From Candidatus Multivoradales bacterium (GTDB lineage Bacteria; Acidobacteriota; Thermoanaerobaculia; Multivoradales; JAHEKO01), in contig CBDCVR010000014.1 of assembly GCA_965223155.1 (NCBI GenBank), positions 672,001 to 736,000 of the forward strand: a DNA stretch of 64,000 nucleotides, written 5' to 3'. The notes under the pieces are model-generated. The model did no database searches. It was not told where the DNA came from and saw nothing but the letters and a program-made list of their open reading frames with translations. Shown piece after piece: positions 1 to 64,000 of this stretch. The stretch's first letter is position 1. Each line of letters starts with the position of its first letter. Both the position numbers and the translations under genes were made by a program.

Positions 1-2
1 TT

Positions 3-2075
3 GCGGCGTCTCTTGCCGTCGCCGTCCTCGGCGGACTCCTGGCCAGCCGCGTGGCGCGCGATCCTCACACACCGGCGCTTCAGGATGCGATGGAAGCGGC
101 CCCGGACTCCGAGCCTGCCGAAGTCCTGGACGCAACGTCTCCGAATGCGATCGCGGGCGATGCGCCAGCCGAACCCGCGCTCGACTCCTCGCATCCGATC
201 GATGGGCCGGCGGCCACCTCCATTTCCGGCGAGCGGGCCCGCGCCCTGCGGGAGTCGATGGAAAGCCGCTCGGCCGTGGACGAGACGGCCGCGCGGGGGC
301 GTCCGGCGCCGGCCCAAGCCGAGGTAAGGCTCGAGGCCAAGTCCGAGTCGGCACCTGTCAACAGCACCCAACCGCAGGTCCCGACGGCAACGCCCGATGG
401 CGCCGGCTCCACCATCACAAACGAGGAGCTCCAGCGCATTCCGGACGCCCGCGATCCTTTCCCCGGCCGGGTTGCGGATCTCTCCGTGGGCTCTCCGGTG
501 GAGGTCGCCCCGATGCTCGAACGACGGGCCGCATTCTCCAGCGAGGAGAAGAGCGTACGCGCGGATAGCGAGTACCCGAAGCCCAAGGCCCTCACCCGCA
601 AGATCTGGGATGCCGGAGTCCCGAGCCGCCGCCAGGACCGCCGATGGCCGCCTTCCACCGGCGGCGGGGCCGAGCCCAACGATCGGCCGTACGGCGACGT
701 GTTCTTCGAGTCGGCCGGCGTCAATCCCTTCATCGACACCGAGGACGACCGGCTGTCAACGTTCGCCCTTGACGTAGATACCGGCTCGTACTCGATCGCG
801 CGCCGCTATCTCCACGACGGCCATCTGCCCCCCCCCGCAGCGATCCGAGTCGAGGAGTTCGTCAACTCCTTCGACTACGGTAACCCGGCGCCTCGGCGCG
901 ACGACTTTGCCATCTCCCTCGAGGGCGCACCGTCTCCTTTCGCCGCCGGCTCTCGCTACCGGCTCGTCCGCATCGGTATCCGCGCCCGGGACGTCCGCCC
1001 CGCGCGACGCAAGCCCACGACCCTGATCTTCGTGGTCGACACCTCAGGCTCGATGGAGCGGGAGAACCGACTGGGACTGGTCGTTCGGGCCCTCGGCCTG
1101 CTACTGGACGAACTCGACAAGGACGACCGCGTCGGCTTGGTCGAATACGGCAACACCAGCCGGGTCGTCGTCGAGCCCACTCGGGATCGCGACCGGGTCG
1201 AGCGCGCCCTCGGGCGACTCCTGCCCCGCGGCTCCACCAACGTCGAAGCCGGGCTCGACCTGGGCTACGAGCTCGCCGACGAGTTCTTCAGGAACGGAGT
1301 CACGCACCGCTTGATTCTCTGCTCGGACGGCGTCGCCAACGTCGGCGGTACCAGCGCCGACGCCATTCTCCAGCGCATCGAGCGCGAAGCCCGAGCCGGC
1401 ATCGAGCTCACCACGATCGGCGTCGGCATGGGCAACTACAACGACGTGCTCCTGGAGCAACTCGCTGACCGTGGCAACGGACGCTATGCCTACGTCGATA
1501 CTTTGGACGAAGCCCGCAAGATCTTCGTCGAGAACCTGACCGGCACCCTGCAGACAGTCGCCTTCGACGCCAAGGCCCAGGTCGAGTTCGACCCGGCCAC
1601 CGTCAGCCGCTACCGGCTTCTAGGGTACGAGAACCGGGATGTTGCCGACCACCGCTTCCGGGACGACGGGGTTGACGCGGGCGAGATTGGCGCCGGACAT
1701 ACCGTGACCGCGCTCTACGAGATCAAGCTCCAGCCGGACGCGCCGCGCGATGCCGAGATCGCCACGGTGCGCCTGCGCTGGCAGCCGGCCGGCCGCGCCC
1801 GCGTCCGCGAGGTGTCAGAGCGGCTGCGCATTTCCCAGCTCGAGACTCGTTGGAACCGCGCTCCGGCCTCTTTGCAACTTGCGACCCTGGTCGCCGAGTT
1901 TGCCGAGATCCTGCGCCGGTCGCACTGGGCGCGGGGCTCCGAGCCCGCCGACATCCTCGAATTGTCGCGCCATCTGCCCCGCCGGCTTACCGCTGATCCG
2001 GAGGTCGGCGGCTTCCTGGACCTGGTCGAGATCGCGCGGGATCTCCGCAAGCAGGAGCATCCGCCGGAAGATTAG
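3..2075 (+). CDS. YfbK-like von Willebrand factor A domain protein (vWF_A + VWA + DUF3520-type C-terminus), 5'-truncated by the window edge
   Basis: Frame is open to position 3 (AASLAVAVLGGLLAS, a TM-like segment). Motifs include STFALDVDTGSY, IRVEEFVNSF, MIDAS VDTSGSM, LIL(C)SDG.ANVG, YRLLGYENR and DAGEIGAGHTVTALYE. Confidence 0.85.
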   Translation, partial: AASLAVAVLGGLLASRVARDPHTPALQDAMEAAPDSEPAEVLDATSPNAIAGDAPAEPALDSSHPIDGPAATSISGERARALRESMESRSAVDETAARGRPAPAQAEVRLEAKSESAPVNSTQPQVPTATPDGAGSTITNEELQRIPDARDPFPGRVADLSVGSPVEVAPMLERRAAFSSEEKSVRADSEYPKPKALTRKIWDAGVPSRRQDRRWPPSTGGGAEPNDRPYGDVFFESAGVNPFIDTEDDRLSTFALDVDTGSYSIARRYLHDGHLPPPAAIRVEEFVNSFDYGNPAPRRDDFAISLEGAPSPFAAGSRYRLVRIGIRARDVRPARRKPTTLIFVVDTSGSMERENRLGLVVRALGLLLDELDKDDRVGLVEYGNTSRVVVEPTRDRDRVERALGRLLPRGSTNVEAGLDLGYELADEFFRNGVTHRLILCSDGVANVGGTSADAILQRIEREARAGIELTTIGVGMGNYNDVLLEQLADRGNGRYAYVDTLDEARKIFVENLTGTLQTVAFDAKAQVEFDPATVSRYRLLGYENRDVADHRFRDDGVDAGEIGAGHTVTALYEIKLQPDAPRDAEIATVRLRWQPAGRARVREVSERLRISQLETRWNRAPASLQLATLVAEFAEILRRSHWARGSEPADILELSRHLPRRLTADPEVGGFLDLVEIARDLRKQEHPPED

Positions 2076-2186
2076 GAAAAAATTACGGTCTCGCGGTTTT
2101 TCCTTTGTTCGTGCTAAATTACGGCAACTTTTTTCGCTTCCGGGGGGCCTCGAGGCCGCTCGGAAGCCCACCGGTACCTGATCGCG

Positions 2187-2918
2187 ATGAATTCCCGAGT
2201 GTTCGCCGCTTGCTGCTGTGTCCTGGCGATGTCGCTCGCCCTTGCACCTGGGGTTGACGCCGGCAGCCTGCGCGGCACTACAAGCTCGCTCAACCGCCAG
2301 AACACCCAGGCCCGCGACCACGACTACACGTTCTTACGCACCAAGAGCCAGGTCAGCCATTTCGTGAACCGGGGCTGGCTCGTGCCGGTCCGGCCCAACG
2401 GCGTCTACACCCTGAAGGGCGTGTCGTTCCCCTATTCCCGCCCCGAGGTGCGCCTCTTTGTCGAGCGGCTAGGCGCCCAGTACCATGCGGCCTGTGGCGA
2501 AAAGCTGGTCGTCACGAGCCTGACCCGGCCCAAGAACTACCAGCCTTCGAATGCTTCACCCCGCTCGGTGCACCCGACCGGAATGGCGCTCGATCTGCGC
2601 CGGCCGCGCTCGCGCTCGTGCCGCTCGTGGTTGGAACGGGTCCTGCTCTCGCTCGAAGATCAGCGCGTCCTCGAGGCCACCTACGAGCGTTGGCCGCCCC
2701 ACTACCACGTGGCGGTGTTTCCACAGCCCTACAAGCGGTACGTCGAACGGCTCCAAGCCGCCGGCGCAGACCGGACCTATCGCGTCGGCCGCGGCGACAC
2801 ATTGTGGACGATCGCCAAGAAGTACGGCGTCAGCGTAAGCCGCGTCAAGGAGCACAACCGCCTGAGGTCGAGTCGGATCTATCCGGGCCAGGTGCTCAAG
2901 CTGCCAGCCGGTCGATAG
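2187..2918 (+). CDS. Secreted DUF5715-like (peptidase M15-like) protein with C-terminal LysM domain
   Basis: Signal peptide; VTSLTR, SVHPTGMALDL and PPHYHVAV motifs; LysM YRVGRGDTLWTIAKKYGVSV...IYPGQVL. Confidence 0.8.
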   Translation: MNSRVFAACCCVLAMSLALAPGVDAGSLRGTTSSLNRQNTQARDHDYTFLRTKSQVSHFVNRGWLVPVRPNGVYTLKGVSFPYSRPEVRLFVERLGAQYHAACGEKLVVTSLTRPKNYQPSNASPRSVHPTGMALDLRRPRSRSCRSWLERVLLSLEDQRVLEATYERWPPHYHVAVFPQPYKRYVERLQAAGADRTYRVGRGDTLWTIAKKYGVSVSRVKEHNRLRSSRIYPGQVLKLPAGR

Positions 2919-3093
2919 CTCCGGCGCCTGCCGGCTAACACTGCGCTTCACCCCACCGGTGGCTCCTCTCGCCGCGACGCCCGCGGTTGGCGCGCCGAGC
3001 GCGCCGGACTGACGGTCGAAATAGAGGGCGCGGACGGTTTGTTACACTGACTGCCCGCCACGGCCAATCCAGGTGGCGGATACGAGGTGTTTT

Positions 3094-3366
3094 ATGGCAA
3101 ATCAAGCTTCCATGGTCCGGCGTCAACGCGAACGGGCCCGCATGCAGAAGCGGCGCGAGAAGCAGGCCCAGCGGGCCGAGCGCCGCGAAGCCAAGAAGGC
3201 GGCAGAGGCCGTCGAGATTCCGGACGATCCCATGGACGATCCGACGATCGACTGGGGTTCCGCGGTGCGCGAGACCGAGGTCGTTCTCAACGAGAACCTG
3301 GAAGTCGTGGAGGAAGAGGAAGAAGAGGAAGAGGACGGCGAGGACGCCACCTCCGAGGACGTCTGA
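3094..3366 (+). CDS. Small hypothetical protein with basic N-terminal half and acidic C-terminal half
   Basis: GAGGTG Shine-Dalgarno-like sequence before ATG 3094; high-GC3 codon usage; R/K-rich helix followed by a poly-Glu tail. Confidence 0.7.
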   Translation: MANQASMVRRQRERARMQKRREKQAQRAERREAKKAAEAVEIPDDPMDDPTIDWGSAVRETEVVLNENLEVVEEEEEEEEDGEDATSEDV

Positions 3367-4724
3367 CCGGCCTCCTAGCTCGAAGCTCCGAGTTCGTACC
3401 TTCTGAGCCGGCCGCGTGGCCGCGGCTGGCGGCCCATTGCCTGGCTACCGCCGGCCTCACACTAGCCTGCGCCGCAGGCCCCCCGGGAGGGCACCCGCCC
3501 AGGACCGGCTCGGCCGAACAGCCTTCGGCGGCTCTTGCGGCGGCCCCGAGTTCCGCAGCGGCCGAAGCGGCTGCGCCCATCGTGGTCCTGGTCAGCCTCG
3601 ACGGCTGCCGCTGGGACTTTCTCGACCGCGGGGTGACTCCGAATCTCGCGGCCCTTGCCGAACGCGGCGTCCGCGCTGAGCGCCTGATTCCGTCGTTCCC
3701 GACTAAGACCTTTCCCAACCACTACACCCTGGTCACCGGCCTGCGGCCGGCCCAGCACGGCCTCGTCGCCAACAACATCTGGGACGAGTCGATCGGCGTC
3801 AAGTTCTCGCTTTCCAACCGAGAAGCGGTCGCCGACGGGCGCTGGTACGGCGGCGAGCCCGTCTGGGTGACGGCCGAACGAGAGGGAATCGCCACCGCTC
3901 CGCTCTTCTGGCCGGGAAGCGAAGCCTCGATCAGCGGCGTCCGGCCGACACACTCGCTGGCCTACGACGGCAGCATGGCTCCCGAGGATCGAGTCGCTTG
4001 GGTGCTGGAGCGCCTAGCGCTGCCGGCCTCCGAGCGCCCCCGCTTCTTGACCCTCTACTTCGAATCCATCGACGACGTCGCCCACCGCTTCGGTCCGGAG
4101 CCCTCGGCCGAGCTCGCGCACACCCTCGAACAAGTCGACGGGTACATCGGCCGACTGGTCGAAGGCGTCAACGCGCTGGGTCTCGACGACTCGGTCAATA
4201 TCCTCGTGGTCTCCGACCACGGCATGGCCGCCAACTCTCGCGACCGGGTCATCTTTCTCGACCAGTACCTCGACATCGAGCGCGCGGGCATCGTGGACTG
4301 GGACCCGATCCTGGCGCTCTGGCCAGAAGCGGAGGTCCGAGAAGAGACCTACGCCGCGTTGGCCGGCGCCCATCCCCACCTCAAGGTCTATCGCCGCGAC
4401 GAGATCCCTCCCGGCTACAGATTCTCCGACAACTCCCGCATCGCGCCGATCGTCGGAATCGCGGACGACGGCTGGGCGATCTCGACCAAGGCGCGGTTCG
4501 AATCCTGTTCGCGGTGCTTCACCGGCGGTAGCCACGGCTACGACCATCGGCTCCCGTCCATGGGCGGCATCTTTGTTGCCGCCGGACCCGCCGTGCGCTC
4601 GGGGGTAGCGCTGCCGCCGACGTCGAACGTGGACCTCTACCAGGTGATGATGCGTATTCTGGGACTCGCCCCGGCTGCCAACGCGGGCGACCCGGCAACC
4701 GCCGACGCCGTCCTCAGGGACTAG
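3363..4724 (+). CDS. Nucleotide pyrophosphatase/phosphodiesterase (alkaline phosphatase superfamily), probable lipoprotein; start uncertain
   Basis: LVSLDG, PTKTFPNHYTLVTG (Thr nucleophile), VVSDHGM and GSHGYD motifs; LTLAC lipobox-like sequence. No canonical start codon lies just upstream of the signal; CTG 3363 overlaps the upstream stop. Confidence 0.85.
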   Translation: MTGLLARSSEFVPSEPAAWPRLAAHCLATAGLTLACAAGPPGGHPPRTGSAEQPSAALAAAPSSAAAEAAAPIVVLVSLDGCRWDFLDRGVTPNLAALAERGVRAERLIPSFPTKTFPNHYTLVTGLRPAQHGLVANNIWDESIGVKFSLSNREAVADGRWYGGEPVWVTAEREGIATAPLFWPGSEASISGVRPTHSLAYDGSMAPEDRVAWVLERLALPASERPRFLTLYFESIDDVAHRFGPEPSAELAHTLEQVDGYIGRLVEGVNALGLDDSVNILVVSDHGMAANSRDRVIFLDQYLDIERAGIVDWDPILALWPEAEVREETYAALAGAHPHLKVYRRDEIPPGYRFSDNSRIAPIVGIADDGWAISTKARFESCSRCFTGGSHGYDHRLPSMGGIFVAAGPAVRSGVALPPTSNVDLYQVMMRILGLAPAANAGDPATADAVLRD

Positions 4725-4885
4725 TCCAGGCCTGGGGCGAACCTCGCGGCTGGCCGCTGGCGCGGAGCGGCCGGACCGGTGCCAAAACGGCGGGAAGCGC
4801 TTGCCGGATCCTTGCGAGTTGGTACGACGCCACCGGCATCGAACCTCCAAGCACCATCGGTCCGGACTGCTAGCATTCCACCATC

Positions 4886-7198
4886 GTGGTTGGCGATTTC
4901 CGTCTCGGAGACTGGGAGGTACGTCCCAGTCTGAACCAGGTGTCCGGGCCCGACGGACCCGTGCATCTCAATCCGAAGGCCATGGAAGTCCTGGTCTGTC
5001 TGTGCCAGGCCGGCGGCGAAGTGGTTTCGAAGGATGAGCTGATGGAAAGCGTCTGGCCGGAAACTTTTGTTTCGGATGCCGTCCTGACCTCGGCAATCTG
5101 GGAGCTCCGCAAGGCGTTCGGAGACAACGCCCGCAGTCCGGTCATGATCGAGACCATCCCGCGGCGCGGCTACCGGGTGCTCCAGACCGTCGTGCCCACC
5201 GGGAAAAAGGCACTGGCGACCCCGGACTCCGCGCACCCTAGCCGCCGAACCTGGCCGGTCTCTCGCTTGCGACTTCTGTTGGCCGCAGGCGGCATCGCGG
5301 CAGCCGTCGTCCTCTGGCGGTGGGCTCAGGCGCCGGATGCCCCCCGGCCGGCCGATCCAGCCCGGGCAACGGATCCGGCTCCGATTCCGATCGCGCTCCT
5401 CCCGTTTCAGAACAACACCGGCCTCGACAGTTTGGACTGGCTGGAAGAGGGCGTCCCGGACATGCTCTCCCAGGACCTGGGGCGCTCCGTGTATCTCGAA
5501 ATTGTGGACCCGGATACGTTGCCGCAGGTTCCAGACCTGGTCACCACCGGGCTGGCGTCCGATGGCGCTCTCAGCGACGAGAAGCTCCGCGAGCTGGGTC
5601 GGCACACGCGAGTCCGAGTCTTCGTGGGAGGCCGAATCCTGGGCACCACCGAAGAACTCAGACTGCTGGCTCGGATCCACGACAAGACCAAGTCGGGGGT
5701 CACCGTGGAACAGGCCGAAGGCGGCGGCGCCGACCAGATCTTTCAGCTCACCGACCCGCTAGCGACCGCCATCCGCATCTCACTCGAGATCGAGGCCCTG
5801 GGCGAGCCCGACTTCGTCGAGGGAATGGCCCGGACCAAGACCGATTCGGTCGTGGCCTACGAGCGCTATGTCGCCGGCCGGCGCGCCCAGGAACGCCAGC
5901 TCTACGCCGACGCCATCACCTACCTGCAGGAAGCCATCGAGCTGGATCCCGCCTTCGCGCACGCCTACGATCTCTTGGCCAACGCCTACGACATCGTCGG
6001 ATCCGACCGCATGGCTCTCGAGTCCATCAACCGAGCCATCGCCGCGGCCGACCGCCTGCCCGAGTTGGAACGGATCCGTTTCGAGCGGCGCAAGGCGCAG
6101 ATCGAAGGCGACCTGGAAGCCGAGCTGAGCCACCTACGGCGGCTGGTGGCAATGCGACCAAACGAAGCCTCGATGCATTTCCGGCTCGGCTGGTTTCAAC
6201 ACATTCACCTCAAGAACTGCGAGCGCAGCCTGTCGAGGTACCGCCGGGCTGTAGAGCTGGAGCCGGTCGCCAGGCCGCTCTACTACTCCTATCTCGGGGA
6301 GGCGTACCTGGCGTGCGGCCAGCCCAAGGCGGCCGTGACCTCGTTTGCCCGCCACTTCGAGCTTTCTCCTGACGACCCGGCCGCCGCCCGCAATCTTGGG
6401 CATGCACTGCTCCTGGTCGGGGATCACGGCGGCGCCAGGACCCATCTCAACACCGCTCTCGAGCTGCAGCCGGGCTATTCACCGGCCCTGGCCAATCTCG
6501 GCGACCTGGCTGCTGCTCAGGGCTCCGAACGAGAGGCGGCCCGCCGCTACCGGGAGTTCCTTGCCCGAGCGGTGGGCCCGAGCGCCGAGCTCATGGCGCA
6601 CCTGAGGCTGGCCGGTCTCTTCCTGGAGTTGGGCGATCCGGAAGCCGCCGCCACCCATATCCAACACGCTCTCACTGTCGACCCCCAGTCGATTCAGGGG
6701 CAGGCGGCTTCCGGACTCCTAGCGGTTCACTTGGGCGACCTGGCCTCGGCGGAGGCCGAAGCGACCGCGCTCGAAGACCGCCTCGCCGATCGATCCAGCC
6801 GCCGGGAATGGGAGCTCGCCCACCATCTGCGTGCGAGGATCGCTCTCGCTCGCGGCGATTCCGCTGCGGCCGCCGAGGCTCTCACCCGGGCCCTCGCCAA
6901 CCGGCCCATCGACCGTGCCTACTACCTCGCGGCCCTGGCCGAAACCCATGCCTCCGGAGGACGATTCGCCGAAGCCGAGGCGACCTTTCGCAAGGCCCTC
7001 GGCGTGAACCCGCGCTCGGTCCGGGCTCGTTGCGGCCTCGCGGTCTCACTTGCCCGGCAGCATCGAGCTTCGGCCGCACGTCGGGCCTACGACCGGTGCA
7101 CCTCAATGTGGCAGGGAGGCCGAACCGGTTGGCTTCCGGCCTGGCTGGTGGAGGCTCGGTCCGCCGCCGGTACGGCCGCCGTGGACTCCGATCCCTAG
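4886..7198 (+). CDS. CadC/ToxR-like membrane-anchored transcriptional regulator: winged-helix DNA-binding domain, TM helix, TolB_N-like domain and TPR array
   Basis: HLNPKAMEVLVCL...VVSKDELMESVW...LRKAFGD...IETIPRRGY (Trans_reg_C); TM segment LLLAAGGIAAAVVLW; IALLPFQN; many TPRs. Confidence 0.85.
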   Translation: MVGDFRLGDWEVRPSLNQVSGPDGPVHLNPKAMEVLVCLCQAGGEVVSKDELMESVWPETFVSDAVLTSAIWELRKAFGDNARSPVMIETIPRRGYRVLQTVVPTGKKALATPDSAHPSRRTWPVSRLRLLLAAGGIAAAVVLWRWAQAPDAPRPADPARATDPAPIPIALLPFQNNTGLDSLDWLEEGVPDMLSQDLGRSVYLEIVDPDTLPQVPDLVTTGLASDGALSDEKLRELGRHTRVRVFVGGRILGTTEELRLLARIHDKTKSGVTVEQAEGGGADQIFQLTDPLATAIRISLEIEALGEPDFVEGMARTKTDSVVAYERYVAGRRAQERQLYADAITYLQEAIELDPAFAHAYDLLANAYDIVGSDRMALESINRAIAAADRLPELERIRFERRKAQIEGDLEAELSHLRRLVAMRPNEASMHFRLGWFQHIHLKNCERSLSRYRRAVELEPVARPLYYSYLGEAYLACGQPKAAVTSFARHFELSPDDPAAARNLGHALLLVGDHGGARTHLNTALELQPGYSPALANLGDLAAAQGSEREAARRYREFLARAVGPSAELMAHLRLAGLFLELGDPEAAATHIQHALTVDPQSIQGQAASGLLAVHLGDLASAEAEATALEDRLADRSSRREWELAHHLRARIALARGDSAAAAEALTRALANRPIDRAYYLAALAETHASGGRFAEAEATFRKALGVNPRSVRARCGLAVSLARQHRASAARRAYDRCTSMWQGGRTGWLPAWLVEARSAAGTAAVDSDP

Positions 7199-7393
7199 GC
7201 GAATCGCTCCAGCGTGTAGCGGGCCACCCCTCGAGGGCAATCGAAGTTCACCGCGCGGCGGAGCCCCGCCCAGACGGCCGGTACGACCACTTCGACGGCG
7301 CAGGGCCTCAGGGACCCGGCGGCCTCCCTCTCCGTGATGAATTGACAATAGGCGGCCTCGGTTCGGAGAGGTCGAAACCAAGGGCCAGCGTTT

Positions 7394-7435
7394 CTTTAGA
7401 TTGCTCTGAGGTTTCTTTCAGGACCTTTTGAGGAC
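7394..7435 (+). promoter_or_regulatory. Putative winged-helix operator: four imperfect direct repeats at 11-bp period
   Basis: CTTTAGATT (7394), TCTGAGGTT (7405), TTTCAGGAC (7416), TTTGAGGAC (7427) form an AT-rich island between the wHTH regulator and the downstream genes. Confidence 0.55.
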
Positions 7436-7608
7436 ACGGGCCGCAGTTGCTGGTTCCCTGGCGCCGTGCCCAGCAACCGACCAACCCGGCCGCGAGTCGC
7501 CGACCTCGACTCCAACGTACTTCGGCGCGCCGCGCTGGCGTCCAAAGGTAGGACGGCGACACGCGCAGGCCGCATGGAGTGGGCCGCATCTAGCTAGGAG
7601 GACTCGCA

Positions 7609-9543
7609 ATGCCCGGAACCGCCTGCCACTTCACCATCCTGAATCAGCTCCGCGCCGAGCTACCCAATCACACCGGCCTTGCGGACGTTCGGAACGCGAT
7701 CGAGGCTCATCCCGAGTGGGCGCATCTGGGCGCCGTGGGACCGGCGCTAGCCGACTTCATGCCGGGAACACGCGGAACCAATCCTTACGTCGACATCTGG
7801 TCCGAGGTCTTCAGCCTCATCGGCGACGGAATGCGGGTCGACAAGGGCGCCCTGACCATCGTCCGGGAAGTCAAGGCTTTCTTGGAGGCCGCTGACCCGA
7901 TCCTGGCCGCCGAGGACGAGGCGGCCCTAGAAACGCTGGACTTGGACACGGTCAAGAACGTCGGCGACGACCTTCAAGCAGTCTTCGACCAGATACAGCC
8001 GGTGGCCCTGTCGATCGGCGCCAACATCCTCGCGAACATGCGTCCGGCCGTCAATGTGGGCAAGGGCAACCCCGTACCGCCGTCCCAGTTCTGGCGGCTG
8101 CGCGAGTATCTCTTCTGGAAACGTCCCGGCACCTTCACCAAGACCCTGGTCCAGAAGATGACAGGGAGCGGCGACGCTCGCTTTGAAGCCTACGCCTACG
8201 GCTACCTCATGAGCTATGCCGCCAACGTCACCGGCAGCCCCTTCGTCAACTCGAGCATCGGCGCCCCCTACCGCAATCACTGGTGGCGCTTCCGGTGGGT
8301 TAACAACTACATCGATGCCTGGGTGTTCGGGAAGTACGGGGCGAACGCCTCGATGGGCGGACCGACGGGCGACGACCCGGCCCCGCCGTACGGCGACTGG
8401 CCCAGTCTCTGCGACGCCAACCTACACGACGCGATCGCCCTCGCTAGCCATGACGAGGCCGACCTGATGATCAAGGTGTTCAAGGGCGAGACCCTCTCGA
8501 GTTCCTCGAGCGCTCCCCTGCCTGCGCAATTCACACAGCTCTGGATCGACGCCTTCGACGAAGCCTACGGTTCCCCGCCGGCGCCGATCCGAGACATCGT
8601 GACCGCCCAGAATCTCAACGACGCCTACCTCCTGACCTGGCTCACTCTCTGGTTCCAGACGGGTAGTGACAGTCTCGGTTGCAATCCTGCACCACCACTC
8701 AGCCCACCTACCGATTGCGGCGCCGAGCCTCCATGGGTCTCCCCCGCCGTGTCGGGGTCCGGAACCTCGGTAAGCGTGCCGACCCCGGAGACTCCCGAGA
8801 TCGAGAACGATCCCGACGTTGCCCAGATCATTACCGGCATCCTGCTGGCCCTACTGGGCGCAGGAGCCATCTTTGCCGGCAACCTGGCCGCCGGCGGAGG
8901 GCTGCTGGCTCTCGGCATCCAACAGATCATCGACGGCGCCATCGAGCCCGACTGGGACCTCTTGCGTTGCTACTCACACTGGTACAAGTGGTACCTCCAC
9001 AACGCCTTGAAGGCCCTCCACGAGATTCTCTCGGTCACGGCTTTCCGGCACCCGGCGGCCGCGGAGCTGGCGTCGCCCACGACCATGAGCGCCTTCTTCC
9101 CGGGTTTCGTCGACCCCTACGACTCGGGCAGAACGGTGACGCGGTCGCGCCGCCTGATCAAGGCTCTCGGTGTCGAAGGCAGTTACCCGGCACCGGCCTG
9201 GACCGGCGGCTTCGATTGGATGAATCGGCCCACGGGTCTTGAGCAGCCCTCGACCACCGCCTATCTGACCCAGGCCTATCCGGACTTCTTTGTCGATTCA
9301 ACGGCCAATCCGTTGAGCGGCGGCGAAGTTCGACTCGGCGGCGTCTGGCCGCTCCGCATTGACGCCTCGGGAACCGAGGTCCAGTTCGGCAACGCGGTCG
9401 AGAACGCCATCGACCTCTATTCCCATCTCGGCGACGACCTTCCCAACTGGAACCTCGACGCCGACCGCGGTCTCGCCTACCACGCCTGGCAGTTCCTGGC
9501 CGACATCTACAGCGACCCGATCGGCATCGAGCCCGAAATCTAG
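7609..9543 (+). CDS. Zinc-dependent phospholipase C-family homolog with degenerate metal ligands (probable pseudoenzyme)
   Basis: AGGAGG SD; MPGTACH N-terminus, LGAVGPA, AYAYGYLMSYAANVTGSPFVN, WRFRWVNNYID; hydrophobic Gly-rich hairpin; C-terminal NLDADRG motif. Confidence 0.7.
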   Translation: MPGTACHFTILNQLRAELPNHTGLADVRNAIEAHPEWAHLGAVGPALADFMPGTRGTNPYVDIWSEVFSLIGDGMRVDKGALTIVREVKAFLEAADPILAAEDEAALETLDLDTVKNVGDDLQAVFDQIQPVALSIGANILANMRPAVNVGKGNPVPPSQFWRLREYLFWKRPGTFTKTLVQKMTGSGDARFEAYAYGYLMSYAANVTGSPFVNSSIGAPYRNHWWRFRWVNNYIDAWVFGKYGANASMGGPTGDDPAPPYGDWPSLCDANLHDAIALASHDEADLMIKVFKGETLSSSSSAPLPAQFTQLWIDAFDEAYGSPPAPIRDIVTAQNLNDAYLLTWLTLWFQTGSDSLGCNPAPPLSPPTDCGAEPPWVSPAVSGSGTSVSVPTPETPEIENDPDVAQIITGILLALLGAGAIFAGNLAAGGGLLALGIQQIIDGAIEPDWDLLRCYSHWYKWYLHNALKALHEILSVTAFRHPAAAELASPTTMSAFFPGFVDPYDSGRTVTRSRRLIKALGVEGSYPAPAWTGGFDWMNRPTGLEQPSTTAYLTQAYPDFFVDSTANPLSGGEVRLGGVWPLRIDASGTEVQFGNAVENAIDLYSHLGDDLPNWNLDADRGLAYHAWQFLADIYSDPIGIEPEI

Positions 9544-9560
9544 CGCAGGGGACCAGCACC

Positions 9561-10874
9561 ATGAAAGACGACGACGCCACACGCGACTCGCAAGCGCCGG
9601 AAGACCACGACCCGCGCGGCGGCGATCCCGACCGAGACCCGGACGATCGCGAGCCGACGCGTGAATTCGATGAAGAGGCCTGGCGCAAGCGACGCCGTCG
9701 CCACCGCCGTGAGGTCGAGAAGGGCATCCGCGATGCTTGGGACAATCCCGATGACCAGGAGCGCCCCAGGTACACCCCATGGCTGGTCATCCGCTACGCC
9801 GCCGGGGACTATGGCTTTCGGCCGATTCCAGGCGGCACCAACTACTGGAAGTCACCGGATATCTGGATCGAGTCGAGCAACCCGAGCGGTAACGGCGTTG
9901 CCGGCGAAGACAACTTCGTCTGGGTCCGCATCTTCAATCTGGGCATGGCGCCCTCGGCCCCCGTCAAGGTGGATTTTTACTGGGCCAATCCGGCGCTCGG
10001 CCTGGGAGCCGCCAACATGAATCTCATCGGCACGGAATGGACCGATGTCCCCTCGCAGTCATTCCGCGAGGTCCGATGCAACTCGGCCTGGGTCCCAGTG
10101 TTCGTCAACAACGGACACGAGTGCCTCAAGGTCAACTGCACGGACCCGATCCTCGACCCGATTACCGCACCTTTCCAACCCAAGCTGGACCGCCACGTGG
10201 GACAGCGCAACGTCACCGTCCTTGAAGGAGCCGCGGGCGCGCGCATGAAGTTCGACCTCGAGCTCAATAACTTCTTGCCGATTTCCGCCAGGATCGAAGT
10301 CCTGGCTGGGGGCGGTCTTTTCCGGATCCCGGCGCGCGTCGCAGAGACCCTGACGATTCCTCGGATCGTCAACGAGGTCGTGGCATTCGGCGCCACCATC
10401 CCGACTCCCGAGCAGATACTCCACAGCCTCGAGCCGGGGACTGCCGCCCACCGCAACGCGACCGTGACGGCGCGCCTTGCCGCCCGGCGTCACCCGAATA
10501 CCGCCGACCGGCAACAGGGCGAAACCTCGGGGATCCGCCTCCTGCGGTCGGCACCGCGATTGGCAGCCTCGATCTCGGAGTCGCGCACCGTCCTGCTCGC
10601 CAATGACCAGCACGAGCCCCCCGGCACCGCGTTGCAGCAATTGACGAGGAAGACCGGCTCGTGCGCCGGCCTGGACGCCCTTGGCAGACGCAGGCTCGAG
10701 ACGATCGAGATGCAGGCCTACGAGGGGCGCCGGCTCGATCTCGAGCTTCAGGTCCCGGACGATGCGCGCCCCGGCGACCTCGTGCTCTTCGAGTTCGCCC
10801 AGCAGAGCCACGGCGTAGTCCTAGGCGGCTACGCCGTGGTGATCCACGTCACCGAAGACGCCCAACCCGGATAG
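9561..10874 (+). CDS. Hypothetical protein with an Ig/CARDB-like beta-sandwich domain
   Basis: YWKSPDIWI, NFVWVRIFNLG, VDFYWANP, HECL and DRHVGQRNV; begins 17 nt after the upstream stop. Confidence 0.7.
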   Translation: MKDDDATRDSQAPEDHDPRGGDPDRDPDDREPTREFDEEAWRKRRRRHRREVEKGIRDAWDNPDDQERPRYTPWLVIRYAAGDYGFRPIPGGTNYWKSPDIWIESSNPSGNGVAGEDNFVWVRIFNLGMAPSAPVKVDFYWANPALGLGAANMNLIGTEWTDVPSQSFREVRCNSAWVPVFVNNGHECLKVNCTDPILDPITAPFQPKLDRHVGQRNVTVLEGAAGARMKFDLELNNFLPISARIEVLAGGGLFRIPARVAETLTIPRIVNEVVAFGATIPTPEQILHSLEPGTAAHRNATVTARLAARRHPNTADRQQGETSGIRLLRSAPRLAASISESRTVLLANDQHEPPGTALQQLTRKTGSCAGLDALGRRRLETIEMQAYEGRRLDLELQVPDDARPGDLVLFEFAQQSHGVVLGGYAVVIHVTEDAQPG

Positions 10875-10919
10875 ACCGTGGCCAGGCGCCAAACGAGTCA
10901 CTCACAAAGGAGGTCAACA

Positions 10920-11342
10920 ATGGAACCGACAGGAATGCGGACGCTGATGGCACGGATCGTACTCGCCGCGGGCGCGATCCTGGTGCCGGCCACCGTCCTG
11001 GTGTACTGCGGAGGAGGCGGCGGCAGCGGCAGCAGCGGCACGCCGCCCAGCGGTCCGGCGGAGACGATTACCCAGTGCTGCAGCTCTGGCACGCCGACCG
11101 GCTATTTCAAGATCAACGACAGCTGGAGTTCCACGTCTTGCGGCAGCCCCAGCTCGATCACCTACAACGTCTGCACCTACCGACTCTGGCAGGGCAAGCC
11201 GGTCAATACCACCATGACCATCTGTGCAGGCCAGACGCTTCCGGGCGGCTGGGGTCAGATCAACAGCAACTGGAACCCGACCGCCTGCGGTCATCCCTCC
11301 TCTATCGTGGACAACATCTGGACGGTCCGGCGCAATTTCTGA
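10920..11342 (+). CDS. Small Cys-rich, Ser/Thr-rich secreted lipoprotein with two internal repeats
   Basis: AAAGGAGG SD; hydrophobic signal ending VLVYC followed by a GGGGGSGSSG linker; two ~45-aa repeats; six Cys in the mature part. Confidence 0.8.
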   Translation: MEPTGMRTLMARIVLAAGAILVPATVLVYCGGGGGSGSSGTPPSGPAETITQCCSSGTPTGYFKINDSWSSTSCGSPSSITYNVCTYRLWQGKPVNTTMTICAGQTLPGGWGQINSNWNPTACGHPSSIVDNIWTVRRNF

Positions 11343-11506
11343 CCGACGCCGGGACAACGCGGGTGGCGCTCTAGCCGGCACCGCCCGGTGACAGGCAGGC
11401 AAGGGAGACCGCGGAACGAAGTGACGAAGCGCTTGCCTCCTAGCCGTTCTTCGCCTGCACGGGAGGCTCCTGCCGGCTCGGGTCGCCCTCGCATGCTGGC
11501 CCCGGC

Positions 11507-12358
11507 TTGGGGTCACGTCCTGGAGACCGGACACTGAGGCAAACATACCCACTTGCCGAGCGATCGAGCGCGACCCTGGCCGGTACGGCCTCTCACAGGA
11601 ACGGACCAAGCGTCTGGGGCGTAGCGGGTCTGGCTCGCAATTCCTTCGCCGACCTCCGCTTCGTCGGGGGTACCCTCTGGGTCGCGCTCTCCATTCTCAT
11701 CGTCGAGCGCATCGGCTGGCAGCGCCCGTTCCTGCTCTGGTGGATGGAGACTCAAGCCGAGACTGCCTGGGGAGCGCGGCTTCCGCTCTGGGACGGCGAG
11801 CGCCTCGAGCTGGCGGCCTACGCCTGGCACGCCACCGCCTGCTTCGTCGTATGGCTGGTCGTTCCACTCGCCGGCGCTCTTGTTGCCTGCAGCGGCAACC
11901 AACTCTGGAAACGGCTGCGATCCTTCGGTCTGGGCGGTCCCCGAGGCGCGTGGTTCGCCCCCGTAGTTGCTTGCTGGTCGGCCTTGCTGCCCCTCCTCTG
12001 GTTCGCCAGCCGGCGGCCCGGCCTGCGAACGCTCTATCCCGTCATCGAGCCAAGCCTGTCCGCCTCCTGGCTCAGCTATGTGGCAATCCTCATGGTCACC
12101 TTGTTGACCGTCGAGTTCTTCTTTCGGGGATTCTTGCTCTTCGGCCTGACGTCCCGTTTCGGCAACGTAGGTGTCTGGCTGATGACGGTTCCGTACGCCC
12201 TGATTCACCTGCACAAGCCCCCTCTCGAAGCATTCGCTTCGGTGCCCGGCGGCGTCGCGCTCGGAATCCTGGCGCTCACGACTGGCTCGATCTGGCCCGG
12301 TCTCGTTCTGCATCTGGGAGTCGCCTTGACGTTGGAGATCTTCAGCTCGTGGGCGTAG
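11507..12358 (+). CDS. CPBP (Abi / type II CAAX) family intramembrane protease
   Basis: VEFFFRGFLLFGL, PYALIHLHKP and GSIWPGLVLH motifs; multiple TM helices; start uncertain. Confidence 0.85.
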   Translation: MGSRPGDRTLRQTYPLAERSSATLAGTASHRNGPSVWGVAGLARNSFADLRFVGGTLWVALSILIVERIGWQRPFLLWWMETQAETAWGARLPLWDGERLELAAYAWHATACFVVWLVVPLAGALVACSGNQLWKRLRSFGLGGPRGAWFAPVVACWSALLPLLWFASRRPGLRTLYPVIEPSLSASWLSYVAILMVTLLTVEFFFRGFLLFGLTSRFGNVGVWLMTVPYALIHLHKPPLEAFASVPGGVALGILALTTGSIWPGLVLHLGVALTLEIFSSWA

Positions 12359-12359
12359 G

Positions 12360-13883
12360 GTGATCGCCGCCTTGCGCAATCTGCTGCGCGAGCTCGACGC
12401 CAGCGTTTCTCCCGGACCGATCCGGATCTTCCGAATCGTAGCCGGACTGCTGGTCTGCACGTACCTTCTCCACCTCGCATGGCTGGCGCGCGACTTCATC
12501 CTCCAAGACGGCCTGCTCGATCACGAGCTGAGCCGCCGCCTATACTGGTTTACGAAGCTTTCGATACTGCCAGCCGGGATCCCCGACTCGGGCCTCCGGC
12601 TGGTGCTCTTGGGCGCCTTTCTCCTTTCGGTTCTCATAACCGTAGGCGTGCGCACGCGGTGGGCGGCCTTCGGCTGCTTCGTGTTGACCGTCTCGCTCCA
12701 GCGCTGGATCTTCGTCGTCTACTACGTGGATGACGTTGCGATCCAACTGGTTCTGTTCTGGCTCATCCTGCTTCCCGACGCCAACTCCAGCTCGCCGCCT
12801 TCGTTGGAGGTCGGCAGAGCCAAACCACGACAAGAGGTTCCGGGCCTGCGCGTCCGCCTGTTCCTAGCGAATGTACTTCTCGTCTACTTGGTGGCTGGCC
12901 TTACCAAGCTAGCGAGTCCCATGTGGCAAGACGGGACCGCCCTCTATGCCGTTCTGCGCCTCCCCATCTCCCGCTTTCCGGACTTCTGGCGTCCCGAGTG
13001 GTTGCCTGCGCTTCGGGGCCTCAGTCACGCCGCTCTGGCCATCGAGATTGCCATCCCCCTGTTGCTGACCCTGCCGAGGCGACTGGGCTGGCGACTCCTA
13101 GGTCTGGCACTCCAGATCGGGTTCCACGTAGGCATCGTCATCGCGATCGGAATCCCGTTCGCCAACCTTGCATTGATCGCAACCTCGATCTTGTTCTTCC
13201 GGAACGAGGTTGCCGTGATCGAAAGCGGCTTGAGAAAGGACCATCCCACGCCGCCATTGGCGTACGGGCAGGGACGGCTCCTGCCATCATCGTCCTACCC
13301 GCAGGGCGGGATCCATAGCGGCCCTCTTGGAAACGGCCTGGCCGTGGCTACTCTGACCGCTCTTGCCGTCTCGGCCCTGAGCCGCATCGCGATCATGCGG
13401 CCGGCCGTGATCGCGGCGTTCGCGCTCCTCTGGAGCCTCGGTCTAGCTCAAAACTACCGCCTGTTCGACTGGATCGACTCGCGCAACTACCACCGATCTC
13501 TCCAGGTCTCGACCTGGTCACAGACGGCGGGAGCCAGCGAACTGCCGGCCGAGAGCTTTCTTCCCAGCGGCGTTCGCTACCGCCTGTTGGAGATGAACCT
13601 GTACGACATGGTCTGGCTCCCCGGGCGTGACGAGTCTCTGGCAGACGATCTCAAGTGCTCTATCGTGACCCGCGCCGCCCGGCGCTTCTGCCACCGGCAC
13701 CAACTTCCAACCTATGTCGAGGTGACAGCGCATCTTGCCCGCCTCGAACCCGGCAATCTAGGCGCGCAACGCGCCTCGAGCAAGTCGGTGGTGGCCTTCG
13801 AGTGCGCGGGCGGAACTCTCAAGATGCTCGACCCGCTGCTCGATCTTGTCGGGTCCGTCCGAACCTGCAAACGCGAGATATGA
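12360..13883 (+). CDS. HTTM-domain membrane protein (vitamin K-dependent carboxylase-like / SdpB-like) with extracytoplasmic C-terminal domain
   Basis: IFRIVAGL, VYLVAGLTKL..PMWQDGTAL, FHVGI and LGLAQNYRLF; starts 1 nt after the CPBP gene stop. Confidence 0.8.
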   Translation: MIAALRNLLRELDASVSPGPIRIFRIVAGLLVCTYLLHLAWLARDFILQDGLLDHELSRRLYWFTKLSILPAGIPDSGLRLVLLGAFLLSVLITVGVRTRWAAFGCFVLTVSLQRWIFVVYYVDDVAIQLVLFWLILLPDANSSSPPSLEVGRAKPRQEVPGLRVRLFLANVLLVYLVAGLTKLASPMWQDGTALYAVLRLPISRFPDFWRPEWLPALRGLSHAALAIEIAIPLLLTLPRRLGWRLLGLALQIGFHVGIVIAIGIPFANLALIATSILFFRNEVAVIESGLRKDHPTPPLAYGQGRLLPSSSYPQGGIHSGPLGNGLAVATLTALAVSALSRIAIMRPAVIAAFALLWSLGLAQNYRLFDWIDSRNYHRSLQVSTWSQTAGASELPAESFLPSGVRYRLLEMNLYDMVWLPGRDESLADDLKCSIVTRAARRFCHRHQLPTYVEVTAHLARLEPGNLGAQRASSKSVVAFECAGGTLKMLDPLLDLVGSVRTCKREI

Positions 13884-14713
13884 ACCCTACGTTGCAACTC
13901 GGCTTCTTGACCCTCCACGGATACGGCCTGGCCATCGGGCTGGGCGCTCTCCTTGGTTACCGGGTGATCCAGGTCCAAGCCCGACAGCACGGTCCGAGAT
14001 CCCTGGAGAGGCAGCTGCTGCCGCTGGCCGTGGTGGTTGCGGTCGCAGCCGCCGCCGGCGGCCGCCTTGTCTTCCTGGCATTCGATCCGGGTGGCGCCGG
14101 CCTGCGGAGCGGTCTGGTCGCCGGACAGGGCTTCGTCTTCTACGGCTCGCTTCTCTTCTCCCTGCCGGCTCTGTGGGTCTATCTCCACGTGCGGAAACTG
14201 CCGGTCCTGCCTTCCCTGGACGCGATCGCTGTCGGCATTCCGGTGATCCACGCGATGGGGCGTCTCGGCTGCTTCCTGGCCGGGTGTTGCCACGGAACGG
14301 CCACCGACCTACCGTGGGCGGTTACCTTCCGGAATGGCCACGGTGTCAACGGCGTGCCTATCCATCCCGTCCAACTCTACGAGGCTGGAGGCAATCTGCT
14401 CTTGTTCGTCTGGCTCTCGTCCGAGCGGCGCAAAGTCCGTCCTCCTGGATGGATCCTGACAACCTACGTTGCGCTCTATTCGGCCCTGCGCTTGGCGACC
14501 GAGTTCGTGCGTGGCGATGCCCGAGGGCTCCTGACCGACTGCGCCACACCCTGGACTCCGGGCTCGCCGGGATGCATTCCGAGTCTGGCTCAGGGAGTTT
14601 CCGTCGCACTACTTGCTCTCTCTTGCCTTGCATTCTGGTACCTGGACCGCCGGAACGCTCAAGGGCGTCCCGGCACCAACCTCTCACTCCGAGAAAGGAG
14701 ATCATGGCCATGA
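13880..14713 (+). CDS. lgt: Prolipoprotein diacylglyceryl transferase family protein
   Basis: LHGYG, GFVFYG, MGRLGCFLAGCCHG, HPVQLYE and R...EFVRGD motifs; ATGA overlap with the HTTM gene. Confidence 0.85.
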   Translation: MNPTLQLGFLTLHGYGLAIGLGALLGYRVIQVQARQHGPRSLERQLLPLAVVVAVAAAAGGRLVFLAFDPGGAGLRSGLVAGQGFVFYGSLLFSLPALWVYLHVRKLPVLPSLDAIAVGIPVIHAMGRLGCFLAGCCHGTATDLPWAVTFRNGHGVNGVPIHPVQLYEAGGNLLLFVWLSSERRKVRPPGWILTTYVALYSALRLATEFVRGDARGLLTDCATPWTPGSPGCIPSLAQGVSVALLALSCLAFWYLDRRNAQGRPGTNLSLRERRSWP

Positions 14714-15027
14714 AGACACTTCCAAGAAACCTCGCCGGTGCCGGATTGACGGCGTTGCTGCTGGCGGCGGCTTTCGCCCTCGGGAACTCCGTCGGCGCCC
14801 AGGCCGAGGACTACCGCGTCGACCTGGCGGCGGTGGACTTCCATTACACCAACGGCGCCTTCTGGTTCTTTGACCGCCGGCAGGGCGATCTGTGGATCTA
14901 CGACGAGGAGCGGCGCCAGCCGCTCTGGCATCTCAAGATCACTCAGCTGGGCGCTCCGCTCGAGCAAATCGCATTGGAAGCGCTGGGCGAGCCGCCTGCC
15001 GCCAAGACCGCGTCGCCTGATCGCTAG
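14704..15027 (+). CDS. Small secreted hypothetical protein
   Basis: AAAGGAG SD; signal peptide ending AQA; overlaps the lgt stop (alternative ATG 14710). Confidence 0.7.
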   Translation: MAMKTLPRNLAGAGLTALLLAAAFALGNSVGAQAEDYRVDLAAVDFHYTNGAFWFFDRRQGDLWIYDEERRQPLWHLKITQLGAPLEQIALEALGEPPAAKTASPDR

Positions 15028-15133
15028 CGGCAGATCCAGCGCTCCGGACCCGGTCAGGTGTCCGGCAGGCGCTCCAAGTTTGGTCCCAAAGTCCCATTTC
15101 AACCGGCCGCAAGTGCGGCCAAAGGAGGAAGAC

Positions 15134-15376
15134 ATGATGTACGTGGTGGTGGCGTTGTTGGTCGTCCTGGTGATCGAAGTCGCGATCCTCATTCAACGGG
15201 TTGGACGCAACGATGGCCTGCCTTGGCCGCCGTTCTCGGCGTTCCTGGATGGAGCCGATCTGCCCAAGATCTCGGAGGCGAAGACGCTGGCGCAGCAACT
15301 CGACTACGCGGGCTGCGCCGCGGCCTACACGTTGATGCTGGCGCGCCGAGATCGGTCTTCGGGCCATCCGTCCTGA
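15134..15376 (+). CDS. Small membrane-anchored hypothetical protein (80 aa)
   Basis: AAAGGAGG SD before ATG 15134; N-terminal TM helix YVVVALLVVLVIEVAILI. Confidence 0.6.
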   Translation: MMYVVVALLVVLVIEVAILIQRVGRNDGLPWPPFSAFLDGADLPKISEAKTLAQQLDYAGCAAAYTLMLARRDRSSGHPS

Positions 15377-15422
15377 AGCTCGCGCCCTGGTCCTAGCACC
15401 CGGCGCTCACCAGAGCCGGACC

Positions 15423-15453
15423 GGCCGGCGAGAACACTAGGTTCTCGCCGGCC
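15423..15453. terminator. 13-bp perfect hairpin between convergent genes (probable terminator)
   Basis: GGCCGGCGAGAAC-actag-GTTCTCGCCGGCC; no U-tract. Confidence 0.5.
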
Positions 15454-15518
15454 TGGCTCACCCTGCGGGCCGAGACTCGGCGGCCGACGTTCGCGGTAGG
15501 GCCACCGGCGAGCAAAGG

Positions 15519-16601
15519 TCAGCCGTTGCGCCCGGCGAAGTCGCCCAGGAACTCGGCCAGGGCCTCGACCGACTCGGGAGTCACCGCGTTATAGATCGAG
15601 GCCCGGATGCCGCCCACCGACCGGTGTCCCTTGAGGCCCTCGAAGCCCTGGGCCGAAGCCTCTCCCAAGAACCGGGCCTCGAGCTCCACGCTCGCCAGCC
15701 GGAAGGTGACGTTCATGAGCGACCGATCGCGGAGTTCAGCGTGCCCCCGGTAGAAGCCGTCGGCCGAGTCGATCGCCGAGTACAGGCGCTCGGCCTTGGC
15801 CTCGTTCCGGCGCGCCATCGCTTCGACACCGCCCAGACCCTCGAGCCAACCCAGGACCAAATTCATCACGTAGATCGCAAAGACCGGAGGCGTGTTGAGA
15901 AGCGATCGTTTGGCCGCCAGCGCCCGGTAGCTCAGCATGTCGGGAAGATCCGTGCTGGCCCGCTCGAGGCAGCTCTTCCGCACGACCACGGCGGTTACCC
16001 CCGCGGGACCCAGGTTCTTCTGCGCCCCGGCATACAGGAGGTCGATCCTCTTCAGATCGAGGGGCCGGCACAGAATGTCGGAGGAGACGTCGGCGATCAG
16101 CCGCGGCGCACCTTCCGGAAGACTGTGCCACTGGGTCCCGAACAGGGTGTTGTTGCTGGTCAGGTGGAGGTAGTGGTCCGCGGGATCGACCCGGTAGTCG
16201 GCGGCAGCCGGCAACGCCCGGTAGCCGTCTTTCTTGCCGTCCCAGCAGGCCGTCGCGCGGGCGACCCGGCCGGCCGCCTCGCAGGCGAGCTCGGCCCAGC
16301 GGCCGGTCACCAGATACGAGGCCGACTCGCCTTCGTGGAGGAGGTTCATGGGCACGAGCGTGAACTGGGTGCGGGCGCCGCCGCCCACGAAAAGAGCGTC
16401 GAAGTCGTCTTCCGCACCCAGGAGCCGGAGCAGCCGGGCTCGGGCCTGTTCGTGGACTTCGTCGTAGGCTGGGCTCCGGTGGCTGAGCTCGAGCATGGAC
16501 CGGCCCGTGTCCCGGTACTCCAGAAGCTCGGCTTCGACCGTATCGAGCACTTCCCGGGGCAGCGCCGCAGGGCCGGCCGAGAAGTTGTGAACCCGAGCCA
16601 T
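15519..16601 (-). CDS. serC: Phosphoserine aminotransferase
   Basis: MARVHNFSAGPAALP, ELSHRS, YAGAQKNLGPAG, NTPP and GHRSVGGIRASIYNA. Confidence 0.95.
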   Translation of the reverse strand: MARVHNFSAGPAALPREVLDTVEAELLEYRDTGRSMLELSHRSPAYDEVHEQARARLLRLLGAEDDFDALFVGGGARTQFTLVPMNLLHEGESASYLVTGRWAELACEAAGRVARATACWDGKKDGYRALPAAADYRVDPADHYLHLTSNNTLFGTQWHSLPEGAPRLIADVSSDILCRPLDLKRIDLLYAGAQKNLGPAGVTAVVVRKSCLERASTDLPDMLSYRALAAKRSLLNTPPVFAIYVMNLVLGWLEGLGGVEAMARRNEAKAERLYSAIDSADGFYRGHAELRDRSLMNVTFRLASVELEARFLGEASAQGFEGLKGHRSVGGIRASIYNAVTPESVEALAEFLGDFAGRNG

Positions 16602-16606
16602 CGCGC

Positions 16607-17971
16607 TTACTCCGTTGCTTCGAGTGGAACCTGGACGAGCTTCCCCGCCAGCCGGTCGCGAATCCATTTGGCGTCCCACCATTCGACCGGGCTCACCGCC
16701 CGACCTCCCAGAAGCATGGTGAAGTGCAGATGGTCGCCGGCGGCGAGACCGGTCTCGCCCGTGCGCCCGAGGGTCTGGCCGCGCTCGACAGCGTCGCCCA
16801 CCGAGACGTCGATCGATGACAGGTGTCCGTACAGGCTCATCAGCCCGTAGCCGTGGTCGAGGACCACAGCGTTGCCGTAGATCCCGAAGTACCGCGCCAG
16901 AACCACCACTCCGGAGTTGGCCGCCGGTACCGGCGCGTGCTTGACCGACGCCAAGTCGAAGCCCAGGTGGTCCTGCTGGTCGATGAGCTCGTCTCCGTGG
17001 AAATAGGACCGGCGGTCGGCGAACGACGACATGACCTGGGCGTTGGGCAGCGAAACGAACGCACCGCGCCACAAGAACTCGGGCCGGCTGCTCGCGGCCA
17101 GACGATCCAGCTCGGCGGCGTTGTCCGCGCGTAGCCCGCGATTGATCGAGACGTAGCTGGCAACTAGGTTGTCGCCTCGCGGCCATCCCGGCGTATTGGC
17201 CAGAATCTCGGGCACCACCGACTCCATGAAGCGCTCCGAGACCTCGATCCGGTCGGTTTCGTACGGCCGCTCCAGCAGCCGGTCCACGAAGGCCCGTTCG
17301 GCCCGATTGCCGACCGCGTCCTCGGCCACCAACCGGATCTCGGCGGCGTTCTCGAAGTCGAAGGGAACCGCAAAGAGGGCGAAGCGCCGGCCCGCCGGTC
17401 CACCCGGGACGTCCTGGCCGGGGAAAAAGGCACCAGCGACCTCCACTCCATCCCTATTCGCACTGGGACCCACGGCGTAGACGACCATTTCGCTGCCGCC
17501 CTGAGCCGGATAGTGCAGGCTCGAGACCACGCCCAAGGTCGGCGGGGTCAGCAGCACCGGCAGCTCGAGCTCCACCGTCCTTGGCGTACCCTTGCGCAAC
17601 CAGGCCGGCGGCGGCACGGCGCGGGCACGCAGGGTCGCGGCTCCCTCGCGCAGGCCCGATCCCACCGCGTCTGCCCCAGTTTCTACGGCGAAGCGGTCTT
17701 CGAGCGGCCGCTCGCCCCAGAACGCCCACGGCGGCCGCGCGGGGTATTCGCGCTCGGCGAGCGGCCAGACCGTGCCTCCCTGTTCGAGCTCGACCTCGAT
17801 CCGGCCCAGCCCGCGGCCGCTGCCGGCCAGCACGATCTCGGCCGCGGTCGAGCGGCCGATCCCGGCCGTCTCGGGCAGGATCTCGATCCGTGGGGCCTCC
17901 CCAGCTCGCAGAGCAGCAAGAGCCAGGACGACGAGTGCCCCCAGAAAGGCAGCGTAGAGAAGTTTGCGCAT
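16607..17971 (-). CDS. M23 family metallopeptidase
   Basis: HLGFDLA (HxxxD), SLYGHLS and GDHLHF (HxH); N-terminal anchor. Confidence 0.9.
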   Translation of the reverse strand: MRKLLYAAFLGALVVLALAALRAGEAPRIEILPETAGIGRSTAAEIVLAGSGRGLGRIEVELEQGGTVWPLAEREYPARPPWAFWGERPLEDRFAVETGADAVGSGLREGAATLRARAVPPPAWLRKGTPRTVELELPVLLTPPTLGVVSSLHYPAQGGSEMVVYAVGPSANRDGVEVAGAFFPGQDVPGGPAGRRFALFAVPFDFENAAEIRLVAEDAVGNRAERAFVDRLLERPYETDRIEVSERFMESVVPEILANTPGWPRGDNLVASYVSINRGLRADNAAELDRLAASSRPEFLWRGAFVSLPNAQVMSSFADRRSYFHGDELIDQQDHLGFDLASVKHAPVPAANSGVVVLARYFGIYGNAVVLDHGYGLMSLYGHLSSIDVSVGDAVERGQTLGRTGETGLAAGDHLHFTMLLGGRAVSPVEWWDAKWIRDRLAGKLVQVPLEATE

Positions 17972-18202
17972 TGGCAGCCAGGATTCGTGCCTGTGGATCC
18001 GACGGCGGACTCGACAGCGGATCCGGCAGCGGGCAGAGAATAGCAGCGTCCGATGGACCCTGGTCGGATCTTTCCCACCCCGAACTTTCCGCGCAGCGCA
18101 AGCACGGGACCGCCGTCACGCCGGCCTCCTGCCCGGCTCTTCGGACTCCCAGATTCGGGCGATTCTTCCCGCCACGGCCCCCTATCGGACCGTGATGTCG
18201 AA

Positions 18203-18748
18203 CTAGCTCTCGCCCGTCGCCTCGGAACGCTCGAGCGCCTGCATTACGGCCCGCTTGTCCGAATAGCGGGCCCGCACCCCGACGTACTCGCGATGGGTGA
18301 AGCCCAGTTCGCTCGCGATCTGCCGCACCTGTGCCTCCTCGGCGGCCGAGATGGTGTCGTCCGCGGCCGAAACCGCAAACAGGCAATCCAGCAGATGCTC
18401 CTTCTGCTCACGGCTCGCGATGGACGCGAACTCCCTGGTGACGAGGAAGTTTTCGGTGCCGCCGAAGAGCTCGTTCTGACTCTTGGCGATCTGGACGACC
18501 AGGATCGCTTCATCCTCACCGAGCTCGCCGAAGCGGGCGACGGCCCGTTCCATGACCCGGGTCTCGTCCACCGAGATGTGGTGATCGGCGTGCGCGACCC
18601 GGCCCAGAACGTAGGCAAAGGCGGCCACATAGCGCGCCTCGTCGGGAGACATCGCCTCGAGCTCGGCCACGATCCGGCGCACGGTCGCGGTGTCGCCGGC
18701 GGCCGGCGCTTCAGGAGCTTGAGAGCCGAAGAGCTTCTGCCACACCAT
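18203..18748 (-). CDS. TerB family protein
   Basis: RVAHADHHISVDE and LFAVSAADDTISAAEEAQVRQIASELG. Confidence 0.8.
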   Translation of the reverse strand: MVWQKLFGSQAPEAPAAGDTATVRRIVAELEAMSPDEARYVAAFAYVLGRVAHADHHISVDETRVMERAVARFGELGEDEAILVVQIAKSQNELFGGTENFLVTREFASIASREQKEHLLDCLFAVSAADDTISAAEEAQVRQIASELGFTHREYVGVRARYSDKRAVMQALERSEATGES

Positions 18749-18869
18749 GGGCCAAGACTATCGTCCCGGCCTGGCCTGAACCGAACCGGCCTGGCCTTCA
18801 TTCGGAGCCGGATCGAGAGACGGGCGTGGCCGCGAACCGACGAGGCCGGGCCGGCGGTACAATCCGTCG

Positions 18870-20213
18870 ATGCCCGGCCGCCAGCTTGCTCAGCACCCCC
18901 GCTACGAACGAGGCGCCTTGGCCCCCCCGGGGCCCTCGTGGTGTCTGCTTCCCTACCTGGCAGCCTTCCTCATCTGCTTGGCGTGCTCCCCGGCGCCGAC
19001 GACGATCGAGGCCCCTAGTGCGACGGACCTGGCCGGGGTCTGGCGCGGAGTCCTCGAATCCCCCGGAGGCGAGCTGCCCTTCGCACTCGAGGTCGTCCAG
19101 CGAAGCGAGGGACTGGCAGCCGTGGTCAGCAACGGCGAGGAGCGGGCACCAGTCAGCTCGGTCACGATGGCCGGCCGATCGGTGCGATTCGCCTTCGCCG
19201 GCTACGACGCCGTTCTCGAGGCGGAGTTGGACGGGGCGGGAGCCACCATGAGCGGCACCTGGAGCAAACTCAAGCCCGAAGGGTACTCCCGCCTCCCGTT
19301 TCGCGCCGCCAAGGGCCAAGCTCACCGCTTCGGGCCGGACCCGGAGCCGGAAGGGTCCGAGACCCCTCCCGTGGACTTCAGCGGCATCTGGGCCGTGACC
19401 TTTCGGGACTCAGACGGCGAGGATCCTGCCCGCGGCGAGTTTCGCCAAGACGGAAACCGAGTCCTCGGCACCTTTCTGACGCCCACCGGCGACTACCGGT
19501 ACCTGGACGGCCGAGCCGACGGGCCGCGCCTACGGTTATCGACCTTCGATGGGGCTCACGCCTTCCTGTTCGACGCCAGGCTGGGCGAGGACGGGACCCT
19601 GGCGGGTGATTTCTGGTCGCGCGATTCCTACCACGCGACCTGGATCGCCCGGCGCATACCGTCTGAAGAGACCGTCTTGCCGGACGCTTGGAGCCTGGTG
19701 GGACTGACCAACGACGAAGGCCGCTTCCGATTCTCGTTCCCGGATCTCGAGGGCCAGCCTCTGTCCCTCGAGGATCCCCGCTTCGCCGGCAAGGTCGTGC
19801 TGGTCAATCTATTCGGAACCTGGTGCCCAAACTGCAACGACAAGGCTCCGCTTCTGGGCGAGTGGTACCGCGGCTACCGAGACCGCGGCCTCGAGATCGT
19901 GGGCCTGGCGTACGAGTACACGGGCGATTCCGTCCGGGACGGCCGGCAGGTGCGCCGCTTCGCCGAGCGGCACGGCATCGACTACCCGCTGCTCCTGGCG
20001 GGCCTGTCGGACAAGGCCCAGGCCGCCGCGACGCTGGCCGATCTGGATCGAGTGGTGGCCTTCCCTACCACGGTCTTCATCGGCCGGGACGGCCGCGTCC
20101 GCCGCATCCACAGCGGCTTTTCGGGTCCGGGCACCGGCGAGCACTACTTGCGGCTGAAGGCCGAGCTCGAGGCCACGATCGAAGAGCTGCTGGCCGAAAG
20201 CGCTCCGGCATAG
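18870..20213 (+). CDS. TlpA-like thioredoxin/redoxin family lipoprotein
   Basis: GKVVLVNLFGTWCPNC and AFPTTVFIGRDG; lipobox-like CLAC. Confidence 0.85.
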   Translation: MPGRQLAQHPRYERGALAPPGPSWCLLPYLAAFLICLACSPAPTTIEAPSATDLAGVWRGVLESPGGELPFALEVVQRSEGLAAVVSNGEERAPVSSVTMAGRSVRFAFAGYDAVLEAELDGAGATMSGTWSKLKPEGYSRLPFRAAKGQAHRFGPDPEPEGSETPPVDFSGIWAVTFRDSDGEDPARGEFRQDGNRVLGTFLTPTGDYRYLDGRADGPRLRLSTFDGAHAFLFDARLGEDGTLAGDFWSRDSYHATWIARRIPSEETVLPDAWSLVGLTNDEGRFRFSFPDLEGQPLSLEDPRFAGKVVLVNLFGTWCPNCNDKAPLLGEWYRGYRDRGLEIVGLAYEYTGDSVRDGRQVRRFAERHGIDYPLLLAGLSDKAQAAATLADLDRVVAFPTTVFIGRDGRVRRIHSGFSGPGTGEHYLRLKAELEATIEELLAESAPA

Positions 20214-20309
20214 TCCGATTGCGGCGGGCTCGTCTGCTTGCCGCACGGCCTTCGCGGCGACAGGCCGCTCGGCAACGTGCGGCCTTGCGGGAGCAGGCGG
20301 TGAGACCAG

Positions 20310-23300
20310 CTAGCGATAGTACCCGGCCAAGGTACGCGCCCGGTGGCGCCCACCCCGCACCTCGACCCGCACGTCGCGCCAGCGGTCGTCGCCGCTCTCG
20401 CGTACGTAGTAGCCGAGCAGGTACTGGCTCCTCAGCTCGCGGTTGATGTCCGCGTAGATCCCGTCCAAGTCCTCCCCGACTCGAGTCAGAAAGACCCGGC
20501 CGCCAACCGAGCGCACCAGGCCTTCGAGCCGGTTCATGAACCCCCGGTTGGTCAGCCCCTTGCCCTGGGTGCGGAAGATCTCGTCGTTCGAGACGATGAC
20601 GTAGACCGGCACGCCGACCCGGCGGGCGAAGCGAAGGCAGGTCTTGTACGAGAAGTCCGGGTCCTCGTCGGCGCCGTCCGAATAGACGATCAGCGCCTTC
20701 TTGCCCGGCACCCCCTGGAGCTGGACCAGCGAATAGACGATGCCCTTCCAAATCTCGGTCTTGCCCTCCGGCTCCAACCGCCCAAGCGAGCGCTCGACGC
20801 CGGACAGATCCCGGCTGGTGTCGTGGACAAGCTCCGGACCGCCGCCGAATCGCACCACGAATGCCCGATCCTGCGGCGCGCTGAGCGCCTGGACGAACCC
20901 GGCCGCGGCGCGCTGGACGTCCGGAAGCTTGACGAACATGGAGGCCGACGAGTCCACCGCCAGACCGACGGTCAGCGGCAGGTCCCCGGCCTCGGAAAAC
21001 GTCGCGACCTCCTGCTCGACTCCATCTTCGAAGACCCGGAATCGATCGGCGGCGAGCCCGGTGACCGGACGGCCTCGACCGTCGGTGACCACGGTGTAGA
21101 GCTCGATCAGCTCGACCCGGACCCGCTCGCTGCCGCCGGGGCTGTTGACGAAGAGCACGTCTTCAGTCTGGGAGCCGTCCCGCAGAGTGGCGACCACCCG
21201 AAAGAAACCGGAGGGGCCGTCCTGGGGCAGTACGTAGCGCTGCGCGTACGGCGGCGCGAAGCGGGTCGCGAACCGGGACTCGTTCCAGAAAAACTCCGCC
21301 CGCTCCATCTCGGCGCCGCGCGGCATCTCGATCGAGGCTCGCACTTCGACCGCGCCGGTCAGCGGCGCCCCGGGCCGGCCGGCCTCGGAGGGACTCACGA
21401 TACGCACGCGGAATGTGCCTGTGCCGGCGTTCAGGATGAGGCGGTCGCGGCCTAGCTCCCCTCCCGCCGCGTCAAAGGCCACGGCCTCGACCCGCCGCCG
21501 CTCCGGATAGCGGCCCAGCACCACCGACACCGAATAGGGCGGCGAGCTCCGGGTTTCCTCGAGCTCTCCGTCCAGAAAGAACTCCACCCGGGCCACGTCC
21601 GGGGACAGCACGGTATCGACGCGCGTCCGGCCCACGGCCAGGGGCTCGCGCGGCGCCAGGAGATGGATCGCTCGCGGAGCCGGCAGAAAGCCGCCAAAGG
21701 CGCCGTCCCCGGCGGCGTCGGAAACCAGGCTCGCGAAGTTCCCGCCCCAGCGCCCGGTAGCCGGATCCTCGACAATGACCAGAAGCGGCATGTCCGGATC
21801 GACTCCGGTGAGACCGGCCGGCAAGGGGAGCTCGAACGTGCCGCTTAAGGCGCCTGGCAGCGCGACCGCAATGCGCTCGGCCACGACCCGATCCTCGAAC
21901 ACCGCGACCGCGGTGGCGTTCAACCGCTCCAGCACGCGCGGCTCGGTCGCGCCGGCCTCGGCGGCGACCGCCACCTCGAGTCCTCCGACCTGCTCGGGTT
22001 CCGCCGCGGTCCCTGGAATGGCGGAGGCCGGCGCCAACGTGGCCTCGACCAGCAGGCCGCCATCCCCCAGATCACCATCCAAGAGGCTCCGGGCGCGAAG
22101 CTCGGCAACGAGGGGCGGCGAGCCCAAGCTCAGCCAGCGCTCAAACGGGCCGGACTCGGCATCGTGGACTTGAAGTCGGAGCGGCCGGCTCCAGACCTCG
22201 ACCGCCGTCTTGCCATCCAGCTCCACGGTACCCCGAGCCCTGCCCGCTACCGTGGCCACCGCCTCGGTCAGGGCTGCCTGGCTGTCGACGACCAGGCCGG
22301 CGGAGGGTCGCACCAGCTCTCCGGCCGCTCCGGCGGCATCGGCAAGCGCCGCCTCCGGCAAGCGCTCGCCCTTCTTGCCGAGGCGCTTCTTGAGCGCTTT
22401 CAGCACGTCAAAATCGGGCGTGAAGATCGTCCGATCGACCCGCCGCCCCCCTTCGAACACGGTCTCGACCCGCGCTCCACCTTCCTCCTCCTCGCCGGCC
22501 TCGGGCAACTCACGCTCACCCTCGGGCCGAAACGCAACCACCGTCCATCCCAAGGTCGAAAGCGCCCGCGAAACGTCTTCGATGGTCACCTCGAGCGGCC
22601 CTCTGGCCGTCGTGTCCACCGCCTCGTCGAGATCAACGGCCTCGAGCAGGCGCCGGTAGAAGCCCGCCGGATCAGGATCCAGATCCCCCCCGAGCCAGAT
22701 CAGGACGTTGCGCTCGAAACCGGCCCCGGCGCCGGCGTCCGCCGCCCACGCCACCAGCTGGCGGAGCTGAGAGCCGAGGAGCTCTCGCTCCTCGGCGACC
22801 GCCTCCCGAGCCAGCTCGCCGATCTCGGCAATTCTGCTCCCAGCGGTCGCCGAGACCAGGAAATGCTCGCTGTCGGCCGCTTCCTCCAACCGAGCCTCTT
22901 CCAGAAAGCGCTCCCGGATCGCCACTTGCCCGCCGTCGCCGGCCTGCCGGTGACTCATGAACTCCAAGGCCTCCCGGAGCCCCCGAGCGTCCGAGGAGTC
23001 GGCGATCGCTGTAACGACGCTTTCCTCGGCGGTGACGACACCCACCGGACCGTGGGCAACCAGGCCGTCGGCGGCCGCCGCCAGGACCCTGAGCCCGTTT
23101 CGAATCTGAAGCGAAGGTGTCAACCGACGATCCAGGTAGACCACGGTACGCACCGGAATCGGGCCGGCTTCGACGTCCCGCACCTCGACCGGACGTCCGG
23201 CCACCGTCGCCACGGGCGTCTCCCCTGCCACGAGCGCCGGCAGGTCGACACGAAGCGACTCGGCGCCGAGAGGCACGCCGACGAGCTGTACCGCGAGGAG

Positions 23301-23321
23301 AAGCCAGAGACCGGCCCGCAC
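20310..23321 (-). CDS. Large secreted VWA-domain protein (degenerate N-terminal VWA, Ig-like domains, C-terminal acidobacterial-type VWA)
   Basis: VELIELYTVVTDGRGRPVTGL, FEDGVEQ, MIDAS VDSSAS, LIVYSDG and ELRSQYLLGY; GTG start 1 nt from the upstream stop. Confidence 0.8.
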   Translation of the reverse strand: MRAGLWLLLAVQLVGVPLGAESLRVDLPALVAGETPVATVAGRPVEVRDVEAGPIPVRTVVYLDRRLTPSLQIRNGLRVLAAAADGLVAHGPVGVVTAEESVVTAIADSSDARGLREALEFMSHRQAGDGGQVAIRERFLEEARLEEAADSEHFLVSATAGSRIAEIGELAREAVAEERELLGSQLRQLVAWAADAGAGAGFERNVLIWLGGDLDPDPAGFYRRLLEAVDLDEAVDTTARGPLEVTIEDVSRALSTLGWTVVAFRPEGERELPEAGEEEEGGARVETVFEGGRRVDRTIFTPDFDVLKALKKRLGKKGERLPEAALADAAGAAGELVRPSAGLVVDSQAALTEAVATVAGRARGTVELDGKTAVEVWSRPLRLQVHDAESGPFERWLSLGSPPLVAELRARSLLDGDLGDGGLLVEATLAPASAIPGTAAEPEQVGGLEVAVAAEAGATEPRVLERLNATAVAVFEDRVVAERIAVALPGALSGTFELPLPAGLTGVDPDMPLLVIVEDPATGRWGGNFASLVSDAAGDGAFGGFLPAPRAIHLLAPREPLAVGRTRVDTVLSPDVARVEFFLDGELEETRSSPPYSVSVVLGRYPERRRVEAVAFDAAGGELGRDRLILNAGTGTFRVRIVSPSEAGRPGAPLTGAVEVRASIEMPRGAEMERAEFFWNESRFATRFAPPYAQRYVLPQDGPSGFFRVVATLRDGSQTEDVLFVNSPGGSERVRVELIELYTVVTDGRGRPVTGLAADRFRVFEDGVEQEVATFSEAGDLPLTVGLAVDSSASMFVKLPDVQRAAAGFVQALSAPQDRAFVVRFGGGPELVHDTSRDLSGVERSLGRLEPEGKTEIWKGIVYSLVQLQGVPGKKALIVYSDGADEDPDFSYKTCLRFARRVGVPVYVIVSNDEIFRTQGKGLTNRGFMNRLEGLVRSVGGRVFLTRVGEDLDGIYADINRELRSQYLLGYYVRESGDDRWRDVRVEVRGGRHRARTLAGYYR

Positions 23322-23322
23322 G

Positions 23323-26214
23323 CTAGCGGCTCCGGCGCACCGCCACCCGGTTGCGGCCACCCTTCTTGGCGTCGTAGAGGGCGCTATCCGAGCGCTCGAA
23401 GAGCTCACTCGCCAAAGCGTTGTCGTCGGACGCCAGCGTGGCGACGCCGGCGCTGACGGTGACGCAGCGCGCTACCGACGACGCTTCGTTGGGAATCTCG
23501 AGCTCCTCGACCCGTACCCGGATGCGTTCGGCCAGCTCGATGGCTTGGGCTTCGCTCACCTCGGGCAAAAGCACTGCAAACTCCTCGCCACCGTAGCGGG
23601 CGACGATTTCGCCGCCGCGGCGGGCCGCCTGCCGAAGCGTGCGCGCGATGGCTCGCAGGCAGTCATCTCCCGCGGCGTGGCCGTAGGTGTCATTGAAGCC
23701 CTTGAAGAAGTCGACGTCGACCAGGATCAACGACAGGCCACGCTGCTGGCGGCGAGCACGGCCGAACTCCTTGCGCAGGGCCTCCTGGAAGTAGCGATAG
23801 TTGGCAAGACCGGTCAGCTCGTCGAGCGTGACCAAATTCTCGAGGGTGTCGTTGACTCGCTCCAACTCACGGGTGCGCTCGGCCACAGTGGTCTCGAGCA
23901 GCACTTGCTGGCGACGGAGCTCCCGGGCTCGAATCCGAAACAGCCCGAACGTGGCCGCCGCGGCTACCAGAATCAGACCAGGAAGGAACCAGGCACGTTG
24001 GAATAGGAAGGGCGCGATCGAGAATGCGAAGGTCGAACCGTCCTCTTCCCAGACCCCGTTCTCGGCGGCTGCCTGGACACGAAATCGGTAGTCTCCCGGA
24101 TCCAGGTTGGTAAAGAAGGCCTGCCGGCGGGTCCCGGCTTCGACCCAATCGTCCTCGAAGCCTTCCAACCGGTACCGGAAGCGCACGTCGGCGGGCGAGA
24201 GGAAGGTCGGCGCGGTGTAGCGGAGCTCCAGGCTGCGGCTCCCAGCGGGGAGCGCTGCGCCCGTGGCCGCCACCGGCAGTCCGTCCGCGACCACCCGATC
24301 GATGACGGAATGGGGCGACTCTCGAGGAGCCTGCAGAGCCGCCGGGTCCAGCAGGACGACGCCACCGGTAGTGGCGAAAGCGAGCCGGCCATCGTCCATC
24401 GCCCAGCCCGACGGTTGCGTGCCACCGTTGCACTCCCGGTTCGCCATACCTTCCGTTTCGGTGAGATGCAGATCGAGACGCGCTTGCGCCGTCTGGCTGC
24501 CGTCGAGCCCGGCGGGGCGCACCCGCCAGATTCCCTGCGGCGTACACGCCCAGAGAGCACCGTGCCGGTCGGGCAAGATCTGGTACACCGCCATGTCCGC
24601 GAGCATCGACAGCTCAGGACCCGGCGCTTCGACCGACTCATCCCGGAGCCGGACCAGGCCCGCGGCGGTCGCCAGCCAGACCGTCCCGTCCGGCGACGAA
24701 TGGAGGCTCAGGATAAAGTCGTGCGGCAGCCCATCCGCCACCGAGAGCCGGCGGGCCACGTCCTCACCGAGTAGATACAAACCGGTCTCGGTGCCGACCC
24801 AGAGCGTGTCGTCGATCTGCCGGACGGCCCGCACCCGCAAGCCCCGGGGCAGCCCGTCAATGGCCTCGAAGATACCTCCGCGCCAGCGCACCAGGCCCGC
24901 GGCGGTCCCCACCAGGACAGTCCCATCCCGGCAGGGCTCGAGCACATTGATGCGTCCCGAGGGAAGACCGTCGCGCTCATCGAAGCGCCGGACGCTGCCG
25001 TCCAGGCTGCGTACCAAGCCGCGGTCGGTGCCGATCCAGAAAGCGCCGTCCGAGCCAAAGACGGTACTGCGCACGTTAGCGCTCGGATCCAGATCCAGGC
25101 CCGTTCGATGCAAGCTACGCCCGGACAACCGGTGCAGGCCGGAGCGATCCGAGCCCAGCCACAGATCGCCGTCCGTGCCCTGGGTAATGGTGCGTACCGA
25201 TAGCAGATCTCCGGCCGGGCGCACCGTGGTGACGTCCCCGGTCTTGAGTTGCAGCAGGCCCCGCCGCGAGCCCGCCCAAAGGTTTCCCTGCCGGTCCTCG
25301 AAGAGCGACCAGACCGCTTGCCGGGCGTTCGACTCGAGGCGCCGGATCTGGCTGCCATCCCAGCGGTAGATGCCGGCGTCGGCACCGATCCAGACGGATC
25401 CGAAGCGGTCGATTCGAAGAGCGTTGATGGCGCCCGGACGGCTGCCGGCGACCACGCCTACCTCAGACCACTCCTCGCCAATACGGCAGTAGACCGCGCC
25501 GTCTTCGGTGCCGGCGCACAGCTCGTCCTCGGGGCCCACGGCAACACTTCGCACCAGCCGTCCCGCCAGCTTACCGACCGGCTCGACACGAACGGCAGCG
25601 GCATCGCCGGAGCCGGGAACCCGCACCAGGCCTTTGCCGGTAGCGGCCCAGAGCGAGCCGCTCGAATCCTCCACGATCGAACGGACAAAAAGGTCCTCGA
25701 AACCGGTCTCGGTACCAAAGACTCGGAGCTCTTCCCCTCGCAATCGCACCAAGCCGCCACCGTAGGTGCCGATCCAGAGCGCGCCGCTCGAATCTACCCG
25801 GAGGGAGCGCACGTAGTCGACCGGCAGGCCGTCCTCCGTCGTCCAGACCCTGGCCTGGCCGCTTTCGAGACGGACCAAGCCGGTGCGGGTACCGATCCAA
25901 AGACCTCCGGCCGGATCGGCCGCCAGCGCGGTGATGAAGTGATCGGTCAGCCAGTCCATCGAGGCTCGGTCGTAGACCGAGAATCCGACCCCGTCGAAGC
26001 GGACGAGTCCCGCCCGCGTGCCGATGAAGAGAAACCCGTCGATATCCTGGTCCAGAGCCAGCGCGCCGTTCTGGGGCATGCCGTCAGCCACGGTCCAGAG
26101 CCGCTCAACGTACTGCTCGAGCTCCAGCGGGCCTTGGAAGGCAACCGCCCCGGCCACGGCCGAAGCCCAGCCCGCAAGCAGAACGAGGCCTATTCGTGAC
26201 GCCAGATTAACCAA
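23323..26214 (-). CDS. Diguanylate cyclase with periplasmic two-component-regulator beta-propeller and Y_Y_Y domain
   Basis: Repeated DxxGxLWIGT propeller motifs; FRYRLEG...NLDPGDYRFRV; DELTGLAN, DVDFFK..NDTYGH and RYGGEEF. Confidence 0.9.
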   Translation of the reverse strand: MVNLASRIGLVLLAGWASAVAGAVAFQGPLELEQYVERLWTVADGMPQNGALALDQDIDGFLFIGTRAGLVRFDGVGFSVYDRASMDWLTDHFITALAADPAGGLWIGTRTGLVRLESGQARVWTTEDGLPVDYVRSLRVDSSGALWIGTYGGGLVRLRGEELRVFGTETGFEDLFVRSIVEDSSGSLWAATGKGLVRVPGSGDAAAVRVEPVGKLAGRLVRSVAVGPEDELCAGTEDGAVYCRIGEEWSEVGVVAGSRPGAINALRIDRFGSVWIGADAGIYRWDGSQIRRLESNARQAVWSLFEDRQGNLWAGSRRGLLQLKTGDVTTVRPAGDLLSVRTITQGTDGDLWLGSDRSGLHRLSGRSLHRTGLDLDPSANVRSTVFGSDGAFWIGTDRGLVRSLDGSVRRFDERDGLPSGRINVLEPCRDGTVLVGTAAGLVRWRGGIFEAIDGLPRGLRVRAVRQIDDTLWVGTETGLYLLGEDVARRLSVADGLPHDFILSLHSSPDGTVWLATAAGLVRLRDESVEAPGPELSMLADMAVYQILPDRHGALWACTPQGIWRVRPAGLDGSQTAQARLDLHLTETEGMANRECNGGTQPSGWAMDDGRLAFATTGGVVLLDPAALQAPRESPHSVIDRVVADGLPVAATGAALPAGSRSLELRYTAPTFLSPADVRFRYRLEGFEDDWVEAGTRRQAFFTNLDPGDYRFRVQAAAENGVWEEDGSTFAFSIAPFLFQRAWFLPGLILVAAAATFGLFRIRARELRRQQVLLETTVAERTRELERVNDTLENLVTLDELTGLANYRYFQEALRKEFGRARRQQRGLSLILVDVDFFKGFNDTYGHAAGDDCLRAIARTLRQAARRGGEIVARYGGEEFAVLLPEVSEAQAIELAERIRVRVEELEIPNEASSVARCVTVSAGVATLASDDNALASELFERSDSALYDAKKGGRNRVAVRRSR

Positions 26215-26361
26215 TTCGTTACCGAGAAAGACTCAAACTTTGGCGGACTTGCCATGATACGCTTGAGGACCGAGCGTCTCTCGAGGGACCGGCGCCGATT
26301 CTAGAGCATTCCGACGGCAGGTTACCCCGCCGTCCAATTTCTTCCCGGAGGGAACACCAAA

Positions 26362-26970
26362 ATGGACAGTATTTTCGACCTCGTCCTCTCCCAGCTTGGC
26401 TCCAGCCAGATGGGCGAGATCCAGCGCCAGCTGGGCGTCGACCGAAGCACCGCCGAAAAAGCAGTACCGGCCGCCATGGGCGCTTTGTTTGGCGCCCTGG
26501 CCCGCAACAGCTCACAAAGCTCCGGCGCAGAGGCTCTTTTCGGAGCGTTGACCCGCGACCACGACGGCAGCATCCTGGAAGACCTCATGGGGCAGATCGT
26601 GAAGCCCCAGGAGAGCATCGGCAACGGCATTCTGAAGCACGTCTTGGGCGGAAAGCGGAACGCCGTGGAAGGCCATCTGGGCCAATCCCTCGGCCTCCAG
26701 CCGCAGCAGATCGGCAAGCTCCTGACCATGCTCGCGCCGATCGTCCTCGGCGCCTTGGGCCGAACCCAGCGCCAGAAGCAGCTGGATCCTGGCGGTCTGC
26801 GCGACCTGCTGGGCCGCGAGCGGGCCGGCATCGGCCAGCGGGTTCCGGCGGGTTCGGGAATGGGCGGCTTGGGCAGCCTGCTGGACCGGGACGGCGACGG
26901 CGAAGTCGCCGACGACATCGCCGCGACCGTGGGCAAGAGCCTGCTCAAGAACCTGTTCAAGAGACGCTAA
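26362..26970 (+). CDS. DUF937 domain protein
   Basis: GGAGG SD; AVPAAMGAL, DHDGSIL, GILKHVLG and LDRDGDGEVADD. Confidence 0.8.
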   Translation: MDSIFDLVLSQLGSSQMGEIQRQLGVDRSTAEKAVPAAMGALFGALARNSSQSSGAEALFGALTRDHDGSILEDLMGQIVKPQESIGNGILKHVLGGKRNAVEGHLGQSLGLQPQQIGKLLTMLAPIVLGALGRTQRQKQLDPGGLRDLLGRERAGIGQRVPAGSGMGGLGSLLDRDGDGEVADDIAATVGKSLLKNLFKRR

Positions 26971-27000
26971 TTCACCCCAATACTCTGAAAGGAGAGATTC

Positions 27001-27507
27001 ATGGGACTGATTGATTTTGTAAAGAGCGCCGGCGCGAAGATCTTCGGCGGCGGTGACGACGACAAGCAGGAGAGCGGATCGCTCACGCGCGAGTACAGCG
27101 CTGCCGAGATCGAGGCCGCCAACGAGCGGCGCATCGCCGCCTACTGCGTCCGGATCATCCAGGGTCTCGGCTTCGAGGTCGAAGACCTGGCGGTCAAGGT
27201 CGACGACGGCGTCGCCACGGTTAGCGGCAAGGTCGCCAACCAGGAGACCCGCGAGAAGATCGTCCTGGCTGTGGGCAACACTCAGGGCATCGGGCAGGTC
27301 GATGACCAGCTCGAGGTCGAGGCCACCGAGCCGGAAGCCACCTACTACACCGTCGAGAGCGGCGACTCACTCTCCAAGATCGCCAAGGAACACTATGGCA
27401 ACGCCATGAAGTACCCGGTGATCTTCGAGGCCAACAAGCCGATGCTGGAGGACCCCGACAAGATCTATCCGGGTCAGGTCCTGCGCATTCCGCCGCTGGC
27501 CGACTGA
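27001..27507 (+). CDS. BON-LysM protein (Kbp/YgaU-like)
   Basis: MGLIDFVKSAGAKIF; BON domain; YYTVESGDSLSKIAK.HYGNAMKYPVIFEANKPML.DPDKIYPGQVLRIP. Confidence 0.9.
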   Translation: MGLIDFVKSAGAKIFGGGDDDKQESGSLTREYSAAEIEAANERRIAAYCVRIIQGLGFEVEDLAVKVDDGVATVSGKVANQETREKIVLAVGNTQGIGQVDDQLEVEATEPEATYYTVESGDSLSKIAKEHYGNAMKYPVIFEANKPMLEDPDKIYPGQVLRIPPLAD

Positions 27508-27534
27508 GCGGCGCAAGTCATCACGTCGGAAACG

Positions 27535-27568
27535 AGGCCGGAGCGAAAGCTCCGGCCTTTTCTTTTTT
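27535..27568 (+). terminator. Rho-independent terminator
   Basis: AGGCCGGAGC-GAAA-GCTCCGGCCT followed by TTTCTTTTTT. Confidence 0.85.
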
Positions 27569-27597
27569 CTGGCGCGCGCTGGCGGCTTCGGACGGCC

Positions 27598-27822
27598 TTA
27601 GCCGGCGTCGAGGTCGCGCAATCGCTCGACCAGGCGCTCGACCCGCCGCCGGATCTCTCGGCGCTCCTCGGCCCGAGCCGCCTCGGCCTCACCGGCGGCT
27701 CTTTCGATCTGCCTTTCGAGCTTCCGCACCCTGGCCGCCAGGTTCCGGTTGGAACGGCTGAGCTCCGTGCGCTCCGCCAGCAACCGTTCGACCTGGTCTT
27801 TCAGATGGTCCAGCCAGTCCAT
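27598..27822 (-). CDS. ZapB-like coiled-coil protein
   Basis: 74-aa coiled coil ending EERREIRRRVERLVERL; directly downstream of pheT; GGAGAGG SD. Confidence 0.6.
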   Translation of the reverse strand: MDWLDHLKDQVERLLAERTELSRSNRNLAARVRKLERQIERAAGEAEAARAEERREIRRRVERLVERLRDLDAG

Positions 27823-27863
27823 GTCCTCTCCTCCGGCCCTCGGGCCTCGGTGACGCCCCGACT

Positions 27864-29900
27864 CTAGCCGGCCACGCCGAAGCGGTCGGTGAGTTCGGCG
27901 GAAAGGCGCGCGTGGCTCTCGTTGACCTCGGCCTGGGTAAGCGAACGATCCGGCGCCCCATAGCGAAACGCGATGGTGGTGCTGACCGCCCCTTCCGGAA
28001 CACCTTCACCCAGGTAGCGGTCCTTCAAGCCGAAGTCCACCAGCTCGGCCGGCCGGATCTCCTCGACTCTCTCGGCGATCCGGGCCCAGGGCACCTCGAC
28101 CGCGTGGGTCAGGGTCAGATCCACGTCGACTCCCGGAAACTTGGAGGGCGCCTCGACCTGATCGGGTTCGGTCCGGCGGAAAGCGTCTAGGGCGATCTCG
28201 GCGGCGAACAAGGCAACCGGGCTCTCGGGCTCATCGACTCGGCCTGCGTGCCCGACCCTTCGCCCTCCGACCAGAATCTCTGCCGCGGTCCCATCCAAGA
28301 AACCGTCGAGGTCAGCCGGCCGCAGCTCGACCGAGTGGGCCTGATGCTCGGCCCAGCCTTCGACCAGGCCCTTGAGATCGAAAAAATCAGCCGCGCCCTC
28401 GGACTCCCAGGGCCGGTCGGCTCCGCCCCCGATCAGGAGACCCGCCATCTCGATCTCGCCGCCGGCCCCGAAGACGTGGCCCATCTCGAACAGGCGCACG
28501 CTGTCAGCGCCCCGCCTCACGTTAAAAAGAGCGCCTTCCACCAACCCCGGCAGCAGGGATCTCTGGAGCACCGAATACTGCTCGGAAAGGGCATTGGCGA
28601 CCTCGAGCCCACGCCCCTCGGCCAGGGAGGCGAAGCGGAACGCCTGCTCGCGGCTTCCGAACGAGTAGGTAACCGTCTCGCACAGCCCGGCTGCCGCCAA
28701 GTACTCGCGAGCGCGCTGGCGCAGAGCGAAGAACCTGGGCGCGCCGGCATCGGGCCCGGTCGAAGCCGGAACTGTGGCGGCAATGCGGTCGAATCCGAAG
28801 TGCCGCAGCACCTCTTCGTAGAAATAGGCTGGGTACACCTCGCCCGAAGGGTCGGTTTCGAAATCGAATCGCCGCCAGGACGGAACCACCACCCGCCACC
28901 CCTCCGAGGAGCCGTCCTCGCGCTCCAGCTCGAAGCCAAGGCGCGCCAGGCGCGACTCGACGAACTCCGCCGGAATCTCGGCGCCCGAAAAAGCATTGAG
29001 TCCTTCGCGGCTGAAGCGGCCGGCGAGCGGCGTGGCCGCGAGCGGCCAGACGTCGATCGCTACCGGCTCGAGCTCGCCTCCGGCCAGATCGCGTATCAGA
29101 GTCGCCGCGCGCAGCGCCGCCTCGAGACAGAGTGCCTGATCCGCACCGCGCTCGAAGCGATGGCTGGCGTCGGTGTGCAACCCGAGCTTCTTGGCGCCCA
29201 AACGCACGCGCCGCGGATCGAAGTGGGCGCTCTCGATCAGCAGGTTCCGAGTCGAGTCCCCGACTTCGCTCTCCGCCCCTCCCATGATCCCGGCAAGCGC
29301 CACCGCGCCGTCGCCGTCGGCGATCACCAGGACGTCGGAATCCAACTCGCGCCGCTCACCGTCGAGCGTCACGAGAACCTCGCCGTCGCGCGCGCGCCGG
29401 ACCACCACCTGCCGATCGCGCAGGCGATCCGCGTCGAAGGCGTGAAGCGGCTGTCCATATTCCCAGAGCACGAAATTGGTCACGTCAACGACGTTATTGA
29501 TCGGCCGCACCCCGATCGCCTCGAGACGCTCGACGAGCCAATCCGGACTGGGGCCGATCCGCACTCCGTGCATGCTGACGCCGGTGTACCGGGGACACCC
29601 CTCGGTGTCTTCGATCCGGATCGAGCCCCAGCCGTTGGTTTCCGAGTGCACCGCGGCGGGCGGCTCGACCTCGGGCTCCCGCACCTCAGCCTCCAATGAC
29701 GCGGCGATCTCGCGCGCCAGCCCCAAATGGTTCATGCAGTCGGCGCGGTTCGAGGTGACGTCGAGGTCCAGGAGGACATCGCCGCCCCGAGCCTCCCTCC
29801 CCTCTACCGCCAATCCGACGCCGGTCAGGGTCGCGGCTAGATCGTCGTCGCTTGCGGGCAGCTCGACATATTGCGCCAGCCAATCTCGAGAGAACTTCAC
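27864..29900 (-). CDS. pheT: Phenylalanine--tRNA ligase beta subunit (short form lacking the B2 OB-fold)
   Basis: MKFSRDWL, DVTSNRADC, NNVVDVTN, GQPLHAFD and ASHRFERG; FDX-ACB C-terminus. Confidence 0.95.
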   Translation of the reverse strand: MKFSRDWLAQYVELPASDDDLAATLTGVGLAVEGREARGGDVLLDLDVTSNRADCMNHLGLAREIAASLEAEVREPEVEPPAAVHSETNGWGSIRIEDTEGCPRYTGVSMHGVRIGPSPDWLVERLEAIGVRPINNVVDVTNFVLWEYGQPLHAFDADRLRDRQVVVRRARDGEVLVTLDGERRELDSDVLVIADGDGAVALAGIMGGAESEVGDSTRNLLIESAHFDPRRVRLGAKKLGLHTDASHRFERGADQALCLEAALRAATLIRDLAGGELEPVAIDVWPLAATPLAGRFSREGLNAFSGAEIPAEFVESRLARLGFELEREDGSSEGWRVVVPSWRRFDFETDPSGEVYPAYFYEEVLRHFGFDRIAATVPASTGPDAGAPRFFALRQRAREYLAAAGLCETVTYSFGSREQAFRFASLAEGRGLEVANALSEQYSVLQRSLLPGLVEGALFNVRRGADSVRLFEMGHVFGAGGEIEMAGLLIGGGADRPWESEGAADFFDLKGLVEGWAEHQAHSVELRPADLDGFLDGTAAEILVGGRRVGHAGRVDEPESPVALFAAEIALDAFRRTEPDQVEAPSKFPGVDVDLTLTHAVEVPWARIAERVEEIRPAELVDFGLKDRYLGEGVPEGAVSTTIAFRYGAPDRSLTQAEVNESHARLSAELTDRFGVAG

Positions 29901-29901
29901 G

Positions 29902-30960
29902 TCAGCCCCTCACCTGGCGTAGCAAGCGCTCGTCGCTGTCGAACAACATCCGGATGTTGGGAACGCCGTAGCGAATCATGGCGACCCGGTCCACTCCCAG
30001 CCCGAATGCGAACCCGGTGTAGACGCTCGGGTCGATTCCGCACCGGTGCAGGGTTCGCGGATTCACCATTCCCGAGCCCAGGATCTCCATCCAACCGGTG
30101 TCCGAACAGACGCGGCACCCGGTCCCTGAGCAAAAGGGGCAAGTCATGTCCACCTCGGCCGAAGGCTCCGTGAACGGAAAGTAGCTGGGCCGGAAGCGGA
30201 TCCCGATCTCGGGCGAGAAGAGCTTCTTGAGGAAGGTCTCGAGCGTCCCCTTGAGGTCGCCGAAGGTGATGCCGCGATCAACAACCAGGCACTCGACCTG
30301 ATGAAACATGGGCGAATGCCGGAGGTCGTTGTCCTTGCGGTAGGTCCGCCCGGGACAGAGGATGCGGATCGGCGGCTGGCGCTCGAGCATCGTCCGGATC
30401 TGGACCGGAGAGGTGTGCGTCCGCAGCAGCCGTCCGTCGGTCAGGAAGAACGTGTCCTGCTCGTCCCGAGCCGGATGGTCCGCGGGGAAGTTGAGGGCTT
30501 CGAAGTTGTGGAAGTCGTCCTCCACGTCCGGGCCCTCGGCAATGCTGAACCCGAGACTTCGGAAGATCTCGGTGATCTCGTCGATCACCAGGTTGACCGG
30601 ATGAATCGTTCCCAGCCGGGGCCGGCGACCGGGCAGCGTGACGTCCACCGCCGCCGAAACCTTGGCGGCGTCGACCTCGGCCGCGGCCAGGCGGCCGTCG
30701 AGCTCTTCGAGCGTCTCTTCGACCCGGACCTTGAGGCGGTTGACGCCCTGACCGAAGTCCCGGCGCTCGTCGGGGGGGAGCTGTCCCACCCGCGCCAAGA
30801 GCTCGCGCACGACTCCTCGCTTGCGTCCGATCCAGCGGACCCGAAGTGCTTCCCAGCCCTTCCGGTCAGCCACCGCGGCCGCTTCGGCGTCGAAAGCGGC
30901 AAGCTGAGCTTCGAGATCCAGTTCGATCGGCTCGATCGGCCCGATCGGCTCGTTGGTCAC
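29902..30960 (-). CDS. pheS: Phenylalanine--tRNA ligase alpha subunit
   Basis: HPARDEQDTF, LRTHTSPVQIR, FRPSYFPFTEPS and GFAFGLG. Confidence 0.97.
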   Translation of the reverse strand: MTNEPIGPIEPIELDLEAQLAAFDAEAAAVADRKGWEALRVRWIGRKRGVVRELLARVGQLPPDERRDFGQGVNRLKVRVEETLEELDGRLAAAEVDAAKVSAAVDVTLPGRRPRLGTIHPVNLVIDEITEIFRSLGFSIAEGPDVEDDFHNFEALNFPADHPARDEQDTFFLTDGRLLRTHTSPVQIRTMLERQPPIRILCPGRTYRKDNDLRHSPMFHQVECLVVDRGITFGDLKGTLETFLKKLFSPEIGIRFRPSYFPFTEPSAEVDMTCPFCSGTGCRVCSDTGWMEILGSGMVNPRTLHRCGIDPSVYTGFAFGLGVDRVAMIRYGVPNIRMLFDSDERLLRQVRG

Positions 30961-31040
30961 CGGAATGTACCTCCCGGCCCGGCAGCCCTAGCTAGCGATC
31001 GAGACGGCCAAGCGACCCCCTCGACGCCCGCGATCGGCTG

Positions 31041-31457
31041 CTAGGCGTCGGCGGTTTCAGCCTCCTGCGCCGCACCGGCCTCGCTGGCGGGTACGCCGTC
31101 GTCCTCGAGAGCCTGCTTCGCAACATCGGCCAGCTCGCCGAAGGCGGCCGGCTCGCGTACGGCCAGGTCCGCGAGCATCTTGCGGTTGATCTCGACTCCG
31201 GCCCGGCTCAGACCATTGATGAAGCGGCTGTAGGACAGCCCGTGGCTCCGGGCCGCGGCGTTGATGCGCAGGATCCAGAGACTCCGGAACGTGCGCTTTT
31301 TCTGGCGCCGATCCCGATACGCGAACGAGCGCGAACGATCGACCGCCTCCTTGGCGACGCGATAGGCCCTGGACTTGGCACCGTAGTACCCCTTGGCCGC
31401 CTTGAGCACCTTCTTGCGGCGCTGGGCCTTCCTGTTTCCTCGTCTGACTCTAGGCAT
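31041..31457 (-). CDS. rplT: 50S ribosomal protein L20
   Basis: MPRVRRG...AKGYYG...[25 protein letters not shown]. Confidence 0.97.
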
Positions 31458-31604
31458 GGGAACCTCGTTTCTGAGAATCGCCGCCAGCAGATCGGCCGCG
31501 GCGGGCGGTCGCGTCGGATCGGAACCGGCGCCCAAGCGCCGAAGACGTGCCGACGGGGTCAGCCGGACAGGTTCGTTCCGGACGGACCTCGCTCTTGGAC
31601 CGCT

Positions 31605-31799
31605 CTAGTTGTGAAGCATCTCCCGGACGGTCTTGGCCAACTTGCCGACCGCGGTGGTGGGCTGACGCAGCTTGCGCTTCCGCTTGCTGGTCTTCTTGGT
31701 GAGAATGTGCGAGTGCATCGAGTGACCGCGCATCACCTTGCCGCCACCGCTGATCTTGAAGCGCTTCTGAGCGCCCTTATGGGTTTTCTGTTTCGGCAT
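31605..31799 (-). CDS. rpmI: 50S ribosomal protein L35
   Basis: [22 protein letters not shown]...HILTKK; lies at the 3' end of ORF-track entry 31605..32552. Confidence 0.95.
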
Positions 31800-31967
31800 T
31801 TTCGACTTCCTTTGACGGATTCCCACGGCAGGGAATCCCTGGAGTTTCGAAGCTACGGCCGCGAGCCCAGTCAAGCCTTGGGCCCGCGGCCGGGCTGCGG
31901 ATTGTAGCACGGCCGGGCCTCGAGTACAGTCTCGACCACGAACGTTCATCACCGATCGGAGAGAGCC

Positions 31968-32750
31968 ATGATGAAGCCCCCGTCCTCGAGACTCGCCCAC
32001 GTCCGCCGGATGTGGATCGCCGCCGCGGTCTTTGCGCTCCTGCCGAGCTTTGCTTCGGGCGAACCCGACGCTGCCACACCCAGCCCCGGGCAGCTGGTCG
32101 CCTCGAGCGTTGCCCACCACGACCCTCAAGGCCGGTGGCCGGGGGGCGTCTTCGATCTGGTCCTGGCGTTCGAGCCACCGCCAGGTGGCGACACCGAGCC
32201 GGCCGGCCAAGAGGTCCGAATCGACAACGCTCGCGGGCGCTACGAGATTCTGAGAACGTCGCATGGGGAACCGGTCCGCGCGGCGCTCGAGGCCGACGGC
32301 TCTTGCAGCTTCGAGGTCGCCGAAGCGGCGACCAACGACCCGGACGTTCTGTCTCGCCATGGCCTCACCTGCAAGAAGCTGCTGCGGCGACGCAACTACC
32401 ACCGCTACCTCTGGGGCCAGCCCATGAACCTCGCCGCTCCAGGCGAGATCGAGGGCGCGACCGTCGCCGCCGGGACCTTCCAGGGGCACGACGTCTGGAC
32501 CCTGCGGCTCCAGTACGAGCCGCCCGCGGGCACGGACCTCTGGTACTTCCACTTCGCGCGCTCGTCACGAGCCCTCGTCGGGTACGAGTTCTTCAAAGAC
32601 GAGGCCGAGCGCAAGGGTGAGTACATCGTGTTCGAAGACGAGATCGAAGGAGCTGGCCTTCGCCTGCCGCAACGCCGCACCTGGTACCAGTCCTGGGACG
32701 ACGGGCTCCTGGGAACCGACGTCCTGGTTTCGATCGAGGCCGGCGACTAG
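31968..32750 (+). CDS. Secreted hypothetical protein (DUF6503-like)
   Basis: Signal peptide; [30 protein letters not shown] and GEYI...LPQRRTWY. Confidence 0.7.
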
Positions 32751-32804
32751 GGACCTGACCTCTCGGCTGTGTTCGTCAGGGCAAGGCCCCGGCGGGCAGG
32801 GACG

Positions 32805-34733
32805 CTAGAGATCGCGGCTGCGGCTGGCGGCCAGCTCGAGGATCCTCTGACCGATGTCGGCCGGCGACTGCGCTCCCAGATCTTCGCCCGTGCGCAACCG
32901 GACGGCGGCGGTACCCGACTCGAGCTCGCGCTCGCCCACGACCAGCATGTAGGGGATCTTCTGGAGCTGCGCCTCGCGAATCTTGTAGCCCAGCTTCTCG
33001 GAGCGCTCGTCCAGCTCGACCCGAACGCCGGTGCTCTCGAGTTCGGCTGCGACCCGGCGTCCATAGTCGGCGAAGCGCTCGGAGACCGGCAGAACGACCG
33101 CCTGGACCGGCGCCAGCCAGACCGGAAAGGCGCCGCCGGTGTGCTCGATCAGGATTCCGATCAGGCGCTCGACCGATCCCAGCATGGCGCGGTGGATCAT
33201 CACCGGCCGATGCTCGGCGCCATCGGCGCCGACATAGGCAAGCTCGAAGCGCTCGGGTAGCTGGTAGTCGAGCTGAACCGTGCCCAGCTGCCAGCTCCGG
33301 CCCAGCGCGTCCTGAACCTGGAAGTCCACCTTGGGGCCGTAGAACGCACCGTCGCCCTCGTTGACTTCGTACTCGATGCCGGCGCTGTCGAGAGCCGCGG
33401 CCAGCGCCTTCTCGGCGGCGTCCCAGACCTCGTCCGAGCCCAGACGCTTCTCCGGACGGGTCGAAAGCTCGATCAGCATGTCGGCAAAGCCGAAGGTGTC
33501 GTAGATGCCGCGGATGATCGAGACGGCTCGCAGGACCTCGTCCTCGACCTGCTCGGAGGTGCAAAAAACGTGGGCGTCGTCCTGGGCAAAGGAGCGGACC
33601 CGGGTGAGCCCCGTGGTCACGCCGCTTCGCTCATAGCGATGAAGACGCCCGAAGTCTGCGTAACGGATGGGCAGGTCCCGGTACGAGCGCAGGCCCGTGG
33701 CGTAGATCAAGCAGTGGGTCGGACAGTTCATCGGCTTGACCGCGAACTGCCGTTCGTCGACCTCGGCAAAGAACATGTTGTCCCGGTAGTTGTCGTAGTG
33801 CCCCGAGGTATGCCAGAGATCGACGTCCAGAATCTGAGGCGTGACCACCTCGGAGTAGCCGTTGGCCGCATTCTGTTCGCGCACGTAGTCGATCAGGGCC
33901 GTGTAGAGCCAGGCGCCCTTGGGATGGAAGAAGGGGCTCGCCGGCGCGTAGTCGCTGAAGCTGAAGAGATCCAGCTCGCCGCCCAGTCGGCGATGATCCC
34001 GCTGCCGGGCCAGCTCCAGCCGTTCCAGATACTCGCCCAGCTCTTCCTTGCGACCGAAAGCGGTGCCGTAGATGCGCTGGAGCATCTCGTTCGACTCATC
34101 GCCCTTCCAGTAGACCCCGGAGGTCTCGAGCAGCTTGATCGCCTTGATCTGACCGGCATGCTGGGCATGCGGTCCCCGGCACAGATCGACGAATCGGCCG
34201 TGCCGGTAGAGAGTGATGGTCTCGCCCTCGGGGATGTCCTCGAGCCGCTCGACCTTGAGCCGCTCGCCCATCTCGGAAAAGAGCTTCCGAGCCTCGTCGC
34301 GCGAGATCTCGATCCGCTCGAAGGCGCTCTTCTCCCGCACGATCTCGCTCATCTTGGCTTCGATGCGCTCGAGGTCCTCGGCCGTGAAGGCTCGCGGAAA
34401 ACGAAAGTCGTACTGGTACTTCTCGGAATGATCCTGGCGGCCCGCGTCGATCTCGACCTCGGGCCACAGCCGTTTGACCGCGTCGGCCAGCACGTGCTCG
34501 GCGCTATGACGCAAGAACTCCCCGGCCTCGGGATCGCGGGCGGTAATGAGCCGGAGGCGAGCGTCCGCCAGCAGCGGCTCGCGCAGGTCGGTCGGACGGC
34601 CGTCCACCTCGGCTCCCACGGCGGCCTTGGCCAAGCCGGGACCGATCGACTGGGCGACATCCATGGGAGTCGCGCCGCGCTCGATCTCGCGCACCGATCC
34701 ATCGGGCAGGGACAGCGAAATGGTCTCGGACAT
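32805..34733 (-). CDS. thrS: Threonine--tRNA ligase
   Basis: TGS domain (LPDGS), RHSAEHVLA, DLCRGPH, RDHRRLG, KPMNCP, GAFYGPK and MIHRAMLGS.ER. Confidence 0.97.
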   Translation of the reverse strand: MSETISLSLPDGSVREIERGATPMDVAQSIGPGLAKAAVGAEVDGRPTDLREPLLADARLRLITARDPEAGEFLRHSAEHVLADAVKRLWPEVEIDAGRQDHSEKYQYDFRFPRAFTAEDLERIEAKMSEIVREKSAFERIEISRDEARKLFSEMGERLKVERLEDIPEGETITLYRHGRFVDLCRGPHAQHAGQIKAIKLLETSGVYWKGDESNEMLQRIYGTAFGRKEELGEYLERLELARQRDHRRLGGELDLFSFSDYAPASPFFHPKGAWLYTALIDYVREQNAANGYSEVVTPQILDVDLWHTSGHYDNYRDNMFFAEVDERQFAVKPMNCPTHCLIYATGLRSYRDLPIRYADFGRLHRYERSGVTTGLTRVRSFAQDDAHVFCTSEQVEDEVLRAVSIIRGIYDTFGFADMLIELSTRPEKRLGSDEVWDAAEKALAAALDSAGIEYEVNEGDGAFYGPKVDFQVQDALGRSWQLGTVQLDYQLPERFELAYVGADGAEHRPVMIHRAMLGSVERLIGILIEHTGGAFPVWLAPVQAVVLPVSERFADYGRRVAAELESTGVRVELDERSEKLGYKIREAQLQKIPYMLVVGERELESGTAAVRLRTGEDLGAQSPADIGQRILELAASRSRDL

Positions 34734-34755
34734 GACGACGGGCACCGAGGGGTCT

Positions 34756-34832
34756 TGGTAGGCGCTAGCGGACTCGAACCGCTGACCTCTACCGTGTGAA
34801 GGTAGCGCTCTAACCAGCTGAGCTAAGCGCCT
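34756..34832 (-). tRNA. tRNA-Val (CAC)
   Basis: Reverse complement AGGCGCTTAGCTCAGCTGGTTAGAGCGCTACCTT-CAC-ACGGTAGAGGTCAGCGGTTCGAGTCCGCTAGCGCCTACCA folds as a cloverleaf with encoded CCA. Confidence 0.97.
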
Positions 34833-34894
34833 CCGGGTATCGTCGGCATCGGCGCCCGGACGAAGCCGCAGCCGCGAAACTCTGGCGAAAACTC

Positions 34895-34971
34895 TGGTAG
34901 GCCCGAGCGGACTCGAACCGCTGACCTCTACGATGTCAACGTAGCGCTCTAACCAGCTGAGCTACGGGCCT
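34895..34971 (-). tRNA. tRNA-Val (GAC)
   Basis: Reverse complement AGGCCCGTAGCTCAGCTGGTTAGAGCGCTACGTT-GAC-ATCGTAGAGGTCAGCGGTTCGAGTCCGCTCGGGCCTACCA. Confidence 0.97.
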
Positions 34972-35059
34972 TTACCTGTCAAACCCGCCGGCCGGCCGAA
35001 GGCCTGTGCCGGCGAGGTCGTAGAACTTAGCAAGCGCTCTCGCAGAGTGTCAACGCGCG

Positions 35060-37303
35060 CTATCCGACGGTCGCGAGCCAGTTCCGGGCCTTCTCGAGAT
35101 CGGGTCCGTACTTGGCCGGCGGCGCGCCGGCCAGGAAGCGGCTGAGCGCCGCGCGCGCCACGTCGTCCCGGCCGAGCTCCCGGGCGACAAGCCCGAGATT
35201 GAAGAGCGCGTCGAAATTGCGCGGCTCGACCTCGACCGTTCGCTGCCACGCCAGCAGGGCTCCGGGCTTGTCTCCCTGGCTGTAGAGCGCGCTGCCCAGA
35301 TAGTTCCAGGCTTGATCCCGGCGTGGTCCCAGGGCCACGGACTGCCGTGCGTGGTTCTCGGCCTCGCTCCAGGCGCCGGTCCGGAGCGCCACCAGGGCCA
35401 GGGTCTCGTGAGCCGCGGCGTTGCGCGGATCCCGGGCGAAAACCTTGCGCAGCACGGCCGCGGCGGAGCGTTGGTCCCCGGCCTCGGACATGACCACGCC
35501 CAAGGCGTTCAGGGCGTCGGGATCACCAGTCACCGCCATCGGATCCAGCGCGTTGATCGCCTCCTGATAGCGCCCGGCCGCCGACAGGGAAAGCGCGAGC
35601 TGGCGCAGCAGAGCGGGCGTCGTGGCGCCGCGCTCGTGGGCCGAGGTCAAGACCGCCAAGGCCTCGCTAGAGCGCCCGCTCTCGAGCAGCATCTGGGCCA
35701 GGTAGTAGTACGGAGCCGCCATGTCCGGCCGCTCGCGGATGACCTCCTGGAGGGTGGCCGCCGCCCGCTCGAAGCGGCGTTGCCCAAAGTCCTCGAGAGC
35801 CTTGTGGATCTTGCCGTCGAGATGGATCAGGCGCTTGGGATCGTCTTCGACGCCATAGCTGGCCTTGGCCGGACTGGAGCCGCCGAGATACCCCAGCGCC
35901 TGGAGCGAGCGCTCGACCTCGGCCGAGACCTGGCCCCGGCTGGGGGGCCAGACGGACTCCGCGGGCAGAGTCCGAGCCAGCAGCCGCGCCTCGTCCCGCC
36001 GCTCATCGAAGAGATTCTGGGTCTCGCCCGGATCCGCCTCAAGATCGTAGAGCTCGGGCTCGGGCAGAGAGATGAGCTTGAGACCGCCGGCAACGACACC
36101 GCGAAGCGGAGCCCAGCCATGGTCGAGGCTGGCGGTCAGGGCTTCGAAGTAGCCCGAGCGCTCGCCGGTTCCGGCCTGGGTCGGGGGCGGCCCCCGCCAC
36201 AGCGAGCGTCCGGCAAGACCAGACGGCGACGCCACGGCCACGGCCTCGAGCACCGTCGGTAACAGATCGATGTGCCAGACCGGATCGGTTCGCCGCTGCG
36301 GCTTCAGGCCCGGCGTCCACAGCACGAGGGGCACCTTGAGGGTGGCCTCGTAGGCGAAGACGCCATGGGTCTCTTCGCCGTGATCTCCGAGTGCCTCACC
36401 GTGGTCCGAGGTCACGACCACCAAGGCCGGCGCGGCTTCCGCGCCTGCCCGTACGGCCTCGAACAGTGGCGCCAGAAACGAGTCCGTGGCGGCCACCTCT
36501 CCCAGGTACGGCTCCCGAGAATAGTGGGAGGCGAAGGTTCCCGGCGGGGCGTACGGCGCATGCGGATCGAAGAGATGCAGCCAGAGAAACCGGGGCCGTC
36601 CCGCCTGCAGGCGCCACCACGTCAGGCCGAGCTCGACCACGGCGTCGCCCCGGCGCTCGTCCGCCACGTCGCCGGTCGAGCTGCTGTCGCCAACGTCGTC
36701 GTCGTAAACGTCAAAGCCGGCACCGAGTCCAAAGCGCCCATCCAGCGGAAAGGCGCCAATGAAGGCGCCGGTGGCGAAACCGGCACCCCGGAGCAGACTC
36801 GCCAGCGTGGGCGTCGAGGCCGGCAGCACGAAGCCCCGGTTGTCGCGCACTCCGTGCTCGAACGGCAGCCGGCCGGTCAGAATGTTGGCATGGGACGGCA
36901 GAGTCACCACGTTGTGGGCGTGCGCGTTGTCAAACACCCACCCTTCGGCGGCCAGCCGGTCGAGTGCCGGAGTGTCCACGCGGTCGTTGCCAGCGAAGCC
37001 CAACGCATCGGCGCGCAAGGTATCGATCGTGACTAGGACGACGTCCCGGATGCCCACCGGCGCGTCCGAGGGTGCCGCATCGGCGCGATCGGCCGGATCG
37101 TCCGAATCGGCCGGACGGGCTACGGCCCCCGGCTCACTACCCGCGGGCGCCGCCGCAGCCGACTCCGCCGGCACGGAGCCTGCTTCCGGTTCCGCCGTGG
37201 AGCACGACCCGACGGCGATCCCCCCAACTGCCCCGGTCACGACGAGCCCGAGGACCCCGATGAGCGCACGCAGCCGATGCCGCCAACCTCGCATGCCACG
37301 CAT
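35060..37303 (-). CDS. Sulfatase-like hydrolase/transferase with C-terminal TPRs (lipoprotein)
   Basis: VTIDTLRAD, TLPSHANILTG, HLFDPH, TSDHGE and ELYDLEADPGE; TPR tail. Confidence 0.85.
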   Translation of the reverse strand: MRGMRGWRHRLRALIGVLGLVVTGAVGGIAVGSCSTAEPEAGSVPAESAAAAPAGSEPGAVARPADSDDPADRADAAPSDAPVGIRDVVLVTIDTLRADALGFAGNDRVDTPALDRLAAEGWVFDNAHAHNVVTLPSHANILTGRLPFEHGVRDNRGFVLPASTPTLASLLRGAGFATGAFIGAFPLDGRFGLGAGFDVYDDDVGDSSSTGDVADERRGDAVVELGLTWWRLQAGRPRFLWLHLFDPHAPYAPPGTFASHYSREPYLGEVAATDSFLAPLFEAVRAGAEAAPALVVVTSDHGEALGDHGEETHGVFAYEATLKVPLVLWTPGLKPQRRTDPVWHIDLLPTVLEAVAVASPSGLAGRSLWRGPPPTQAGTGERSGYFEALTASLDHGWAPLRGVVAGGLKLISLPEPELYDLEADPGETQNLFDERRDEARLLARTLPAESVWPPSRGQVSAEVERSLQALGYLGGSSPAKASYGVEDDPKRLIHLDGKIHKALEDFGQRRFERAAATLQEVIRERPDMAAPYYYLAQMLLESGRSSEALAVLTSAHERGATTPALLRQLALSLSAAGRYQEAINALDPMAVTGDPDALNALGVVMSEAGDQRSAAAVLRKVFARDPRNAAAHETLALVALRTGAWSEAENHARQSVALGPRRDQAWNYLGSALYSQGDKPGALLAWQRTVEVEPRNFDALFNLGLVARELGRDDVARAALSRFLAGAPPAKYGPDLEKARNWLATVG

Positions 37304-37388
37304 CTTAGCGAAGCAGGATGCTCGCCGAATCGGGGCACGGCGGCGGCCATGGACCCTCGGCGCCGGCTCCGGCTACGCTTGGCCCGCC

Positions 37389-39266
37389 ATGGACGGAAAC
37401 GCGAAACTCGGGCACCGGTTCGCTCGCCTTGGCCGGTTCACTAGCCTCCAATGGTGCGCGTGCCTCCTCGGGACCATCCTCTCGGGGATCGTCCTCTCGG
37501 CATCCGCCGCCAGCGCTCAACCCGACCTCGGCGGCGCCTCGAACCATCCCGCTGCCGGCGCAGATCCGCTGTTCGAAGAACTCCCCGCGGCATCGGGTCT
37601 CGATTTCGTCCACTTCAACGGCATGTCCGGCGAGCACTACCTGCTCGAGATCACCGGCGGCGGCGCCGCTCTCGTGGACTACGATCGGGACGGCGACCTC
37701 GACGTCTTCCTGGTTCAGGGCGAGATGCTGGCCGGCAAGCCCCTCGCACGGGCCACCTTCGCGCCCAAGCATCCACTGCCTCTGACCGACCGCCTCTATC
37801 GCAACGACACGCCCCAAGAGGGACCGCCGCGGTTCGTGGACGTCACCGAGCCGTCCGGGATCCCGCCTGGCGGCTACGGCATGGGGGTCGCCGCGGCCGA
37901 CTATGACGGCGACGGCTGGACCGACCTCTACATCACCAACTATGGCCAGAACCGGATGCTGCGCAACCGGGGCGACGGCACGTTCGAGGACGCGACCGAA
38001 CGCACCGGCACTGGCGAGCCCCGCTGGAGCGTGGCCGCGGCGTTCGTCGACTTCGACCGCGACGGGCACCTGGATCTCTTCGTCGGTAACTATCTCGACT
38101 TCCACTTCGCCCTCCACAAGGAATGCCCATCGAGTACCGGAGCTCCCGGCTACTGCGGTCCTCTCGCCTACCAGCCGGTGACCGACCGCATGTTCCGCAA
38201 TCGCGGCGACGGCACCTTCGAAGACGTCAGCGCGAGCACCGGCATCGGCTCGGAAGCAGGCACGGGGGGCACGCTGGGAGCGGTGGCGGCCGACTTCAAC
38301 GGTGACGGCTGGGCCGACCTGTACGTCGCCCACGACATGCTGCCCAACCGGCTCTGGATCAACCGGGAGGGACGCCTCTTCGAGGACGAGGCCCTGTTCA
38401 GCGGCTCAGCGGTCAACGGCACCGGCCTGCCCGAGGCCAGCATGGGCGTGGCCGCCGGCGATCCCGACGACGACGGCGACGAGGATCTGTTCCTGGCCCA
38501 TCTCCGCGGGGAGACCAATACGTTCTTCGCCAACGACGGCACGGGGCTCTTTCGCGACGAGACCGTCCGCTTCGGTCTCGCCGGCCCCAGCTTGAAGCAG
38601 ACCTCGTTCGGGGCGGCGTTTGTCGATTTCGACGGCGACGGCGACCTGGATCTGGCGACCGCCAACGGCGCGGTCCGCATCCTCGAATCGCTCGCTCGGC
38701 TGGGCGACCCGTTCCCCCTGCACCAGACCAATCAGCTCTTCGAACGCTCCGAAGCCGGAACCTACCGGGACGTCTCGGCCGCCGGAGGACCCGACTGGCT
38801 GCGCTCCGAGGTGAGCCGCGGTCTGGCCACGGGCGATCTCGACAACGACGGCGGCGTCGATCTGGTGGTCGCCAACAACGGCGGGCCGGTGCGAGCCTTC
38901 CGCAGCGCCGCCCCGCCGCAATGCTGGCTGGGCGTGCGCGCGCTCGACGCCCGCGCGGGCTCCGACGTCCACGGCAGCCTGGTGCGCCTCACCTCGGCAC
39001 CTTCGATAGGCCAGCCGGCCGGACGCTCCCGGCAACGCCGGATCCACAGCGACGGCAGCTACGCCTCGGCCAGCGATCCCAGGGTGCTCATCGCCCAGCC
39101 CTGTAATGAGCGTCCGAGCGCGCTGACCATTGCCTGGCCCGGCGGCGGCAGGCTCGAGCTCGACGACCCGCCCACTCGCTCGTACCTCACCTTCGTCCGC
39201 GGCCAACCGGCCTCCGGACCGCGGCGCCAGGACCAGCCGGAGTCCTCCCGAGGATCCGCTCAATGA
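37389..39266 (+). CDS. CRTAC1 / ASPIC-UnbV family FG-GAP repeat protein
   Basis: Repeated DYDRDGDLD-type motifs, EASMGVAAGD, SRGLATGDLDNDG and GSYASASDPR. Confidence 0.85.
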   Translation: MDGNAKLGHRFARLGRFTSLQWCACLLGTILSGIVLSASAASAQPDLGGASNHPAAGADPLFEELPAASGLDFVHFNGMSGEHYLLEITGGGAALVDYDRDGDLDVFLVQGEMLAGKPLARATFAPKHPLPLTDRLYRNDTPQEGPPRFVDVTEPSGIPPGGYGMGVAAADYDGDGWTDLYITNYGQNRMLRNRGDGTFEDATERTGTGEPRWSVAAAFVDFDRDGHLDLFVGNYLDFHFALHKECPSSTGAPGYCGPLAYQPVTDRMFRNRGDGTFEDVSASTGIGSEAGTGGTLGAVAADFNGDGWADLYVAHDMLPNRLWINREGRLFEDEALFSGSAVNGTGLPEASMGVAAGDPDDDGDEDLFLAHLRGETNTFFANDGTGLFRDETVRFGLAGPSLKQTSFGAAFVDFDGDGDLDLATANGAVRILESLARLGDPFPLHQTNQLFERSEAGTYRDVSAAGGPDWLRSEVSRGLATGDLDNDGGVDLVVANNGGPVRAFRSAAPPQCWLGVRALDARAGSDVHGSLVRLTSAPSIGQPAGRSRQRRIHSDGSYASASDPRVLIAQPCNERPSALTIAWPGGGRLELDDPPTRSYLTFVRGQPASGPRRQDQPESSRGSAQ

Positions 39267-41281
39267 CCTGCTCAATGACCCGGGCGCGGTTCCGGCGGCT
39301 GGCGCCCTTCATTCTGGCGCTCGTTCCCTACCTGGGAGAGGCCGGACAGATCGGCACGGTCGGAAACGTCGGGCAGGCCGGCGAGCTCGTGGCGGTGCCC
39401 CACCCGACCCTCGGGGCCATGGACTCGTCGGTGGCCTCGCAGCTCGAAGCCGCCCGTAGCGCCCTCGAAGAAGCCAGGCAGCGGCGCACCAATGATGACG
39501 CCCTGGCTTCGGCCTACGCCGAGCTGGGAAAGCTCTACCTGGCCTACGACCTGGTCGAGGCGGCGGCCGTCGCCCTCGAGAACGCTTCTCTTCTGCGCTC
39601 GAACTTCGAGGGAAGCTACCTGCTGGGGGTGGCGCGCGAGCTCGAAGGCGAGCTCGAAGCCTCTCGCGCGGCCTATGACCGGGCCCTCGAGATCCGGGCC
39701 GGCGACGTGCCGGCGCTGGTGCGCTCGGGCCGGCTGGCTCTCGAGTTGGGTGACGTCGAGACCGGCCGCACCCGGTTCTCGGCCGCCGCCGAGCGGGATC
39801 CGGCGAGCCCGGCGGCGCGCTTTGGCCTCGCACGGGTCGCCCTCGCCGATGGCGAAGCCGAGACCGCCATCCAGCTCCTCGAGCAGGTGGTCCGAGACCA
39901 GCCCAGCGCGGGCCTGGCTCACTATCAGTTGGGGCTCGCCTACCGCCAAGTCGGAGACCGCGCCAAGGCGCGCGCGGCGCTCGAGCGCCAGAACCGCGGA
40001 CCGGTCGCGTTTCCGGATCCGGTCGTCGAAGCGCTAGCGTCGTTGCGCTCCGGAAGTGGCGGCCACATCGTGCGCGCGGCGGCGGCGCGGGCCGCGGGCG
40101 ACCTCATAACGGCGCGAGCCGCCTACGAGGAGGCGCTGGCCGCCGATCCCACGCACGGCGGCGCCCGGCAGGCCCTGGCCGCGACCTTGCTGGGCCTGGG
40201 CCTTGCCGAGGAAGCCGCTCGCGAGTACCAGACCGTGCTCGAAGGCCAGCCTGCGGACGCCTCCGCCCGGTTCAACCTGGGCACCATCTTGATGCGCCTC
40301 GGCCGGATCGAAGACGCCCTGCCGCACCTCGAAGCAGCAGTTTCTCTGGCGCCGGACTTCGCCGACGCGCGTGCCAACCTGGGAACCCTGCTGGAGCGCC
40401 TGGGCCGGCTCGAACAGGCCACGGCGAGCTACCGCGCGAGCCTCGAGCTCGCTCCACAGGACCACGATCTGAGGGTCCAGCTCGCCAGAGTCCTGGATCG
40501 CCGCGGCTTGGACTCGGAGGCCGCAAGCGAAATCGAACGGGTCCTCGCGGCCAGCTCCGACCACCCTGGCGCGCTCTTCTACCAAGCCACGAGGATGGCC
40601 GAGCGTGGTCGGAGCGCGGAGGCGATCGCCGTCTATGACCGCCTGCTCGACCTAACCCGCGAGCCCGAGCGCCGATCCGTCCTCCACCAGCGAATCGCCG
40701 GACTCCTGCGCCGGTCCGGCCGTCCGGCGGAGGCTCTCGAACAGCTCGAAGCGGCTCATGCAGCGAGCACGGGTCCGGGCTTACGCCTCGCGCTTGCCAA
40801 CGCGCTCGCCGCCGCCGGCCGGTTCGATCGGGCCGAAACCACGCTCGCCCAGCTCGTCGCCGAGCAGCCCGAGAACGTCGAGGCCCGGTTTGGCCAGGCG
40901 GTGACTCGCCTCCTGGCGCGGCGCGACCGGCAAGCGCTGGAAGGACTCGAGGCCGGCCTGGCGGTCTTTCCCGAGGATGTCGGACTCCGTCACGTCCTGG
41001 CGCGCCTGCTCGCGGCCAGCGAGGAGGCTGAAATTCGGAACGGCCGTCGGGCTCTGCAGCTGGCACGAGCGGTGTACGAAGCCGCGCCCAACCCGGTCCA
41101 CGCCGAGACCGTCGCGATGGCGCTGGCCGAGCTGGGTGCGTTCGAAGAGGCCGTGCGCTGGCAACAGGGAATTTTGAAGGCCGTGCGTCAGGCGGGGCAC
41201 GAGGACCTGGCGACAGCCGCCGCCGACCGGCTCGATCTCTACCGGCGTGGCCAACCCTGCCGGGCGCCCTGGCTCAAGTAG
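39263..41281 (+). CDS. TPR repeat protein
   Basis: Multiple TPRs; ATGA overlap with the CRTAC1 gene; C-terminal HAETVAMALAELG...YRRGQPCRAPW. Confidence 0.85.
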   Translation: MTCSMTRARFRRLAPFILALVPYLGEAGQIGTVGNVGQAGELVAVPHPTLGAMDSSVASQLEAARSALEEARQRRTNDDALASAYAELGKLYLAYDLVEAAAVALENASLLRSNFEGSYLLGVARELEGELEASRAAYDRALEIRAGDVPALVRSGRLALELGDVETGRTRFSAAAERDPASPAARFGLARVALADGEAETAIQLLEQVVRDQPSAGLAHYQLGLAYRQVGDRAKARAALERQNRGPVAFPDPVVEALASLRSGSGGHIVRAAAARAAGDLITARAAYEEALAADPTHGGARQALAATLLGLGLAEEAAREYQTVLEGQPADASARFNLGTILMRLGRIEDALPHLEAAVSLAPDFADARANLGTLLERLGRLEQATASYRASLELAPQDHDLRVQLARVLDRRGLDSEAASEIERVLAASSDHPGALFYQATRMAERGRSAEAIAVYDRLLDLTREPERRSVLHQRIAGLLRRSGRPAEALEQLEAAHAASTGPGLRLALANALAAAGRFDRAETTLAQLVAEQPENVEARFGQAVTRLLARRDRQALEGLEAGLAVFPEDVGLRHVLARLLAASEEAEIRNGRRALQLARAVYEAAPNPVHAETVAMALAELGAFEEAVRWQQGILKAVRQAGHEDLATAAADRLDLYRRGQPCRAPWLK

Positions 41282-41470
41282 CTCCAGTAGCTCCGGCAAC
41301 TCCAGCGCTAGCCCCGCTGTCCTCAACGGGGCCATGGCTGAGACTTCGACGTTTCGTGCCCGGCGACGTCTTCGAGGGTGCGTCAGGGGCAGCTCGACCC
41401 GTCCCGGCCGCAAGCCTTCCAATTCGGCCGGCCGCGACGCTTGGGACGAACGCTCTCGGGAAGACCCGAC

Positions 41471-43648
41471 CTAGCCGGTCACGACGATCGGAAGCGACGT
41501 CGTCCGGCTGGTCCCGGAGCCGCCGTCCCGAACGGTGATGTCGAGCGTGTACTGGCCTGCGGCCAGACCCGTCGGAGCGAAGCGCAGCAGCAACCGGTCC
41601 ATGGTGACCGCTTCTGTCGTAGGCCGATCGTCCAGAGCGATCTCGCCGGTGCCGACCTTGGTGCCGTCCAGAGCCCGGACCTCGGAGCTGACCTCCAGCG
41701 GGCCGTCTCCCAGGTTGAACCCGACCAGCGAAACCGGAACGACTTGACCCTGCTGCAGAACCGGTTTGGCGGCCGGTACGAAGGGCGTCTCGCCCAGAAA
41801 GTACGGATAGTCGACGTCGGCCCGGTCCTCGTCCTTTTCGCGGCCCAAGAGCCACTTGCCCGAAGGCTCCGGAAAGAGCGGCGGCAGGACCGCGACCTCG
41901 CCGCCGTCAACGTCCGGGACCCGGACCGTCAGGCGCTCGACGCCGAAGGCCCCGGTGAGGCCGTTGCGCACCAGAACCCGGACGACGTAGTCCCCCGGTT
42001 CGAGCTCGAAGTGGCCCCAGTACTTGAGGCCGCTGTTGCGAATCACGTCTCCGGCCTTGGCCATGTCAAAGCCCAGAATCCGCGAGAAATAGTCTCGGAT
42101 GGTTCCGCTCGAGTCGATGGCGTAGGCGTAGATCTCGGTGGGCAGCACCTCTTCGGAGTGCTCCGCGAGGAGGCTCGTCCCGCCGACTTCGATCAGGACC
42201 GGCACGTAGGACACATGACCCAGATCCATCGGAAACGGGGTGGCCAGAACCGCCGTGTCCACCCCGCCGCCGCTCTCGCCACCCATGATGAGCCCGGCCG
42301 CGCTGACCCGGCGCTCGAACGGGGTCTGCTCGCCGTAGGGCAGCGGCGCGAAGTAGCCGGGCTTGTGCACCAGCTTGGCGCCCTTGAGATTCTTGGCCAG
42401 CCGTACCTTGAGCCGATGGAAGGAACCGTCGAAATCGAGATCCTCGGGCTGAATCGCCAGGACGTAGGTCAGGCTCGTCCGGGTCAGCATCTTGCCCATG
42501 GCCTCGCTCAGATTGTTGAAGTTGCGGTAGAACTCGCCGCCGGTGTTCTCGGCCATCATGTAGAGGCCGTCTTCCCGACGCCGGCCCGCGCCCGAGTCCG
42601 CCGTCGAGCCGCCGATCGCACCACCGGCGCGGAGCCCGCCGGTGTCCACCGCCTGAATCGTGCAGTCGGCCCTCAGGAAAGCCTGCGCCATGAGCTGGAG
42701 GGCGTTCTGGGCCGAGGTGTCGCCGAACCGCGCGTTCGAGTCCACCTCCCAGATCCGGCCCGACATCGCCGCGTCGGTCTGCTGCTGGGCCGACTGCTGC
42801 TCTTCGAGAGTCGAGACTCCGGTGCCCAGCAGCACGGAGCTGTCGAAGCCCTCGGAGAGGAAGACCACGTGCTTGCGTCCGTAGACGCTCTTCATGAGCC
42901 CGGCCAACTCGGCCAGGGACGAGGTCAGCGCGAGCACATCGTTCTTGCGCTCATTGCGCCGGGTGGTGGTGACCATGGATTCGAGGAGCTCGAGAACCTC
43001 GGCCTCGACGTCCGGCCGGCCGCCAGCACCGGCCCCAGCACCGCCACCGGCGGAGGCCTCGCCGGCAGGTGAGAAATCGGACAGCCCGGTGATCATGATG
43101 CCGAGCGGATCCCGGACCTCCTGCACCAACTGCGGCAAACCGAGGGACTCGATCGCGACCCGCAACTGGTACCGGTCGGAGGTGAACCCGAGCGGCATCT
43201 GCAGGCCCTGGGTCGTCGAATAGGTCGCCACGCCGGCAAGATCCGCCGGGTGGAGCCCCCGCTCGGCCAGCTCGATGGCGGCGTGCCTGGCCTTCGCGAT
43301 CGAGTTGGGATCCGACAGAGACATGTCGAAGAGGAAAAGGAAGTGGCGCCGGGCCACGATCGGAATCTCGGCCGCAGGCACCGCCTGCTCGAGCGACAGA
43401 TCGACCTCGTGGAAGCCCACGATGGGGCGCTTCCTGCGCCCTTCGGTGATCTCGAAGTCGGCCGCGGTCAAACCCCGCACCGGCTCGCCGTCCTGGATCA
43501 CCTGCACCGGAATCTCGACCTGGACCACGGTGGTCGTGTCTTCGAAACGATCCTTCTTCTTGCCTCGCTTCTGGGCCTCGGAAGCCGCCGGTGCGAGCAC
43601 CGTCAGAACTCCAAGCGCCGCAAGCGGCATCGCGTATCGTCGTCTCAT
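41471..43648 (-). CDS. Acidobacterial-type VWA domain protein
   Basis: AGGAGA SD; signal peptide; VEIPVQV..DGEPVRGLTAADF, RRHFLFLFDMSLS, GRKHVVFLSEG and AENTGGE. Confidence 0.85.
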   Translation of the reverse strand: MRRRYAMPLAALGVLTVLAPAASEAQKRGKKKDRFEDTTTVVQVEIPVQVIQDGEPVRGLTAADFEITEGRRKRPIVGFHEVDLSLEQAVPAAEIPIVARRHFLFLFDMSLSDPNSIAKARHAAIELAERGLHPADLAGVATYSTTQGLQMPLGFTSDRYQLRVAIESLGLPQLVQEVRDPLGIMITGLSDFSPAGEASAGGGAGAGAGGRPDVEAEVLELLESMVTTTRRNERKNDVLALTSSLAELAGLMKSVYGRKHVVFLSEGFDSSVLLGTGVSTLEEQQSAQQQTDAAMSGRIWEVDSNARFGDTSAQNALQLMAQAFLRADCTIQAVDTGGLRAGGAIGGSTADSGAGRRREDGLYMMAENTGGEFYRNFNNLSEAMGKMLTRTSLTYVLAIQPEDLDFDGSFHRLKVRLAKNLKGAKLVHKPGYFAPLPYGEQTPFERRVSAAGLIMGGESGGGVDTAVLATPFPMDLGHVSYVPVLIEVGGTSLLAEHSEEVLPTEIYAYAIDSSGTIRDYFSRILGFDMAKAGDVIRNSGLKYWGHFELEPGDYVVRVLVRNGLTGAFGVERLTVRVPDVDGGEVAVLPPLFPEPSGKWLLGREKDEDRADVDYPYFLGETPFVPAAKPVLQQGQVVPVSLVGFNLGDGPLEVSSEVRALDGTKVGTGEIALDDRPTTEAVTMDRLLLRFAPTGLAAGQYTLDITVRDGGSGTSRTTSLPIVVTG

Positions 43649-43830
43649 GGTGTCTCCTCTCCTGGACTCTATCGGATGCTTGGGGGACGCCTGGGAGGCC
43701 GGGGAGGGCGGCCACGCCACCCTTCCGGTCGAAAACGCAGTGCCGGGTCACTACCACCCGGCACTCGTCCCTCCGGCTGGCGAGTTTCCTTGCAAAGGCG
43801 GGGCCGCAACCACGGCCCCAACGCTTAGAA

Positions 43831-46023
43831 CTAGTCCAGGACGAACGGTATCGAATTCGTCTGGGTGACCCCGCTCACGCGATCGGTCAGCGCGACCCGC
43901 AGCGTGTAGCTGCCGGCGCTCAGTCCCCGCGGCTCGAAGGTCGCCAGAAACTTGTCCAGCCCGTCGATGCCGGTCACCGTGCGCTCGATAACTCCGAACG
44001 GCTGCTCGGCCACGATCTGTCCGTCGGGGTTGACGATCTCGCCGTCGAGCTGAGGCTGTTCGTTGCTGAAGTTGTAGGCCACCAGGCAGACCTGCACACC
44101 TGAGCCCTCCGCGACCGCGGGCAACGCCGCTGGAACGTAGGGCTCGCCGTTGACCGTGAACGGATAGACCACAGACTTCTGGAACTCGGCCTGCTTTTCC
44201 CGGACCAGGAACCAGCGGCCGCTGTCCTCCAGAAAGAACGGCGGCAACAGAATCGGCTCGGCCTCGGCGTACTCCGGCACCTCGAGCTCCACGGTCTGCA
44301 GGCCGGTTCGGCCCGTACGGGCATTGCGCACCAGAACGCGCAAAAGGTAGCTGCCCGGAGCCAGATCCATGTGTCCGTAGTACTTGAGCCCGGTGCTCTC
44401 GAAAGTGGCCCGCTGCCGGCTGACGTCGAGGCTAACCATCTGCGTAAAGAAGTCCTTCATCTCGCCCCGCTCATCGGTGGCATAGGCAAAAAACTCGACC
44501 GGCAGCCGGCCCCCTTCCATGCCTTTGACGAGGTCCTTGCCTCCGACCTCCACGATCACCGGAACGTAGGCCTGCTCCTCGCTGGCACGGAAAGCGGCAG
44601 CAAGCACCTGCATCGGGACGTCGTTGGAGCTCGAGGCTGTGGCGATCGCGTCCGACGCCAACAGGCCCTTCTCCAGAGGATGAAGCTCCTCGTACGGCCG
44701 GGGCGCGTAGTAGCCCTTGCGCGCCGAGACCCGCGAACCCCGTGCGCCGCGCACCTTGATGCGGAGCCGGTGGTAGCGTCCGTCATGGGCCGCATCGGTG
44801 GGCTGAAACGTGAGCAGATAGGTCACCGAAGAGCGCTCCAGGACAGTGTTCAGCTCCTGGGTGAAGTCGTTGGCGTCTTCAAAGAGCTCGCCGCCTGTCT
44901 CATTGGCGACGAAGAAGAGAGCATCCCGCCCTACGGACCGGACTCGTTCCTCATCGGCCCGGTCGGCCCTCAGGCCGGAGATGTCCACAGCCTGGATCAC
45001 GCAGTCGGCACGGCGAAACTCCTCCACCATGAGGTCCATCTGGCTTTGCAGTCCGGTATTGCCGTAGATGTCGTCCGTATCGACCAGAAAGTGGTTGCCC
45101 GTCTGCAGGTTCTGTAAGTCCTGCTGGGTCTCCGCGTCCTGGGCGTCCGGATTGCGCCCGAGCAGCAGGCGGCCATCCCAACCTTCCGAGAAGTAGACGA
45201 CGTGCTTGCGGCCGCGCACGCTGTCGAGATACTTGGCGAGCTCGGCCATCGAGCGCGACCAGGACGAGACTCGCCCGCGGGCGAAGCTCCGCTCCATCTT
45301 GGCCATCTCCTTGGCGATGACCCGGATGTGAGCGACAACGCTTTGCTGAAGCCCGGTGGTCTGCGACTCGTTGGTCAGATCGTTGAGCTCGGAGCTGGCG
45401 ATGGCCTCGATGTCGTCTGGGTTGTCGATGATGAACCGAAGCGGATCCTGACGCGCCAGGTTGAGCAGCCGCGGCGCGCCCAGGGTATCGATCGCGCGGG
45501 CCACCTGCCCACGATCGGGAGTGAAGGTGACGAGAAGCTGGGCGCCCTGCTCCACCGAATGCGTGCCTACCGCCACCAGATCGGTCTCGTGAACCTCGTT
45601 CAGCACGAACTGTCTGGCCGCCTCCCGGGCGCGCATGATCGAGTGGGGTTTCGAAAACGAGAGGTCGAAGAGCAGCAAGAAGTGGCGCCGAGCACTCGCC
45701 GGAACCGCGGTCTCGATCTCGGTCCGGGTCTCCCCTGGCTCCAAGACCTCGAGGTCGATGACCTCGAAGTCTCGGATGTCCTGCTTCTTGCCTTCGTCCA
45801 GAATCTCGAAGTCTTCGGCCGTGAGTCCACGCACCGGCTCGCCGTCGCGACCGACGACGTTGACCGGAATCTGGACCTCGATGACGTCGGTGCGACCCGC
45901 AAAGGAGCGGTCGATCTCGACTGAAGCAACGGAGGATCCGGCGGTGAGGACGGCCAGGCCGGCCAGTGTTAGGCTGGCGGCGAGTGTCGCGGGAACTTTC
46001 CGAGAGCCTCGAATCCTCTTCAC
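43831..46023 (-). CDS. Acidobacterial-type VWA domain protein (paralog of 41471-43648)
   Basis: VQIPVNV...GEPVRGLTAEDF, RRHFLLLFDLSFS, GRKHVVYFSEG, ANETGGE and GLKYYG. Confidence 0.85.
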   Translation of the reverse strand: MKRIRGSRKVPATLAASLTLAGLAVLTAGSSVASVEIDRSFAGRTDVIEVQIPVNVVGRDGEPVRGLTAEDFEILDEGKKQDIRDFEVIDLEVLEPGETRTEIETAVPASARRHFLLLFDLSFSKPHSIMRAREAARQFVLNEVHETDLVAVGTHSVEQGAQLLVTFTPDRGQVARAIDTLGAPRLLNLARQDPLRFIIDNPDDIEAIASSELNDLTNESQTTGLQQSVVAHIRVIAKEMAKMERSFARGRVSSWSRSMAELAKYLDSVRGRKHVVYFSEGWDGRLLLGRNPDAQDAETQQDLQNLQTGNHFLVDTDDIYGNTGLQSQMDLMVEEFRRADCVIQAVDISGLRADRADEERVRSVGRDALFFVANETGGELFEDANDFTQELNTVLERSSVTYLLTFQPTDAAHDGRYHRLRIKVRGARGSRVSARKGYYAPRPYEELHPLEKGLLASDAIATASSSNDVPMQVLAAAFRASEEQAYVPVIVEVGGKDLVKGMEGGRLPVEFFAYATDERGEMKDFFTQMVSLDVSRQRATFESTGLKYYGHMDLAPGSYLLRVLVRNARTGRTGLQTVELEVPEYAEAEPILLPPFFLEDSGRWFLVREKQAEFQKSVVYPFTVNGEPYVPAALPAVAEGSGVQVCLVAYNFSNEQPQLDGEIVNPDGQIVAEQPFGVIERTVTGIDGLDKFLATFEPRGLSAGSYTLRVALTDRVSGVTQTNSIPFVLD

Positions 46024-46140
46024 AACCTTCTCCTCTCTGGCGTCGCCTCAGCGGCTCACCGCCGCAGCATCGAGTCGCGACCAGTCGCCGGAATCACGCG
46101 CCCAGGACGAGTGCGGCCCGGGACTTCGCTCTCGAAAGCG

Positions 46141-47562
46141 TCAGTCAGTATACACCTCGGTATTCGGGTAGAACGCGAACCAGCCGAACCAGAAGGCGGT
46201 GTGGCCGGCGATTCGCTCCAACCCTCCTTGCTTGGCCGTCGTCGGCTCGAGAGCGAGCTCGCCGGCGCGCCAGCGCCCCCCCTGCTCGTCCTCCAGGACC
46301 CAGGGTTCGGCGGTGCCGCGAAAGCTCCGCTCGCCGGCGTCGTAGGCGCGCACGGCCCTCGCTTCTTCGGCTGCGACCAGCACGATCTTGCGCCCGCCCA
46401 CTTCGTCCTGGGTGACGCCGCGTTCGAAGAGGCCTGCCAGGGAATAAGCCTTGGCCACCCCCTCGAGGCGCAATGTATAGACCTCGGTGTCGCGCTCGAA
46501 ACGGTCGCTCTTGAGCCAGACCGGAAACGCCACTCCCTGCCGCGCGCGATCGGCGGCACCGGGCAGATACCGAAATCCGAACTTGCGGCCATGACTGGCT
46601 TCGAGCGCCTTGAGATCCAGGACTCGAGTGTCGGGATGGCTCGCCAACCAGTCCTCCCATGTCGTCACCGTCGCGGGCAGAACCTCGAGCTGGATCGGAC
46701 TGTTGGCCAGCCGTCCGAAGACCGGCTCGCCGGTGAGGTTGCTCCACAGACTGTAGGTGGACCGGTCCAGCATGAGCTTGTTGCTCCGGTACAGCAATCC
46801 CGAGGTCTCGAAGATGCGCCGCCCTCCGGAAGGTGTCGACGCGTCGTACAGAATCCCTGAGCCGCACAGGGTACAGAAGCTGAGGGTGACCGGCCGGCCC
46901 GCGATCGTGTCGTTCAGCATCTCGTGCCACGACATGATTCGGTGCGGGTAGGCCCGCGCCTCGCCGTCCACCAGCACGCCGAAAACGCGCTCGTCCGGCT
47001 TGAGATAGCGAGCCTCGGCGCCGGCAAGGGTGGGCGGATCCATCAGAGCCGGGATTCCCGCCAGGCGCACGCCCCCGGAGACCACCTCTTCGAGCCGAAT
47101 CCGGGCCGGCGCTCCCGGGTAGAACACCTTGCGGTACTCGGGGTCGATCTTCTGCAACAGAGCGCTCTTCCACTCCGGATACAGGGGGCCCGGGGTGAGG
47201 TCCTCGCGCCGGCCCACGAACTCGATCCACTCGTAGTAGCCCGAGTGTTCGACCCCGGTCAGCTCTTGAAGCACCGAGAAAATCTGCTTTCGGTTCTGGT
47301 AGGGAACGAAGAAAACCGTATCGACCAGCGCCGGCACCAGGGAAAGATCCGCCGAGCCGGCCAGAGAGCGCGCCGCCTTCTTGCGAACCTTGGCCTCCGG
47401 CGACATCAGGCGCGAAACGCTCCGGTAGAGCTCGCGCCGGGCATCGTCGGCCGCCGGATTGGGCGTTTCGCCAGGTGTCGGATCAGCGCCCGCTGAGACC
47501 GCTCCGTGGACGGCGGCCGCCGTCCACGAGACCAGCGCGAGAGCGGCGAGCGCGCGCTTCAA
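46141..47562 (-). CDS. DUF3179 domain protein with N-terminal HEAT-like region
   Basis: GIPALMDP, ARAYP..IMSWHEMLND, FCTLCGSG, SGLLYRSNKLMLDR and FWFGWFAFYP.T. Confidence 0.85.
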   Translation of the reverse strand: MKRALAALALVSWTAAAVHGAVSAGADPTPGETPNPAADDARRELYRSVSRLMSPEAKVRKKAARSLAGSADLSLVPALVDTVFFVPYQNRKQIFSVLQELTGVEHSGYYEWIEFVGRREDLTPGPLYPEWKSALLQKIDPEYRKVFYPGAPARIRLEEVVSGGVRLAGIPALMDPPTLAGAEARYLKPDERVFGVLVDGEARAYPHRIMSWHEMLNDTIAGRPVTLSFCTLCGSGILYDASTPSGGRRIFETSGLLYRSNKLMLDRSTYSLWSNLTGEPVFGRLANSPIQLEVLPATVTTWEDWLASHPDTRVLDLKALEASHGRKFGFRYLPGAADRARQGVAFPVWLKSDRFERDTEVYTLRLEGVAKAYSLAGLFERGVTQDEVGGRKIVLVAAEEARAVRAYDAGERSFRGTAEPWVLEDEQGGRWRAGELALEPTTAKQGGLERIAGHTAFWFGWFAFYPNTEVYTD

Positions 47563-48728
47563 CGCGACGAGTCCGCTCCAGAATCCAACATCGCCGCGTA
47601 GCGGCGAGCCTCGGCATGGGTTGCGTCGAGGCGCAGCGCCCGTTGCAGATGATGCCGGGCTCGATCGAGGCTGCCGGTGGCGACAAAGACCTTGGCCAGG
47701 CCGACGTGAACCTCCGGCACTTCGCTGTCGGTGCGCAAGGCGCGGCGCATGTACTCCAGAGCGGTTCCGGGATCCCCCTCCGCCAGCGCCTGCTCGCCCC
47801 GATAGACGAAGAAAAAGGGATTGGTCTCGTTGACCTGCTCGAGCTCGTCCAGTAGCACCTTGGCCCGGTCCAACTCACCCAGCTCCTGGTAGGTGCGAGC
47901 CAGGTTGCTCATGATCGGCACGCTGGCGGGATGGAGTTCGAGCCCACGCGAGTAGAGCCTGGCAGCGTCGTCCAGCCTCCCCTGGCGCAAGTAGATGATG
48001 CCCAGGTTGTTCACCGCCTTCTCGAAGTCCGGGGCCAGAGCGGTGGCGATTCTGAGATGCGGCTCCGCGCTTGCGACATCGCCCTCCATCAAGGCTTCGG
48101 CGCCCAGGTTGTTGTAGAAGTGGGCCATCGCCGTGAGGTCGTCGATGGGTTTGAAGTCCCTGTAGGCCTTGGCCCGGTACGGCAGGAAGTCGAACGTCGA
48201 CAGGTCGCCGTCGATAGTCATCCCCGCCACGATGTGCCCGCGGCTGACCACCACGCCGTCCTTGTAGTTCCAGCGCTGGTAGTCCTCGACCTCGACGTAA
48301 AAGGGATTGAGGCGCTGCTCGCGGGCGATGCCCACGAACAAGTTGACGAACGACAGGCAGTTGCCCTCGCGGGAAAAGAAGGTGTCGCTGGCGTCCCGGG
48401 TCGGCGTCAGCGAGTACTGGAGATCGAGGCCACTGAAGATGTAGTCGATGATCTCCTCGGTCCTGCGTTTCTCGCTTCCCACTGGGCTCAGGATCTCCGC
48501 GACGGCAAGCCGGGTGGCCTCGTCCAACTGGGAGGGAACCTGGACTTGGTGCCGGAGCTCGGCCGGGACGCGATCGAGAGCCTTCTCGGTGACGTAGCGA
48601 TCGGCGTCGAAGGCCTGGTACTGCGAGCATCCCGCCGGCACCAGCCCAACCAGCGCCAACAGGACCACGAGCCCCCGTCCGGCGCCACGCCGGCTCGAGG
48701 GTCTGGAGAAGTTCAGGTTAGACGACAT
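47559..48728 (-). CDS. Transglutaminase-like domain + TPR lipoprotein
   Basis: PAGC lipobox; GNCLSFVNLFV (Cys), GHI (His), FDF (Asp); AHFYNNLGAEAL TPRs; start uncertain (up to 48833). Confidence 0.8.
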   Translation of the reverse strand: MSSNLNFSRPSSRRGAGRGLVVLLALVGLVPAGCSQYQAFDADRYVTEKALDRVPAELRHQVQVPSQLDEATRLAVAEILSPVGSEKRRTEEIIDYIFSGLDLQYSLTPTRDASDTFFSREGNCLSFVNLFVGIAREQRLNPFYVEVEDYQRWNYKDGVVVSRGHIVAGMTIDGDLSTFDFLPYRAKAYRDFKPIDDLTAMAHFYNNLGAEALMEGDVASAEPHLRIATALAPDFEKAVNNLGIIYLRQGRLDDAARLYSRGLELHPASVPIMSNLARTYQELGELDRAKVLLDELEQVNETNPFFFVYRGEQALAEGDPGTALEYMRRALRTDSEVPEVHVGLAKVFVATGSLDRARHHLQRALRLDATHAEARRYAAMLDSGADSSR

Positions 48729-49037
48729 CCGCAAGAACGGGCCGAGATCAGCGGGATCCATGAGATCGACAGAGAGCCGAGTCGCTCGGTGCCTTCCAAG
48801 GAAAGCAAGATCCAGCCCACGCGTCGAATTCAAACTACGAAGCCCAAAGCTCCAGGGTTTTCAGGCTCTTCTCGAGACCGCTGCGCCAGACCTCCAAACG
48901 GGATCCAAAACATTGGATCCGCCGCCATCCAAGGCCCCGGACACCCCTGCTGCGACAACCGATTCCGACTACCCGGTTCGTCCCGACAACTTCAATTGTG
49001 ACAGCTACTTAGGCCGCCCCTGGAGGCTATCGAAAAG

Positions 49038-49054
49038 TTGGCAGTGGCCTTGCT
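49038..49054 (+). promoter_or_regulatory. Putative sigma-54 (-24/-12) promoter of the TonB-dependent receptor
   Basis: TTGGCAGTGGCCTTGCT has exact GG-N10-GC spacing, ~185 nt upstream of the ATG. Confidence 0.55.
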
Positions 49055-49237
49055 TGACCTTGCTGTCGTGACTAGTGTACAGTTCGCCGCATCGAGCCAT
49101 GGGTCCGCGACGGAATCGACTGTGTCGTTTCAGTCGAAGTTTGCCTGTGGCTCTAAGCATAGTGTGTCCGCGGAATTCCCGAACGGCCATGAGGCCAATC
49201 GGGGATTCCAACTAACCACAACCAAGGAGGTTTGTGT

Positions 49238-52204
49238 ATGAGAAACAGCGTCTTACGCAAGCTGATTGTCTTGGGTGTCGTCGCCGTCCTGGGTGCCGCG
49301 GGTTTCGCGGTTGCTCAGGAGGAGACCGGTAACGTTTACGTCGTTGCCAGCGATACCGATGGCAACCGGCTACCGGGCGTGACGACGACTCTGGACTGCG
49401 GCGCTGGCGCCCAGGTCCAGATCACCGACGGTCAGGGGCAAGCTCGCTTCCTGGCGATCGACCCGGGCAATTGTCAGCTGACGCTCCAACTGGATGGCTT
49501 CGGTACCGTTGAGTACCCGGCCGTCAACGTTCGTGTTGCGCGCAACACCAACGTCGAGGCGACGCTTTCCGCCGCCGTGACGGAGACCATCACGGTCACG
49601 TCTGAGAGTCCTCTTCTCGATGAGAAGAAGATCGGCGCGGGTACGACGATCTCGCAGGTCGAGCTGGAGAAGATCCCGACCGCTCGTGATCCCTGGTCGG
49701 TACTTTCCCAGACCCCGGGCGTCATGGTCGATCGCATCAACGTCGGCGGCAACGAAAGTGGCCAGCAGTCGACGTTCACCGGTCCCGGCGTGTCGGACGA
49801 TGAGAACGCCTTCCTCGTGGATGGCGTCGAGATCACCGACATGGCGGCCGTTGGCGCTTCCTCGACCTACTACGACTTCGACCAGTTCACCGAGATGCAG
49901 TTCTCGACGGGTGGCACCGACGTCACCAAGTCGGCGGCCGGCGTTTCGGTCAACCTGGTGACGAAGCGTGGCACCAACGAGTTCCGCGGTTCGGCCCGCA
50001 TCCTGCGCACCGACTCGAACGCGTTCGACGTCTTCACCCAGACGATCAACGTGCTGGAGTCCGGCAACGCGGACCTGGCCGACAACCAGTCGGGCTTCGT
50101 CGGCAACAGCATTCGCCAGATCACGGAATACGGCCTCGAGGCCGGTGGTCCGGTGATGCGCGACAAGCTCTGGTTCTGGGGCTCGTTTGGCAACAACGAC
50201 ATCCGCAACCGCACCGGCGGCCGCACCCTGGCTGACGTCCAGAGCGACGACACCGTGCTCGAGAACACCGCGTTCAAGTTCAACGCGTCGCTTTCGGGCT
50301 CGAACTCGGCTCAGGGTTCGTGGAACAACGGTGACAAGCAGAAGTTCGGCCGGAACGCCAGCCCGACCCGCCCCCAGGCCACGGCCTGGAACCAGCGTGG
50401 TCCCTCGGCGATCATCAAGTTCGAAGACACCCACGTCTTCAGCTCGAACTTCTTCCTCGGCGGCACCTGGGCGAAGGTGGACGGCGGCTTCGGCCTGACC
50501 TGCATCGCCTGCGCCGGCGCCGGCAGCCTCGAGGCCACGCCCGAGACTTCCTGGACCGCCGATGGTGTCTGGCAGAACAGCTTCCTCTCGGGGAACTCGA
50601 GCCGTCCGTCGGAAGAGATCAAGGTTGACGGTAACTACTTCTTCAACACCGGTTCGACCAACCACGAGATCAAGTTCGGCGCTCGCGAGCGCAACTTCGA
50701 GACCGTGAGTAACTTCAACTGGGCCGGCCGCGACATCTTCGTCGTCGACCTCGGCCTGTTCGGCGTTCCGGGTAACACCGAGTACGTGGTCGCCCACCGT
50801 GGCGCGACGCCTCTGATCTCGCAGGACTACACGTCCTTCTGGGCTCAGGACACGATCAGCGCCGGTGACTGGACGGTCAACGTCGGTTTCCGTTGGGATC
50901 AGCAGGAGGGCTTCAACGAGGCCTTCTCGATTCCGGCGAACCCCGCGTTCCCGGATCTGCTTCCGGCTCTGTCGATCAACGGCATCGATCCTGGTTTCGA
51001 CTGGGACACGATCTCGCCGCGTATCGGCGTGACCTACGCTCTGGGTGAGGAGAACAAGACTCTCCTCCGGGCGAGCTTCGCTCAGTTCCCCGAGCAGCTG
51101 TCGACCGGCAACATCCAGCAGGTCAACCCGCTGGGTGACGCCTACGCCTACCTGGTCTACGACGACGCCAATGGCGACCTCGTCTACCAGGAAGGTGAGA
51201 CCATCCTCGGTCTCGACGGTGCCACCAACTTCGATCCGTCGAACCCTGGTTCCACGGTCAGCCCGAACCGGACCGACCCGAATCTGGATCCGTCGATCAC
51301 CGACGAGATCCTGCTTTCGGTCGAGCACGCGTTCCTGCCCGAGTTCGTGGCCGGATTCAACGTCACGCTGCGTAACACCAGCGACCTGCTCTCCGCTGAG
51401 CGCGAGATCATCGTCGATCCGGTTACCGGTCAGACCCGTGTCACCACGGCGGCTGATTTCGTCCAGGACGGCACGGTCAGCGGCACGCTGCCCGATGGCT
51501 CGACCTACAACGAGCCGGTCTTCGCGATCTTCTGTGGCAGTGCCTGCCGTACCGGCGGTTCGCTCCTCGAGAACACCGACCGCGAGGTCGAGTACGAGGG
51601 CTTCGGCGTCAACTTCATCAAGCGCCTGTCCAACCGCTGGATGCTCCGTGGCTACTTCAACTTCGGCGAAGGTGAGTACAGCCTCGGCAACTCCTACGTC
51701 GCGAACTACGACCCGAACAACGGTGAGGGTGGATTCGACGACGCGGGTGGTCTCTTTGCGGTCCAGGCTGCCGGTTCCGGTGCCAAGCAGGACGTGTTCC
51801 TCCAGAGCTCGTACCAGTGGAACCTGAACGGCATGTACCAGGTCGCTCCCGACCGTCCGTGGGGCTTCAACGTCGCGGCCAATCTCTTTGGTCGTGAAGG
51901 CACCCCGCTGCCGTACTACCACCGGGCTCGCCAGTCCGATGGCATCCGGCGCGACATTCAGGTCACGAGCGGTATCGACTCGTTCCGTTCGGACGACGTC
52001 AACACCGTCGACCTGCGGCTCGAGAAGGAGTTCGCAGCGACCGGAAACGTCGGGTTCACGGTCAGCATCGACGCCTTCAACCTGCTGGATGAGAGTTTCG
52101 TCCTGCAGCGGCGTCGTCAGACGAATACTTCGCAGTTCGACTGGGTCACCGAGACCCTGTCGCCGCGGATCTTCCGTCTGGGCGTCCGCCTGAACTGGCG
52201 GTAA
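49238..52204 (+). CDS. TonB-dependent receptor (Oar-like: carboxypeptidase-regulatory-like domain, plug, beta-barrel)
   Basis: AAGGAGG SD; signal peptide; LPGVT, ETITVTSESPLLD, IPTARDPW, NLVTKRGTNEFRGS, SPRIGVTYAL and PRIFRLGVRLNW. Confidence 0.9.
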   Translation: MRNSVLRKLIVLGVVAVLGAAGFAVAQEETGNVYVVASDTDGNRLPGVTTTLDCGAGAQVQITDGQGQARFLAIDPGNCQLTLQLDGFGTVEYPAVNVRVARNTNVEATLSAAVTETITVTSESPLLDEKKIGAGTTISQVELEKIPTARDPWSVLSQTPGVMVDRINVGGNESGQQSTFTGPGVSDDENAFLVDGVEITDMAAVGASSTYYDFDQFTEMQFSTGGTDVTKSAAGVSVNLVTKRGTNEFRGSARILRTDSNAFDVFTQTINVLESGNADLADNQSGFVGNSIRQITEYGLEAGGPVMRDKLWFWGSFGNNDIRNRTGGRTLADVQSDDTVLENTAFKFNASLSGSNSAQGSWNNGDKQKFGRNASPTRPQATAWNQRGPSAIIKFEDTHVFSSNFFLGGTWAKVDGGFGLTCIACAGAGSLEATPETSWTADGVWQNSFLSGNSSRPSEEIKVDGNYFFNTGSTNHEIKFGARERNFETVSNFNWAGRDIFVVDLGLFGVPGNTEYVVAHRGATPLISQDYTSFWAQDTISAGDWTVNVGFRWDQQEGFNEAFSIPANPAFPDLLPALSINGIDPGFDWDTISPRIGVTYALGEENKTLLRASFAQFPEQLSTGNIQQVNPLGDAYAYLVYDDANGDLVYQEGETILGLDGATNFDPSNPGSTVSPNRTDPNLDPSITDEILLSVEHAFLPEFVAGFNVTLRNTSDLLSAEREIIVDPVTGQTRVTTAADFVQDGTVSGTLPDGSTYNEPVFAIFCGSACRTGGSLLENTDREVEYEGFGVNFIKRLSNRWMLRGYFNFGEGEYSLGNSYVANYDPNNGEGGFDDAGGLFAVQAAGSGAKQDVFLQSSYQWNLNGMYQVAPDRPWGFNVAANLFGREGTPLPYYHRARQSDGIRRDIQVTSGIDSFRSDDVNTVDLRLEKEFAATGNVGFTVSIDAFNLLDESFVLQRRRQTNTSQFDWVTETLSPRIFRLGVRLNWR

Positions 52205-52228
52205 GCCGAACCTCAATCTTTGAGGTCC

Positions 52229-52262
52229 AAGGGCCGGGGGGCAACCCCCGGTCCTTTTTTTT
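52229..52262 (+). terminator. Rho-independent terminator after the TonB-dependent receptor
   Basis: AAGGGCCGGGGG-GCAA-CCCCCGGTCCTT followed by a T-run. Confidence 0.85.
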
Positions 52263-52310
52263 ATGCCGGCGCACCAGAGGCAAGCGCCCGCGCCACGAGG
52301 CCCGGACGTT

Positions 52311-52788
52311 CGGCCGGCGGGAGCGCCGGGGGACGGCGGCCGCCAGGAGGCTTGCGACGACTCGGCGTCCGCCTGCACGCGGCTACGCGCAAGCCAATGA
52401 GAGTTCCTGAACCTTGGTTCCTAGCGCTTGCCGCGAGCCCCCGGATGTCCTGCCGGCTTCGGTCCTGAAGCGACTCTGAAGCCACGGTATCGGGAAGCGA
52501 AACGGCTCGCGGCCCTCCGACGACTCCAGGAGCCAAAGCGGTAGACCTTGAACGAGCCCGGCGGGAGTGATTGCCCTGGAACGACCCACAAGAAGGCCGT
52601 CCCCATGAGGCGGCAGAGCTGAGACTGAGGAGCGGGCGGTGGTTGTGCGGGGCTCGGACCGAGCGCCCGGAACCACGAACTGAGGCCCCTCTCGAGCCGG
52701 TGCGAAGGTCGGCGCAGGGCCGCGTCCACCACTCCAGAGGCCTCCCAGCGCGGCCCGTCCCGCACGGCACCGTCCGCTCCCAGCCGAC
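52311..52788 (+). repeat. ~480-nt non-coding direct repeat, copy 1 (candidate structured RNA)
   Basis: Aligns by eye with 52891-53370 (offset 579-582); the central ~230 nt differ at only 4 positions. Confidence 0.9.
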
Positions 52789-52890
52789 AAGGAGGCGGGC
52801 CCGGCCTTCATCCCCGAGGACCGGAGCAGACAACAGACGCGGGAGACCCTTCGGCCGAACTCCGCACGTCCGATCCGTTGGGCGGGCCTC

Positions 52891-53370
52891 CGGCCGGCGA
52901 GAGCGCCGAGGGACGGCGGCCGCTAGGAGACTTGCGAGGACTGGCGTCCGCCTGCACGCGGCTTCGCGCAAGCCAGTGAGGGCTTCCGGAACATTGATTC
53001 CGAGCGCTTGCCGCGAAGCCCCCCGGACGTCCTGCCGGCCTCGCTCCTGAAGCGACTCTGAAACCGCGGTATCAGGAAGCGAAACGGCTCGCGGCCCTCC
53101 GACGACTCCAGGAGCCAAAGCGGTTGACCTTGAACGAGCCCGGCGGGAGTGATTGCCCTGGAACGACCCACAAGAAGGCCGTCGCCATGAGGCGGCAGAG
53201 CTGAGGCTGAGGAGCGGGCGGTGGTTGTGCGGGGCTCGGACCGAGCGCCCGGAACCACGAACGGAGGCCCCTCTCGAGCCGGTGCGAAGGTCGGCGCAGG
53301 GCCGCGCCTACCAACTCGGAGGCCGAACAGCGCGGCCCGTCCCACACGGCACCGCCCGCTCCCGGCCGGC
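52891..53370 (+). repeat. ~480-nt non-coding direct repeat, copy 2 (candidate structured RNA)
   Basis: Diverged copy of 52311-52788 with 1-2 nt indels and conserved stems. Confidence 0.9.
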
Positions 53371-53513
53371 ACGGAGAAACGAGTACAAGGTCCTTGGAGC
53401 CGAGGACGGCAGCGACAAAACCGCACCGTCTTCCGAGGCGATCGAGAGGAAGTCGAAGCGTCGTCCTAAGATGCGCCGTGCCTGCCAGCCTGACCATGCC
53501 CCCGCGCCACGCC

Positions 53514-53530
53514 CTGGCTTTCTTCTTGCA
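53514..53530 (+). promoter_or_regulatory. Putative sigma-54 (-24/-12) promoter
   Basis: CTGGCTTTCTTCTTGCA has GG-N10-GC spacing, ~87 nt upstream of ATG 53617. Confidence 0.45.
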
Positions 53531-53616
53531 AAAAGGCCCTGTAGTAGACTCGCGAAAGGCGTTCCGACGCCTTTTGCTCACAAGTTTCGACAAGGTTTTT
53601 CCAGGAGGGAAAGAGG

Positions 53617-54747
53617 ATGTCTCGCAAGCAATTCGCCAGTCTGGCGGTGGTCGCGGTAGCCAGCTTGGCGGTCGCGTCGGCGCCGGTTTTCGCGCAGTCT
53701 TGGGCAGGGAAAGGGCGTGCATTCGGTTCGGTCAAAGACGACAAGGGCAACCCGATCGAGGGCGCCCGCATTCAGATGTACAAAGACGCCGAGGGCAACG
53801 GCCCGGGGCCCAAGTACACGGACAAGAAGGGCAAGTTCGGCTTCGGCGGCCTGGGCGGCGGTCTCTGGACCGTGCTCATCGACGCCGACGGCTACAAGCC
53901 CTCTCAAGGCGCGTACGCGGTCAACGAGTTCCAAGCCGGCAAGCCGGTCCAGATCGTTCTGGTTCCAGATCCCTTCGGCGTCATCTCGGTGGGCGACGGC
54001 CTGCTCGAGGAGAAGAAGTACGCCGAGGCGCGGGCGGCCTACGAGAACGCGCTGGCCCAGCTTCCCGAGGAGCAGGCGGCAAGGCTTCGCTCCCGCATCG
54101 GCGACACCTATCTCGAGGAGGGCAATGCCGAGGCGGCCCGAGCCGAGTACCTGAAATCGCTCCCTCTGATTCCTGAGGCCGAACAGGCTCATATCCGCCT
54201 CCAGCTCGCCAAGACCTACGAGTTCGAGAACAACAACGAGGCGGTTCGCGGCGAGCTCGAAAAAGTCCTCGAGATCCTGGACCCGGCGGCGCAGGGTCAG
54301 GTGCTCCTGATGATGGCGCGCTCGTTCGACAGCGACGGCCAGACCGACAAGGCCATCGAGACCCTTCAGCGCGCCCTGGAACTGGATCCCGAGAACGTCC
54401 AGCTGCTGCAGATCACCGCCGACTTTCTGACGCGTACCGGCCGCGAGGACGAGGCCCGCGAGTACCTCGCGCGCCTTCCGGAAGACGTCACGCTGCCGGC
54501 CGACATGGTGCTCAACATCGGCATCCGGCTCTACAACGAAGGCGACGTGGACAAGGCATTCGGCTACTTCAACCGGGCCGTGGACGAGAATCCGAGCCTG
54601 GCCGAGGCGTACTACTACCGGGGTCTGGTCAACCTCAACCGCAACCAGACCGAAGAGGCAAAGGCCGACTTCGGCAAGCTGCTCGAGCTCGATCCCGAGT
54701 CCGCGCACGCGGCGGAAGTGAACGAGTTTCTCAAGTATCTCAACTAG
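53617..54747 (+). CDS. Secreted carboxypeptidase-regulatory-like domain + TPR protein
   Basis: Signal peptide ending VFA-QSWAGKGR; GSVKDDKGNPIEGA, TDKKGKF; TPRs. Confidence 0.85.
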   Translation: MSRKQFASLAVVAVASLAVASAPVFAQSWAGKGRAFGSVKDDKGNPIEGARIQMYKDAEGNGPGPKYTDKKGKFGFGGLGGGLWTVLIDADGYKPSQGAYAVNEFQAGKPVQIVLVPDPFGVISVGDGLLEEKKYAEARAAYENALAQLPEEQAARLRSRIGDTYLEEGNAEAARAEYLKSLPLIPEAEQAHIRLQLAKTYEFENNNEAVRGELEKVLEILDPAAQGQVLLMMARSFDSDGQTDKAIETLQRALELDPENVQLLQITADFLTRTGREDEAREYLARLPEDVTLPADMVLNIGIRLYNEGDVDKAFGYFNRAVDENPSLAEAYYYRGLVNLNRNQTEEAKADFGKLLELDPESAHAAEVNEFLKYLN

Positions 54748-54921
54748 TCAAATCTGCTCGCCGAGAGTCTACTGCGAAGCCGCAACTGCCTGAGTCCGCT
54801 GCGTTCCGCCGCCATCGGGCGTCTCGGCGTACCGACGGGGCGTCTGCACCGCCGTCGATCGCTCGTCCGGCATGCCGGAGCCTCCGCGGTTTCGCCTCAC
54901 GACTCCGGTGATGCGGCCGGG

Positions 54922-57123
54922 CTGGCTTACGCGCGGCATAGAGCCGTTCGTGCTCCGGGCGCCCGAGATCAGCGCTGGTTTCGTTTTCTAGCCGCGGTCG
55001 CCGTCCTCACGATCGCGGCTTTTTCGTGTCGGCCCGCCGCGCAAACGGCTCCGGCTCGTCCGCCGATCATCCTGATCTCGATCGACACGCTCCGATCCGA
55101 TCGGTTGCCGATGTACGGCTACACGGCGGTCGAGACCCCGAACCTGGACCGGCTGCGCGACGATTCGATCCTCTTCGAGCGTGCCTACAGCCACGTCCCG
55201 CTGACGCTGCCGTCCCACGCCTCGATGCTGAGCGGGCAGCTGCCGCCCGAACACGGCGTGCGCGACAACCTCGGCTACCGTCTCGACGCCACGGACGGGC
55301 CCTGGCTGCCGGCACGCCTCCGAGATCTCGGCTACCGAACCGGGGCCGCGATCTCGGCCTACGTGCTCCGATCCAGCACCGGCATCGGCTCCGGGTTCGA
55401 CCACTATGAGGACGACATCGCGCTCGCCGCTCAGGCCGCTTTGGGACGCCTCCAGCGCTCCGGCGCCGAGACCTTCGAGGCCTCCCTGGACTGGCTTGCC
55501 TCCGTGCGCTCCGGGCCGTTCTTCTACTTCTTCCACACCTACGAACCGCATTCTCCCTACACGCCGCCGGAGCCGTTCCGCTCGCGCTATCCCGACCGGC
55601 CCTACGACGGCGAGGTAGCGGAGGCCGATCGCCAGGTGGGGCTCCTCCTCCAGAAGCTCGAGGAATGGGACCTCTACGACTCGGCGGTCATCGTCCTGAC
55701 CTCGGATCATGGCGAGGGCCTCGGTGAGCACGAGCAGCAAGAGCACGAGGTCCTCGTGTACCGCGAGAACCTCCAAGTGCCGCTCTTGATCAAGCTCCCC
55801 GACTCCAAGCGAGGCGGAGACGCGGTCGCGGCACCGGTGCAACTGGTGGACCTCTACCCCACTCTGCTCGAGGTCGTAGGCGAGACCCCGGAGCCGGGTC
55901 TTCAAGGAAGCTCTCTGTTGGCGGCATCACCGGCCGCCGATCGCCCGATCTACGCCGAGTCGCTCTATCCCCGGCTGCACTATGGGTGGAGCGATCTGGC
56001 GTCGGTCATCCAAGGCAAGTGGCACTTCATCGCCGCGCCCCGGCCCGAGCTCTACGATCTGGATCGAGATCCCGGAGAGCTCGACAACGTCGCCGCCGCG
56101 AACCGCTCGGACTTCGCCCGCCTGCGCAAACGGCTCGACGAGTTCGGCTTCTCGTTCGCCCGGCCCACCGACGCCGGCGACGAGGACCGGGCCAAGTTGG
56201 CGGCGCTCGGCTATGTCGGCTCGGTGGCCGCCGAGGACGGCGCCCCTCTCGCCGACCCGAAAGACCGGATGCACGTCGTTGCCAGCCTGGGCCGGGCTTT
56301 CGGCTACTTCTTCCAGAGCCAGTACGGCCGGGCCGAGCAGGCTTTCGCGGCCACGGTCGCCGAAGAACCCCAGCTCATCGACGCCTGGGAGCATCTCGGC
56401 AAGGCGCGGCACCGATTGGGCCGGTTCGACCAGGCCGAGCAGGCCTTCCGGCGGGCCCTCGAGCTCTCGGGCGGGGCGCCGCACATCGCGCTCGCCGCGG
56501 CCGAGATGTTTCTGGAAGCCCAAGACCTCGACCAGGCGCGAGCCCACGCCGAACTCGCCCGCGGCCAGCACGAGGTGGCCCTGGACATCCTGGCGCAGAT
56601 CGCCGTCCGCCAGGAACGCCTGGACGATGCGGAAGCGCTCATTCAGGGGGCCCTGCCCGAACGCGGCCGCAGGCTGGGGCCGCTCATCACCCAAGTGGAC
56701 TTGCGCATCCGGCAGGGGCGACTCCAGGAAGCGGTGGCGTTGAGCCAAGCCGTCGAAGAGGAAGCGTCGGGCGGCGATCCGGTGCTCTTGCGCGGCCTGT
56801 TCTTCCTCAGAGGCACGGCCCTCGCCCGCCTCGGCGAAGCCGGTCCCGCGGCCGCCGCCTTCGAGCGGGAGATCGCTCTCTCGCCCAACGAGCTGGCCTC
56901 GTACACCCATCTCGCCTATCTGTACGCCCTCACTGGAAACCCGAACGGCGCAGGCGAGACCCTACGGCGCATGGTCGATACGAATCCGACTCCGCATGCC
57001 TTCGCCGAGGCCGTACGGACGTTGCGCGCGATGAACGACACGCGCTCGGCGGCCGGGCTGCTGCGTCAGGCTCGGTCCCGGTGGCCGCGCGATCCCGAGC
57101 TGGCCGAGCTCGCCCTCCGGTAG
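54922..57123 (+). CDS. Sulfatase-like hydrolase/transferase with C-terminal TPRs (lipoprotein); start uncertain
   Basis: Frame extends upstream of 55105 through FLAAVAVLTIAAFSC (signal/lipobox) and PPIILISIDTLRSD; TLPSHASMLSG, HTYEPH and TSDHGE motifs. CTG 54922 is a tentative start. Confidence 0.85.
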   Translation: MAYARHRAVRAPGARDQRWFRFLAAVAVLTIAAFSCRPAAQTAPARPPIILISIDTLRSDRLPMYGYTAVETPNLDRLRDDSILFERAYSHVPLTLPSHASMLSGQLPPEHGVRDNLGYRLDATDGPWLPARLRDLGYRTGAAISAYVLRSSTGIGSGFDHYEDDIALAAQAALGRLQRSGAETFEASLDWLASVRSGPFFYFFHTYEPHSPYTPPEPFRSRYPDRPYDGEVAEADRQVGLLLQKLEEWDLYDSAVIVLTSDHGEGLGEHEQQEHEVLVYRENLQVPLLIKLPDSKRGGDAVAAPVQLVDLYPTLLEVVGETPEPGLQGSSLLAASPAADRPIYAESLYPRLHYGWSDLASVIQGKWHFIAAPRPELYDLDRDPGELDNVAAANRSDFARLRKRLDEFGFSFARPTDAGDEDRAKLAALGYVGSVAAEDGAPLADPKDRMHVVASLGRAFGYFFQSQYGRAEQAFAATVAEEPQLIDAWEHLGKARHRLGRFDQAEQAFRRALELSGGAPHIALAAAEMFLEAQDLDQARAHAELARGQHEVALDILAQIAVRQERLDDAEALIQGALPERGRRLGPLITQVDLRIRQGRLQEAVALSQAVEEEASGGDPVLLRGLFFLRGTALARLGEAGPAAAAFEREIALSPNELASYTHLAYLYALTGNPNGAGETLRRMVDTNPTPHAFAEAVRTLRAMNDTRSAAGLLRQARSRWPRDPELAELALR

Positions 57124-57187
57124 TCAGCCTCTCGCGATCCAGGCAACACCGTAGCGGCCTAGAGCCGACATCGAGACAGCAGTGCTG

Positions 57188-59122
57188 CTAGCGCCACGGC
57201 GACCGGCACGGCTCGCCACGATCGTAGCCGGCCAGCCGTTCGCGCGCGGCTGGCAGCATCGCCTCACCGCCCAACCGGCCGGCCCTTTCGATCACCTTCC
57301 GCTGCCAGTCCATGGCCTCCTCGAACCGGCCCAACTCCGCGAAGGCCATGGCCACGGTTTCGGCATGCTCGAGCGACGGCGCAAGCTGGAAGATCCGTTG
57401 GGACAAATCGAGACTACGCGGGCCGTCCCGAACCTCGGCACTGTCCGCGGCGGCCAGAACCCGCGCCAGCAGATGCCCGAGGGTCAGGTTCCCGGGCAGG
57501 CTCTCGAGCCCCCGTTCCAGCGCGCGCCGAGCGTCGAGATCTCGACGCCCCAAGAGGTTCGCCATCGCCAGGCCCACAAAGACCCGTTCGTCCTTGTCGG
57601 CCTCGCCCGCGCTCAGGATGCGCTCGTAGACCTCGGCGGCCTCAGCGAACCGGCCGCTCCTGCCGAGCCAGAGCGCCAGCGGCTCCAGACGCTCGCGAAC
57701 CGGCTCGAGCTCGGCCGCCGCGCGCAGATGCTCCTCGGCAGCAGCGGATCCGGCGCGCTCGAACACGAGGCCGAGCTGGGCGTGGGCCTCGGCCCGGCCC
57801 TGCGGCTCGGCGCGCGCGTTATCCAGCACCGCCTCGAGATTCGCTCTGGCCGCTTGGAGCCGGCCCGAGCGCGCCGCCAGCACGCCCGCTTGCAGCCTGG
57901 CCCGCGGGTTCTCCGGGTCGCGACGCAGGATCTCGGCCACCTCTCCGGCCGCGTCGTCCAACCGATCCAGACGACTCAGCGCCACCACCCATTCCAGATG
58001 CGCCTCCAGGTCGTCGGCGTCGATCTCGACCGCGCGTCGAAAGTGACGCTCGGCGTCTGACAACCGTCCGTCCTCGGCGGCCAGGGTTCCCAGGTTGAAG
58101 TGCCCGTTCCGGAACTCGGGATCGAACTCGACCGATCGCTCTAGGCTCTCGACGGCCTGCGGCCGGCGACCCAGATGCAGGTACGCCAGCGCCAGGTTGT
58201 AGTGGATGAACGAGCCGTCGGGCTCCTCTGCCACGGCAAGCTGAAACTGACGGATGGCCTCTTCGAAGCGTCCCTGACGGGCGGCGTCAACGCCTGCCTT
58301 GAAGAAGACGTGCGAGGTCTTGAGCAGCTCGCTCAAGTTCTGAATTCGGGGATCCAGAAACTGCACCCGCACCCCGCTGTTCTTCGCCAGGTGCTCTCGG
58401 GCGCGGTCCAGGTCCCCAGCCCTGCGATACGCCAGCCCGAGTTGATGATGGATCGTGGTCGCGGTGGGCTGGATGGCCAGCGCCTCTTCTAGGTGGGCGA
58501 TCGCACCCTCCAGCCAGCCGCGGGCCAGCTCGACCTTGCCCAGCCCGAAGAGACCGGACGGATGCCGGGGTTCCGTCTCGAGCACGGCCAGGAAGGCGGC
58601 CTCGGCCTCGTCCAACCGGTCCAGGTCGTAGAGGGAATTGCCCAGCCGGATCCGGGCCGGAACGTCGCCGGGCTCGAGTTCCAGCACCGAGCTGAAACTG
58701 GCGGCGGCTTCTTGATGGCGCCCGTCCAACTGATCGATCGCCCCCAAAAGGTAGTGCCAGGACGGCTCTTCCGGATAGAGGTCGCGCGCGTTGGCGAAAC
58801 TCACCCGGGCCGCCGCGGTCAGATCGTAGACGTAGAGAAGCTTGCCCAGATAGCCGAACGCCTCGGACCGGAGGACTGGATCGTCGGACTCCTCCAGAAC
58901 CGTGTCCAGACGCTTCTTGGCTTCCCGGAGCTGCTCCTGGGAGTACGCTTCCAGGTTGTCGATCGCCGGCATCGGCACCTCGGGTAGCGCGGCCGGCGCC
59001 GAGGCGGCGGTCGTCTCCGACGCCACCGCCGGCTCGCTTGGTCCCAAGGTGGCGACCACGACGGCAGCCACGGCGGCGGCCTTCGTCGGCGGCGCGGTCC
59101 GAAGAAGAAACGACCCGGCCAT
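57188..59122 (-). CDS. TPR repeat protein (paralog of 39263-41281)
   Basis: Signal peptide; TPRs; C-terminal HAETVAMAFAELG...YDRGEPCRSPW. Confidence 0.85.
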   Translation of the reverse strand: MAGSFLLRTAPPTKAAAVAAVVVATLGPSEPAVASETTAASAPAALPEVPMPAIDNLEAYSQEQLREAKKRLDTVLEESDDPVLRSEAFGYLGKLLYVYDLTAAARVSFANARDLYPEEPSWHYLLGAIDQLDGRHQEAAASFSSVLELEPGDVPARIRLGNSLYDLDRLDEAEAAFLAVLETEPRHPSGLFGLGKVELARGWLEGAIAHLEEALAIQPTATTIHHQLGLAYRRAGDLDRAREHLAKNSGVRVQFLDPRIQNLSELLKTSHVFFKAGVDAARQGRFEEAIRQFQLAVAEEPDGSFIHYNLALAYLHLGRRPQAVESLERSVEFDPEFRNGHFNLGTLAAEDGRLSDAERHFRRAVEIDADDLEAHLEWVVALSRLDRLDDAAGEVAEILRRDPENPRARLQAGVLAARSGRLQAARANLEAVLDNARAEPQGRAEAHAQLGLVFERAGSAAAEEHLRAAAELEPVRERLEPLALWLGRSGRFAEAAEVYERILSAGEADKDERVFVGLAMANLLGRRDLDARRALERGLESLPGNLTLGHLLARVLAAADSAEVRDGPRSLDLSQRIFQLAPSLEHAETVAMAFAELGRFEEAMDWQRKVIERAGRLGGEAMLPAARERLAGYDRGEPCRSPWR

Positions 59123-60916
59123 CTAGTCGGACGCCGGTTCCGGGTCGCGGACGAAGACGTAGTGCCGATCCACCGGCAGCCCGCGCCAAACGGTCTCGCG
59201 GCCGCCCAGCCAGCTCGTCCGGATCTCGCGTGGCGCCGCCGATTCACCCAAACCCACCGTGGGAGCCGGCGCTGTGGCCGAAGCGTAGCTGCCATCGGTG
59301 CCGATGCGGCGCGAGCGCAGGCCCTCGCTTGACGCCTCGACCATCCGGCTGCCGTAGGCGTCCCACCCGCCCGGCGCCACCAGGAAGCGGCCCGAGATCC
59401 AGTGGCGCGCATCTTCTTCGCCACCCCGATTTTCGAGCAACCACAGCGGGCCGGAGTTGTTGACCGTGACCAGGTCGGGATCGCCGTCCAAATCCACGTC
59501 TCCGGCCGTCACACCGCGGCCGACCTCGGTCCGAGCAAGGACCTCGCCCCAATCGGCCGAGGCGTCCTGGAACCGCGCTCCTCCCAGGTTGCGGAAGACG
59601 AGGTCCGGCTGCTCGAGTGGGTAGACGTCCCCGGTCCGGGCGAGCTCCTCGATCACGCGCACCGCGCCGTTGGCGACATAGAGATCCTGGAGACCGTCCA
59701 GATCCAGATCGGCCAGAACGACGCCGAATCCGGTGTGCTGAAAACTGGGCGTCCCCAGACCGCTGGCCCGGCTCCGATCCTCGAAAAAACCGGAGCCGTC
59801 ATTGACATAGAGCGTGTTCGTCTCCCGCGTGAGATGGGTCATGAATAGGTCTTCATCAGCGTCGTCGTCGAAATCGCCGACCACGACGCCCATGCTGGCT
59901 TCGGCCATTCCGGTCTCGGAAACGGCACACCCTGCCAGCAGAGCCTCATTGACGAAAGTCCCGTCCCGCTGATTGACCCACAGCAGGTTGGGCATCTGGT
60001 CGTTGGCGACATAGAGGTCGATCCAGCCGTCCAGGTTGAAGTCCCCGGCCACGACCCCCAGGCCGCTGCGCGGCGTCTCGGTGTCCAGGCCGGCGGCCAG
60101 GCTCGCCTCTTCGAACGTGCCGTCGCCGCGGTTGCGGTAGAGCTTGTCGGCCTCCGGAGCGTAGGCCAGCGGACCGCAGTAGTCGGTAACACCGGTCGCC
60201 GACACACAAGCCTTGTCGATCGCCAATCGGTACTCCACGTAGTTGGCGACGTAGAGGTCCAACCAGCCATCGCGATCGTAGTCGGCAAAGGCCGCCGACA
60301 CGCTCCAGTGGCGGCCGGAAGTGCCGCTCGGCACCGTCACGTCCGAGAAAGTGCCGTCGCCGTTGTTGCGCCAGAGCTGATTGGCGCCTAGGTTGGTCAC
60401 GTAGAGGTCTGTCCAGCCGTCGTTGTCGATGTCCCCCGCCGCTACGCCGACCCCGTAGCCCAGCGCCTCGATGCCGGCTTCCGAGGTGACGTCCACGAAT
60501 CTGGGGCGCGCGCGTGGCGCTCCGGGCTCGCGAATCAAGTCGTTCCGGAAGAGCCGGTCCCGCGGCGGCGCGTCCCGGCCCTGCGGCGGAAATGTAGCCT
60601 GGGCCGAGTCCTCGCCGCCGAGCATCGCGCTCTGGACTACGTAGAGGTCCAGGTCCCCGTCGTTGTCGTAGTCGAAGAGAGCCGCGCCCGATCCCACGAT
60701 CTCGGCGAAATAGCGCTTACCCGACATGCCGTTGAACTGGACGAAGTCCAGACCGGCCTCGGCGGCAATATCGACGAGCTCACGCCGGCTTTCGGCCGCC
60801 GCGGCAAGAGCAGTCCCCGCCACGAGCAACGTCGCCACGCCCAAAGCAGCCCACGCGGAGCACCGGCCCCACACTCGGCGCTCGGCAGCTGATTGCAACT
60901 GGGATCGTGAGGTCAT
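59123..60916 (-). CDS. CRTAC1 / ASPIC-UnbV family FG-GAP repeat protein (paralog of 37389-39266)
   Basis: GLDFVQFNGMSG, DYDNDGDLD, YCGPLAY, EASMGV and GSYASA. Confidence 0.85.
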   Translation of the reverse strand: MTSRSQLQSAAERRVWGRCSAWAALGVATLLVAGTALAAAAESRRELVDIAAEAGLDFVQFNGMSGKRYFAEIVGSGAALFDYDNDGDLDLYVVQSAMLGGEDSAQATFPPQGRDAPPRDRLFRNDLIREPGAPRARPRFVDVTSEAGIEALGYGVGVAAGDIDNDGWTDLYVTNLGANQLWRNNGDGTFSDVTVPSGTSGRHWSVSAAFADYDRDGWLDLYVANYVEYRLAIDKACVSATGVTDYCGPLAYAPEADKLYRNRGDGTFEEASLAAGLDTETPRSGLGVVAGDFNLDGWIDLYVANDQMPNLLWVNQRDGTFVNEALLAGCAVSETGMAEASMGVVVGDFDDDADEDLFMTHLTRETNTLYVNDGSGFFEDRSRASGLGTPSFQHTGFGVVLADLDLDGLQDLYVANGAVRVIEELARTGDVYPLEQPDLVFRNLGGARFQDASADWGEVLARTEVGRGVTAGDVDLDGDPDLVTVNNSGPLWLLENRGGEEDARHWISGRFLVAPGGWDAYGSRMVEASSEGLRSRRIGTDGSYASATAPAPTVGLGESAAPREIRTSWLGGRETVWRGLPVDRHYVFVRDPEPASD

Positions 60917-61019
60917 GGGAAAAACGGAGGCGAAGCTCGATCTCCCGGGGAAACCGAGCAAGAACCGGACCAGAGAATCCTACCGAATACCGTCCGGTGC
61001 TTCCGCTCCGGCGGCAGAC

Positions 61020-63170
61020 TCAGGCTCCCGGAGAGCCTCCCAGCGCTTGCGCGGGATTGAAGTCCGGAAAGTCGCCCCGCAGCCGCTCCAGCAGGGCCTG
61101 CGCGCGCTCGGTCTCCCCCGCCGCCCGTAGCCACAGTGCCCGGGCGAAGCGGACGCGGGGATCGCCCTCGCCAACCAGCCGGGCGGCGCTCTCGATCGCC
61201 CGCGCCGCCTCGTCGGCCTCTCCCGCGGCGGTCGCGACCATGGCGAGCACGATCAAGGCCTCGGGATTGCCGCCGTCCAGACTTGCCGCCCGCCGAGCCG
61301 GTTCCAGACCCCGGGCCGGTTCGCCCAAGGCTCCGGCGATGCGAGCCAGCGCCTGGAGCGAGCGGGCGTCGTTGCGGTCGAAATGGACCATGGTCTCGAA
61401 CACCGTCCGGGCCTCCTCCAGACGCCCGAGCTCGAGCAGCAGGCGTCCCAGGTCCCGGCCGATCGTCGGCGTATCCGGTGCGATGCGGTGCGCTTCCTGG
61501 TAGGCCTTCAGCGCCTCGGACCTTCGCCCCTGCTGCCACAGCAGCGCGCCGAGCCCCCCGTGCGCCTTTGCATAGCCCGGGCCGGCCGCGATCGCCCGGC
61601 GGAAGGCGTCCTCGGCCTCGTTCGGCCGGCCCTGGCGCTGGAGTGTCCGGCCCAGGCCCGTCCACGAGTACTCCGCGCCCGGCTCCAGCCGAAGCGCCTC
61701 GCGATAGGTCGATTCGGCTTCGGCCAACTTCCCGTCCCGCTCGAGCGAGCTCGCGGTCAGACCCAGTTCTTCGGCAAACCCTCTGGAAGGCTCGTGGCGC
61801 CAGAGATGGGACAAGCCGAAAAGCACCAGGCACGCGGCCAGGAGCCCACCGAGCGACCGCCAGCGCTTCTCGCGCGCCCAGCTCAAGAGCCGGAAGAGCG
61901 TCCAGCCCGCCGGAATCGCCAGAGCCGGCACCAGCGGCAGCCGGTAGCGCGAGCTCATGATGATGAGAATGCAGCTCGCCACCGTTGCGGCGAGATAGGC
62001 ACCCAACCCCCAGGCGAGCCTGCGCTCACGGACCGCCATTCCGAGGCCGGCAACGCCGAGAGCGAAGATCAGCCCGAAGCCGGGCAACAGCCCCAGGAGC
62101 GCCGAGCGCTGCCGGAAGAAGTAGTAGCTGTGCGTCTCACGAACCTCTTCGGCCTGGGTGAGCCACACCGCTTTCCGGGCGAGCCCACGGAGCACTCCGA
62201 GTGGGTTCTCGCGGGTGAGTTCCAGCGCTTTTCCCAGATAGTAGCTCTCGCGATCGGCAACGCTGCGGGCGCCTTCGCGGTAGGCCTCGCCCGCCACCTC
62301 GTCCCAGGTCTCCCCTAAGCGGGCGTAGGGCACGCCCTCGTGCTCCGGATGGTTCCCCATCAGGATGTTGAGCCCGCCGAAACCCTGAAGGAAGAAGGGC
62401 ACCTCGAAGCGTTGGCCGAAACCGCGGGCCACCGGCACGACGACGAGCGCCCAGGTCAGCGCCAGGGCCGCGACCGCCCCGACTCGCGTCTTCCAGGACG
62501 CCGTACCGCCATCGCTCCGCCGCAACCAGAGAGCCAGGGCAAAGGCGGGAACGAACAGGAGACCGGTGGCTCGCACCACGGTCGCAAGTCCCAGCAAGAG
62601 CCCGCTCACCGCACCCGACCAGTGCCCGCTCCGGATCCGAGCTAGAGCGAAGAGCGCGGTCATCAGGAGTAGAACGAAGAGCCCTTCCGCCAGGAAGCTC
62701 ACCTCCACAAAGATGAGCGGTCCCTGAAGGGCGACCAGGGCGCCGGCGGCGAGTCCGCTCCAAGCCCCGAACCAACGCCGGCCCAGAAGCGCCACAACGA
62801 CGCAGACTACCCCTCCCAGAGCTGCTTGGACGGCCCTGGCGCCCGCGAGCGATCCATCCAGGATCTCGAGTACCGAGCCCAAGAAGAACGGGTATCCGGG
62901 AGCGTGGCTGGGAATCCAGATCGGGTTTCCGGCCGCGATCGAACGTGCCCAGGTCAAGAACTCATGGGGATCGAGCTGCGGGCTTCGAAAGAGAACGGTC
63001 TCGGCCAGCGCGCCCGCGACCGCGAGCCGCAAGGCGAAGGCTCCAGCGAACAGCCCGACCAGCCAGAGCCAGAAGCCCGGCACCGTATCGCTTCCTGCGC
63101 CCACCGGCTGTGCCCTGCCGGCGTCCGCTCGGGCGCCCGCCTGCTTCCGCCGCCGCTTCTTCCGACCCAT
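61020..63170 (-). CDS. GT-C fold glycosyltransferase (PMT/ArnT-like, family 39-like) with C-terminal TPRs
   Basis: PQLDPHEF..WA, APGYPFFLG, GLATVVRA, NILMGN and RYRLPLVP; many TM helices; TPR tail. Confidence 0.8.
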   Translation of the reverse strand: MGRKKRRRKQAGARADAGRAQPVGAGSDTVPGFWLWLVGLFAGAFALRLAVAGALAETVLFRSPQLDPHEFLTWARSIAAGNPIWIPSHAPGYPFFLGSVLEILDGSLAGARAVQAALGGVVCVVVALLGRRWFGAWSGLAAGALVALQGPLIFVEVSFLAEGLFVLLLMTALFALARIRSGHWSGAVSGLLLGLATVVRATGLLFVPAFALALWLRRSDGGTASWKTRVGAVAALALTWALVVVPVARGFGQRFEVPFFLQGFGGLNILMGNHPEHEGVPYARLGETWDEVAGEAYREGARSVADRESYYLGKALELTRENPLGVLRGLARKAVWLTQAEEVRETHSYYFFRQRSALLGLLPGFGLIFALGVAGLGMAVRERRLAWGLGAYLAATVASCILIIMSSRYRLPLVPALAIPAGWTLFRLLSWAREKRWRSLGGLLAACLVLFGLSHLWRHEPSRGFAEELGLTASSLERDGKLAEAESTYREALRLEPGAEYSWTGLGRTLQRQGRPNEAEDAFRRAIAAGPGYAKAHGGLGALLWQQGRRSEALKAYQEAHRIAPDTPTIGRDLGRLLLELGRLEEARTVFETMVHFDRNDARSLQALARIAGALGEPARGLEPARRAASLDGGNPEALIVLAMVATAAGEADEAARAIESAARLVGEGDPRVRFARALWLRAAGETERAQALLERLRGDFPDFNPAQALGGSPGA

Positions 63171-63173
63171 TGC

Positions 63174-63998
63174 CTAACCCAGATACGCCAGCAACCCGTG
63201 ATCCTCGAAGCAGCGGTACAGAGCGGCCGCGACATAGCGGTCCCCGAGGTCCTGAAAGTGAATCCCATCCTCCAGGAAGAGACGCTGCCGGCGTTCTTCC
63301 AGGGGCACGCCCTCGAAGGCGGCGGCCAGATCGCACAACGGCACGCCCTCGGTCGCGGCCACCTCGCGCACCACGTCGGCGTAGCGCCGGTGCATGGGCA
63401 CGAGCTCCGCAAGATCGGTCACCCAGCGTCCCTCCAGGTACTTGGGCTCGGAACCCTCAGCGTGCGACGAGGGCGCGGTCAGAAGTACCGGGATCACGTC
63501 CGCGACGTGGGCCGCCGCCACCAGATCTCTCAGCGAGCTCCGGAAGGAATCGAGCGGAACCCGGACCGGGGGCGGATCGTCCTCACCGATCCAGCCCACG
63601 TACGCCTTAAGCAGCAACTGGACCAGGCGCGAGCCCTGCCTGCGGAAGACCGGCATGCGCGCGATCTCGAGCGCTTTGCGATCCTCGACGCCGATGCTCA
63701 GCCAGTGATCGTTCCAGCCATAGTAGACGGTCGCCAGCCTGGGCCGGATGCGGACGACGTCTCGGCGCATCTGCTCCAGCCCCTGCACCGCGGTCCAGCC
63801 CGCGGTAGCCAGGTTGGCATGGCGCACGGGCCGGCCCAGCCCCCGCTCCAACCCGCCGGCAAGATACTCGGGATAGCGCCCGAGGTGGGTGCAGCTATCA
63901 CCCAGAAAGACCAGCGCGGGCCGGTCGCGGACGGCTTCCTCCACGATGCGATCGTAGTCTCCCCGCACCCAGATCAGGTCGGGGTCGATGTCGAAGTG
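63174..63998 (-). CDS. SGNH/GDSL hydrolase family protein, 5'-truncated by the window edge
   Basis: FLGDSCT, AGWT, YYGWND and DGIH; frame is open to the window end. Confidence 0.85.
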   Translation of the reverse strand, partial: HFDIDPDLIWVRGDYDRIVEEAVRDRPALVFLGDSCTHLGRYPEYLAGGLERGLGRPVRHANLATAGWTAVQGLEQMRRDVVRIRPRLATVYYGWNDHWLSIGVEDRKALEIARMPVFRRQGSRLVQLLLKAYVGWIGEDDPPPVRVPLDSFRSSLRDLVAAAHVADVIPVLLTAPSSHAEGSEPKYLEGRWVTDLAELVPMHRRYADVVREVAATEGVPLCDLAAAFEGVPLEERRQRLFLEDGIHFQDLGDRYVAAALYRCFEDHGLLAYLG

Positions 63999-64000
63999 AT

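Follow-up and report, generated by a model that had tools for sequence, protein, structure and literature searches.

The window analysed here, a 64,000-nt stretch of the genome of a Candidatus Multivoradales bacterium, contains between two genes of the forward strand an intergenic region that had been put forward as a candidate large structured RNA. Upstream lies the gene for a TonB-dependent-type outer-membrane receptor of 990 aa (49232-52204, + strand; Pfam CarboxypepD_reg, Plug and OMP_b-brl_4), and downstream the gene for a secreted CarboxypepD_reg and TPR protein of 376 aa (53617-54747, + strand; Pfam). The receptor gene is followed by an intrinsic terminator (52229-52264, + strand), consisting of a 12-bp G+C-rich stem at 52229-52256 and then T8, to which Rfam gives sub-threshold, terminator-like matches only. 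The initial annotation had placed the element between this terminator and the next promoter. The terminator is indeed present, but a consensus promoter scan returned 0 promoter-like sites, and what is found ahead of the next gene is only a block conserved with the congener G001 (53493-53616, + strand). The stretch 53493-53800 aligns at 62.5% with the DNA that precedes the orthologous gene in G001, including a common TTGCAA ... TAGACT hexamer pair. From this alignment the block, which the scan did not call, may be the promoter or leader of the downstream gene. The non-coding nature of the region was borne out: its G+C content by codon phase is flat (0.69/0.73/0.70), in contrast to that of the receptor gene (0.59/0.46/0.84) and of the downstream gene (0.69/0.39/0.85), and Pfam matches occur in 0 of 7 internal ORFs.

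The two diverged tandem copies described at this locus are real. In a gapped local alignment, 52303-52833 and 52883-53418 are 88.3% identical over 538 columns, and the four ungapped blocks have start-to-start distances of 582, 580, 579 and 580 nt, which corresponds to small indels of 1-3 nt. Tandem Repeats Finder missed the pair, as its longest period (500) is below the spacing of about 580 nt. The junction between the copies occupies 52801-52872. Their similarity ends at about 52833/53418, and beyond the 3' arm the two agree at 49% of positions. The segment 52743-53104, which spans the junction, is bridged with 0 differences by short-read contigs of two runs (X1 and X2), which come from a single study and no more than two samples, probably those from which the genome itself was derived, and are hence not independent.

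Each copy of about 480 nt is itself composite, being an inverted pair of one module of about 175 nt around a unique spacer of about 160 nt. The covariance model R1, which represents this module, gives four matches in the window, with strands alternating as + - + -. Module 1, the 5' arm of copy 1, occupies 52293-52464 (+ strand, 120.6 bits) and is sense to the upstream gene; module 2, the inverted 3' arm of the same copy, lies at 52625-52800 (- strand, 119.2 bits). In copy 2, the corresponding modules 3 and 4 are found at 52873-53046 (+ strand, 115.6 bits) and 53207-53386 (- strand, 117.4 bits). One and the same unit on contig C13 of this genome (C13:1077484-1078262) is matched by the 5' arm and, once reverse-complemented, by the 3' arm, and the two arms likewise agree in the units that they match in the congener G002. 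Between the inverted modules 1 and 2, spacer 1 (52465-52624) has a lower G+C content of 0.64. It recurs in this genome just in copy 2, where spacer 2 (53047-53206) is 96% identical to it, and in a partly deleted version on C13, and shows no relation to those of three dimers from other genomes.

The unit of about 480 nt as a whole was found at the window locus and at one paralogous locus of this genome, and nowhere else. A receptor paralogue with an 86% identical protein (C13:1021018-1024110) also has the element downstream. The arms at the two paralogous receptor loci share 92-96% identity, against 73% for third codon positions in the adjacent gene and 69% for the spacer from the stop codon to the element. 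Judged from these alignments, an arm identity so far above that of neutral sites would require purifying selection or gene conversion. In G001, the intergenic DNA at the orthologous position carries other inserts, namely one diverged module and a fragment resembling IS110.

As a single strand, the module folds into a Y-shaped structure, in which an imperfect outer stem of about 30 bp, ending in 10-nt terminal inverted repeats, closes a three-way junction of P1, hairpin P2 and hairpin P3-P4. In module 1 these helices are P1 at 52328-32/52438-42, P2 at 52335-45/52362-73, P3 at 52375-83/52430-37 and P4 at 52387-90/52424-27, and by alignment the outer stem extends to about 52478. P1 of module 3 contains an A-C mismatch (GAGGG vs CCCCC). 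Two-sided changes are seen in 11 of 25 pairs among 16 arms and in 14 of 42 pairs among 33 full-length copies (both MAFFT-only alignments), and in 20 of 25 pairs in a model-fitted alignment of 79 distinct copies. In the last of these, 91.9% of the pair cells are complementary, vs 81.1% in shuffles and 31-58% with slid partners. The junction nucleotides are conserved, with divergence concentrated in the loops. In the 22 solid pairs of the covariance-model alignment, some 1700 cells are Watson-Crick, against 6 that are G-U and 20 that are A-C, and a count by hand from the pair-type table of the MAFFT alignment gives about 15 G-U vs 21 A-C. No U-tract follows the module stem, and the module is therefore not an intrinsic terminator.

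Most of the individual stems noticed previously were confirmed. The 13-nt stem of copy 2 is perfect (53211-53223 vs 53350-53362, 13/13). Its counterpart in module 2 (52629-41/52768-80) contains one G-U on the + strand, owing to a one-base difference in 52768-52780, and 52629-52641 also matches the arm 53350-53362. The pairings TCCTGA/TCGGGA (52463-68 with 52490-95) and TCCTGA/TCAGGA (53045-50 with 53072-77) are both present, and GGGCCGCG/CGCGGCCC corresponds to P2 in the inverted arm. The pairing CTTGCG/CGCAAG is perfect in the 5' arms of this genome only; across the family, it is Watson-Crick in just 15 to 67 of 81 members, depending on the pair. The claim of conserved stems stands, with strong covariation, but the covariation is the module's own; the proposed preference for the + strand does not, since the pairs are Watson-Crick only and favour neither strand. 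The whole copy of 501 nt folds no better than its shuffles (z -0.02 on the + strand, -1.25 on the - strand). A single giant hairpin of the two arms was considered as well and rejected, in view of these z values and because the arms fold on themselves.

Family members, with a module length of about 175-195 nt, were found by relaxed blastn together with R1, as single-sequence nhmmer recovered close copies only. Strong R1 matches (>=112 bits) number 10 in this genome (G000), at least 60 in G002 (a lower bound, with 61 candidates scored), at least 42 in G001, 6 in G003 and 1 in G004. R1 is positive in 25/45 genomes of the family and in 13/121 of the order. A sample of the whole phylum gave 3/151 positive genomes, with 0/148 outside the family, which doubles as a control of specificity, and plasmid and phage collections gave no module match. 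Among the genomes searched, the repeat is confined to one order of Thermoanaerobaculia (Acidobacteriota). Its copies are intergenic, and many abut contig ends. All 40 of the 40 copies fetched from G001 and G002 are solo within +-400 nt, and a four-unit tandem array in sense orientation stands on C13 immediately behind an rplQ-like gene. Other dimers with facing modules occur in G002 (L016 and L159) and G003 (L024); their spacers, 121-168 nt long, are unrelated. The mean identity of copies within a genome is 81% in G001 and 71% in G002, and despite this divergence 92% of pair cells remain paired.

Modules also show a bias of orientation. Of those lying no more than 250 nt from a stop codon, 23 have the sense and 8 the antisense orientation (two-sided binomial p about 0.01 for 23/31, by hand arithmetic), and among 52 modules the 5' side points toward a gene 3' end 30 times and toward a gene 5' end 9 times.

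The ends of the module are sharp. In a flanked alignment of 40 G001/G002 copies, 39 of them anchored, similarity drops abruptly outside GCGCGTCGGC ... GCCGACGCGC, and these ends are the 10-nt terminal inverted repeats, which are degenerate in the four modules of the window. No direct repeat indicative of a target-site duplication is evident at the 39 anchored copies. The right flank often begins with a CCTCG-like pentamer, which may be part of the element or a preferred target. Six of the 40 G001/G002 loci have syntenic counterparts of both flanks in G000, and in 6/6 cases the gap in G000 is 206-470 nt shorter and without an R1 match. This comparison is coarse: intergenic DNA is too diverged for exact empty sites to be aligned between species, so insertion is not formally distinguished from deletion.

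A search for an autonomous partner with the module's ends gave none among the IS110, Y1, Y2 and TnpB families. With R1, the module was detected at 0/10 IS110 loci and 0/7 Y1 transposase loci, and the 17 IS110 copies of G000 are all more than 25 kb away from any module. G001, with its at least 42 modules, has neither a Y1 nor a Y2 match; Y2/IS91 matches were obtained in G002 and G003 only, Y2 and TnpB being absent from G001, G000 and G146. TnpB is the partner of omega-type RNAs, and it was found in 0/5 genomes. The module was also considered as an IS110 bridge or seek RNA, or as a TnpB omega RNA, and both were rejected on the same counts at IS110 loci and of TnpB. No recurrent neighbour protein was seen at more than 2 distinct places among 180 ORFs of 95 loci.

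Taken together, we regard it as probable, at roughly three chances in four, that the element in the window is a tandemly duplicated dimer, that is, four copies of a MITE- or REP-like structured and interspersed non-coding repeat that is probably mobile. A non-autonomous mobile repeat had been named as the second option in the initial annotation, and it fits the high copy number, interspersion, sharp ends, terminal inverted repeats and variable syntenic presence. The family appears not to have been described before: no paper on repeats of the class Thermoanaerobaculia was found in a limited literature search, which is not proof of novelty. Two opposed modules enclosing about 160 nt of unrelated DNA would have given a dimer of about 500 nt, which would then have been doubled by a tandem duplication of about 580 nt. 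The module would spread, or have spread in the past, as a non-autonomous mobile element, with its folded or symmetric DNA ends presumably recognised by an enzyme acting in trans. Within G000 itself, the family is probably old and survives in clusters alone, where copies would be kept alike by duplication and gene conversion. Behind a strong terminator, the modules of the window locus are unlikely to have a dedicated function, while elsewhere the module is probably co-transcribed as a stable stem-loop of the 3'-UTR.

Several observations sit less comfortably with this mobile-repeat interpretation. Diverged copies that keep 92% of their cells paired look more like selection on the fold of each copy than neutral decay of a recent burst, and the sense bias would fit an RNA role as well. 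Furthermore, no target-site duplication is visible at the 39 anchored copies, no cognate transposase was found among the families searched, and the arms are conserved between the paralogous receptor loci. A related and rather unlikely explanation sees in the module, instead of a MITE in decay, an undescribed kind of structure-dependent element, in which a single-stranded three-way junction closed by a long stem would be kept copy by copy through strictly Watson-Crick compensation, and would be recognised by an enzyme without target duplication, as in integron attC sites or IS200/IS605 ends. It could also, or instead, have been domesticated as an orientation-dependent module of mRNA 3' ends across an order of Thermoanaerobaculia.

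Comparably improbable is the proposal that the module is primarily a functional RNA, a multiplied 3'-UTR stem-loop acting as an mRNA stabiliser or as a processing or protein-binding site, of which the window would hold two sense and two antisense copies. The preference for the sense strand and for gene 3' ends, the sense array directly behind the rplQ-like gene, the retention of fold and junction nucleotides while loops diverge, and an arm identity above that of neutral sites all agree with it. However, structured RNAs normally tolerate G-U pairs, and the module is nearly pure Watson-Crick without G-U enrichment on the sense strand in either alignment. Nor is there a U-tract for termination or an association with any gene family, and the modules of the window stand behind a strong terminator, half of them antisense. 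Strand-specific insertion could equally produce the orientation bias, given the co-orientation of genes with replication.

A role as sites in host DNA, bound by a nucleoid or topology protein or used in recombination, and maintained by the host rather than selfish, is very unlikely. Constraint is strand-symmetric and Watson-Crick only, no transposase was found in the searches above, and the copies are old and diverged, yet structurally intact, as such sites might be. On the other hand, copy number varies about 60-fold among congeners (from 1 to at least 60), occurrence is patchy in family and order, the six syntenic G000 sites are without copies, and tandem and inverted clustering is typical of selfish repeats.

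The idea that had headed the initial annotation, a novel multi-domain RNA gene of about 480 nt in each copy, is by now largely refuted and has only a slim chance. It drew on several stems kept between the copies, some of them by G-U-compatible changes on the + strand, and on a region that is non-coding. Against it, the unit consists of two inverted copies of a dispersed repeat and an unrelated spacer, which is partly deleted on C13; it occupies two genomic loci, is replaced by different inserts at the orthologous site of G001, and is not unusually stable (z -0.02). Moreover, the consensus scan called no promoter-like site, and the check proposed at the outset, a search of Rfam 15, returned no family for the element of the window with a threshold of E <= 10, and none for 12 module loci with one of E <= 0.1. 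Tandem duplication of a protein-coding gene now in decay can be rejected: open frames such as one of 285 aa (- strand, 52261-53118) are usual in DNA of 70% G+C, and the ORFs without Pfam matches, the flat codon-phase G+C, the 1-3-nt indels and the presence of the module in both orientations at dozens of intergenic sites all speak against it.

The analysis removes a false lead, in that the supposed large ncRNA proves to be put together from copies of a dispersed repeat. For the Thermoanaerobaculia, a class represented almost entirely by metagenome-assembled genomes, it offers an initial account of one structured repeat family, together with a usable covariance model. Assemblies break at this repeat, as seen from the many copies at contig ends; the family also inflates intergenic regions, and it will yield spurious ORFs and spurious calls of novel ncRNAs. 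With its conserved three-way junction, Watson-Crick-only covariation and no known transposase partner, it makes a reasonable system for studying how such repeats spread and whether they are put to use by their hosts.

Several known systems resemble the element in part. OLE, GOLLD, ROOL and HEARO are large structured bacterial ncRNAs represented by Rfam families, and like them the unit of the window is a non-coding region of several hundred nt with conserved stems; unlike them, it has no Rfam match and is a composite of a dispersed repeat. TIRYTs, in the part of Di Nocera et al. (2013; PMC3733652) devoted to them, are families of long terminal inverted repeats that flank Y1 tyrosine transposase genes in Acidobacteria. 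As far as that description goes, they share with the module its phylum and the character of moderately abundant inverted-repeat families, but none of the 7 Y1 loci carries the module. The sections of the same article on REPs give them a length of 20-40 nt, stems of 5-13 bp and a GTAG or CGTC tag, the CGTC class being without a dedicated transposase (PMC3733652). Going by such accounts, REPs, BIMEs and REPINs are, like the module, palindromic, mostly located behind genes and often arranged as inverted dimers able to form larger structures. The module differs from REPs and from the REPIN-RAYT system so described in its length of 175-195 nt, its branched fold, its absence from the 7 Y1 loci and the lack of a Y1 match in G001.

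The ERIC or IRU sequences of enterobacteria are imperfect palindromes of at least 100 nt in transcribed intergenic regions, with unproven mobility and a copy number that varies among relatives. By description, the module is likewise an imperfect intergenic palindrome whose copy number differs between relatives, but it belongs to another phylum and has features particular to its own family, the Y-shaped core and the terminal inverted repeats of 10 nt. The Correia or NEMIS elements, MITEs of Neisseria, are non-coding and 100-200 nt long, with terminal inverted repeats, dozens of intergenic copies and variable presence, and they can form a long hairpin if transcribed. Again by description, the module is comparable in size, ends, copy number, intergenic location, variable presence and folding. 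It differs from them in having no visible target duplication or parent IS (IS110 and Y1 tested) and in copies that are 71-81% alike rather than near-identical, and its interior is not just flanked by paired ends but forms a conserved three-way junction with compensatory changes.

The locus is a tandemly duplicated inverted dimer from a new family of structured interspersed repeats, the unit of which is a hairpin-forming non-coding module of ~175–195 nt. The pair of diverged copies ~580 nt apart described by the initial annotation was recovered by a repeat finder as four ungapped blocks (300 nt at 95%, 60 nt at 87%, 38 nt at 95% and 39 nt at 85% identity), and gapped local alignment of 52303–52833 with 52883–53418 gave 88.3% over 538 columns. 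Since the start-to-start spacings of the shared blocks are 582, 580, 579 and 580 nt, the copies differ by 1–3-nt indels. These indels, a flat G+C content by codon phase (0.69/0.73/0.70; flanking genes, 0.59/0.46/0.84 and 0.69/0.39/0.85) and the absence of a Pfam match in all 7 internal ORFs agree with the non-coding status proposed earlier. Pfam assigns the upstream gene to the TonB-dependent-type receptors and the downstream gene to a CarboxypepD_reg and TPR protein. A strong intrinsic terminator lies at 52229–52256, followed by T8; over the surrounding 52202–52264, Rfam matches the sRNA family BjrC68 below threshold (26.3 bits vs. a gathering score of 39), and through the terminator hairpin only. 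Upstream of the TPR gene, a block at 53493–53616 is conserved with the congener G001 and includes TTGCAA and TAGACT hexamers, which, at just 12–13 nt apart, stand closer together than a standard sigma-70 promoter requires.

Contigs assembled from two public runs span the junction of copy 1 and copy 2 with 0 differences; the runs are probably the source samples, so these contigs show only that the tandem arrangement is present in the reads. Runs X1 and X4 also contain low-depth contigs in which 52218 is followed directly by 52311 (92 nt skipped), or in which 38 different nucleotides stand between 52442 and 52567; these probably come from paralogous copies of the element, or from related strains, within the same samples.

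The ~480-nt unit is a composite of two inverted arms and an unrelated spacer. The initial annotation had proposed counting copies by blastn, and a relaxed search of the region against the whole genome (G000) found a third copy (C13:1024200–1024637), a fragment (C14:1325078–1325225) and an array, weakly matched at C13:1077500–1078270. There, the 5′ and 3′ parts of the element align with opposite strands of a single stretch, so the 3′ arm is an inverted relative of the 5′ arm. In the congener G002, the same ~170-nt unit occurs singly and, in one case, as an inverted pair of ~500 nt, which aligns in both orientations to the window copy. R1, a covariance model built from 16 aligned arms (alignment A3), has ten matches of 112–130 bits in G000, four in the window, two in the C13 copy and four in the C13 array, as well as a weaker 62-bit match on contig C15 and a 42-bit fragment. 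The window modules lie at 52293–52464 (+), 52625–52800 (−), 52873–53046 (+) and 53207–53386 (−). The ~160-nt spacer between arms has no other match; three further dimers, found in G002 and G003, have spacers of unrelated sequence. Compared with dinucleotide shuffles, the whole 501-nt copy folds no better (z = −0.02 on the + strand, −1.25 on the − strand). The initial annotation recognised no RNase P, tmRNA, 6S, SRP or CRISPR signature, and no Rfam family matches the element in the window (E ≤ 10) or in 12 module loci (E ≤ 0.1). A single large structured ncRNA of ~480 nt, its leading interpretation, is not supported, because the arms are inverted copies of a dispersed module, the spacer is unrelated among dimers, and Rfam gives no match.

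Most of the conserved stems cited for that interpretation are present, and the covariation belongs to the module, not to a fold of the whole copy. The 13-nt stem originally pointed out is perfect in copy 2, with one + strand G-U in copy 1. RNAalifold, run on MAFFT alignments made independently of R1, folds the module into a Y shape consisting of three outer stem segments, a junction-closing helix P1, a P2 hairpin and a P3–P4 hairpin, with two-sided changes in 11 of 25 pairs among the 16 arms and in 14 of 42 pairs among 33 full-length copies. In the model-fitted alignment (81 R1 matches, 79 distinct), 91.9% of cells are paired vs. 81.1% in column shuffles (0/500 reach 91.9%) and 31–58% when partners are slid, and 20 of 25 pairs show two-sided changes, figures that overstate independence because this alignment is biased in favour of the structure and its members share ancestry. 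With a mean identity within a genome of just 81% (G001) or 71% (G002) and pairing kept, divergence is concentrated in loops and compensated stems. The 22 solid pairs of the model-fitted alignment comprise ~1700 Watson-Crick cells, 6 G-U and 20 A-C, while a hand count on the 33-copy MAFFT alignment gives ~15 G-U vs. 21 A-C, with no strand preference. This near-pure Watson-Crick pairing argues for constraint on both strands or on the DNA, rather than on one RNA strand.

Elsewhere in G000, the array at C13:1077484–1078262 (L020:1484–2262, outside the window) holds four head-to-tail modules with a period of ~200 nt, 85–94% alike. It fills the space from a + strand gene, which ends at 1077358, to an rplQ-like ORF on the − strand, which ends at 1078311 and to which all four modules are sense. 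C13:1021018–1024640 (L003) holds a paralogue of the receptor gene (86% protein identity), behind which stand the same terminator and inverted dimer, the latter with a partial spacer deletion of 87 nt and a 26-nt tandem duplication at its 5′ end. Identity between the two receptor loci is 92–96% in the arms, 73% at third codon positions and 69% in the stop-to-element spacer. The copy 1 arms are nearer the C13 copy than copy 2, and the copy 1 spacer is 96% identical to that of copy 2; such a mosaic suggests gene conversion, and selection may also account for it.

Within this clade, the module is interspersed at high copy number. R1 matches 25 of 45 genomes of the same family and 13 of 121 of the same order (E ≤ 1e-5); in the order beyond its own family, matches occur in groups f3 (1/8), f7 (1/15) and f10 (2/10). 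A phylum-wide sample is nearly negative (3/151 genomes; 0/148 beyond the family), and R1 is thus not generally triggered by G+C-rich acidobacterial DNA. Copy numbers within the genus are at least 60 in G002 (among 61 candidates scored), 42 in G001, 6 in G003 and 1 in G004, and many matches abut contig ends. An exact two-block pattern, searched in one genome per species, occurs in 23 stretches, each from a record titled as a Thermoanaerobaculia, Acidobacteria or Acidobacteriota MAG; plasmid and phage collections contain no match to the module.

Its high copy number, sharp inverted ends and variable presence support the alternative offered by the initial annotation, a non-autonomous mobile repeat. 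Ends were studied on forty flanked G001/G002 copies, all solo within ±400 nt and 39 of them anchorable. Similarity drops abruptly beyond the 10-nt terminal inverted repeat GCGCGTCGGC ... GCCGACGCGC, which sets the full element at ~195 nt; no target-site duplication is seen at the 39 anchored copies, and the right flank often begins with a CCTCG-like pentamer and a local hairpin. Both flanking genes are syntenic in G000 at 6 of the 40 loci, and at all six the G000 intergenic gap is 206–470 nt shorter and lacks a module, as judged from gap lengths and R1 matches, exact empty sites not being alignable. At the window's orthologous locus in G001, the receptor and terminator on one side and the downstream gene with its conserved upstream block on the other are retained; they enclose ~1.7 kb of other DNA that contains one diverged module, REP-like hairpins and the C-terminal part of an IS110-like gene. 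A G003 receptor with 64% identity lies just ~60 nt from its downstream ORF, and this pair may be a paralogue.

A second, short REP-like repeat (9-bp GGGGACACC stem, 7-nt loop, then TCCCGACT) repeatedly adjoins modules, at G001 loci L051 and L054 (orthologue of the window's intergenic region) and G002 loci L060, L067, L071 and L077. It brackets the ~1.7-kb G001 insert in both loop orientations and has one loose match in G000. Four G001 modules (L081, L082, L087, L099) share an extra ~60-nt conserved block ending 12–14 nt upstream of the module 5′ end, which may mark a third repeat family or else a longer subfamily; an identical 25-nt insertion lies in the outer stem of both L093 and L099.

On a crude gene call that took stop-to-stop ORFs showing the codon-phase G+C of the genome, the 5′ side of 52 modules meets a gene 3′ end in 30 cases and a 5′ end in 9 (13 unassigned), and the 3′ side in 23 and 16, respectively. 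Module sides ≤250 nt from a stop codon are sense in 23 cases vs. antisense in 8 (p ~0.01, our own arithmetic). This bias is compatible with a function at mRNA 3′ ends as well as with strand-specific insertion. The module stem is followed by no U-tract.

As to a mobilising enzyme, none of the 17 IS110-family genes of G000 lies within 25 kb of a module, and R1 matches neither 10 IS110 loci (0/10) nor 7 Y1 transposase loci (0/7). Y1 transposases number one in G000, none in G001, four in G002 and two in G003; Y2/IS91 is present in G002 and G003 only, and TnpB in 0/5 genomes. No recurrent neighbour family emerged among 180 ORFs from 95 module loci, the largest clusters having three members, including re-fetches of one place. 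The 17 IS110-family IS (e.g., C13:303001, C14:566097, C15:956526; none inside the window) also occur on several of the small contigs C2, C7 and C11, and the identical 364-aa open frame of 14 copies, with the same score, suggests recent activity.

A limited full-text literature search turned up no description of such repeats from Thermoanaerobaculia. Their preference for lying behind genes in sense orientation raises a candidate RNA role for the module. Among known classes, it resembles bacterial MITEs or long palindromes of the REP/ERIC type in being small, non-coding and dispersed, with inverted ends, a position mostly behind genes, inverted dimers and variable presence. It departs from the REP definition (PMC3733652) in size and RAYT linkage, and from MITEs in that no target duplication was seen and no parent element was found at IS110 or Y1 loci. 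The strict Watson-Crick conservation of its three-way junction is a notable trait of the new family, and such a branched covarying core is unusual for MITEs and REP/ERIC elements alike.
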